Positions 1-44,621 of a DNA stretch of 44,621 nucleotides are shown in pieces. The DNA is from an uncultured Bacilli bacterium. Lineage in GTDB: Bacteria; Bacillota_I; Bacilli_A; RF39; UBA660. Within the stretch, counting starts at the first letter, position 1. Each line of letters opens with the position of its first letter. The stretch covers positions 1 to 44,621 of the forward strand of contig CALVVJ010000003.1 of assembly GCA_944363835.1 (NCBI GenBank). The letters run 5' to 3'. The position numbers and the translations under genes are program-made. The notes beneath the pieces are model-generated. The model saw only the letters and a list, made by a program, of their open reading frames with translations, was not told where the DNA came from and ran no database searches.

Positions 1-67
1 TAAATTTTGTGTCTTTTTGGCATGTATATAATACCATAAAAATTTACTCTTGACAAATCTTAGAATG

Positions 68-265
68 TCATTTATCAGATGTATTTGATGACATAATCAC
101 CCGCTTTGTCTCATCATTCCAAGATAATACACCCCCATTTTCACATTTAGACAATACGCTATTAAATACGTACCCTTCTTGAGCCCATGTCACATCGCTT
201 GAAACTTGATACTCCCCAGAATCTGGACTAGTCTCATACATCATAGTCAAAGCATTTATATTCAT
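68..265 (-). pseudogene. Short hypothetical ORF, probably a fragment of a secreted/surface protein domain
   Basis: 65-aa ORF with protein-like composition (GYVFN..SKCENGG.LSWN) that ends abruptly; no signal peptide in frame. Confidence 0.4.
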
Positions 266-269
266 AATA

Positions 270-452
270 TTGTTTGTATCACTATTAATAATTACATTAT
301 GTCTAGTATTAAAAAATAATAAAATAAATAAATCAGAAGATTGGCAATATTCTAACGAATCTGGCCGCAGTCGTTATTTCTTTAACGATATCATTGAAAT
401 TGCCAATACTTACGATTTAGAGATTATTATTAAGGACAAAGAAAAGAAGTAA
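270..452 (+). pseudogene. Possible remnant of a small HTH-type protein
   Basis: Only the C-terminal part (DIIEIANTYDLEIIIKDK) looks protein-like; weak TTG start. Confidence 0.2.
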
Positions 453-475
453 AAAACTAAATCATTTTACTTCTT

Positions 476-2209
476 TTAATTTTCACTATTATATAACGTC
501 TTATATATCTCATTATTCTTCAATAATTCTTTATGTGTTCCTTCAGCTACTACCTTACCATCATCAATTAGATAAATAATATCTGCATCAATTATAGTTG
601 AAAGGCGATGAGCCACAATAACAATTGTATGATCTTTTACCAAATTATCGATTGCTTGTTTTATTTTACTTTGATTTTCATTATCTAAAGCACTTGTAGC
701 TTCATCAAATAAAATTATCTTGCTATCCTTAAGTAGTGCTCTAGCAATTGCTAACCTTTGCTTTTGACCACCACTTAAGTTTACCCCACCTTCCCCAATT
801 TTAGTATCATATTTATTTGGAAGACTCATAATATAATCATCTATTTCTGCTGCTTTACAAGCGCTCCTTATTTTCTTTAATGATAAATAAGGATCAAGCA
901 CATGAAAATTTTCTAATATAGTTTTATTAAAAATAAATGGATCTTGTCGAATTATAGCTATATTTTGATGAAAAGCATCTTCAGAAAAATCATCAATTGG
1001 ATAATTATCAATTAATATAACTCCTTGTTGTGGTTCAAAATAACGAAGTAACAAATTAAATATAGTACTTTTACCTTGTCCACTCTTACCAACAATTGCT
1101 ATCTTTTTATTGCTAGGTAAACTTAAATTAAAATCTTTTAAAACACTACCCTCTTTCTCACTATAAGCAAAAGTTACATTCTTAAATTCAATATTACCTA
1201 CAATATCAGTTTTATCTAAATTACCAAAAACAATATCAGGATAAAGACGATTGCCAAGTATTTCATCTACTCTTTCAATTGCTACTTTAGTTTTTTGCAA
1301 AGAAGAACCTAAATTCATTACCCATTCTATTAAAAAAGTAAATCGATAAATATAATAAGTCATAGCCATAAAAAAGCCAATATCACTTTTACCAACACTA
1401 ATTAATATTATACAAGTAATAAATACAATTACTTCTAATCCGTTTCCTAAAGAATAAGCTAGCGCATAATAATTTTCTTCGTCGACCATTTGTTTCTTAG
1501 TCTTAATAAAAGTTATATTAATTATCTTTTTAACTACTTCATTAATTCTTTTTCTAATACCTAAAGCTCTTATTTCCCGAATACCTCGAATAGTTTCATT
1601 AACCTCTGCAACTGTTTTATCTTTTTCTTCTGTTATCTCTTTTTGACTTTCTTTAATAAGAGGTAAAAACTTCTTAGAAAAAAGATAAAATATACTAAAA
1701 TACAATAATATTTCTAAAGCCACTATCCAAGAATTAAATAAAACATAGATAAATATTAATAAAGCTGTAAATAAAGTGGTAAACACATTGATAAATTGCC
1801 GAAATGTTTCGGTTATCGTCGAAGAATCATTAACAACCCGATTGATAAGTTCACCACTCGTCTTTTCTTCAAAAGCCCGAGCAGGGAGTAAACCCACTTT
1901 ATAATAAACCCCATAGCCAATTCTTTCCATTGTATTGCTACAAGCTTTCTTTATACAAATTTTTCCCAACCTATCAAATATTAAGTTATCCAATAATGCC
2001 ATAATTAAATAAAAAAGCAAAATCATCACTGCTATAAAAAAATGTCCCTCAGTTGCCTTTTGTGTCGCTTCTCCAATTAAATAACCGTATAGTACTCCTA
2101 AAATTGCACTAATAAAGATAAAAATAAAAGATTTAATAAAAAGCTTTTTCTCACTTCCAAAATACTTTTTAAAAAATCTTACTATTTCTCTAAATTTCAT
2201 CTTACTCAC
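476..2209 (-). CDS. ABC exporter, fused permease/ATP-binding protein (MsbA/Sav1866-like)
   Basis: N-terminal TM helices; Walker A GKSGQGKST, signature LSGGQ, Walker B IILFDEATSALD, H-loop AHRL. Confidence 0.95.
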   Translation of the reverse strand: MSKMKFREIVRFFKKYFGSEKKLFIKSFIFIFISAILGVLYGYLIGEATQKATEGHFFIAVMILLFYLIMALLDNLIFDRLGKICIKKACSNTMERIGYGVYYKVGLLPARAFEEKTSGELINRVVNDSSTITETFRQFINVFTTLFTALLIFIYVLFNSWIVALEILLYFSIFYLFSKKFLPLIKESQKEITEEKDKTVAEVNETIRGIREIRALGIRKRINEVVKKIINITFIKTKKQMVDEENYYALAYSLGNGLEVIVFITCIILISVGKSDIGFFMAMTYYIYRFTFLIEWVMNLGSSLQKTKVAIERVDEILGNRLYPDIVFGNLDKTDIVGNIEFKNVTFAYSEKEGSVLKDFNLSLPSNKKIAIVGKSGQGKSTIFNLLLRYFEPQQGVILIDNYPIDDFSEDAFHQNIAIIRQDPFIFNKTILENFHVLDPYLSLKKIRSACKAAEIDDYIMSLPNKYDTKIGEGGVNLSGGQKQRLAIARALLKDSKIILFDEATSALDNENQSKIKQAIDNLVKDHTIVIVAHRLSTIIDADIIYLIDDGKVVAEGTHKELLKNNEIYKTLYNSEN

Positions 2210-4754
2210 CCTTTTTAATCTTTTCTTTTAATTCAAATAGATAATTAAGTGCTGCAATTGGGGTCATATTCATAATATCTATTTTCTCTATTTCCTTTTT
2301 TATTATATCATCTTTTGGCTTTTCTTGAAAGAAATCCATACTAAGTTGTACTCTTTCTTCCGGATTCTTTTTCTTAGCATTAGTTTCATATTCATTTAGT
2401 ATTTCACTAGCTCTTTTAAGTAATTCCTCTGGCATTTTTGCAAGCCTTGCCACATGAATCCCATAACTTTTATCGACAGCCCCACTTTTAACTTTATGCA
2501 AAAATGTTATAGTATCACCATTATCTACTGCACTAACATGGACATTTTTAATATTTTTAAACTTCTTATCTAACCTAGTAAGTTCATGATAATGTGTCGA
2601 AAACAAAGTATAAGCTTTAATATTTTCACTAATGTATTCTAGTATTGCTTGGGCCAAACTCATTCCATCATAAGTTGCTGTTCCTCTTCCTAATTCATCA
2701 AACAATATCAAAGAATTGCTTGTTGCATTGCATATTGCATTTCTAGCTTCCTTCATTTCCACCATAAAAGTTGATTCACCACTAACTAAATCATCACTAG
2801 CTCCAATTCTAGTAAAAATTTTATCTACAATAGGCAAATTAGCACTAGCCGCCGGCACAAAAGAACCAATCTGTGCCATTATAACAATAATCGCCAGTTG
2901 GCGCATATAAGTTGACTTACCACTCATATTAGGCCCTGTAATAAGTAAGGTATTAATTCCATTTTCCATTACACAATCATTAGGAACATATTCTTCTTTA
3001 CTGACAATTTCCACAACTGGATGTCTACCATCTTTTATATTGATAATTCCATCATCATTTATCGTTGGCTTGACAAAATTATATTCTTCGCTACAAACCG
3101 CTAAAGAAAGCATACAATCGATTTCACTCAAAGCATCAGCAGTTTTATTTAAACTAGGAACTTCTAACTTAATTTTATTCCTAATTTCACAAAACAAATT
3201 ATATTCTAAATCGATAATATTTTCTTCTGCATTCAAAATAAGTGACTCTTTTTCTTTTAATTCTGGAGAAATATATCTCTCACAATTAGTTAAAGTTTGT
3301 TTACGGTACCAATTAAACTCATCTTTAACTTGATCTTTACTTCCATTTGGTACTTCAATATAATAACCAAAAACTTTATTAAATCCTACTTTTAAATTTT
3401 TAATTCCTGTTTGTTCCTTTACTTTAGCTTCAAAGCTTGCCACAAAATCTTTACCACCACTACGAATACTTCTAAGTTCATCTAACTCTTCATTATAACC
3501 AGTTTTAATAATATACCCTTCCCTTACACTAATCGGTGGGTCTTCACTAATTGCTTTATCTAATAAATTAAAAACTTCACTGTGTGTAGCAAACTCATAA
3601 TCAAAGTCTAACTTAGCAATTATTTCTTTTATCTTTGGTAATACTGCTAAACTATTTTTAAGTTGTAATAAATCCCTTGCATTTAAACTACCATTAATAA
3701 CTTTACCAGATAATCTTTCAATATCATAAACTTCATACAATAAATTTCTCAGTTCATCTTTTAATAAAAATTCATTATTTAATTTTTCAATCTTAGCATA
3801 TCTTTCTAACAAAATATCCTTATTCTTTAAAGGATTCAATATCCAACTTTTAAGTTTTCTACTTCCCATAGCAGTCTTACATTTATCAAGTAACCAAACT
3901 AAAGAATATGTTCTTTCTTTTAACCTAATAGTTTCTACTAGCTCTAAATTTCTAACTGTATGAACATCCATTTCCACATAATCATTTTTCTTAATTATCT
4001 CCAAATGATTAATATGACTCAAATCTTTTAATTGTCTTACACTTAAATAATAAAATAGATGTTCTACTCCACTACGTACTCTAACATCCAAAATTGTACT
4101 TAGAAACTCTGTATATTTATCCGTTAAAAACTCACTATTAATTGTTACTTCAATATTATAAGTATTCTTAAGTAAATCTATTAAAGCAGTATTAAGATTA
4201 TCTAACAAGACTACTTCTTTAATATTATAATTTAGTATTTCATTTAATAAAGTATCCATATTATTAGGAATACTCAAACTAGCCAAATAACTAGTTGAAA
4301 TATCCAAAATAGTTATATTAATTATATCTTGAAAGAACAATACACTAGCAATATAAGATGAATCTCTTTCATTAAGTAAGTCATTATCAGCAATAGTCCC
4401 TTTACTTATGACATCGACAATTCCTCTTTTAACCATTCTATTTCCTGTTGTTTTTGGATCCTCTAACTGTTCACATATTGCTACTCTATATCCTTTATTA
4501 ACTAATTTTTCAATATAAGTTTTCACATTATTATGTGGAACACCACACATTGGAACCCTCTCTTCTAAACCTGCAACTCGGCCTGTAAGAGTAAGTTCTA
4601 ATTCTCTTGATGCAATTAAAGCATCATCAAAAAACATTTCATAAAAGTCCCCTAAGCGATAAAAGACAAGTTCTTCTGAATACTTATCCTTAATTTCCAT
4701 ATATTGAGCCATCATTGGACTTAATTTATTTCTATCAACTTCACTACGTTTCAT
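2202..4754 (-). CDS. mutS: DNA mismatch repair protein MutS
   Basis: GDFYEMF mismatch-binding motif, GPNMSGKST Walker A, STFMVE, DELGRGT, SYGIHVA. Confidence 0.98.
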   Translation of the reverse strand: MKRSEVDRNKLSPMMAQYMEIKDKYSEELVFYRLGDFYEMFFDDALIASRELELTLTGRVAGLEERVPMCGVPHNNVKTYIEKLVNKGYRVAICEQLEDPKTTGNRMVKRGIVDVISKGTIADNDLLNERDSSYIASVLFFQDIINITILDISTSYLASLSIPNNMDTLLNEILNYNIKEVVLLDNLNTALIDLLKNTYNIEVTINSEFLTDKYTEFLSTILDVRVRSGVEHLFYYLSVRQLKDLSHINHLEIIKKNDYVEMDVHTVRNLELVETIRLKERTYSLVWLLDKCKTAMGSRKLKSWILNPLKNKDILLERYAKIEKLNNEFLLKDELRNLLYEVYDIERLSGKVINGSLNARDLLQLKNSLAVLPKIKEIIAKLDFDYEFATHSEVFNLLDKAISEDPPISVREGYIIKTGYNEELDELRSIRSGGKDFVASFEAKVKEQTGIKNLKVGFNKVFGYYIEVPNGSKDQVKDEFNWYRKQTLTNCERYISPELKEKESLILNAEENIIDLEYNLFCEIRNKIKLEVPSLNKTADALSEIDCMLSLAVCSEEYNFVKPTINDDGIINIKDGRHPVVEIVSKEEYVPNDCVMENGINTLLITGPNMSGKSTYMRQLAIIVIMAQIGSFVPAASANLPIVDKIFTRIGASDDLVSGESTFMVEMKEARNAICNATSNSLILFDELGRGTATYDGMSLAQAILEYISENIKAYTLFSTHYHELTRLDKKFKNIKNVHVSAVDNGDTITFLHKVKSGAVDKSYGIHVARLAKMPEELLKRASEILNEYETNAKKKNPEERVQLSMDFFQEKPKDDIIKKEIEKIDIMNMTPIAALNYLFELKEKIKKGE

Positions 4755-4796
4755 ACTACAAAAACTCCTAAGTAGTATTATAACACGTATTTTTAT

Positions 4797-6497
4797 TTAT
4801 TTTAACAAATTTTTCCTTCTAGGCAAGATAAATTCTAATCTAGCATAATTAATTCCTGTATCAGGAATATCAACTTCAATAAGTTCATTAGTAACAGTTA
4901 CCGTAATAACTTGTTTATCTTTTGTTATATCTATCTCAACTAATTCCTGAGTTATTTGATACCCCAAACTAGCCTTTGTTTCTTTTAAATAATACTTTCC
5001 TAAATCCAAATTATCTATTACTATTTTCCCCTCAGAATTAGTTTCCTTTTTAGTAACTTCTTCCATCTTATCATTATATAAAGTAAATTCTGTATTTTCT
5101 AAAGGCTCATTATTACTATTAACCTTTAATATTTCGATACTACCTTTTTCTTTTTTATTAACTAATTTAATTGTTACTGGTTTAATATTATTATCTTCAT
5201 CTAACTCTAAATCTATTTTATATTCTGTATCATCCAATATATAGCCATCTAAAGTAGCTAGTTCTTTCAAAATATATTTTCCCCTAATTAAATTTTCAAA
5301 AGTTATTCTGCCTTCCTCATCACTTACTTGAATATCTACTAAAGTTCCATCTAAATTATATAAACCAATTGTAACTCCAGGTAAAACACTATCATTTTCA
5401 TCAACTTTTAACACCTCTATTTTCCCAACCACTGGATAGTTAGCAAATTCAATTACTATTTCTTTTTCTTTGTCTACTTCAAAATATACTTCAGTTTCAT
5501 TTATTACATATCCAGGAATAGTTTGTTCCTTCACTTCGACAATTTTATATGTTCCTTTACCAAATATATAATCAGTTTCTAAAATTCCCTCTTCATTAGT
5601 TTCTCCCTCAAAAACTAATTCATTAGTATCACTATTATATATTTGAAATTTTATTCCCGCTATTTTAAGCATTTCATTACTAATAGCATCAACTTTTAAA
5701 AGTTTTATTTTCGCACCAACTACATTGATTGTAATTGGTACTTCAACATCATCAATATTACCCGCACATAAAACATTTTGACTATTGCCATCCGCATAAA
5801 CTATCGGCATATCATTAAAATTATTACTTACTTTTTTTAGTGTTACACTCTTGCTTCCAACTACATCACCAGTAACTACTAGTTCATTACCATTAATTTT
5901 TATATTATCATCTACTACTTCATAATTGCTTAAACAATCATTTTCATCTTTAAAACTTTTTGTTTCTCCTAACATAACTTCGATTTTATCAAATTTTGGT
6001 GTAATATAATGCTCATTTACTAAACTTTCTATTTCTTCAATTTCTAAAGCATAAAGTGTTAAATCATTTTCTCCTCCAAGCGTCTTAGTAAAATAAAACT
6101 GGGCATCCGGTTCAACTTCTCGCCAAATCATCATTTGAGTAATATAATACCAATAATCTTCTGTATGATTTTCATAGCCATAACCATAATAAGCAATCAA
6201 AGAAATTTTCTTCCATACTTCGTCACTTATATTTAAAATATCAGCATAATCACTAGTATAACTTGTATACGTATAATTATCGATTAAAGCTACAAATGGC
6301 TCTACACAATAAACCGCTTTGTTATCACTAGCTCGCCTTATAAAACCTCCTTGCTTAACAGTCTCCTTACCACTACTATCTATTTTTCTAATAAACATGC
6401 CAGGTATTTTATCACCGACATAAATTTTCTCCGTCGCCGCATCAACACTTATTACCCCTAAGAAAAAAACTACTAAAATCAATAATTTTTTTAACAT
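4797..6497 (-). CDS. Surface adhesin with Cys-Gln thioester domain and SpaA/Cna-B-like repeats
   Basis: Signal peptide; YCVEP and TQMMIW thioester-domain motifs; three KVD...G.Y.L.E...GY repeats; C-terminal IPDTG; start placed at MLKK after a GAGG RBS. Confidence 0.85.
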   Translation of the reverse strand: MLKKLLILVVFFLGVISVDAATEKIYVGDKIPGMFIRKIDSSGKETVKQGGFIRRASDNKAVYCVEPFVALIDNYTYTSYTSDYADILNISDEVWKKISLIAYYGYGYENHTEDYWYYITQMMIWREVEPDAQFYFTKTLGGENDLTLYALEIEEIESLVNEHYITPKFDKIEVMLGETKSFKDENDCLSNYEVVDDNIKINGNELVVTGDVVGSKSVTLKKVSNNFNDMPIVYADGNSQNVLCAGNIDDVEVPITINVVGAKIKLLKVDAISNEMLKIAGIKFQIYNSDTNELVFEGETNEEGILETDYIFGKGTYKIVEVKEQTIPGYVINETEVYFEVDKEKEIVIEFANYPVVGKIEVLKVDENDSVLPGVTIGLYNLDGTLVDIQVSDEEGRITFENLIRGKYILKELATLDGYILDDTEYKIDLELDEDNNIKPVTIKLVNKKEKGSIEILKVNSNNEPLENTEFTLYNDKMEEVTKKETNSEGKIVIDNLDLGKYYLKETKASLGYQITQELVEIDITKDKQVITVTVTNELIEVDIPDTGINYARLEFILPRRKNLLK

Positions 6498-6617
6498 AAA
6501 TCCTCTCCTCAATTATAAATATACTAAATACTACAATAAAATCACATAATTATATTTACCTCCTTTCACTTATATATATCTGTAAAAAAAGTCAATTTCC
6601 TTTTTTTTCATAAAAAA

Positions 6618-6647
6618 AAGTTCAAATAATCATAAATTATTTGAACT
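6618..6647 (-). terminator. Intrinsic terminator downstream of the Rpn-like fragment
   Basis: agttcaaataat-cataa-attatttgaact inverted repeat followed by a U run on the minus strand. Confidence 0.7.
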
Positions 6648-6666
6648 CCAACACTCTTTCTTCACT

Positions 6667-7230
6667 TTATAACATCATTATCTGCTTTTTAGATAATTCT
6701 GTTATCTTAGAAATTAAATCTATTGCTATGCCATTTTCTTTCATCTTTTTAGCATTTTCTCGATTACTTTGTTCAATACCTTCAGCACGACCCAAAGTTT
6801 GTCCTTCTTCTAATGCTTCTTCTCTTATGGCATTCTTGATAAATTCATTTTCCATTTCCACATCATAATCTAAATATATCTTTCCATTCTCTAAATCATT
6901 CCGTGTCTTTTCTGCTTTCATTAATATCTCGTCTCCTTCTATAAATTTTTCTATTTCTTCTTTACTTTCTCTACTCATTAGTAGATATAATAATCTCTTG
7001 CTTTGTTTACTTATTGTAACTTTACTATACCAAAGTTCTTTTATCTTTTCAAGATTAAATTCTAAATACGCTAAATGTCCAGTTAATCTTCTTCCTACTT
7101 CATTTATTATCTTATATTCACTTTCACCAAGATTACATCTCATATCTCTACGATTATAAGCATTGATAAACACTAATATTACCTTCTTACCATTAAATTC
7201 AATTACTCCATCTTTATTAGTATAAAACAT
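6667..7230 (-). pseudogene. C-terminal part of an Rpn/PD-(D/E)XK nuclease-family protein
   Basis: Typical Rpn tail EEG..GRAEGIEQ...AKKMKENG...I.KITEL; the N-terminal part lies at ~8550-8790. Confidence 0.75.
7080..7230. repeat. 151-bp direct repeat, copy A
   Basis: Matches 8398-8548 with 4 substitutions by manual alignment. Confidence 0.95.
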
Positions 7231-7309
7231 TTTATTAAATATATGATTGGAAAGCTATTATAAAATCAATTTAGATGCTAAATTATCAACATTTAGTCTT
7301 AAAAACATA

Positions 7310-7335
7310 AAAACCTAGTCGTAAAAACTAGGATT
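7310..7335 (-). terminator. Intrinsic terminator after the downstream AbiF RNA copy
   Basis: Minus strand aatcctagt-ttttacg-actaggttttt. Confidence 0.75.
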
Positions 7336-7337
7336 TG

Positions 7338-7376
7338 AATGACTTAGAGCTTCTAAAGTTTTCTAAGCACCACTCA
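7338..7376 (-). ncRNA. AbiF-associated RNA hairpin, downstream copy (candidate antitoxin)
   Basis: 32/39 identical to 8292-8330 with two compensatory base-pair changes; TATAAT at 7382-7387 at the same spacing as in the upstream copy. Confidence 0.7.
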
Positions 7377-7397
7377 TTAATATTATATTATAAACAT

Positions 7398-8273
7398 TTA
7401 AATATATACATTAGGATAACCCATAATTCTTAAAATACTTTTAATGTCTATAGAATTTAACTTATTATCTAACTTATTTATTTCTTTTTCTATTGATTTT
7501 ACTAAACTATTATATTGCCTTTTATCTAAAATGATTTGCATCGCTTTAATCATCATGTATAAATTCGTAAGATTATCCTTAGCTACATAATTAGCATCAA
7601 TCTCTTTAAATTTTAAAGTATATTTATCTCTATAACAAAATAGGCGATCATTATGAGCACAAATATTCCTAATATTAGTTAAACATCTTAATATTTGTTT
7701 TAACAATACATCTGATATTTTAAATTTCTTTGCTATTATTTGCCTATCACTTTGTTTTAACAAACCATAATAGCTACTAATAACTCCAAATGTTAATATT
7801 TTAGTTAAAACAAACGGTGGAATAAAACCATAATTATCTTTATAATGAGTAATTGCAAGATGAATACCGTAATTATGATTAATGACCTCATTTATTTTAT
7901 CAATCAATCTCTTTCTAACAATTAAGTTAGCCTTACTATCTAAGTTATTAATATTTAAATAAGCCTTTATACCATAAACATTAGAAATATGATTTGATAT
8001 CAAAGATTTAATAAAAGATTCAACTTCTAAAGCATATTTTAACATTATTAATTTCAAGTTTTTATCAAAATCATATAAAGCATATATTTCTTCAAAAGAA
8101 ACATTGTGAAAATAATTATTATTAGAATCCTTAAAATTATATTTATAACTATTAACTATAGAATAATAAGTATATTTTTCTAATTTTTTCAAAGCAAATT
8201 TTCTATTTTTAATAATAACGTTCTTGGTTTCTAAATAATTTAATAATCCTTCATCTGTTTTATATTGCTTCAT
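7398..8273 (-). CDS. Abi_2/AbiF-family HEPN ribonuclease (abortive infection toxin)
   Basis: YY.I..Y, LYDFD..L...E motifs, P...L...TFG..S..Y, HEPN RxxxxH motif RNICAH. Confidence 0.9.
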   Translation of the reverse strand: MKQYKTDEGLLNYLETKNVIIKNRKFALKKLEKYTYYSIVNSYKYNFKDSNNNYFHNVSFEEIYALYDFDKNLKLIMLKYALEVESFIKSLISNHISNVYGIKAYLNINNLDSKANLIVRKRLIDKINEVINHNYGIHLAITHYKDNYGFIPPFVLTKILTFGVISSYYGLLKQSDRQIIAKKFKISDVLLKQILRCLTNIRNICAHNDRLFCYRDKYTLKFKEIDANYVAKDNLTNLYMMIKAMQIILDKRQYNSLVKSIEKEINKLDNKLNSIDIKSILRIMGYPNVYI

Positions 8274-8291
8274 ATTCCCCCTGAAATTAAA

Positions 8292-8330
8292 AATGACCTA
8301 GGACTTCAAAAGTTTCCTAGGCACTACTCA
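8292..8330 (-). ncRNA. AbiF-associated RNA hairpin, upstream copy (candidate antitoxin)
   Basis: UGAGUAGUGCCUAGGAAACUUUUGAAGUCCUAGGUCAUU between the promoter and the abi start, followed by a U tract. Confidence 0.75.
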
Positions 8331-8335
8331 ATGAA

Positions 8336-8364
8336 ACTATATCAGATATCAATGATGTTGTCAA
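8336..8364 (-). promoter_or_regulatory. Sigma-A promoter for the AbiF RNA and toxin
   Basis: TTGACA-17 nt-TATAGT. Confidence 0.8.
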
Positions 8365-8397
8365 TTGTTTTTCAAGCTTAAATGCTAAATATCTGTG

Positions 8398-8548
8398 CAG
8401 TTAATCTTCTTCCTACTTCATTTATTATCTTATATTCACTTTCACCAAGATTACATCTCATATCTCTACGACTATAAGCATTGATAAACACCAATATTAC
8501 CTTCTTACCATTAAATTCGATTACTCCATCTTTATTGGTATAAAACAT
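8398..8548. repeat. 151-bp direct repeat, copy B
   Basis: Matches 7080-7230 with 4 substitutions. Confidence 0.95.
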
Positions 8549-8790
8549 AATGTTTAAAATATTATATTACCTACTTCGATTATTACATCACTTCGCATTA
8601 ACCTTTTAATATTACTAACTCTACATCCAAATACTTCATATTCTTTATTACATAATCATATTCCATATGTAATATATCTGCAATTATGCCAGCAACATAA
8701 TACCTAGTAGAATCATCTTTAAAGAAGAATTTAAAACCGACATTTATTGTAAGATACCCGATATCTACACTTGTGCCACAATTATATTTA
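8398..8790 (-). pseudogene. N-terminal remnant of the Rpn/PD-(D/E)XK nuclease-family gene
   Basis: Manual translation: NVGFKFFFKDDSTRYYVAGIIADILHMEYDYVIKNMKYLDVEL, frameshift, MRSDVIIEV, then the repeat. Confidence 0.65.
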
Positions 8791-8862
8791 CCACATTCAC
8801 TTATATATATCTGGAAAAAGAGGCAATTTCCTTTTTTATTGGAAATTTTTTTAATATACTTT

Positions 8863-9330
8863 TTATTCTATTTCATTCAACATTTTTTCTTTAATTTTAT
8901 CAATATCTGTAAAAAACAAATCAATTCCTCTTTCTTTTAATTCTAATAGACGAATAAACTTCTTATATATTTTTTCTTGTAAAGTTATTGGAACAAGTGC
9001 TGGTTTGCCATTTCTAGTATGAACATGATCTATATATTTTTCTAGTGTTGGAAAAGCATTTTGAATTAATATTGCACTATCTTCATCAAAAACTTTTTCA
9101 ATCAAAATTGAATCACAACGCCCATATTTTCTGATTTTATTATTATATATATTCTTATATTTCTGGATTTTGCTACTTAAAGGAATAAACCACAATATAT
9201 CTCCGTCTTTAATAATAAAATACGTAGGTCTAGTTTTACCTTTTTCATGATTGAGTAATAAACCATTGTCATTCACTTTATCAAAAAACTCGTCTTTTAT
9301 ATGATATAAATATCCAGCCTTTATTTTCAT
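8863..9330 (-). CDS. cptN: Type III toxin-antitoxin endoribonuclease, CptN family
   Basis: Y.IKD.FF, RP.Y, LWFIPLSS...KY, KYGRCD.I, LIQN.FP motifs; preceded by tandem repeats and a terminator. Confidence 0.88.
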   Translation of the reverse strand: MKIKAGYLYHIKDEFFDKVNDNGLLLNHEKGKTRPTYFIIKDGDILWFIPLSSKIQKYKNIYNNKIRKYGRCDSILIEKVFDEDSAILIQNAFPTLEKYIDHVHTRNGKPALVPITLQEKIYKKFIRLLELKERGIDLFFTDIDKIKEKMLNEIE

Positions 9331-9369
9331 TATATAACCTCCTCATACAAATATTTTAACATATAATAA

Positions 9370-9398
9370 AAGAAAACCCTATCAAAAGATAGGATTCT
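9370..9398 (-). terminator. Terminator between the antitoxin repeats and the toxin
   Basis: Minus strand gaatcctatc-tttt-gatagggttttcttt. Confidence 0.85.
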
Positions 9399-9400
9399 CT

Positions 9401-9505
9401 AAACATTTTCTATTGGGATTATTTATTACTCGCACCACCCAGAAGCGAGAAACATTACCTATTGGAATTATTTATTACTCGCACCATCCAGAAGCGAGAA
9501 ACATT
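9401..9505 (-). ncRNA. cptI: CptI-type antitoxin RNA, ~2.1 tandem repeats of 49 nt
   Basis: aaacatt recurs at 9401, 9450 and 9499; each unit has a CUCGC/GCGAG stem whose loop (UGGA or UGGG) pairs with downstream UCCA or CCCA. Confidence 0.9.
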
Positions 9506-9534
9506 TTCATATTGCATTCCTTTAATGCAATACT

Positions 9535-9563
9535 AATATACAACATTTTAATTAAAATGTCAA
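9535..9563 (-). promoter_or_regulatory. Sigma-A promoter of the type III TA operon
   Basis: TTGACA-17 nt-TATATT with an extended TG; palindrome acattttaattaaaatgt overlapping the spacer and -35. Confidence 0.8.
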
Positions 9564-9600
9564 TCTGTATATAATTATAGTATATTCATAAATTGAAATA

Positions 9601-12231
9601 TTATTTATTTCTTTTTCTCTTTATTGCAGCTTGTGCCGCAGCAAGTCTAGCAATAGGAACCCTAAACGGTGAACATGATACATAATTAAATCCTAAAGAA
9701 TCACAGAATGCAACACTTGATGGATCTCCACCATGTTCGCCGCAGATTCCAAGGCTTAAATCTTTATTAGTCTTACGTCCTTTTTCACTAGCAATACGCA
9801 TTAATTCTCCAACACCTTCAGTGTCAATTCTAGCAAATGGATCACTTTCAAAAATACCCTTTTCATAATAAGATTCTAAGAACTTACCAGCATCATCTCT
9901 TGAAAAACCATAAGTCATTTGTGTTAAGTCATTTGTACCAAAACTGAAGAAATCAGCAACACTAGCAATCTTATCAGCAAGTAATGCCGCTCTTGGAATT
10001 TCAATCATTGTTCCAACTTCGTATTTTAAATCAACACCAGATTCTTCAATAATTTCATCAGCAACTCTGACAACTATTTCCTTAACATATTCAAGTTCCT
10101 TTACATCTCCAACAAGTGGAATCATTATTTCTGGAGTTACTTTAATACCCTTCTTACCTACATTAATCGCTGCTTCGATTACTGCTCTGGTTTGCATCTC
10201 AGCAATTTCTGGATAAGTTATTGCAAGACGACAACCTCTATGTCCCATCATCGGATTAAATTCTTTAAGCGATTCAATAACGTGTTTCAAATCTTCAACA
10301 CTTTTACCTAAATCTTTAGCGAGTTCTTCAATTTCTTTTTCTTCTTTTGGTAAGAATTCATGTAAAGGTGGATCCAAATATCTTATAACAACACTATATG
10401 GAGCCATTGCTTCAAATAATCCTTCAAAATCACTTCTTTGATAAGGAAGAATCTTTTCAAGAGCTGCCTTTCTTTCTTCAAGACTAGTTGCACAAATCAT
10501 TTTTCTAAAATTAAATATACGATCCTTTTCAAAAAACATGTGTTCTGTTCGACATAATCCGATACCTTCAGCACCAAATACTCTAGCTTGTTTAGCATCT
10601 TTTGGTGTATCAGCATTAGTTCTAACTTTTAAATCTCTTGCTTCATCTGCCCAAGACATAAATGTTTCAAAATCACCACTAATTGATGCTTCTTGCATTT
10701 CTAATTTACCCGCATAAACATTACCTGTAGAGCCATCAATAGAAATATAATCTCCTTCTCTAAATTCTTCTCCATCACCAGTCTTAAGAACTTTTTTATT
10801 TTCATCAATACTAAATGTTCCAACACCAGATACACAGCATATACCCATACCACGAGCAACAACTGCAGCATGACTAGTCATACCACCACGAAGGGTAAGT
10901 ACACCTTTACTAGAATTCATTCCTTCGATATCTTCTGGAGATGTTTCTAAACGAACCAATATGGCATCAATTCCATCATTATGAGCTTTAATTACATCTT
11001 CAGCAGTAAAATATATTTTACCAGTTCCAGCTCCTGGAGAAGCCGCTAAACCTTTGCCAATAACTTTACTATTCTTTAGTGCTGCATCCGTAAACGTTGG
11101 ATGAAGCAATGCATCTAAACTCTTTGGTTCCACCATTAAAACGGCATCTTCTTTAGAAATTCTACCTTCATTTACAAGGTCTACTGCAATCTTAACTGCA
11201 GCACTTGCAGTACGTTTACCATTTCTAGTTTGTAAGATAAATAATTTACCATTTTCAATTGTAAATTCCATATCTTGCATATCATTATAATGATCTTCAA
11301 GCATTTGAGCAATTTTAGCAAATTCATCATAAACTTCTGGCATCTCTTGCTTTAATGTATCAATTTCACTTGGAGTTCTAATACCCGCAACAACGTCTTC
11401 GCCTTGGGCGTTAATCAAATATTCACCAAATAATTTTTTTTCGCCAGTCGCTGGGTTTCTCGTAAATGCTACACCAGTACCAGAAGTGTTACCACTATTA
11501 CCATAAACCATTTCTTGAACATTTACAGCAGTTCCCCAAGAACCAGGAATATCATTTATTCTTCGGTAATAAATTGCTCGTTCATTATTCCAACTTCTAA
11601 ATACAGCTTTAACAGCTTCAATAAGTTGAGTGAATGGGTCTTGTGGAAAATCTTCCCCAGCAAATTCTTTATAAGCAACTTTGAATTTGTCAGTCAAAGC
11701 TACCATATCATTTTCATCTAATTCAATATCATCTTTGACACCTTTTTGTTCTTTTACTTCATCGATAATATTTTCAAACTTACTTTTTGAATATCCTTTT
11801 ACGACATCAGCAAACATTTGAATGAATCTTCTATAAGAATCATACACAAATCTTTTGTTTTCAATCTTCTTAGCAAAAGCCTCAGCAATTTCGTCATTCA
11901 AGCCAAGATTTAAAACTGTGTCCATCATTCCTGGCATACTTGCTCTAGCTCCACTTCGAACACTTACTAAAAGGGGATTTTCTAAATCTCCAAATTTCTT
12001 GCCAGTTACTTCTTCTAGCTTTGCTAGATTTTTCTTAATTTCTTCCACGATAGAATCAGCAAGAACTTTTCCATCATCGTAGTATTTGTTACAAGCTTCT
12101 GTTGTAACTGTAAATCCTCTTGGAACTGGCAAACCAATATTGGTCATTTCTGCAAGGTTTGCTCCCTTACCTCCAAGAAGATTACGCATATCTTTGTTTC
12201 CTTCGTTAAACAAATACACATATTTTTCCAT
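9601..12231 (-). CDS. ppdK: Pyruvate, phosphate dikinase
   Basis: LLGGKGANL, SVRSGA..SMPGMMDT, GGMTSHAAVVARG, GICGEHGGDP; start placed at MEKY after GGAGG. Confidence 0.98.
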   Translation of the reverse strand: MEKYVYLFNEGNKDMRNLLGGKGANLAEMTNIGLPVPRGFTVTTEACNKYYDDGKVLADSIVEEIKKNLAKLEEVTGKKFGDLENPLLVSVRSGARASMPGMMDTVLNLGLNDEIAEAFAKKIENKRFVYDSYRRFIQMFADVVKGYSKSKFENIIDEVKEQKGVKDDIELDENDMVALTDKFKVAYKEFAGEDFPQDPFTQLIEAVKAVFRSWNNERAIYYRRINDIPGSWGTAVNVQEMVYGNSGNTSGTGVAFTRNPATGEKKLFGEYLINAQGEDVVAGIRTPSEIDTLKQEMPEVYDEFAKIAQMLEDHYNDMQDMEFTIENGKLFILQTRNGKRTASAAVKIAVDLVNEGRISKEDAVLMVEPKSLDALLHPTFTDAALKNSKVIGKGLAASPGAGTGKIYFTAEDVIKAHNDGIDAILVRLETSPEDIEGMNSSKGVLTLRGGMTSHAAVVARGMGICCVSGVGTFSIDENKKVLKTGDGEEFREGDYISIDGSTGNVYAGKLEMQEASISGDFETFMSWADEARDLKVRTNADTPKDAKQARVFGAEGIGLCRTEHMFFEKDRIFNFRKMICATSLEERKAALEKILPYQRSDFEGLFEAMAPYSVVIRYLDPPLHEFLPKEEKEIEELAKDLGKSVEDLKHVIESLKEFNPMMGHRGCRLAITYPEIAEMQTRAVIEAAINVGKKGIKVTPEIMIPLVGDVKELEYVKEIVVRVADEIIEESGVDLKYEVGTMIEIPRAALLADKIASVADFFSFGTNDLTQMTYGFSRDDAGKFLESYYEKGIFESDPFARIDTEGVGELMRIASEKGRKTNKDLSLGICGEHGGDPSSVAFCDSLGFNYVSCSPFRVPIARLAAAQAAIKRKRNK

Positions 12232-12287
12232 AATTATCCTCCATTTTAATTCTATCACACTTTTTCCATAAAAAAAAGGAAAGTTTT

Positions 12288-12728
12288 TTAACTTTCTAAA
12301 TTTTCTACATAATTGAGTTTAGCATATACAACTTCACTTACTTCATCCATATAAACAAATACTTCTAAATTATTAGCATAATAATTAGCATCATTTTCAT
12401 CAAGAGACTCATTAATTATTACTTTTCGTCCTTCTTCATCTACTTCATCTGTCCTAAGATAATTTTCATCAATAAGATCTTGAACATGTATAGTAAGACA
12501 ATTAGTTATATTTTCACTCCCAGTATTACAAACTCCTGTAAGCCGGTTTTTGTTGTCTTCGCCATACAATTGAGCAGCACTTTCAATAGCATCAATTTGT
12601 CCTTGCCACAAATTTTCCCTAATTTTTTGTTGAGCTGCTGTAATTCCTGCATAACCAATAGTAGAAATAACAACAATAATAACAATAACTACTAACAATT
12701 CTACTAATGTAAATCCCTTATTTTTCAT
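12288..12728 (-). CDS. Type IV pilin-like protein (prepilin cleavage/methylation motif)
   Basis: MKNKG|FTLVELL followed by a hydrophobic helix. Confidence 0.9.
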   Translation of the reverse strand: MKNKGFTLVELLVVIVIIVVISTIGYAGITAAQQKIRENLWQGQIDAIESAAQLYGEDNKNRLTGVCNTGSENITNCLTIHVQDLIDENYLRTDEVDEEGRKVIINESLDENDANYYANNLEVFVYMDEVSEVVYAKLNYVENLES

Positions 12729-12735
12729 ATTATCC

Positions 12736-13293
12736 CTACTTTAATAATAACTTTAATGCTTCTTTTACTTGTTCTTCTAATGTATTACTCTTATCTACTT
12801 GACCAATTATCTTTCTTATTTCATTAGATTTATATCCTAATGCAGTAAGTGTATCAATTAAGTCTTCTGTTTCATCTGCCTCTAATTCTTCACTTACTTC
12901 AATATTTATCTTACCCTTTAAATCAAGTATTATTTGACGAGCAAGCTTATCTCCAATCTTGGGAAACTTAGTTAAATAAAGTATATTTTCTCTATCTATA
13001 GCATCAACAATACCAGCAATAGAACCTGTTGCAAGTATTGGAAGAGCAAGTTTAGCCCCCAGCCCTTTAACACTAATAAGTTTTAGAAATAATTCATACT
13101 CTTCTTTAGTCTTAAAACCATACAAACTATATTCATCTTCACTTATCTTATTATATGTATATACTTTATATTCATCTCCAACTTTATAACTAAAAGGATT
13201 AGGTACATATATCATATACCCAATCTTTCCGCATTCTACTACTATACTATTACTATTAATCTCACTTACAATACCAATTATATAACTATACAT
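12736..13293 (-). CDS. ruvA: Holliday junction branch migration protein RuvA
   Basis: MYSYI.G, SLYGF, LISVKGLGAKLAL HhH, LTALGY C-terminal domain. Confidence 0.95.
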   Translation of the reverse strand: MYSYIIGIVSEINSNSIVVECGKIGYMIYVPNPFSYKVGDEYKVYTYNKISEDEYSLYGFKTKEEYELFLKLISVKGLGAKLALPILATGSIAGIVDAIDRENILYLTKFPKIGDKLARQIILDLKGKINIEVSEELEADETEDLIDTLTALGYKSNEIRKIIGQVDKSNTLEEQVKEALKLLLK

Positions 13294-13344
13294 AATACCT
13301 CCCTATTTACTTTAAGCAAATTATTTTTGCTTTAATTTTCAGTA

Positions 13345-13369
13345 AAAAGTTGCACTTCACGCAACTTTT
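13345..13369 (-). terminator. Hairpin/terminator downstream of DGR-like target 1
   Basis: aaaagttgc-acttcac-gcaactttt; similar to 30292-30313. Confidence 0.7.
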
Positions 13370-13467
13370 GCATTATACCATTACATAATGCTTTTATCAC
13401 CAAATTCATCATTACAACTTTTCAATCACTATTTTTCTTTACTTAATATTTCAATAATTTCTTCGCC

Positions 13468-15240
13468 CTATGCTATCCTGTAAGGATCAGTACTTGTTCC
13501 ACTGCCCCCACTTAGTACTACGCTAGACTCTAGATAGAAGGACGGACGGACGCCACTGTTAAAGCCCACGCCATAGTTACCCACACGACCTGCACTATAC
13601 ACACGAAACGCAACAGTCGCACCATCCGAACGACGGGAAATTGTCCATTCATATAATCCCATAAACATCCAGTTATTATTTCTGTTTGTATCACTATCAT
13701 AATCAAATAATGCTGTACTCCAGTTTTCTGGGCTTGCTGCATATCCATAATCTGTAACATACATTAAGCCTATTTCATCTTCGTATGTTGTTGCTTCAGC
13801 TGGACTTGTTATTTCATTTGTATATGCTGTTTTTACTGATACATCTCCTATATTGGCTAATGTATTTCCTCCAACTTGCCATGTTGTACTTGCTATTTTA
13901 CTTTGCCATTCTGCCGTTAGATAATTCCAATAATTTGTATTTAAATTTACTGTATTTAAGTTACTTTCACTCCATTCATTTGCGACTGTAATATTATTCC
14001 AGTAATAGCTATTTATTGTTGTTTTACTTCCACTGTAATAGCTTAAATTTGTATTACTATATGTACTACTACTGTAATCTCCATTTGTTCCTAACAAATC
14101 GCTATTTGCATATTCATACTTTATTAGTTTTACTTGTCCATCAAATACTCCAATAATTCGATATAAATTATCTGCACCACATGAAACCTCACTTGCTCCT
14201 GGACCAAAACATACAAAATTTTTAATATTATCACTTGTTAAGTAGCCATCTGTTACAGCTTGAGTTAATGCTTCTTCTAAAGTATTATGATGTGTTTCTT
14301 CATTATATGCTGTTGTGTAATAATGTTCATAAGTAGAATAGCAAGAATATCCAACAAATTGCTTCTCTCCATTACAATAAAAATTGACTACGCCATCACT
14401 TTCTGTATTGGTTGTGGTATACACTCTCGTTAAGCCTGCTTGATTAGCTGTTTCTGTAACTTTGTAATCTCCACCACTAAATCTATATGAATTATCTCCG
14501 GCTTCCTGATCGGCATTGGTATAACTTCCTACCCCATCGTGATAATATAAGCCATTTTCTCCATCAGTTCCGGTATATACTTCATTTATTATATAATCTG
14601 CTAACGTTGTTGGATCCGCTTCCCTATCATAAGATTTAACAGCAATACCAGCATTAAATGTCTTACCCATTGTTGACGCATCTGTTATCTCACTATCTAT
14701 ATATAAATATAAATCATAAGATACTTCACCTTGTAAAGGAATATCATCATTATACAATTTATAAATTGTTCCAAATGTTCCATTTATACCAACATTTAAT
14801 TGATTTTGATCATCACTTGTAAATTCACTTAATGCATTTGTTGCCTCACTAAGTATTCCCTCTGCTAAAATATCTTTTGATCCATTTCTAGTTATTATAT
14901 AATGAACACTTGAATCTACCAAAGTATTAGTATTAAGAGTTGCTAAATATAAATTAAATCCTACATATGATTCACAAGAACTTGTAACTGTAAATGTATA
15001 TGGTGTTGTTTGTAATGCTCTATTCTTACTTATAGGATTTGTATTATTTAAATTAATTGATGCTCCCGTATCACTCAAAGTAATTTTTGCACAACTTGAT
15101 AAACTTACCTCAGTTACTGAAGAAGATTCAATATTTGCTTGCATAAATGAATAAGTTATTCCTAGTACTATAGTTACTACAATTAATATTGATATTACAC
15201 TTAAAAGTATTATTCTAGTTCTTGGTTTCAATTTTATCAC
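13468..15240 (-). CDS. Secreted/surface protein with a C-terminal C-type-lectin-like (DUF6273-like) domain; putative DGR target 1, intact
   Basis: N-terminal TM plus GITYSF; LYRIIGVF...KLI, IGLMY..DYGYA, EWTIS...GVRP.FYL, GSGT..DPY; GC-rich 3' block. Confidence 0.8.
   Translation of the reverse strand: MIKLKPRTRIILLSVISILIVVTIVLGITYSFMQANIESSSVTEVSLSSCAKITLSDTGASINLNNTNPISKNRALQTTPYTFTVTSSCESYVGFNLYLATLNTNTLVDSSVHYIITRNGSKDILAEGILSEATNALSEFTSDDQNQLNVGINGTFGTIYKLYNDDIPLQGEVSYDLYLYIDSEITDASTMGKTFNAGIAVKSYDREADPTTLADYIINEVYTGTDGENGLYYHDGVGSYTNADQEAGDNSYRFSGGDYKVTETANQAGLTRVYTTTNTESDGVVNFYCNGEKQFVGYSCYSTYEHYYTTAYNEETHHNTLEEALTQAVTDGYLTSDNIKNFVCFGPGASEVSCGADNLYRIIGVFDGQVKLIKYEYANSDLLGTNGDYSSSTYSNTNLSYYSGSKTTINSYYWNNITVANEWSESNLNTVNLNTNYWNYLTAEWQSKIASTTWQVGGNTLANIGDVSVKTAYTNEITSPAEATTYEDEIGLMYVTDYGYAASPENWSTALFDYDSDTNRNNNWMFMGLYEWTISRRSDGATVAFRVYSAGRVGNYGVGFNSGVRPSFYLESSVVLSGGSGTSTDPYRIA
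13540..13638 (-). other. DGR-like variable region VR1
   Basis: 57/99 GC; variable codons NNC/NNT between fixed TCG, GCG, GTG and GGY codons; aligns without gaps to VR2 and VR3. Confidence 0.8.
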
Positions 15241-15306
15241 CTATTTCCTATAATAAAATAATATCATTAAATTAATATTTTTTCAATTACTAACATATAA
15301 TTTATT

Positions 15307-15573
15307 ATGAATATAAATGTAAATAAAATATATAGAAATAAAAATAGTTTTAATACCTTCTTTAGTAATAATAATGATTATATAGTAATTAATAATAAAA
15401 ATAATGCTATATTATATATTTATAGAAATTTACCTAAGTATAAATATATTAAAGTAATGGAAGATAATAAAAATACTAGTATTTTAGTATTGCCTGAATA
15501 TTCTAGTGTTGGATTAAAAATTGGGGATGTAATAAATTTAAAACAGATCACTATGACTACCAGTATCAACTAA
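15307..15573 (+). CDS. Hypothetical protein, possibly a remnant
   Basis: 88-aa very AT-rich ORF whose 3' end overlaps the yafQ-like gene. Confidence 0.3.
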   Translation: MNINVNKIYRNKNSFNTFFSNNNDYIVINNKNNAILYIYRNLPKYKYIKVMEDNKNTSILVLPEYSSVGLKIGDVINLKQITMTTSIN

Positions 15574-15820
15574 CAACAACATTAATTGATTGTCATTATA
15601 TTGATAAACTAGTAACCAATCCGGTTCGATATGACATTCACCACAATTTTTATAATAATTATCATCTCTCAAAATATGATTACGATATTTAGGTTCTAAT
15701 TCTTCTTTATTTGCTAATCTCTCTATAACAAACATCAATTTGTTGATGTCCTTACCCCGCTTAATATTTTTTTAGTTTTTTCTTAAAAATGCTAGAATAT
15801 CTCACGATATATTTAGTCAT
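15538..15820 (-). pseudogene. YafQ-family type II toxin, frameshifted
   Basis: ATG at 15820 gives MTKYIVRYSSIFKKKLKKY*; KRGKDINKLMFV...ECHIEPDWLLVY...TGSHSDLF continues in another frame after an A7 tract (15767-15773). Confidence 0.85.
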
Positions 15821-16130
15821 CTGACAATAAAGTCTCTTTAAGTTCATCCATGTCTCTAAATCCTGGATATTTATCAGGATTATTTACTATCTTTTCTGCT
15901 TCTTTTAAGGCCTTACGTAATTCTTTGCTAGGTTTTGGATTAACAACTTCAAAAGGTAGACCGTCTCTTTTAACAACTTGTTTTAAAAACAAATTAATTG
16001 CTGCACTCATACTCAAGCCTAAATCATTTAAAATAGCAGTAGCTTCTTTTTTAGTAGCACTATCAACTTGAACATTTATTGCACTAGTTAAATTAGTCAA
16101 GATTATCACCTCCATTTTTCTTATATTCAC
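15813..16130 (-). CDS. RelB/DinJ-family antitoxin
   Basis: INVQVD...K.EA..IL..LGLSMS.AI.LFLKQV....GLPFEV; the true start is probably ~16100; TTGACA-17-GATAAT promoter at ~16133-16159. Confidence 0.9.
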   Translation of the reverse strand: MNIRKMEVIILTNLTSAINVQVDSATKKEATAILNDLGLSMSAAINLFLKQVVKRDGLPFEVVNPKPSKELRKALKEAEKIVNNPDKYPGFRDMDELKETLLSDD

Positions 16131-16274
16131 ATATTATCACATTAAAATATATATGTCAACAAAAATCTACAAAATTACTACAATATTACTACATACTGTT
16201 ATATGCGAAAAATACAAATTTAGACAAAAAATATTTTTTGAAAATATGGAAATGCGTAAGTTATTAAGAGAACT

Positions 16275-16436
16275 AAAAAGCAAACGTTTCTAGCATTTAA
16301 AAAGCAACCTTGCGGTTGTTTTTTAAAGCGGCGCGTGGCGCCTACGCGGGTAGAACCGTTTGCTCATCTAAGAATTAATCTTAGGCCACATGGCTCCAAG
16401 TAGATATAATCTACTTAATATATTATATCCACTAAC
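16275..16436 (-). ncRNA. Putative structured non-coding RNA of unknown class
   Basis: GC-rich island with about five hairpins and a long-range stem (agcaaacg.ttcta / tagaa.cgtttgct) downstream of a near-consensus promoter; no credible ORF. Confidence 0.55.
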
Positions 16437-16442
16437 AATTAA

Positions 16443-16471
16443 ATTATAACAAATAGTTTTCTATTTGTAAA
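16443..16471 (-). promoter_or_regulatory. Sigma-A promoter with an overlapping palindrome
   Basis: TTTACA-17 nt-TATAAT with an extended TG; acaaatag-N4-ctatttgt inverted repeat. Confidence 0.7.
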
Positions 16472-16484
16472 TATTTTTGCTAAA

Positions 16485-17312
16485 CTAATTGCTCTCTTTT
16501 AAAATATTAGCAACTTTAGTAATAGCATTAATAGTGTCTTCAAAACTTACATTTTCAGTGTATTCTAACTTATTTTGATAGTTAGAATATACTTGTTTTA
16601 AAGCATTACTTTCTTTTAATAATTCTATTATTTCTTTAAACCTATTTATATTATATTCTGTATTTCTGTTATTAAATGTATTTTTTATTGCTTTAATTAA
16701 ATTTTCATTATTAATATTGTTTTCATTCATTAACATATAAAATCTTTAGCTCTAGTAGATGTTATATTTCTACTGATAATACTATTAAATTTTTCTGCAA
16801 TTACTGTTTCAACAGTATATGCCATAATATTTATTTTTTTATCTTCAAATATAGAATTGTATTGGTATTCTATTTCTCTTGGTGTAATAACATCTCCAGT
16901 TGTTATTTTGATAAAAAAGTTAGTTCTTATTTTATCAAAAGTACCTTTAACATTTATTCTAAAACCACCATATTCATCTTCTAATCTAATATCCTTAATA
17001 CTAACAATTTCAAAATTTACATTATCATTAATATCAATAGATAATATATTGCCAAAAATGTTTTTAATAGAATCTATATTTAATGGCAAACTTTTTAAAG
17101 TAGTATCCATATCTTTAGTAGTTCTTAAATCCTCACCAATAATAGATGAAAGTAAAACGCCACCCTTTAAAATAATATTATCTTTATATTTACTTTTTTC
17201 AAGCCTCATCAATACATGTTCAAAGAAAAACATTTGATGTAAATGATGTGATAAATTATTATTTCCTTTTGATTTTTTTCTTAATAATATTATTTAATTT
17301 ATCTGAATTCAC
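16485..17312 (-). pseudogene. AbiEii-family nucleotidyltransferase toxin, split by two frameshifts
   Basis: ILKGG.LL, RTTKDMD, AEKF, TRAKDF; the GTG start at 17312 is out of frame with 17233 (A7 tract at 17273-17279); second break at ~16736 in the KDFYD motif. Confidence 0.85.
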
Positions 17313-17915
17313 CTATAACAAAACCTCCATTAATTCGACAACCTGATCCTCTACATTCAATTTTTGAGCATATTTAATCAATTTTAAAATATCCTTATTC
17401 TTATTTTTAGCATATTCCTTTAATGCTTTAGAATAAATTTCTTTATCCACGTGATTTTTATCTCGAATAATATCGCAGATAGTTCTTTCTAAATCATAAC
17501 ATTTAACAGTTAAATCGTTAATAGTTTTAATGTCAATCATTCCAATAGGAAAAATATCATCTTTAACATATCGTAATGTAACGTTTTTATTGTTTAATAA
17601 ATTACCATTATAATTATATGGAACTGTAATATCATAAACCAACGGAATTCTATCAGACATATTATGTAAGTATAAAGCAGTAGCATGAGAAAAACACATA
17701 CGATTACTACTTTTAGATAAAATATAAAAATCATCAATTGGATAGTTCGGCAATTTATAAATTCCATTACCCACTCTCTCTATCTTCTTGTCATTTACTA
17801 AATTACTTAAAAAAGTACTATTAACTCCTAAATTTTCTGCTTCTTTATTAGTAATATAACCATTATTACTTTTAGCATAATCTAAAATTTTAACATAATT
17901 ATCCATAAACTTCAT
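17313..17915 (-). CDS. AbiEi-family type IV antitoxin / transcriptional regulator
   Basis: NGYIT...RVGNGIY wHTH, FSHATALYLH.MSD, YDLERTICDI. Confidence 0.9.
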   Translation of the reverse strand: MKFMDNYVKILDYAKSNNGYITNKEAENLGVNSTFLSNLVNDKKIERVGNGIYKLPNYPIDDFYILSKSSNRMCFSHATALYLHNMSDRIPLVYDITVPYNYNGNLLNNKNVTLRYVKDDIFPIGMIDIKTINDLTVKCYDLERTICDIIRDKNHVDKEIYSKALKEYAKNKNKDILKLIKYAQKLNVEDQVVELMEVLL

Positions 17916-17923
17916 TTCCTTTT

Positions 17924-17960
17924 ACGAGGAAATTATACTATTTTTCCTCGTGATTGTCAA
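17924..17960 (-). promoter_or_regulatory. AbiE promoter with an inverted-repeat operator
   Basis: TTGACA(17955-60)-17 nt-TATAAT(17932-37); acgaggaaa-N10-tttcctcgt straddles the -10. Confidence 0.8.
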
Positions 17961-18037
17961 CTAAATTTACTGACAATAAAAATACTAGTATTGTAGTTTT
18001 ATCTAAGAATACTAGTATTACATATCATATCATTTAA

Positions 18038-19318
18038 TTAATTATCATACTCATCATCTTTAAAAGTAAACATATAATCTAAAATTTGCACTTCATCCCC
18101 AGGTTTAGCTCCTAATTTTTCTAATTCATCTTCAATGCCCATTCCCTTAAACTTACGAGCAAATCTAAGTGTGCCTTCATCTTCTTCAAATTTAGTCATT
18201 TTAAGTAAAGTTTCAATTTCTTTGCCACTTACTATCCAAATATTACCATCTCTTTTAATTTGGTATGGTTTTGTATCTTCAAATTTATATACTTTAAAAT
18301 CACTATTATCATATAATTTTACTTCGGGAATACTTTCTAATTCACTAGCCAAAGTTTCTATTAAATTATCTATTCCTATATTATCCATACAACTTATTTC
18401 CATTATTTCAGCATTTTTAAATTTATTTTTAAATCTTTTCAAATTCTCTTGAGCATCTGGTAAATCCATTTTATTAGCCACAATTACTTCTTTTTTATTT
18501 TTCAAAACATCATTATATTTTTTTATTTCATTTCTAATAACTTGATAATCTTCAATTGGGTCTCTTCCTTCACTAGCTCCCATATCTACTACATGAGCAA
18601 GTATTTTAGTACGCATAGCATGACGCAAAAACTCATGACCTAAACCAACACTAACGCTTGCTCCTTCAATTAATCCTGGCAAATCAGCCATAACAAAAGA
18701 TGAACCATTTTTAAGTTTTACTACTCCTAAATTTGGTGATAAAGTCGTAAAGTGATATGCAGCAATCTTAGGTTTAGCACTAGATATAATCGATAAAAGT
18801 GTCGACTTACCAACACTTGGCATTCCTACAAGTCCCACATCCGCTAAAACTTTTAATTCAAGTCTAACTGTTACTTCTTCTCCCGGTTCACCTTTTTCAC
18901 TAAACTTTGGTGCAGGCATATCATGAGTTGCAAAAGATTTATTTCCTTTACCTCCTCTACCACCACGAGCAACTACAACTTTCTCATCTTCTTCCGTTAA
19001 ATCTGCAATAACTTCATTAGTCATAGCATTATAAACCGTCGTTCCTGCTGGCACTTTAATAATTATATCCTCAGCATTTTTCCCATATTTATTTGATCCT
19101 TTACCATTTTCCCCCTTATCAGCTTTAATAATTTTTCTATAACTTAAATCAATTAAAGTTTTTAAATTCTTATCCACTTGAAAAACTATGCTAGCACCTC
19201 TGCCACCATTTCCGCCATCTGGTCCTCCCATTGGTACATATTTTTCTCTTCTAAAAGAAGTACAACCATCTCCCCCAGGACCAGCCATAAGTTTTATCGT
19301 AAGTTCATCAACAAACAT
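18038..19318 (-). CDS. obgE: GTPase ObgE/CgtA
   Basis: MFVD start, Gly-rich Obg domain, GMPSVGKST, FTTL.PNLG, DLPG, NKMD. Confidence 0.98.
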   Translation of the reverse strand: MFVDELTIKLMAGPGGDGCTSFRREKYVPMGGPDGGNGGRGASIVFQVDKNLKTLIDLSYRKIIKADKGENGKGSNKYGKNAEDIIIKVPAGTTVYNAMTNEVIADLTEEDEKVVVARGGRGGKGNKSFATHDMPAPKFSEKGEPGEEVTVRLELKVLADVGLVGMPSVGKSTLLSIISSAKPKIAAYHFTTLSPNLGVVKLKNGSSFVMADLPGLIEGASVSVGLGHEFLRHAMRTKILAHVVDMGASEGRDPIEDYQVIRNEIKKYNDVLKNKKEVIVANKMDLPDAQENLKRFKNKFKNAEIMEISCMDNIGIDNLIETLASELESIPEVKLYDNSDFKVYKFEDTKPYQIKRDGNIWIVSGKEIETLLKMTKFEEDEGTLRFARKFKGMGIEDELEKLGAKPGDEVQILDYMFTFKDDEYDN

Positions 19319-19398
19319 AGTAATCACCTGTGTATATATTATCATAATCCCTTTTAAAAAACAATTACTCATGATATAATCATGATGGATGTGAGAAA

Positions 19399-20037
19399 AT
19401 GGAATATAATGTAATAAAAAATGCTAATGGTATTTTAAATAATAGCAAATATTATGTAAGTACACCTAATAAATATAAAGGAAAATGGAATGATTTTTTT
19501 GGTAACCATAACCCTATTTATTTAGAACTTGGAACAGGTCGTGGAGAATTCATCATTCAAATGGCTAAGAAATATCCCGAGTATAATTTTATTGGTTTAG
19601 AATTAAATGAATCGCAAATTGCCACCGCCGCCAAGAGATTGGAACGAGAAAATATAAAAAACTTAAAACTAATTAAAGATGATGCTCGAAATATTGCTAA
19701 TATTTTCGGCAAAGAAATAGATACAATTTATCTAACTTTCTCTGAACCATGGCCTAAAAAAAGAGATGAAAAAAATAGATTCACCCACGAATCATATTTA
19801 AAACTATACGATAGAATATTTAAAAAAGATAAACATATTATCCTAAAAACGGATAACAAAGGCCTATTTGCCTATTCTTTAGAAACATTATCTAACTACT
19901 GGTATGTATTTGATACTGTAAGCCTAGATTTACATAATGATGAACGAAACATTTCCAATATAATGACTGATTTTGAAATCCAATACTACAAAGAAAAAAG
20001 ACCAATTTATTATTTAGATGCTAGTTTTAAAAATTAA
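19399..20037 (+). CDS. trmB: tRNA (guanine-N7)-methyltransferase TrmB
   Basis: LELGTGRG, F.EPWPKKR, LKTDN, MTDFE motifs. Confidence 0.93.
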   Translation: MEYNVIKNANGILNNSKYYVSTPNKYKGKWNDFFGNHNPIYLELGTGRGEFIIQMAKKYPEYNFIGLELNESQIATAAKRLERENIKNLKLIKDDARNIANIFGKEIDTIYLTFSEPWPKKRDEKNRFTHESYLKLYDRIFKKDKHIILKTDNKGLFAYSLETLSNYWYVFDTVSLDLHNDERNISNIMTDFEIQYYKEKRPIYYLDASFKN

Positions 20038-20041
20038 AGAA

Positions 20042-20077
20042 AAACACAACTATTTGAAAACTGAATAGTTGTGTTTT
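20042..20077. terminator. Bidirectional terminator between trmB and rpmA
   Basis: aaaacacaactatt...aatagttgtgtttt inverted repeat between convergent genes. Confidence 0.75.
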
Positions 20078-20142
20078 TAACAAGATTCTTACTCCAACAA
20101 TATCTTCGTTAATATCATTAGTAAAACCAAAATAAAAAGTGC

Positions 20143-20427
20143 TTACGCTTCGTAAACACTTACCTTTTTTCTATTTTTACCAGATCTTTCATATTTTACC
20201 ACACCAGCAACTTTTGCAAATAATGTGTGATCTTTACCCATTCCAACATTTGTACCAGGATAAATCTTAGTTCCTCTTTGACGATAAATAATTGATCCAG
20301 CACTTACAGTTTCGCCATCACTAGCCTTAGCACCTAATCTACGACCAGCAGAATCACGGCCATTTTTAGTAGAACCTTGAGCTTTAACATGGGCAAATAA
20401 TTGGATATTTAGCTTCATGAAATTCAT
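20143..20427 (-). CDS. rpmA: 50S ribosomal protein L27 with an N-terminal Prp-cleaved extension
   Basis: LNIQLF|AH..., STKNGRDS...[13 protein letters not shown]. Confidence 0.97.
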
Positions 20428-20726
20428 CTGTCTTCCTCCTTTACTATTTTAATATTTTTATCATAAGTTTTTGCTAGCTCTTCTAGCATACAAATCATAT
20501 TTTCAATTATTAATCTAATAGCATCATCATTACTTTTAATATCGATTGTAAGCTTATCTTGTTCTTCTTTATATACTAAAGAATTACTATCAAATCTAAG
20601 ACAAGCATTAATACTCGTAATAACAATACAAGACACACTTGCACAAACAATATCTTTACCATAATCAGCATAATTAGCATGACCAGTTATAATGATTCGA
20701 TTACACTTAATATTAACTTTAATCAT
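20424..20726 (-). CDS. prp: Ribosomal-processing cysteine protease Prp (YsxB)
   Basis: GHA...G.DIVCA.VS motif; located between rplU and rpmA. Confidence 0.93.
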
Positions 20727-21022
20727 TAACCAATCTTCTTTACTACTAACTTAGTGTATGGTTGACGATGTCCTTGAGTCTTACGATATTTTTTCTTAGG
20801 TCTGTACTTAAAAACTTTAATCTTCTTATTTTTTCCTTGTTTTTCTACAGTACAAACAACACTAACTTTATCTACATAAGGATTTCCTGCAACACCATTA
20901 GCAAATAAAACTTTATCAAATTTTACTTCACTGCCAACTTCAGCATCTAATTTTTCTACATAGATAACATCGCCTTCAGCAACATAATATTGTTTTCCAC
21001 CAGTTTCAAATATAGCTTTCAT
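20726..21022 (-). CDS. rplU: 50S ribosomal protein L21
   Basis: [13 protein letters not shown]...GHRQPYT; start after AAGGAGG. Confidence 0.97.
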
Positions 21023-21034
21023 TTCATACCTCCT

Positions 21035-21100
21035 TATCTTTCGAAGTCGCGCCCTCAAGGTACATACTTGTTTATAACCTTTTTAGTGCGGTTTTTTAAG
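21035..21100 (-). promoter_or_regulatory. L21 ribosomal protein leader
   Basis: accgcac...aggt...acct..ggcgcgact arrangement directly upstream of rplU, resembling the Firmicute L21 leader as I recall it. Confidence 0.65.
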
Positions 21101-21136
21101 AAACTACTTAAAAACATATCAATTATACCTAAATAT

Positions 21137-21880
21137 CTAGAACTTGTCAAATCTTTCTTTAAGTTTTTTCTCTTCTCCCACTATTTTTCCTTTTTCTTTA
21201 AAATATTGGTAAGTATCCAACTTTAATATATCTAAATTTCCTTCCCTAGTACTTATAAAATGAAACTCATATTTATTCAAATATCTTTCCAACAAAAATT
21301 TATTAAATATATAATTATAATTTTTATAAGCATAATAAGTTTTAACTATAAACAAAGATACAATCAAATAATTATTTAAAGAAAACCACCAGTTTCCCAA
21401 CAAATAAATGCCAATCCCTCCCCAAGAAATACCCAAATATAAAAAATAAGATATCTTAAATGAAAAAAATCTATTAAGAATAGCATTTAAAATTATACTA
21501 CCATCTAAAGGGATAATTGGTAACATATTAAATACCATAATACTTAAATTATATTTATAAATTAACGCTTTTGTTCCTATACTTAAAGGCAAAAGAAAAA
21601 CTACCATAAAAAGTATTATTTGTAATATAATACCTCCACTTGCTATTAGCACTTCCCTTAACACAGGAGTATTAATATCTTTACTAACTCTTGTAACTCC
21701 TCCAAAAGGATATAAAGTAATATCTAATATCGGAAAATGAAATAATTTAATAAACAAAACATGTCCTAATTCATGAATAATCACAATAAAAAAAATTACA
21801 AGGCCTGCCTTTAAATAACCGCACAATAATAAAATCAATAAAAAATAGATAGTTAAAAAATTAACTTTGATAATCTTCAT
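21137..21880 (-). CDS. M50 site-2 metalloprotease, SpoIVFB-like
   Basis: HELGH, PFGGV, FNMLPIIPLDG; upstream of rplU as in Bacillus. Confidence 0.88.
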   Translation of the reverse strand: MKIIKVNFLTIYFLLILLLCGYLKAGLVIFFIVIIHELGHVLFIKLFHFPILDITLYPFGGVTRVSKDINTPVLREVLIASGGIILQIILFMVVFLLPLSIGTKALIYKYNLSIMVFNMLPIIPLDGSIILNAILNRFFSFKISYFLYLGISWGGIGIYLLGNWWFSLNNYLIVSLFIVKTYYAYKNYNYIFNKFLLERYLNKYEFHFISTREGNLDILKLDTYQYFKEKGKIVGEEKKLKERFDKF

Positions 21881-22460
21881 ACTTGATAAATTCATTGTCT
21901 TTCTTAATTACTAAATAAAGAAATTCATCCTTAATGCTACCAATAACTGTCCCTTCTTCAATATAATCATAAAGAGTAACTGAAACATTTTCTAAATTTC
22001 CATACCAAATATCTGCCCCATCGATACCTTGAATTATCACCGTATTTCCATACCCATCTTTTTCTCCCGAAAAAACAACTACCCCACTTGCTAAACTATT
22101 GACAAGAGCCTTGCTACTTACCGTAAGAACTTCGCCTTCTTGATAATCTTTTATTTCTTTATAAACTAACTTCCCACTCATTACCGTCTGGGTGTTATCA
22201 CTTTTAGGTAAAACCTCTCCAAATAATTCTTCATACCACCCTTTAATCTTTGTAAAAGGCAAAGACTCTGTTAAAACATATTCTTTATAAAGCAATAAAT
22301 TTTTATCGCTCATATTAGTAAATATCACACTAACTAAAAAGAAAATAATAGCTAACATAAATTTGGTTACATACTTACTAATTATTTTCTTTTTACTTAC
22401 ATCATTATTTTTATTAAAATCCTTCTTCTTCATTTTGTGCATTTTTAGATACTCATCCAT
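21861..22460 (-). CDS. M23/LytM-like membrane protein, SpoIVFA-like
   Basis: One TM helix; G.VVF.G...YGNTVIIQ...WYGNL; lacks the HxH metal ligands; adjacent to the M50 protease. Confidence 0.8.
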   Translation of the reverse strand: MDEYLKMHKMKKKDFNKNNDVSKKKIISKYVTKFMLAIIFFLVSVIFTNMSDKNLLLYKEYVLTESLPFTKIKGWYEELFGEVLPKSDNTQTVMSGKLVYKEIKDYQEGEVLTVSSKALVNSLASGVVVFSGEKDGYGNTVIIQGIDGADIWYGNLENVSVTLYDYIEEGTVIGSIKDEFLYLVIKKDNEFIKYEDYQS

Positions 22461-22473
22461 AAAATCACCTGCT

Positions 22474-22851
22474 CTATTTTATGTCTAAAGCATCCTTTTT
22501 ATAACTAATCAAAATAAATATACTATTGATTATAATGACATTTAACACTTGCCAACCGATACATCCAAAAATTAGAAAACTAACTAAATAATAAAACAAA
22601 ATAATAAACAAACTCACTAAAAAATAAATATTAAAATTATGATAATTAAGTTTTATTATCTTCCTTCTTAAAATAAAGAATAATGTAATAAATATAGTAT
22701 TATAAAAATATATATGAAGTATCAAAAAATCCACTATCAAAGCCACACTTAAATTATAAATATAACTCTTAGAATTAATATTCAATAAAAAGAAATAAGA
22801 CATATAAGGCGTAAAACTATAGATTAAAATATCGAGTAAAAGATTAATCAT
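22474..22851 (-). CDS. Membrane protein, MreD-like by position
   Basis: Highly hydrophobic; overlaps the mreC stop. Confidence 0.6.
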   Translation of the reverse strand: MINLLLDILIYSFTPYMSYFFLLNINSKSYIYNLSVALIVDFLILHIYFYNTIFITLFFILRRKIIKLNYHNFNIYFLVSLFIILFYYLVSFLIFGCIGWQVLNVIIINSIFILISYKKDALDIK

Positions 22852-23503
22852 TACTATCTACCACCAACACATAATTAATATCATCTAAATTCGCTCCTGG
22901 CTTTACTTCGACAATTTTTTCTATCTCCGTTGCATTGACATTTATCTTTGTAACTTCACCGACATATATATCCCCCGGCAAATTGCCAATCCCCGAAGTA
23001 TAAACTTTATCACCAATATTTATAACATCATATGTCTGCAAATTACTTACTACCAAAACACCATCTGCCATTTTCAAAATACCATAATTATCTCCAACTT
23101 TAACAGATATATTACTACTCTTATTCGTTATTAACCTAACTTCACTACTACTGGCCAAAGTATTATCTACTACCCCAATAAGTCCCATATCACTTATTAC
23201 TGCCATACCTTCCACAATACCATCTTCTTTTCCTTTATAGATCATTACAGTATTTTTAAATTCATAAATATTTCGTAAATATACTTTACTCATTATTAAA
23301 TTAAGACCATTATTTATTTTAAAATCATTTGCTTTAAGTAATTCCTTATAATCACTTTCTAAAATCTCACAATAATTATTATTAATAGTATCTATACTTA
23401 AATTATTATCAAACATACTTAAAAATCTATTTATACTAGAACTAAATAGAATAAGCAAAAAAATACCTAGTAATATAATATAATCCTTATATTTTTTTAT
23501 CAT
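22844..23503 (-). CDS. mreC: Rod shape-determining protein MreC
   Basis: KG..DGI..GMAVI...GLIG.V, GD.VYTSG.G..P..IYVG.V. Confidence 0.9.
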   Translation of the reverse strand: MIKKYKDYIILLGIFLLILFSSSINRFLSMFDNNLSIDTINNNYCEILESDYKELLKANDFKINNGLNLIMSKVYLRNIYEFKNTVMIYKGKEDGIVEGMAVISDMGLIGVVDNTLASSSEVRLITNKSSNISVKVGDNYGILKMADGVLVVSNLQTYDVINIGDKVYTSGIGNLPGDIYVGEVTKINVNATEIEKIVEVKPGANLDDINYVLVVDSND

Positions 23504-23510
23504 ATTTTTA

Positions 23511-23954
23511 TTATGTATAATACTCTAAAAATAATTCTAACATTGCCTTATTAATATTATTTATTACTTCTTCTTTATCAGTTTTAAGCATAACCGTTTC
23601 GTAATTTTCTAAAGATTTAATAAATTCCTCATTCATTTTTACCTTCTTTATATAATAATCTACCCCCTTATTAGTTAAAAAAGACTCTAATTTAACTTTA
23701 TTTTCTTCATGATAAGCAATACCCACCAAAACTCTATAATAATCTCCATCTTCATATATAATTGAACAATCAAAATTATTTTGATAATTTAAAGCATTAT
23801 CTTGATTTTTAAAAACTCCCACTTGAAATAGACTAACCTCGTAATTTTTATTAGTTAGAGCTATAACTTCCTTTGAAATATCTTTATAGAAAAAATAAGC
23901 AAATACCCCACCAATTATAATTGCCCCAATAACTACTTTTAAATACGTTTTCAT
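23511..23954 (-). CDS. Membrane-anchored SPOR-like domain protein
   Basis: N-terminal TM; FQVGVF...NA and YRVLVG motifs. Confidence 0.6.
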   Translation of the reverse strand: MKTYLKVVIGAIIIGGVFAYFFYKDISKEVIALTNKNYEVSLFQVGVFKNQDNALNYQNNFDCSIIYEDGDYYRVLVGIAYHEENKVKLESFLTNKGVDYYIKKVKMNEEFIKSLENYETVMLKTDKEEVINNINKAMLELFLEYYT

Positions 23955-24047
23955 AATATCACCAAGAATACTATACAATAAATAATCTAAATATATTGTC
24001 AAACCACGTCGATACTGCTATAATACTCTAAAAAAGGAAGGAAATAT

Positions 24048-24725
24048 ATGCAAAATAACAATTTTTCAGATTTAAAAATATCTATAAATCATATAGATAA
24101 TCCCAAATATAAGGAACTTACTATCGGTTATCCCGATAAAAATCCTCACAATTACTATGAATTTCAAGGGTTATTTGACTATGAACTCCTTGACTCTTCT
24201 CATGTACTAATCAAAGAAATAGAAGACATGCATCATCGCACTTATCCTCGCTTGACAATATTTACGAGAATTCCTGAAGGGCATCGCATCGATTCATTTC
24301 CTATAATTGCTGAAATACCGAAAAGAAGTGCTGGTTTAAAGAGCATTAAAAAACTAATAATCCCAGGATTTCAAAGATATTTTATCTATTCTTATGAATT
24401 TGGCATAATTTGCTCTGCATGTTATGATGTCATAGTTTTCGATGAAGAAACTAAAACATTTGAAGTAACATATCGAAAAATGACGGAATATGGCGAAGTT
24501 AAACTCACAGGTACTCTCGATAGCGAAGGACACCTTATCGATGACACATTATATATGCCTGAAATTAGGTGCTCCTATCTAGTTGATGAACATAACTTAG
24601 ATAACTCGATTGAAAGATTAGTACCTAAAATTGAAAAAGATATTACAAAACATTTTCATAAACTAGAACAAAACGCTTATGCCGATTGGGAATATGCTTG
24701 TTATTTAAAACGCAAGAAAAAATAG
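24048..24725 (+). CDS. Hypothetical protein
   Basis: 225-aa ORF with AAGGAAGG RBS, upstream TATAAT and a downstream terminator. Confidence 0.75.
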   Translation: MQNNNFSDLKISINHIDNPKYKELTIGYPDKNPHNYYEFQGLFDYELLDSSHVLIKEIEDMHHRTYPRLTIFTRIPEGHRIDSFPIIAEIPKRSAGLKSIKKLIIPGFQRYFIYSYEFGIICSACYDVIVFDEETKTFEVTYRKMTEYGEVKLTGTLDSEGHLIDDTLYMPEIRCSYLVDEHNLDNSIERLVPKIEKDITKHFHKLEQNAYADWEYACYLKRKKK

Positions 24726-24747
24726 TTTGAAATTCAAACTATTTTTT
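24719..24747. terminator. Bidirectional terminator
   Basis: aaaatagtttga-aat-tcaaactatttt between convergent genes. Confidence 0.75.
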
Positions 24748-24907
24748 AGTTCATTTTTTTAGCAATCATGCTTTCTGCGCCATCCATAGCCTTAACCATC
24801 TTTTTACCAACAGTTGTCCGGGCATTTTTATTATTCATTAAATAAACACCTCCACCAACTAAAGCCAAAGCAGTAATAGCACCAGCTACTTTAAACATGT
24901 TTTTCAT
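24746..24907 (-). CDS. Small 53-aa membrane-anchored protein, absent from the ORF track
   Basis: Manual translation MKNMFKVAGAITALALVGGGVYLMNNKNARTTVGKKMVKAMDGAESMIAKKMN*; AGAGGTG RBS. Confidence 0.75.
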   Translation of the reverse strand: MKNMFKVAGAITALALVGGGVYLMNNKNARTTVGKKMVKAMDGAESMIAKKMN

Positions 24908-24932
24908 GAATTCACCTCTATCGTTATTATGG

Positions 24933-27119
24933 CTATTTCACACTATTATATACTTCTATTATTCTAGTTTTCAAACTAGTTTTTCGATTCGCCGAATAAT
25001 TATTACCGACAGCTCTAGCAAAAGCATAAGGATCTCCTACAATTGTCAGGGTCTTCTTTGCTCTACTTACTCCGGTATAAATAAGTTTATTATAAAGCAT
25101 CTTATAGTAACTATTACTAATTGGCATTATGACGTGTTCAAATTCACTACCTTGACTCTTATGTATCGTAATAGCATAAGCATGTTTAATTTGCTTCAAA
25201 TTTTTCTTTTCGTATTCTACTCTATTACCTTCAAAATCAATTGTCACTTTATTACCCATAATACTATCAATATACCCAATATCACCATTAAAAACATTGT
25301 TATCTAAATCATTAACTAGTTGCAATACTTTATCGCCTTCGCGATATGTTACATCCAAATAATTTATTTCATTTTTACTCTTCTTTTTAGGATTATAAAT
25401 ACTTTGTAATACAACATTTAAATTATCTATACCATTTTCTCCCTTGTACATTGGTGCTAAAACTTGCATATGGTGTTCATCAATTTTTTTCTCTAAAGAT
25501 ATCTTAATAATCTGTTCAATAGCATCTTTTATCTGCGTAGACTTTGTTTGAAAGAAAGTATAATCGTCCTTCTTGGCCAAAAACTCTTCACTCAAATCAT
25601 TATTTTTAATTTCTTTAGCCAAATAGGGAATATAAGAATTATCACTCTGACGATAAATTTGATTTAGAGGAATAAAGTTAAAATAATCACTACTAATTAA
25701 ATCATCTAATACTAATCCAGGCCCAACACTTGGAAGTTGGAAAGTATCTCCAACTAATATAAGTTTAACTCCTGGAGAAATTCCATTAAGTAATGCATTA
25801 AATAAGTCAATATCGATCATACTTACTTCATCGACAATAATAAGACGGTGACTTGTTTTATTATACTCATTATAGAAAAAATCATTACTATCTTTATACC
25901 ACTTCAAATATCTATGAATCGTATAAGCTGGAAGACTCGTCGAAGTTGCCATCTTCTTACTAGCTCTCCCCGTCGGTGCTAAAAGCGCAATACTTTCCAT
26001 TATATCCGCAGGACCTAATCCTTTATCTTCGATATATAACTTCGTAATTGCATTAATAATCGTCGTTTTCCCAGTTCCTGGTCCCCCTGAAATTATCGTT
26101 ACATTATTATTCAAAGCCCCCATAATAGCTTTTTCTTGATCAGTATTATAATCTATTCCTAATCTACTTTCTAACTTCTTTAACTTTTCTTCTAAATTCA
26201 ATATTTTATCAGGTTCTTTAGCATCAATTCTTTTTAAAGTAGCAGCAATATTTCCTTCTTTTTCATAATAACTAGCCAAATATATCTTTCTATCAACTAA
26301 GACTACATTACCATTATTTACTAATTCTTGTAATACTCCCTCAAAGACATCTTCCGCTAAAACAATATTAAATTCTCTATTTAAAATATCACTTATTTCC
26401 TCACGATAATAATAAGTATCCCCATTATAGTTACTTAGCATTTGCATGCCTTCTAAAAAGCACGCATAAATTCTTACTTTAGTATCATTACCATAATTAT
26501 TCATATAAATACTATCTAATTTATGAAATTCGATTATTTCTTTTAAGTCATAAAAAGAATCTCCCAAAACTTCTTCAATTCTATCCTTAAACTTATTATA
26601 TATTCTCGAACACTCTTCGATAGTAAAACCTAAATTTTGGAATTTTAAAATTGCCTCACTACTTTTATTATAGTTTTGTAAAGAATTATATATCTTCGCC
26701 GCTCTAATTGCTGTCATACCTTCAATTTCTAATAAATTATCTCTATTTTCCTTTATTTTATCAAGCGTCTTTTCCCCAAAATGATCAACTATTTTTTTAG
26801 CAGTTTTTTCACCACATCCTTCAATAAAAGAACTAGCTAAAAATTCAATAATTGCTTCTTTAGTTGTAGGAACTTCTACTTCATAAGAATCAACAGCATA
26901 TTGCATCCCAAATCTTTCATTATTGACATAACTACCATACAAAGTCATACTTATATCGATATTTACATCTGTAAACACTCCCGTTACAGTAATACTCTTA
27001 TTGACCTTTTCCTTCATAGCTACATCATTAGTTTCCTTAACGCGAAACAAAGCGACTACATAGCCACTTTCATTATTATGAAATATAATTTTTTTTAACT
27101 TTCCTTTAATGTAATTCAT
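24933..27119 (-). CDS. recD2: ATP-dependent RecD-like DNA helicase RecD2
   Basis: N-terminal OB/HhH extension, GGPGTGKTT, APTGRA, DEVSM, TIHKSQGSEF. Confidence 0.95.
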   Translation of the reverse strand: MNYIKGKLKKIIFHNNESGYVVALFRVKETNDVAMKEKVNKSITVTGVFTDVNIDISMTLYGSYVNNERFGMQYAVDSYEVEVPTTKEAIIEFLASSFIEGCGEKTAKKIVDHFGEKTLDKIKENRDNLLEIEGMTAIRAAKIYNSLQNYNKSSEAILKFQNLGFTIEECSRIYNKFKDRIEEVLGDSFYDLKEIIEFHKLDSIYMNNYGNDTKVRIYACFLEGMQMLSNYNGDTYYYREEISDILNREFNIVLAEDVFEGVLQELVNNGNVVLVDRKIYLASYYEKEGNIAATLKRIDAKEPDKILNLEEKLKKLESRLGIDYNTDQEKAIMGALNNNVTIISGGPGTGKTTIINAITKLYIEDKGLGPADIMESIALLAPTGRASKKMATSTSLPAYTIHRYLKWYKDSNDFFYNEYNKTSHRLIIVDEVSMIDIDLFNALLNGISPGVKLILVGDTFQLPSVGPGLVLDDLISSDYFNFIPLNQIYRQSDNSYIPYLAKEIKNNDLSEEFLAKKDDYTFFQTKSTQIKDAIEQIIKISLEKKIDEHHMQVLAPMYKGENGIDNLNVVLQSIYNPKKKSKNEINYLDVTYREGDKVLQLVNDLDNNVFNGDIGYIDSIMGNKVTIDFEGNRVEYEKKNLKQIKHAYAITIHKSQGSEFEHVIMPISNSYYKMLYNKLIYTGVSRAKKTLTIVGDPYAFARAVGNNYSANRKTSLKTRIIEVYNSVK

Positions 27120-28348
27120 AATTCTTTACTATAAATTTGTCCCTTTTCTAAATTTTCTTCAATTTGAACATATAAGTAATTACTTGTGTGCCCAAAACTA
27201 ATACCATTATCGCACTCTTCTACTAAAACATCAACCTTTTTCCCTCTAAATTTATCATAATATTTTTTTTCTAAATTTTCTGATAAAGTCATCAATTTCT
27301 TAACTCTATCTTTTTTGATATTTTCTGGCACTTGTTCAGGCATACTGGCAGCAGCTGTACCTTCTCTTAAAGAATAGGGAAAAACATGTATCTTGCTAAA
27401 CTCAATTTCTTTGGCAAAATTATAGCACTCATTAAAGTTTTGATTGCTTTCCCCAGGAAAGCCTACAATAATATCAGTGCTTATTGCTATATTAGGTCTT
27501 ATTGTTCTAATTTCTCTAATTTTATTCCTAAAATACGTTAAATCATACTTTCGATTCATTTTCTTTAAAACATCATCACTACCAGATTGCAAAGGAATAT
27601 GTAAGTGATCGCACACTTTCGGATTATCTCTTAACACATTTAAGAACCTATCCCCAAGTTCAGTTATTTCAATACTCGATATCCTAATTCTTTTAATTTC
27701 TGGTATCTTACATAATTCTTCGATTAAATCCGCCAAATCATGACCATTATCCCAATATCTTCCCGTATGTATTCCTGTCAAAACTATTTCCTGATGCCCA
27801 TTTTTAGCTAGTATAATTGCTTCTTTTATCACTTTATCAAATGCTTTACATCTAACCGAACCCCGCACATAAGGAATAATACAATAAGAGCAAAAATTAT
27901 CACAACCATCTTCTATCTTAATAAATGCTCTTACATGATTAAATGAACTAATCATCATATCTTCAAATTCTAAATTTCTATCATTATAAAACTTCACATA
28001 AGGCTTATTTACTTCTAAATAATTTGTAATCAAATCGGCAATCTTACTTTTATCCTTATTCCCAATCAATATATCAATACCTAGTGTTTCATACAAATCT
28101 TGTTTGTTTTGTGCACTACATCCCGCAACTACCAAAATAGCCTTAGAATACTCTCTTTTTAAATGTCTAATCATCTTTAAACATTTCTTATCAGCCACAT
28201 TTGTAACAGTACATGTATTGACAATTATAATTTCACACTTACTTAAATCTTCTTCATAAGAAAAATTATGATGAAGCATATACTCCTTCATCATATTAGA
28301 TTCATATTGATTAACTTTACAACCAAATGTAATTATATTAAATTTCAT
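27116..28348 (-). CDS. mtaB: tRNA t6A methylthiotransferase MtaB (radical SAM)
   Basis: TFGCKVNQYES, NTCTVT, CDNFCSYCIIPYVRG, HVFPYS.R.GT. Confidence 0.9.
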   Translation of the reverse strand: MKFNIITFGCKVNQYESNMMKEYMLHHNFSYEEDLSKCEIIIVNTCTVTNVADKKCLKMIRHLKREYSKAILVVAGCSAQNKQDLYETLGIDILIGNKDKSKIADLITNYLEVNKPYVKFYNDRNLEFEDMMISSFNHVRAFIKIEDGCDNFCSYCIIPYVRGSVRCKAFDKVIKEAIILAKNGHQEIVLTGIHTGRYWDNGHDLADLIEELCKIPEIKRIRISSIEITELGDRFLNVLRDNPKVCDHLHIPLQSGSDDVLKKMNRKYDLTYFRNKIREIRTIRPNIAISTDIIVGFPGESNQNFNECYNFAKEIEFSKIHVFPYSLREGTAAASMPEQVPENIKKDRVKKLMTLSENLEKKYYDKFRGKKVDVLVEECDNGISFGHTSNYLYVQIEENLEKGQIYSKEL

Positions 28349-28352
28349 AACC

Positions 28353-28838
28353 TTACCCCAATTCTTTTTGCAACTGTTTAAGTGCTTGTAAAAAAGCCTC
28401 TTCTTTTGCAAAACTTATAACTCTAACATCGACCTTTGGTACTTCTTCACTATTCTTATTTACTAAATCATCTAGATTAACTTTTTTTACAGAAAAATCG
28501 TCTTGTACTTCTTCTTTTTCATAATTAAGACCATACTTACTATTATTTTTATTTAATAATTCATCATAACTTATAATAGCTTTATCTTCTTGGTCTTTCT
28601 CATATTCTGTAAAATTTACAGTAGGTTCCTCTTTTCCTAAATTTTCTTGTATTTCTCTAACTATCTTCATCTCAGCTGTTTCCTCTTTTTTATCCTTAAC
28701 TTCTTCATCATTATTTATTTTTATAAAATATATTAATGTTACTACTAAAACCATCAGTATAAGAACTGCAAAGAAAAAGACAATATCGACAAAATTCAAA
28801 GTTTTTAAAAATTCCCAAATATCTGAAAATAATTTCAT
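28353..28838 (-). CDS. Hypothetical single-pass membrane protein
   Basis: 161 aa, one TM helix, acidic C-terminal region. Confidence 0.75.
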   Translation of the reverse strand: MKLFSDIWEFLKTLNFVDIVFFFAVLILMVLVVTLIYFIKINNDEEVKDKKEETAEMKIVREIQENLGKEEPTVNFTEYEKDQEDKAIISYDELLNKNNSKYGLNYEKEEVQDDFSVKKVNLDDLVNKNSEEVPKVDVRVISFAKEEAFLQALKQLQKELG

Positions 28839-28982
28839 TCTCTACCACCACAATACTATTTTATCATGTTCTCTATAACTTATTAAGCATTTATCACTTA
28901 TTTGACACAGCACAATGTCAAATATTGACACATATTATATCACCAATAACATGGCAAGTCAAAGAAAAAAGAGCATAAAGCC

Positions 28983-30191
28983 CTAGTTCATAATTATTTG
29001 ATATGGATCATCAACCGTTCCACTACCACTAACTTTAGCAGTCTTGATGATATTTATAACTGGTCTTACTCCCCGTACTAAAGTTCCGTTAGTATCATAT
29101 TCTAAGCCACCTTCTATATTGACAATAAACGGATAATATAAACTGCCATCAATTCTAGCATTAGTCATCGTATAATAATTTGTTTCTATACTAGAATTAT
29201 ACAAATAATAACTATTATTACTATCTGTACTACCACCAGCCATAACTACTTCATCAGCAGTAAGAAGTCCAATCTTACCATTTTCTGAATAACCTAAACA
29301 CACAAACGTCGGTATTTTATTTGTAACAATTCTATTATATGCCATATAAGTTGTCCCATTTGCTTCTAAAACTGTATCATTACAAAATTTATAATAAGCA
29401 ATATAACTACTATAATCCACCAAATTAGTATCATACCAAGATTCTAAAACATCTAGTATCGCTGATTCATTAAAAGAAGAAGATTCATCATAATAATTAC
29501 TTAATTCTTCAATAATACCATCTAATACTAATTTAACTGAGCCATCACCATTAATTTTGACAATCTTCCAATTATAACCCGCAAATGATACATTGTTGTT
29601 AGTTACAGCTCCCCTAAAGTAATAAGTCACTCCTAAATCATCTTTCGATTCCAATAACCCTTCATCAAGTGTTGCAGCCTCACCAAAAGATGTCAAAGAT
29701 GTACTACTTATATTGTTATTAGAAAGTATCATATCTGCAAAAGAATTCTCTTCATTAGCTCTAAGTCCTATTTTTATAGTCCCTGAATAATTTTCCTTAC
29801 TTGAACTTGTAAAGTTCATTGTATAATTAATAGTCTCATTACTATTAATTGCCACTTGATTATATATTATATCTGACTTCAAAGTATTACTTACATCTAA
29901 ATCATCGGATGACTTAAGTTCATAATTAACATTACTTGCATATACATCCGACAATTGAATATAATAATATTTTTGTTCATCGCTATTATTAGTTACAGAA
30001 AAGGCAATCGTAGCATCACCATTTAAATCAAATGAATCCCCATTAATAAAATTAATCGTCAAATCTCCATCAACCACGATGTTAGACCTTTCAACTACTT
30101 CATTATAAAATAAATAACCCACTCCAACAGATGCACAAGCAATTATCAAAATAAATATAAAAACTAATACTGATTTAAATCTTAATCGCAT
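28983..30191 (-). CDS. Paralog of the DGR-like target family without a GC-rich variable block
   Basis: N-terminal TM; YYFRG...NNNV.F, WKIVKINGDGSVKL, IGLLTADE, GVRPVINI, GSGT.DDPY. Confidence 0.8.
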   Translation of the reverse strand: MRLRFKSVLVFIFILIIACASVGVGYLFYNEVVERSNIVVDGDLTINFINGDSFDLNGDATIAFSVTNNSDEQKYYYIQLSDVYASNVNYELKSSDDLDVSNTLKSDIIYNQVAINSNETINYTMNFTSSSKENYSGTIKIGLRANEENSFADMILSNNNISSTSLTSFGEAATLDEGLLESKDDLGVTYYFRGAVTNNNVSFAGYNWKIVKINGDGSVKLVLDGIIEELSNYYDESSSFNESAILDVLESWYDTNLVDYSSYIAYYKFCNDTVLEANGTTYMAYNRIVTNKIPTFVCLGYSENGKIGLLTADEVVMAGGSTDSNNSYYLYNSSIETNYYTMTNARIDGSLYYPFIVNIEGGLEYDTNGTLVRGVRPVINIIKTAKVSGSGTVDDPYQIIMN

Positions 30192-30291
30192 ATAATCAAT
30201 CCTTTTATTTCTTACGATAATTATACTTTAATAATTCAAATATTGTCAATAAATTTGCCCAAAATCAAGAAAATTTCATATTTCACACAAA

Positions 30292-30313
30292 AAGTTGTGC
30301 CTTCACACAACTT
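30292..30313 (-). terminator. Hairpin/terminator immediately after DGR-like target 2
   Basis: aagttgtg-ccttca-cacaactt plus a U run on the minus strand. Confidence 0.7.
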
Positions 30314-30317
30314 ATAC

Positions 30318-31882
30318 TTAAGCTGAAATTCTGTAGGGATTATCAATTGTTCCATCACCTGACTCAAGTACTACACTAGACTTTAGATAAAAGGTAGGAC
30401 GTACGCCGATGTAGCGGCCCACGCTGTCGCTGTTCACATCACCAAAGTAAATCACGTCGAACGCAGTGTACGTACGGTCCGAACGGCGGGAAATTGTCCA
30501 TTCATATAATCCCATATACATCCAGTTATTATTTGTTGCTGTACTATTATCATAACCACTCATATTTAATGTCCATGCTTCTGGACTTGCTGCATATCCA
30601 TAATCACTTACATACATTAATCCTATCTTTGCATCATATGTTGTGCTTTCTGCTGGATTCACTATTTCATTTTGATATCTGTCTGCACATTTGCAGTTCC
30701 TATATTTGCAAATGTATTTCCTCCTATTTTCCAGTTCGTTGTTGCTATCTTGCTTGACTAGTCACTTCCTAATGAATTTAAGTAATTTGTATTTAAATTT
30801 ACTGTATTTAATTCACTTGTACTCCATGTATTTACGTCTGTTCCATTCCAGTAATATATTGGCACCGTCGATTGGTCTAAACTTCCTTTATAATAACTTG
30901 AATCTCCTCCAAATATTCCTGAATATGATTCATTATAAAAATCACCATCTGTTCCAAGTTGAGCACTAGTTGCATAATCAGCTTTGATTAACTTAACTTG
31001 TCCATTAAATACTCCAATTACTCTATATAGATTATCTGCTGGACATGTTGCTTCATCTGAACCAAAACATACATAGTTATTTGGATTCGCTCCTGCATAT
31101 CTATAACTATTATCATTTGCTCCATTTGCTAAATCAGCATCATGATAATATATTCCATCTACACCATCTCCAGCCTCAGTATTTAACTCTGTTATGCAAC
31201 TTGCCAAATTTCCACCATCAGGACATACATCTGCTAATGTTGTTGGTATTTTTTCTTCTTGAATTATCAAATTTGCACTAAATGACTTTCCTGTATTTGC
31301 ATTTTGATCGGCATCTAAATTTGCAAATATTACTTCTACTTGCCATTCTTGTTCTTCTGTTCCAGTTGATACTATTTCATAATTATCTACTAAAGTTATT
31401 ATTCCTGTAGATGTTGTTATATCAAATTATGTTACTCCCCCACTTGTTTTTCTTTCTAAGCCAGATATACTTTCTACTTCTGCTCCAGTTGGATCTGTTA
31501 CTTTAAGTAGTAATTCTGCTTGTTCATCTTCTGTGGTATATTCAAAATCATTACTTTCGATATTTAAATACACATAATAATTTCTTGTTGCAGTATTCGT
31601 TGCATTATTTGCAGTTAGTATTGCTCTGGCATATGTTTCACCGCTTTTGTTGCCCATACCACTTCCAAAATCTTCCTCATTCGCCGTTATATTTATTGCT
31701 TCACCTATTTGGAATGATAAGTTATCTGTAGTATTAGTTGTAGCATTAATATCGATATTTCCAGAGCCGCCACTTTAAGCTGTGAAATAGGCATATGTTG
31801 CTTCAACTACTACTGCAATAAATGTTAATACTCCTAAGAATGATAATACTAACACCTTTTTTTCATTTGGCTTCTTTTCCAT
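30318..31882 (-). pseudogene. Putative DGR target 2, interrupted by three in-frame stops and one frameshift
   Basis: Starts MEKKPNEKK...ATYAYFTA*; same frame through stops at ~31776, 31427 and 30758; 1-nt deletion near 30680; homologous to 13468-15240 and 40522-42371. Confidence 0.85.
30393..30491 (-). other. DGR-like variable region VR2
   Basis: 58/99 GC; same fixed-codon scaffold as VR1, with differences concentrated in codon positions 1-2 of NNY codons. Confidence 0.8.
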
Positions 31883-31917
31883 ACAAAATATACACTCCTT
31901 CTAAAATTTATAATAAC

Positions 31918-31951
31918 AGTATAACATGTTGCATTTACTTATTTTGTCGAA
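31918..31951 (-). promoter_or_regulatory. Promoter of target 2 with a TGNCGAA (0A-box-like) site
   Basis: agtataaca-N18-tgtcgaa; identical layout at 42391-42424. Confidence 0.5.
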
Positions 31952-32098
31952 TCCTCGTATACTATTAAATTATTTTTCTTGCTAGTTGTGGACTAGCATT
32001 ACTATATTAGTTTTAGAAGAAATATTTCTAAAAGCCAATATATACTGTCAGGCTATACAAAGTTTTTTGTAAACAAAAAGAGAATTGTTACATTCTCC

Positions 32099-33226
32099 TT
32101 AATTCAAATATTTTTTGAAATTTCTAAATTCTGCGCTATCTTCCAAATCAGTCTTAGCTAAATCTTGTAATAAACTCTTTTGTTTTCTATCAAGTTTTGT
32201 TGGAATTATAATATTGACAACTGCATACATATTACCTCGCCCAAAAGAGTTTGGAGTTTTAATTCCTTTACCTTTAAGTTTTAACTTTGTATAGTTTTGC
32301 GTTCCTGGCTTAATATCCAAAATAACATTACCTGTAAGAGTTGGAATTTCTTTCTTACAACCTAATGCTGCATCCGTAATGGTTATTGGCACTTCCAAAT
32401 AGATATCTGCTCCATCTCTTTCAAATAATGGGTGTTCCTTTATTTTAAATTCGATGAATACATCACCATTGGCACCACCATTTACACCTGCATTTCCTTT
32501 ACCACTCAAACGTAATTGGAATCCTTCATCGACACCTTCTGGAATAGTAACTGTAAGAGTCTTTGTTTTATCGACAACACCTTTGCCACGACATTCATCA
32601 CAAATAGTTTCAAATATCTTACCGGCCCCCCGGCAATCAGGACAAGTCTTTTGAGTTTGCATGTAACCAAATATCGTTTGTTGTTGTTCTAATACTCTTC
32701 CTGCACCACCACAAGTGCGACAAGTCTTTTCTCCAAAACCACCTTTACCATGGCAACGAGAACATTCTGCAGTTAAATCTAGTTTTATATCTTTTTCACA
32801 ACCAAAAGCTGCTTCTTCAAAAGTTAGATTTAATACTACTCTTATATCTTTACCCCGACTTGCTCTAGTACTACTTCCACTTCTTCTTGAACCACCAAAG
32901 CCAAAGCCACCGAAAGCACCACCAAATAAATCATTTAAAATATCATCTAAATTAATGTCTCCCGGATCAAATCCACTAAAGCCACCAGAAGCACCACCAC
33001 CATTTTGGAAAGCTGAATGGCCGAATTGATCATATTGACGTGTTTTATTTGGGTCAGATAAAACGGCATACGCTTCGCCAATTTCTTTAAACTTTTCTTC
33101 TGCTCCCGGTTCTTTATTTATATCTGGGTGATATTGTTTAGCCAACTTTCTAAATGCTCTTTTTATTTCTTCATCAGTTGCTGACTTACTAACACCTAAT
33201 ACTTCATAATAATCTTTTTTATTCAT
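32099..33226 (-). CDS. dnaJ: Chaperone DnaJ
   Basis: [13 protein letters not shown]-rich linker, four CxxCxGxG motifs. Confidence 0.98.
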
Positions 33227-34511
33227 CTTGTTCACCTCCAGCAAGAGCAATATTACTTAACAATAATGAAGGAGATAATACATCTATTCTACTATGCGAC
33301 ATATCATTACCAACACTTATAACATTAGAAAGCAATTCAAAGATATTAGTAGATAAAACAATCATATCTACACCTTTAGTAATAACACCATTTTCAACTA
33401 AATAACCAGAAACTGGAATTGAAATATTGCCACTTTTAACATCAATACCTGAGTGTAATCCCATAGCCTCATCAATAATAATACCATTATCTAATTCTTT
33501 AATTAATTCATCATACGTATTATTACCACTTACTATATGCATATTAAATACTCCACTAGCATTACCAGTTTCACTCTCATTACTCTTAATAGCATATTCA
33601 ATATTATTTAGTTTTTTTATAAATACACCATTATCAATAATTTTCTTCGTTGTTGTTTTAGTTCCTTCCGTATCAAAATACTTTCTATATATAGCAGACT
33701 CACTAAATGGTTCTTCAACTATACTTATTTTATCACTAAATACTTTCTTATTAAATTTATCAACTAATATTGATTCATTTTGCATAATATTCTTTGTATA
33801 AAACATCGATACAAAAGCCGCTAATATATCTGCTACAATGTTATTTTTTATAATTATATTATATCGATCTGTTTTTAAAGAAGTACTATTAAGTTTATAC
33901 TTTAATCCTTCTAAAGAAGTAATAATCTCTTCTTTAAAACCATTAAAATCATAATTTTTAGCAAAATAAGTTATATAAGATACTTTACTTTTTTCTTTAT
34001 AATTAACTGAAACACCTGCTGCAAATACATGATAATAATCACTACTTTTAAGATTGCTTGAAGCATTTTTTATCGTTATACTATTATTTGCATATTCATA
34101 CTCTAATTCTAAGTTAGCAAGATTAGGATACTTATCTTTTAATTCATATAAATTTCTTAAATCTTTACTTACTTTATTATAATTAGTTACATCTTTATCT
34201 TTATTTAATTTAGAAATATTCCCTTTACTTAAATAATTTTTATTATCATTATCTTGTATATCTAATATTGTTTTAATATTAGATATTATTTTTTCAGGAT
34301 TTTTTAAACTTTCAACTTCTAGCTTTACACATTTATTATCTTTAATTGCTTTAATTAAATAACTTTTGACCTTAGTTACTTGATAATGTTTTTCTTGCTT
34401 ATTTAAAACTCCAATATCAACACTTTCTGTTTTACTTTCATTTATTTCTAAATCGATATTACTTTTTTTAGCAAGGTTTATAAGTTTATTGTGCACTTTG
34501 TTCACCTCCAA
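33219..34511 (-). CDS. TldE/PmbA-family protein
   Basis: FD.EG, GLHSG....SG.ISIP..GY..ENG, SPSL; paired with tldD. Confidence 0.85.
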
Positions 34512-35862
34512 CTAAGATGCTGCTTACTTTAATCGTCGGTTCTCCAACATTAACAGGAACACTACCACTAGTAGAACCACACATACCAGGTCCTAAAGCT
34601 AAGTCATTACTAATCATTTCGACATTTTGTAAAATTTCTTTAGTTGTTCCAATAAGACTAGCAGATTTCACACATTCTGCAATCTTGCCATCTCTTATCA
34701 TATAAGCAAGATCACAGCCAAAGTTAAATTCTCCAGTCTCTGGACTAACTTGACCACCACCTAGTCTTTTAGCATAAAGTCCCAATTTAATACTTTTAAT
34801 CATATCTTCAAATGAATCATTACCTGGAAGTAAATATGTGTTATTCATTCTTGAAGTTGGAGCAAACAAATATGATTCTCTTCGGCCGCTTCCCGTAACA
34901 CTCATATTCATCTTCTTAGTATTAATTTCATCAACCAAATAGCCAACTAAAAGCCCATCTTTAATTAAAATGTTGCGTTTAGTTTCACAACCTTCATCAT
35001 CAATTTTAGTGCTTCCCCATTCTCTATCAAGTGTTCCATCATCGACGATATTCACAATTTCTGATGCTACTTTTTTATTTAAGTCATGAGCCAAAACAGA
35101 CATTCCATCAGCAACAGAAGTTGCTTCCATAGCGTGTCCACAAGCTTCATGGAATATTACTCCACCAAAACCAGGACCAATTACCACCGGCATAACTCCC
35201 CCAGGACATGGCTTAGCATATAATTTGTCTAACCCTTCCTTAACAAGTTCATCGATTACTTCATCATAATTGATACTATCGAGAATATCTGCACTACTAG
35301 ATAAGCCTTTACTATAATAAATATTTGCTAACTTATCGTCATCTTTAAAATTGATAATTATAAATATTCTACTTCTAATCCTATTTTCATATTTATATAA
35401 TCCCGTTTGATTAGCAATAGTTACATCTTGCAGCGTACTTGCAAACCTTATGTTAACTTGACTAATCCTCTTATCCTTCGGCCAAATTTTAGCATCAATA
35501 CTAGCAAGTTTTGCTTTAATATCTGCATCAGTATAATGAGTATTAGTATCATTTATATATTTTTTTAATCTATTAAGTTTAATATTCTTATACTTTACTT
35601 CACTATCTATATTTTTAGTTAAATTACTAATTACATCCTTAATCCCTTTACTAGAAAAATCATTAGTAGCACCATAATATTCTTGATTATCTAAAGCAAT
35701 TCTTAATCCTAAACCATTACTTTCATTAATAGTTAAAACATCTAACTTTTTATCAATATAATTAAATACTTTAGTACTATTACTTTCTAAAAAGACTTCA
35801 GCAAAATCCGCACCCGTAGTAACTAACTCATTAAGAATTGTCTCTATTCTTTCTCTTTTCAT
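34486..35862 (-). CDS. tldD: TldD-family metalloprotease
   Basis: HEACGH, DDEG, GRRESY...P.SRM.NT, GMCG...G.VPV..G.P. Confidence 0.92.
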   Translation of the reverse strand: MKRERIETILNELVTTGADFAEVFLESNSTKVFNYIDKKLDVLTINESNGLGLRIALDNQEYYGATNDFSSKGIKDVISNLTKNIDSEVKYKNIKLNRLKKYINDTNTHYTDADIKAKLASIDAKIWPKDKRISQVNIRFASTLQDVTIANQTGLYKYENRIRSRIFIIINFKDDDKLANIYYSKGLSSSADILDSINYDEVIDELVKEGLDKLYAKPCPGGVMPVVIGPGFGGVIFHEACGHAMEATSVADGMSVLAHDLNKKVASEIVNIVDDGTLDREWGSTKIDDEGCETKRNILIKDGLLVGYLVDEINTKKMNMSVTGSGRRESYLFAPTSRMNNTYLLPGNDSFEDMIKSIKLGLYAKRLGGGQVSPETGEFNFGCDLAYMIRDGKIAECVKSASLIGTTKEILQNVEMISNDLALGPGMCGSTSGSVPVNVGEPTIKVSSILVGGEQSAQ

Positions 35863-35881
35863 ATATCTCCTAACCAAGTAA

Positions 35882-35902
35882 AGAGAGAGTTAAGCTCTCT
35901 CT
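35882..35902 (-). terminator. Terminator after dnaK
   Basis: agagagag-ttaag-ctctctct inverted repeat. Confidence 0.7.
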
Positions 35903-35922
35903 TCCTTAATAAATTATATTAA

Positions 35923-38245
<2,323 letters not shown>

Positions 38246-38246
<1 letters not shown>

Positions 38247-38782
38247 TATTCATTAACCTTTACCATCGCAACCCGAATAACTTTATCTTTATATGTATAT
38301 CCTTTTTGCAGCACTTCCAACACGACATTTGCCGGTAGGTTTTCATCTTTTTCTGTTAGAACAGCTTCCATCTTATTAGGGTCAAATTCTAATCCTTGAC
38401 AATCTATAACTTTAACTTCCATGCCATCTAAGATATTAAGTAAATTCGTATAAATCATCTTAAATCCACTCAAGAACTTAGATAATTCATCAGTTAAATC
38501 GCGATCATCAAGACTAATTGCTCTTTCAAAATTATCGACGATAGCTAACAACTTAACGACTAGTTCTTCACCATCATACTTATAGATATTACTAATTTCT
38601 TCTTCATATCTTCTTCGCATATTTTGCATTTCTGCATTGATTCTTAAAACTTTTTCGTTAAGCACTATATTTTCTTCTCTTAACTTTTTTTCTATTTCAC
38701 TATCCTTACTAACTTTTTTCTTTTCCGGTTTCTTCTTTTCTTTTACATTTTTAACCTTGACTTTTTCTTCAGTTTTTTCCAT
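38246..38782 (-). CDS. grpE: Nucleotide exchange factor GrpE
   Basis: AE..N.RRR, DNFERA, FDP...EAV, QKGY....VIR.AMV.V. Confidence 0.96.
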
Positions 38783-39794
38783 CTTTTTCCTTTCTGCTAT
38801 CTAACTTTTCATCAACATATTCGAGTAAGCTTACAATCCGTCCATAATCCATTCTCTTAGGGCCAATCACCGCAATTGTACCATCTTCCCCATTAATATG
38901 ATATTTCTTTCGAATAATTGTCACATTAGGGTCAAATTCTGATTCATCACCAATATAAATTTTAATTTCATTTTCATCGTCATCATGTGACTTACTAACT
39001 TTTTCAATGAAATCGATATCTTCTAGTTTATTAGCTAGTCTCTTAAGTTCAGCAACATCATTATATTCCGGTTGTTCAAATATCTTTGTTCTCCCCGTTA
39101 CATGTATATTACTATTATTACTTACGAAATCATTAAAAGCATCATAGAATATATTATATACTGTTTCATATTGTCTAATCTGTCTTTTAATAATTGGTTT
39201 AACATCAGTTTCTAGCCTTGCACTAACTTCATTAATTGGTGTCCCCACTAGCATTTTATTAATAAGTTCACTTGTTTTAATGACTTCATTAATATTAATG
39301 TTACTAGGAAGGTTAAATATCTTATTTTCGACATTTCCCTTATCAGTACATACAACTGCCACTACTTGTGAATCACTAAGAGCAATAATATTAACTTGTA
39401 ACAAATTATTATCAGCGCTGCTCTTACCTAAAACAACACTTGTATAATTAGTTATATCACTAATTATTTCCATGCATTTAGTTATTGCATCACTAAGTTC
39501 TAATTCATTATTAGCAAAAATACTCTGTAGTTTTAACATATCACTACCAGTAATCTTTTCTGCTTCCATCAAATGTTCGATGTAATAGCGATATCCTGCT
39601 TCACTCGGTACTCTACCTGACGATATATGATTCTTTTCAATATATCCCAAATCTTCTAAAACCGCCATTTCATTTCTAATTGTTGCACTAGAACAATCAA
39701 ATTTAGAACATAGTGCTTTAGATCCGACCGGTTTAGCAGTCTTAATGTAAACTTCAACAATTTCTTTTAACAGATTATTTCTTCTTTCGTCCAT
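38769..39794 (-). CDS. hrcA: Heat-inducible transcription repressor HrcA
   Basis: PVGSK, SSATIRNEM..LE..G, H.SSGRVPS..GYRYY, IGPKRMDY. Confidence 0.97.
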   Translation of the reverse strand: MDERRNNLLKEIVEVYIKTAKPVGSKALCSKFDCSSATIRNEMAVLEDLGYIEKNHISSGRVPSEAGYRYYIEHLMEAEKITGSDMLKLQSIFANNELELSDAITKCMEIISDITNYTSVVLGKSSADNNLLQVNIIALSDSQVVAVVCTDKGNVENKIFNLPSNININEVIKTSELINKMLVGTPINEVSARLETDVKPIIKRQIRQYETVYNIFYDAFNDFVSNNSNIHVTGRTKIFEQPEYNDVAELKRLANKLEDIDFIEKVSKSHDDDENEIKIYIGDESEFDPNVTIIRKKYHINGEDGTIAVIGPKRMDYGRIVSLLEYVDEKLDSRKEKDGKN

Positions 39795-39806
39795 AATCTT
39801 ACCTCT

Positions 39807-39833
39807 TTAGCACTTGCTTTATCACAGTGCTAA
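39807..39833. promoter_or_regulatory. CIRCE operator
   Basis: TTAGCACTT-N9-CAGTGCTAA versus consensus TTAGCACTC-N9-GAGTGCTAA, upstream of hrcA. Confidence 0.92.
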
Positions 39834-39837
39834 ATAC

Positions 39838-39880
39838 ATTATAATATTATGCTTAGCACTTGTCAATATATAACTGCTAA
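39838..39880 (-). promoter_or_regulatory. hrcA promoter with a second degenerate CIRCE-like site
   Basis: TTGACA(39861-66)-17 nt-TATAAT(39838-43); TTAGCACTT-N10-AACTGCTAA at 39853-39880. Confidence 0.75.
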
Positions 39881-39944
39881 TTTTTGAAAAATTTGACAAA
39901 CTATCTCCAAAATGTTAAAATAACACCCAAAAAAGGGGGATATC

Positions 39945-40436
39945 ATGAAAAAGAAACATGAATATTTTTTAGAAGTTCCAGCACAAAAAGTCAATGGAAC
40001 TACTTTTGTTGATGCTAATTTTTTAATTCGTCTTCTAGACTTTAGTAAAGAATTAGAAAAAAGTATCACTTCTGCATCTTTTAAAGAAGAAGTAAGAAGA
40101 ATATGGAGCGACTGTCTAGCCCATGGCCCAAGACCTTGGGAAAACAAAGATAACATTATTGGAGAAGCCTTAATGGTCGACTACCCATTTGATAAAGAAA
40201 AATTAGCTAGTCATGCCGAAGAAATATATAATCTTATTTCTTTAGTTCACACCGCAACAACTTATGAAGAATTAAAATTTTTAGACAATGGCAAAAAATG
40301 GAGTGAACTCCGCCAACCAGTAAGTTTCCTAATGGCCCTAGGCAATGCTCTAAAACTAATTGACTTCAAAAACGACCGAACAACTTGGAGTGAAGAAGAA
40401 AGCAAGAATCCAGAAATCACATTTACACTAAAATAA
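39945..40436 (+). CDS. Hypothetical protein
   Basis: 163-aa ORF with GGGGG RBS and a terminator at 40432-40460. Confidence 0.75.
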   Translation: MKKKHEYFLEVPAQKVNGTTFVDANFLIRLLDFSKELEKSITSASFKEEVRRIWSDCLAHGPRPWENKDNIIGEALMVDYPFDKEKLASHAEEIYNLISLVHTATTYEELKFLDNGKKWSELRQPVSFLMALGNALKLIDFKNDRTTWSEEESKNPEITFTLK

Positions 40437-40460
40437 GCCGCAGATTGCGACTTATTTTTT
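40432..40460. terminator. Intrinsic, probably bidirectional, terminator
   Basis: aataagccgc-agatt-gcgacttatt plus a T run. Confidence 0.75.
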
Positions 40461-40521
40461 GTTTGTTGATAACTCGGCGGCCTCCGGGCGGAGACTGCCG
40501 CCAGCGGAGGCTTAAAGGTTC

Positions 40522-42371
40522 TCACACTGCTAAAGTATATGGATCACTTAAAGTTCCGCTTCCTCCATTAAGTTCTACATTAGATTCTAGATAAAAGACT
40601 GGCCTAGCGGCATACACGTTGTGCGCGTTGCTGCCGGGCAAGTTGCCGCTGCCGGTCACATAAAACACGAGGTTACTGCTCACCGAAATCGGAGTTATTG
40701 TCCATTCAAAAAGCCCCATATACATCCAATTGTTTGAGGTTATTGTTGAATTATTATAACCATTTAAGTTTGTCACCCACGCATCAGGACTTGCTGCATA
40801 TCCATAATCACTTGGATACATTAATCCTATTTCATCACTATATGTTGTTGAATTACTTCCATATCCCGCATTATTTCTTTCTCCATCATAAAATGCTTTT
40901 GCTGTATTACTATTTGATGTCATTCCTCCTAGATGCCATGTTGTTTCTGCTATTAAGTTTTGCCATGTTGCACCTAAATAATTCCAATAATTGGTATTTA
41001 GATTTATTTTATTAAATTCACTTGTTGTCCAGTTATTTGATCCAACACTACTTACACTTGTATCATAATTCCATCTATATCCTGCTATTGTACTAGTATC
41101 CATACTTCCTTTATAACTTGAAGTTGGATATGAATACGTACCATAATAATCTCTTCCATCCGTTCCTAACATATCACTTGTTGTATAATCAGCCTTTATT
41201 AATTTTACCTTTCCATCAAATACACCGATGATTCTATATAGGTTTTCTGTTGGGCAGGTTCCTTCATTGCTACCAAAACATACATAATTATTTGGATTGG
41301 CTCCGGCATAGCGATATGAATTATCACCTGAATCAAGGATTACTTTTTCCATAGTTCCACTACCAACATTAATCATTAAAACGGCGGAATCTACCGTAAT
41401 TGCTGCATGTCCATTACATGATTCTTGCGATACTGGAGTATTATTATTCATATCTGTATATACAGTTGCTCCACTAGTTGTCACACAAGTTCCATTGTTC
41501 CATGTTACCTCTTCAATCACTCCTTGTTCTAAACCACCAGTAATTACTGATGCATCATAATACATTCCAGCAAATGAATAAACTGTACTACAATTTTCTG
41601 CACTAGTCGAGATTCCGCTTGGAAATGATGATACTTGGTTGCCTTCAAACATACAATATTCATTTTCACTAGTATATGTACCATTATGATAATATAATCC
41701 ATTTGTTTCTGGATTTTCTTCGTTATATAACCTTGCTATATCACATGCCATTGTGCCTGGCTCACATATTTCATGATAATTTGTTACATCTTTACAGTAA
41801 ATGTCCAATCTTGTACTGTTGCATCTGTACTTGAATTTGATGTTATTTCATATAAACTTGCTATGTTAATTAAACCAGATGCTGTTGTTATATCAAAACC
41901 TTTGGTAATAGTTCCATCAGCATTTTCTGCTTCTACATATTTTAAATCACTATTCGCTAGTTTTGTAACAGGATTTCCTTCTGGATCTGTTATAGTAAGT
42001 ACTATTTCTGATTTATTATATTCTGTTGTATATGTATAATCATTAGACTTAATATTAAAGTATACATAATAATCATATGTTGCTGTTTCATCAGTTGAAT
42101 TAGCAAGTAATGTTGCTGTACCAACTGCAGTATCAGATAAACCTCCACCGCCTTCAGTTACATTAAATTGGGTTGGATTTAAACTTATATCTTTATCTAC
42201 ACTAAATTGTAAATTGTCTGTTGTATCAGCAGTAACATTAGCATTACCTATTGCTCCATCTGATATTTGCCCTACAACATATGCTAATGTTACTCCAATG
42301 AACACTACTAGAACACTAACAATTATAATTAATCTTTTCTTCTTATCATCTAATTCTTTAAACTTTAACAT
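40522..42371 (-). pseudogene. Putative DGR target 3, split into two ORFs by a frameshifting deletion near 41790-41810
   Basis: 41784-42371 matches the N-terminal half of target 2 (TTDNL.F, YYVY.NI.SND..YTT, TDP.G, FDITT..G); 40522-41808 matches the C-terminal half; the linker seen in target 2 is missing. Confidence 0.8.
40597..40695 (-). other. DGR-like variable region VR3
   Basis: 58/99 GC; G-ending codons at the same scaffold positions as VR1 and VR2; nearly all variable codons are NNY, including four AAC. Confidence 0.78.
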
Positions 42372-42390
42372 AAAATAAACCTCCAACTAA

Positions 42391-42424
42391 AGTATAACAA
42401 ATAAAAATTACAAATTATGCCGAA
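42391..42424 (-). promoter_or_regulatory. Promoter of target 3 with a TGNCGAA (0A-box-like) site
   Basis: agtataaca-N18-tgccgaa, same layout as 31918-31951. Confidence 0.5.
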
Positions 42425-42547
42425 CGATGTCTAAACCTAAAAAGTTGAATGACGCCCCTAGGCTATATAAATATTATAGAAAAAATATTTTTAAAAATCA
42501 ATATGCAAATTTTGTCTAAGATTTATTTTATATTAAAAAAAGAAGAA

Positions 42548-43764
42548 CTAATTCTTCTCTAAATTTTCAATAGCTTTTAATATACCAATCTTACCATACT
42601 CATATGTAAGACTCCCCTGTAAATAAGCGACATATGGTGGACGTATTGGCCCATCACAAGATAATTCAATTGATGATCCTTGCGTAAATGAACCAGATGC
42701 CATGATAATTTTATCATCATATCCGGGCATATCTGATGGTTCTGCTAAGGCATTAGCATCAATTGCACTACCTTTTTGAATGCCTTGAACAAATTTAATT
42801 AATTTATCCGGATTATTAAAAGTAATTGTTTGGACAATATCAGCTCTTTCTTCATTCCACTTTGGACTTACTTCATAACCTAATTGTTCAAGTAAAAATG
42901 ATGCTAGAACTACTGTTTTTAAACTATTTGCCACAACTGAGGGAGCCATATAAAGACCTTGAAAAAAACTTTTGTTAGCTCCAAGAGAGGGACCAACTTC
43001 TTTGGCCTCACCTGCCACATTTAATCTTTCGCTACATAGATGAATTAAATCTTTTCTTCCAACGATATAAGCTCCATTCGAAGCAATACCTCCCCCTAAA
43101 TTTTTAATAAGAGAGCCTACACAAATATCAGCCCCAACTTCTATTGGTTCTTTTGTAGATACAAACTCACAATAACAATTATCTACCATAATAATTACAT
43201 CACTATTTACTTCTCTTAATAATTTAATTACTTTTTCTAACTTTTCTATGCTAATACTTTTTCTTAAAGAATAACCAATAGATCGTTGTATTTCTATTAC
43301 TTTAATATCCTTTTTAATAACTCTTTCCTTAATTAATTCATAATTAAAATCATTATCGTTTAAATCAATTTGTTCATAATTAATACCAAATGCTTTTAAA
43401 CTACTAGCATTATCATTAAAGCCAATTACTGAATCTAGGGTATCATATGGTTTACCAGTAATAGATAAAAGAACATCCCCAGGTCTTAAAAGAGCAAAAA
43501 AAGTAGTACTTAAAGCATGAGTTCCTGAAATAAATTGATTTCTTACTAATGCATCTTCGGCCTTAAATATATGGGCATACACTCTTTCTAAAGTATCTCT
43601 TCCAATATCCCCATAACCATAACCCGTTGTCATATTAAAATGTGTTTAATTTAAATTTTCAGACCAAACAGCATCTAGTATTTTTTACTATTAAAATAAG
43701 CTACTTCATCTATTTTTTTTAGCATTGGTTCAATAACTTTTTCTGCTTCACTTAAATCAAACAC
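42548..43764 (-). pseudogene. PLP-dependent methionine gamma-lyase-family / aluminium-resistance protein (YnbB-like) with a disrupted 5' end
   Basis: TTGYGY.D.GRD.LE, SGTHA, DNCY.EF, GSLIKN.GGG; the N-terminus from GTG 43764 has a frameshift in an A tract (~43681-86) and an in-frame TAA near 43647. Confidence 0.8.
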
Positions 43765-44488
43765 TCTTACCACCATCCACTCTAATTACTGTATCGTTTA
43801 TGTAACTTGCATCATCACTTGCTAAAAAATAGACAACTTTAGCAATTTCCTCTGGATCTGCAAATCTTTTTAAAAGTATTTTATCTTCTTCCTTACTTCT
43901 AAAGTCTGGATTTAATTCCCTAGTCATATCGGTATTAATCCACCCCGGAGCCACAGCATTAACCCTTATATCTGGAGCTAACACTTTAGCAAAGTCATGT
44001 GTTAAAGCAATAACTCCTGCTTTAGATGCATCATAATCAATCGACTCAATATAACCAGTATCAATACCATTAGTACTAGAAACATTGATGATTGCTCCCT
44101 TATCAAATAAATCTAGAGAATATTTTGTCACCAAATAAGTTCCCACTAAATTGACATCTAAAACACTTCTAAATTCTCTAGCATCTTTACTTATTAAATC
44201 ATTATCTAAAGCAATACTAGCATTATTAACTAATACACCTATTTTAGAAGAAAAATCAATTACTTTTTGAAACATATTTTTTACTTCATTTTCTAAAGAT
44301 ATATCAGCCCTAACCAATAATACATCAATATTAAAACTACTTTCTAACTCATCTTTTAGCTTCTTTGCTAAAATACTAGATTCTTTATAATTGATAATAA
44401 CATCATAACCATTCTTTGCAAAAATTCTTGCAATACTTGCCCCAAGACCTCTGGCCCCACCAGTAACTAAAACTGTCTTTTTCATCAA
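43757..44488 (-). CDS. Short-chain dehydrogenase/reductase (FabG-like)
   Basis: TGGARGLG, NNA, YxxSK (YDASK), VAPG.I.T.M, VDGG. Confidence 0.93.
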   Translation of the reverse strand: MMKKTVLVTGGARGLGASIARIFAKNGYDVIINYKESSILAKKLKDELESSFNIDVLLVRADISLENEVKNMFQKVIDFSSKIGVLVNNASIALDNDLISKDAREFRSVLDVNLVGTYLVTKYSLDLFDKGAIINVSSTNGIDTGYIESIDYDASKAGVIALTHDFAKVLAPDIRVNAVAPGWINTDMTRELNPDFRSKEEDKILLKRFADPEEIAKVVYFLASDDASYINDTVIRVDGGKSV

Positions 44489-44541
44489 ACCACCATCAAT
44501 AATATAACATTTTTTAAATTCAAAAAAAAGAATAACTTTCG

Positions 44542-44619
44542 TTATTCACTAATAATTACACCATTTTCATCAAATCGATAATGGGGAATTTGAAATTCAT
44601 CTTTTTTTGGCTCTTCTTT
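44542..44619 (-). CDS. 3' end of a gene running off the window
   Basis: Open frame KEEPKKDEFQIPHYRFDENGVIISE* followed by hairpin gaataac-tttc-gttattc and a U run. Confidence 0.5.
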   Translation of the reverse strand, partial: KEEPKKDEFQIPHYRFDENGVIISE

Positions 44620-44621
44620 TA

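Follow-up and report, generated by a model that had tools for sequence, protein, structure and literature searches.

An Abi_2 HEPN gene flanked on both sides by a covarying hairpin RNA: a conserved two-sided layout and a probable doubly encoded antitoxin

Background

Why should a toxin gene carry on both of its sides what may be its own RNA antitoxin? The question is raised by a small module in a 44,621-nucleotide stretch of DNA (the whole stretch that was analysed, here called the window) from an uncultured chicken-gut bacterium with a genome of 1.18 Mb: a gene of the Abi_2 family, referred to below as abi, stands between two copies of a short hairpin RNA, both of them in its own orientation.

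RNA antitoxins encoded beside ribonuclease toxins are the mark of the type III systems (ToxIN, CptIN, TenpIN), in which a terminator sets the ratio of RNA to toxin and the antitoxin is made as tandem upstream repeats that the toxin itself cuts into units. A phage copy of such an RNA, the pseudo-ToxI of phage PhiTE, reportedly serves as an escape route. Not until 2025 was it made clear how AbiF-type HEPN toxins and their antitoxin RNAs work, and Cas13 is considered to have arisen from them; in the AbiF examples known to us the RNA stands in front of the gene.

Three groups of related systems bear on the comparison. In the AbiF(Cd)/RCd22 pair of Clostridioides difficile phage phi027, as set out in excerpts of PMC12373285, the leader RNA has two effects: in cis it stops most transcripts short of the toxin gene, and in trans it binds the toxin and neutralises it. 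The PbAbiF homodimer binds two copies of its cis-encoded ncRNA, which silences the RNase (excerpts of PMC12737573 and PMC12373285). For the lactococcal AbiD1, AbiF and AbiD-like systems, excerpts of PMC11381338 and PMC13064643 describe a short element ahead of the gene, comprising a strong promoter and a terminator, that is needed for activity or cloning and is more conserved than the protein; in these excerpts the element is an upstream one only, with no mention of a downstream copy. Weinberg et al. 2017 do not use the term 'abiF' in their main text.

Our reading of the locus, to which we give a probability of roughly two in three, is that it is a type III-like RNA-antitoxin/HEPN-toxin abortive-infection module of the AbiD/AbiF kind that would encode its antitoxin twice.

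Anatomy of the locus

The features of the module and of its immediate surroundings are collected in Table 1. The two copies of the hairpin lie 954 nt apart with the abi gene in between, and each begins 5 nt past its own -10 hexamer, TATAGT in the one case and TATAAT in the other. The upstream promoter is a strong one, which agrees with consensus at 11 of 12 positions and has a TG extension as well. The upstream hairpin ends 15 nt before the abi ATG, a spacing that recurs in 22 loci, and a G-rich site is similarly placed 5' of the abi ATG in relatives.

Table 1. Features of the abi module and its neighbours (positions in the window)
Feature	Position	Strand	Remarks
Promoter of upstream RNA and abi mRNA	8336..8364	-	TTGACA 8364-8359, 17-nt spacer, TG 8344-8343, TATAGT 8341-8336
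Upstream hairpin copy, 5' leader of abi	8289..8333	-	39-nt core 8330-8292; U-run 8293-8289
abi ribosome-binding site AGGGGGA	8276..8282	-	from sequence
abi gene, 291 aa, Abi_2 / AbiD-F family HEPN	7398..8273	-	RNICAH at residues 202-207
-10 box of downstream copy, TATAAT	7382..7387	-	perfect; 5 nt before RNA; no recognisable -35
Downstream hairpin copy	7335..7379	-	39-nt core 7376-7338; begins 21 nt past abi stop codon
Intrinsic terminator	7306..7332	-	strong; stem-loop 7332-7314, then T-run; predicted to end downstream RNA and abi transcript
Left arm of 172-nt direct repeat	8394..8565	-	shortened second copy of the Rpn-like ORF's beginning
Right arm of 172-nt direct repeat	7076..7247	-	start of 187-aa Rpn-family fragment (7230-6667)
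CptIN type III toxin gene	9330-8863		adjoins module; NF047359, 3.5e-45; two 49-nt repeats upstream

A two-hexamer scan calls no promoter for the downstream copy. There is no terminator between the abi stop codon and that copy, so that every full-length mRNA must carry the downstream hairpin, and the stem-loop at 7332-7314 is the sole terminator-like site within 7200-8600, where 0.1 would be expected. The 39-nt cores of the two copies differ at 7 positions (6, 11, 15, 23, 28, 29 and 33). The preliminary description of this DNA had counted four of these seven differences as two compensatory pairs, and comparison of the copies confirms it: positions 11/33 and 15/29 have changed together, C-G to U-A and G-C to A-U.

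The Abi protein

The gene product matches Pfam Abi_2 (PF07751) with an E-value of 3.1e-43 and 148.6 bits against a cut-off of 25.6, over profile positions 2-183 of 184, and it matches the PADLOC model for AbiD at 1.2e-51; none of the NCBIfam models fits. Among its homologues is the solved PbAbiF of a Prevotellaceae bacterium (PDB 8vz6; E=2.1e-13), and the RNICAH segment of the product aligns with the catalytic RNSCCH of that structure and has the HEPN form R-(N/H/D)-xxx-H, with R202, N203 and H207 invariant among 8 relatives. With the Pfam match and the alignment of these two motifs, the earlier assignment to the AbiF-type HEPN proteins stands. The product is probably a phage-defence RNase toxin. 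The resemblance to AbiF(Cd), another Abi_2 HEPN toxin, includes an R-phi-xxx-H motif at the same residues (R202 and H207; excerpts of PMC12373285), although the two proteins share only ~29% identity. The second Abi_2 gene of the same genome (C7) is without the hairpin RNA.

The hairpin RNA

The consensus fold of 29 copies consists of an outer helix of 4-5 pairs, an inner helix of 7 pairs and a conserved 13-nt top that contains a mini-helix of 3 pairs. The upstream copy folds at -11.7 kcal/mol (z -2.7), and a covariance model of the RNA (R1), built from copies of two genera, assigns 64.8 bits to the upstream and 66.1 bits to the downstream copy. Over the inner helix and the mini-helix alone, 99.6% of the cells in the 29-copy alignment are paired, four pairs have changed on both sides, and the covariation score is reached by none of 500 shuffles. 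Extending the alignment to 72 copies and the full 15-pair fold gives 96.8% pairing with nine pairs changed on both sides, in an alignment that leans towards structure because it is fitted to the model. The downstream copies are constrained also when they are taken by themselves: in 21 of them 94.7% of the cells are paired, 8 of the 15 pairs have changed on both sides, and again no shuffle out of 500 attains the observed covariation. The claim of a covarying structured RNA is upheld in all three of these sets. Covariation in the stems goes together with an unchanging loop, the pattern that one would expect of an RNA bound by a protein.

The family to which this RNA belongs is another matter. 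The preliminary description had linked it to the RNA motif that is associated with the upstream regions of AbiF/Abi_2 genes, and as a check it had proposed a run of the Rfam abiF model (RF03085) on both copies. No match at E<=10 was found in positions 6000-10000 of the window, in the whole genome or in the hairpin loci of 20 relatives, and the assignment is rejected; the match threshold of the model is 37 bits, and a positive control, the site of phage phiC2, scores 37.6 bits. Applied to 151 genomes of the phylum, the abiF model gave no match, but the control genomes were unmatched too, so that this second result carries no weight. The consensus shape of the Rfam motif also differs from that of the hairpin. 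The position of the hairpin, directly upstream of an Abi_2 gene, is that of an abiF RNA; with no match to the Rfam model, its homology to the proven antitoxin RNAs is therefore one of context only. The hairpin appears to constitute a new RNA family, and as a candidate for Rfam it would let annotators spot such modules together with the solo relics that are described below.

Distribution of the two-sided layout

A degenerate pattern of the hairpin occurs in 19 of 100 related genomes, all of them members of one family, and the reversed control pattern occurs in none. Of 151 genomes, which stand for as many genera of this family, 36 have a hit with the covariance model; none does among 137 genomes from 25 other families of the same class. 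Among the genomes searched, the RNA is found only in this bacterial family and in some phages.

The loci that were fetched by way of the RNA, which form a biased set, include 23 full-length genes, and 22 of these have a hairpin on either side. A count that is independent of the RNA comes from a protein search of the same 151 family genomes. It yields 13 full-length or nearly full-length loci of the window's type in 12 other genomes (46-89% identity; one of them frameshifted), and the model, which was made from other genera, finds a hairpin on each side of abi in all 13. A fourteenth gene, in genome G196, has been cut to 187 codons and retains only an upstream copy. The one exception among the RNA-fetched loci (G009) has an intact abi gene of 289 aa and an upstream copy with no downstream copy, from which it follows that the downstream copy is not indispensable. 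Every copy of the hairpin has the orientation of abi and a fixed distance from a promoter element, and hairpins in tandem are seen only rarely, as additional units (L070, L061). The surroundings of the module vary between genomes.

The two-sided layout is a conserved architecture, old and common to many genera. That the arrangement is an unfamiliar one, as the preliminary description had it, agrees with the literature searched (the Cell 2025 AbiF paper and its supplements lying outside that search), in which no description of one unit before and one unit after the gene was found. The suggestion in the same place of an 'early' repeat duplication has to be given up: an arrangement that so many genera share is an old one.

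Looking further afield, no leader copy was found downstream of the gene in 12 phage and plasmid Abi_2 loci from other phyla or in phiC2. A single score for similarity between the upstream and downstream sides exceeds the shuffled maximum in this set, and it comes from a 20-nt match in Streptococcus pneumoniae phage IPP16; sub-threshold abiF matches occur in 2 of the loci, upstream only. In phiC2 the one Rfam abiF match lies upstream of the gene, and there is no repeat between the two sides, which is where it differs from the module in the window.

Wiring of the two copies

The two copies are similar as RNAs but are connected to transcription in different ways (Table 2). In 17 of 21 loci the downstream copy is without the leader features, a -35 element and a U-run, that go with the upstream copy, and the terminators that follow the downstream copies differ in sequence between clades. 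For the -10 element, a control at random positions gave 726 hits in 5000. The -10 and the terminator that the preliminary description had ascribed to the downstream copy, the former at the same distance as in the upstream copy and the latter now placed at 7332-7314, accordingly have their equivalents in most relatives.

Table 2. Transcription-related elements at upstream and downstream copies
Element	Upstream copies	Downstream copies
-35, at least 5/6 positions	17/22	1/21
-10, at least 5/6 positions	15/22, mostly with TG extension	20/21 (13 perfect); gap exactly 5 nt in all 20
U-run directly 3' of hairpin	21/22	4/21
Separate terminator called within 70 nt (crude scan)	7/22, probably false calls (6-8-bp stems in AT-rich DNA)	19/21

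Is the downstream hairpin then a gene in its own right? It might instead be an element of the 3'-untranslated region of the abi mRNA, serving its stability or processing or closing the mRNA by way of the protein dimer. The uninterrupted path from the abi stop codon into the hairpin would suit such a role, as would the missing -35 and the ability of the AbiF dimer to bind two RNAs (excerpts of PMC12373285). A role at the level of RNA leaves unexplained, however, why a -10 with at least five of six matches is kept at the exact distance in nearly every locus (20 of 21) when the surroundings have diverged, and copies of the downstream type are also present in phages, which have no abi mRNA to serve. 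We regard a 3'-UTR element in place of a separate gene as unlikely, with the proviso that the two roles are compatible with each other.

A further regularity concerns the stems. Within each of 21 loci the outer helix is specific to the clade and common to both copies, and the inner stems differ. The shared outer helix fits two RNAs that would be tracking one protein partner; it could also have come about by gene conversion.

Solo copies, loss of the toxin gene and the origin of the second copy

Many copies of the hairpin stand without a toxin gene, and some of these solo loci record how they came about. In three of them (G029, G037 and G191) part of an upstream copy is fused to part of a downstream copy, and the crossover point is different in each. 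In G029 promoter and hairpin are of upstream origin, and tail and terminator come from a downstream copy; in G037 the crossover falls within the loop and leaves a mismatched stem. Such chimeras show that recombination between the flanking repeats removed the toxin gene and left behind a complete promoter-RNA-terminator gene. If the RNA acts as an antitoxin, the toxin can go in this manner and the cell stays protected. Further orphans consist of an upstream copy with a stump of abi after it (the third copy in G016, and G013). The window's own genome has a solo copy on another contig (C5:5334-5378), of a type unlike that of the window's module.

The chimeras are proof that the copies recombine with each other, and taken together with the different surroundings of the module in different genomes and with the further 172-nt direct repeat that brackets it in the window, they invite the thought that the copies act mainly as DNA recombination sites, with abi as an exchangeable cassette and the RNA fold as a secondary matter. 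This would not account for the invariance of the loop and the covariation of the stems, nor for the fact that all copies face the same way as abi and keep their distance from a promoter element. The crossover points differ, as they do in ordinary homologous recombination, and there is no recombinase among the two neighbouring ORFs, for which Pfam and PADLOC return nothing and NCBIfam returns an Rpn-family fragment and a CptIN toxin. A mainly DNA-level role appears highly improbable.

The origin of the second copy is best approached through the most distant clade (45-49% identity), in which the two copies differ at only 2-6 positions and both have a U-run. One member of that clade (G232) has, behind its downstream copy, a ribosome site and the beginning of another abi gene that is cut short after its first codons. 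Near-identical copies and the start of a second gene suggest that the downstream copy may once have been a leader itself, belonging to an abi gene in tandem; plausibly, leader and gene were duplicated together and the second gene then disappeared. The preliminary description had named a leftover leader of a deleted second abi gene in relatives as the finding that would speak against a second antitoxin copy. Just such a case exists in this one distant clade, in G232, but not in the clade of the window, in which the downstream copy appears to have since gained a -10 and a terminator of its own.

Could the downstream copy nevertheless be a mere leftover even now, the leader of a lost tandem gene with no present function? 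Beyond the distant clade, the notion can draw on orphan leaders with abi stumps, which do exist, and on tandem abi genes, which are common in general (excerpts of PMC12373285). What it may describe is the origin rather than the present state. The great majority of downstream copies (17 of 21) lack -35 and U-run and have instead a -10 at a fixed 5 nt and terminators that differ between clades; compensatory changes have kept the hairpin intact in the downstream copies alone; and a downstream copy is there in 13 of 13 loci that were defined by their protein, across genera. Because of the -10 and terminator that have been gained since, we retain the functionless leftover only as a minor rival for the present state, and a rather improbable one.

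Phage-borne copies

Two pattern scans of viral contigs returned 13 and 41 matches, numbers that are close to the estimate for chance, and only matches that the structure model confirmed were kept. The first scan left 7 confirmed loci, at 39-61 bits. Of the 10 model matches from the second, five coincide with loci already obtained in the first scan and the other five, which are weaker, are new, so that 12 distinct viral contigs have a model match in total. A search of the whole records of five viruses, four of them 90-100% complete and one with terminal repeats, found exactly one R1 copy and no PF07751 protein in each of the five, and a search of the viral contigs with the window's protein found nothing. 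The phages thus carry the RNA without the toxin, as a phage-borne mimic would.

The copies lie among phage genes: beside an endolysin and a dUTPase gene in L094, beside exonuclease genes in L092 and L098, and, in the related contigs L093, L101 and L104, between the gene of the major tail protein and the next gene. Two of them are very close to bacterial downstream copies: L094 is 1 position in 39 removed from the downstream copies of G215 and G155, and L097 is equally close to that of G131. We read these as antitoxin RNAs that phages have captured. In a phage that acquires only the RNA, it could act as a decoy antitoxin, and our hypothesis, by analogy with the pseudo-ToxI of PhiTE, is that the phage copies are decoys of this kind.

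Proposed function

How might such a module work? If C. difficile AbiF/RCd22 and PbAbiF are a guide, the hairpin would bind the toxin dimer and hold it inactive. The upstream hairpin with its U-run would halt most transcripts early, so that much RNA and little toxin would be made. On the same analogy the downstream copy would add to the antitoxin pool in two ways: each toxin mRNA would end in it, and its own -10 would allow it to be made whether or not the toxin is transcribed.

The parallels to the known AbiF systems go some way and then stop. Like AbiF(Cd)/RCd22, the module has a structured RNA that would start at a promoter ahead of the gene, with a terminator-like element after it (excerpts of PMC12373285). 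According to the same excerpts, RCd22 consists of two tandem Rfam abiF motifs, both of them upstream; here there is one hairpin on each side, and it belongs to another sequence family. PbAbiF-AbiFr (8vz6; Zilberzwige-Tal et al., Cell 2025) has the homologous protein, and as it is described in excerpts of PMC12737573 and PMC12373285, one RNA gene serves both of its binding sites.

As in type III systems, an RNA is encoded beside the toxin with a terminator-like element between them, namely the hairpin and the U-run that follows it in 21 of 22 upstream copies, where termination is predicted. The tandem upstream repeats of ToxIN, CptIN and TenpIN are replaced here by single units, one upstream and one downstream of a HEPN toxin. 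In type VI CRISPR-Cas13, too, a HEPN effector, related to AbiF, has short hairpin repeats near its gene. Unlike the Cas13 loci, the module has no array or spacers, the effector gene itself lies between two repeats, and no adaptation genes are seen. Matches to CRISPR-repeat families are sub-threshold only and lie inside the abi coding sequence, with none at the hairpin.

One may go further and join these elements into a single account, in which the antitoxin acts in trans, its two-sided placement is adaptive, the downstream copy is a small-RNA gene, the repeats make the toxin droppable, and the phages have captured a decoy of the downstream type. We put this forward tentatively, as an account that is possible rather than probable in all of its parts. 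If it is correct, the downstream small-RNA gene would protect the cell whatever happens to transcription of the toxin, and immunity would stay behind after the toxin had been dropped, as in the solo loci. The phage copies would then be the first antitoxin mimicry seen for a system of the AbiF/Cas13 lineage, and the module would be a living example of an effector-bound RNA that is becoming a repeated element around its effector.

The module should be of use in its own right. A second, differently wired copy behind the gene, present throughout a family, may offer a natural system for the setting of antitoxin dose, and it bears also on how a toxin gene can be lost safely and on how an RNA bound by an effector starts to multiply around it. 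The toxin-less copies in phages, for their part, suggest an RNA-decoy counter-defence against toxins of this class.

Surroundings of the module

The arms of the 172-nt direct repeat that brackets the whole abi module are 94% identical. RNA-library contigs that cover 7336-7376 and 8290-8324 continue into sequence that is unlike the window, and for that reason they are pieces from relatives. An apparent joint of '8830 to 6600' in the mapped contigs was considered as a structural variant and rejected: it is an alignment effect of a 62-nt repeat. The module is situated within a small defence island. An example of CptIN lies 600 nt away from it, and CptIN homologues are found near the hairpin in several relatives too.

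Repeats and a second toxin-antitoxin locus around the abi module

Two sets of direct repeats bracket the abi module (the window's Abi_2 gene with its two flanking hairpin RNAs; coordinates are collected in the table). The inner, 172-nt repeat places one arm on each side of the module and corresponds to the start of a fragment of an Rpn-family recombination-promoting nuclease. This layout looks like the product of a single-crossover insertion of a circle bearing part of that nuclease gene. The outer repeats, which enclose the entire Rpn-plus-abi segment, are positioned after stop codons, one behind the CptIN gene and the other behind the Rpn-like ORF.

The window thereby holds an entire type III toxin-antitoxin locus of the classical kind, made up of that CptIN-family toxin gene and the tandem repeats upstream of it. 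Along with the repeats, a terminator-like hairpin also precedes the toxin gene; RNA-library coverage of the repeats comes from contigs of 79 and 98 nt. At least six relatives (loci L035, L040, L050, L055, L069 and L073) have CptIN homologues adjoining the hairpin RNA.

Features of the window, of other contigs of its genome (C5, C7) and of a relative's divergent module (L047)
Feature	Position	Strand	Remarks
Outer direct repeat pair, about 62 nt	6545-6606 and 8777-8837		86-93% identity, 2231 nt apart
Rpn-family fragment ORF, 187 aa	6667-7230	-	TIGR01784, 4.2e-08, below cut-off
Inner direct repeat, 172 nt	7076-7247 and 8394-8565		94% identity; one arm each side of abi module
CptIN-family toxin gene	8863-9330	-	NCBIfam NF047359, 3.5e-45
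Two 49-nt tandem repeats	9401-9498		92% identity; upstream of CptIN-family toxin gene
Third, solo hairpin RNA	C5:5334-5378 (L001 2335-2379)	-	
Second Abi_2 gene	C7:15454-16350 (L002 1931-2860)	-	about 31% identity, RNLCAH motif intact
Sites of repeated unit, three copies	L047 (G030:C15) 3966-4010, 5254-5298, 6353-6397		

Hairpin RNAs apart from abi genes

The solo hairpin RNA of the same genome lies between two unrelated genes, with -35/-10 elements of its own and a terminator that is weak. In its outer helix it resembles the type found in the 50-56% abi clade, not that of the window's gene. The hairpin also occurs in three related phage contigs (L093, L101 and L104; 38-42% G+C), where it separates the gene for the major tail protein (phrog_2645) from the one that follows (phrog_4282). 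It has CCCCGG/CCGGGG stems and a loop unchanged from that of the bacterial RNA, and Abi_2 has no match there within 1.5 kb of it.

Other Abi_2 genes and their flanking elements

No hairpin RNA accompanies the second Abi_2 gene of the genome. Abi_2 genes of the 29-37% identity class to which it belongs are present in 150 of the 151 family genomes, mostly one per genome; since such presence is unusual for a 'defence' gene, it suggests that this near-universal class is a housekeeping RNase.

In the pneumococcal Streptococcus phage IPP16 (L076), a repeated element on both flanks of the Abi_2 gene (678-766 and 1859-1974), with a 20-nt word common to the two, weakly matches an S. pyogenes sRNA family (about 29-35 bits, below cut-off); its sequence is unrelated to the hairpin RNA of the abi module. 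In the L047 module, the repeated unit of about 165 nt comprises ~100 nt in addition to the promoter and hairpin, with copies before and after the abi gene and a third 1.1 kb further downstream.
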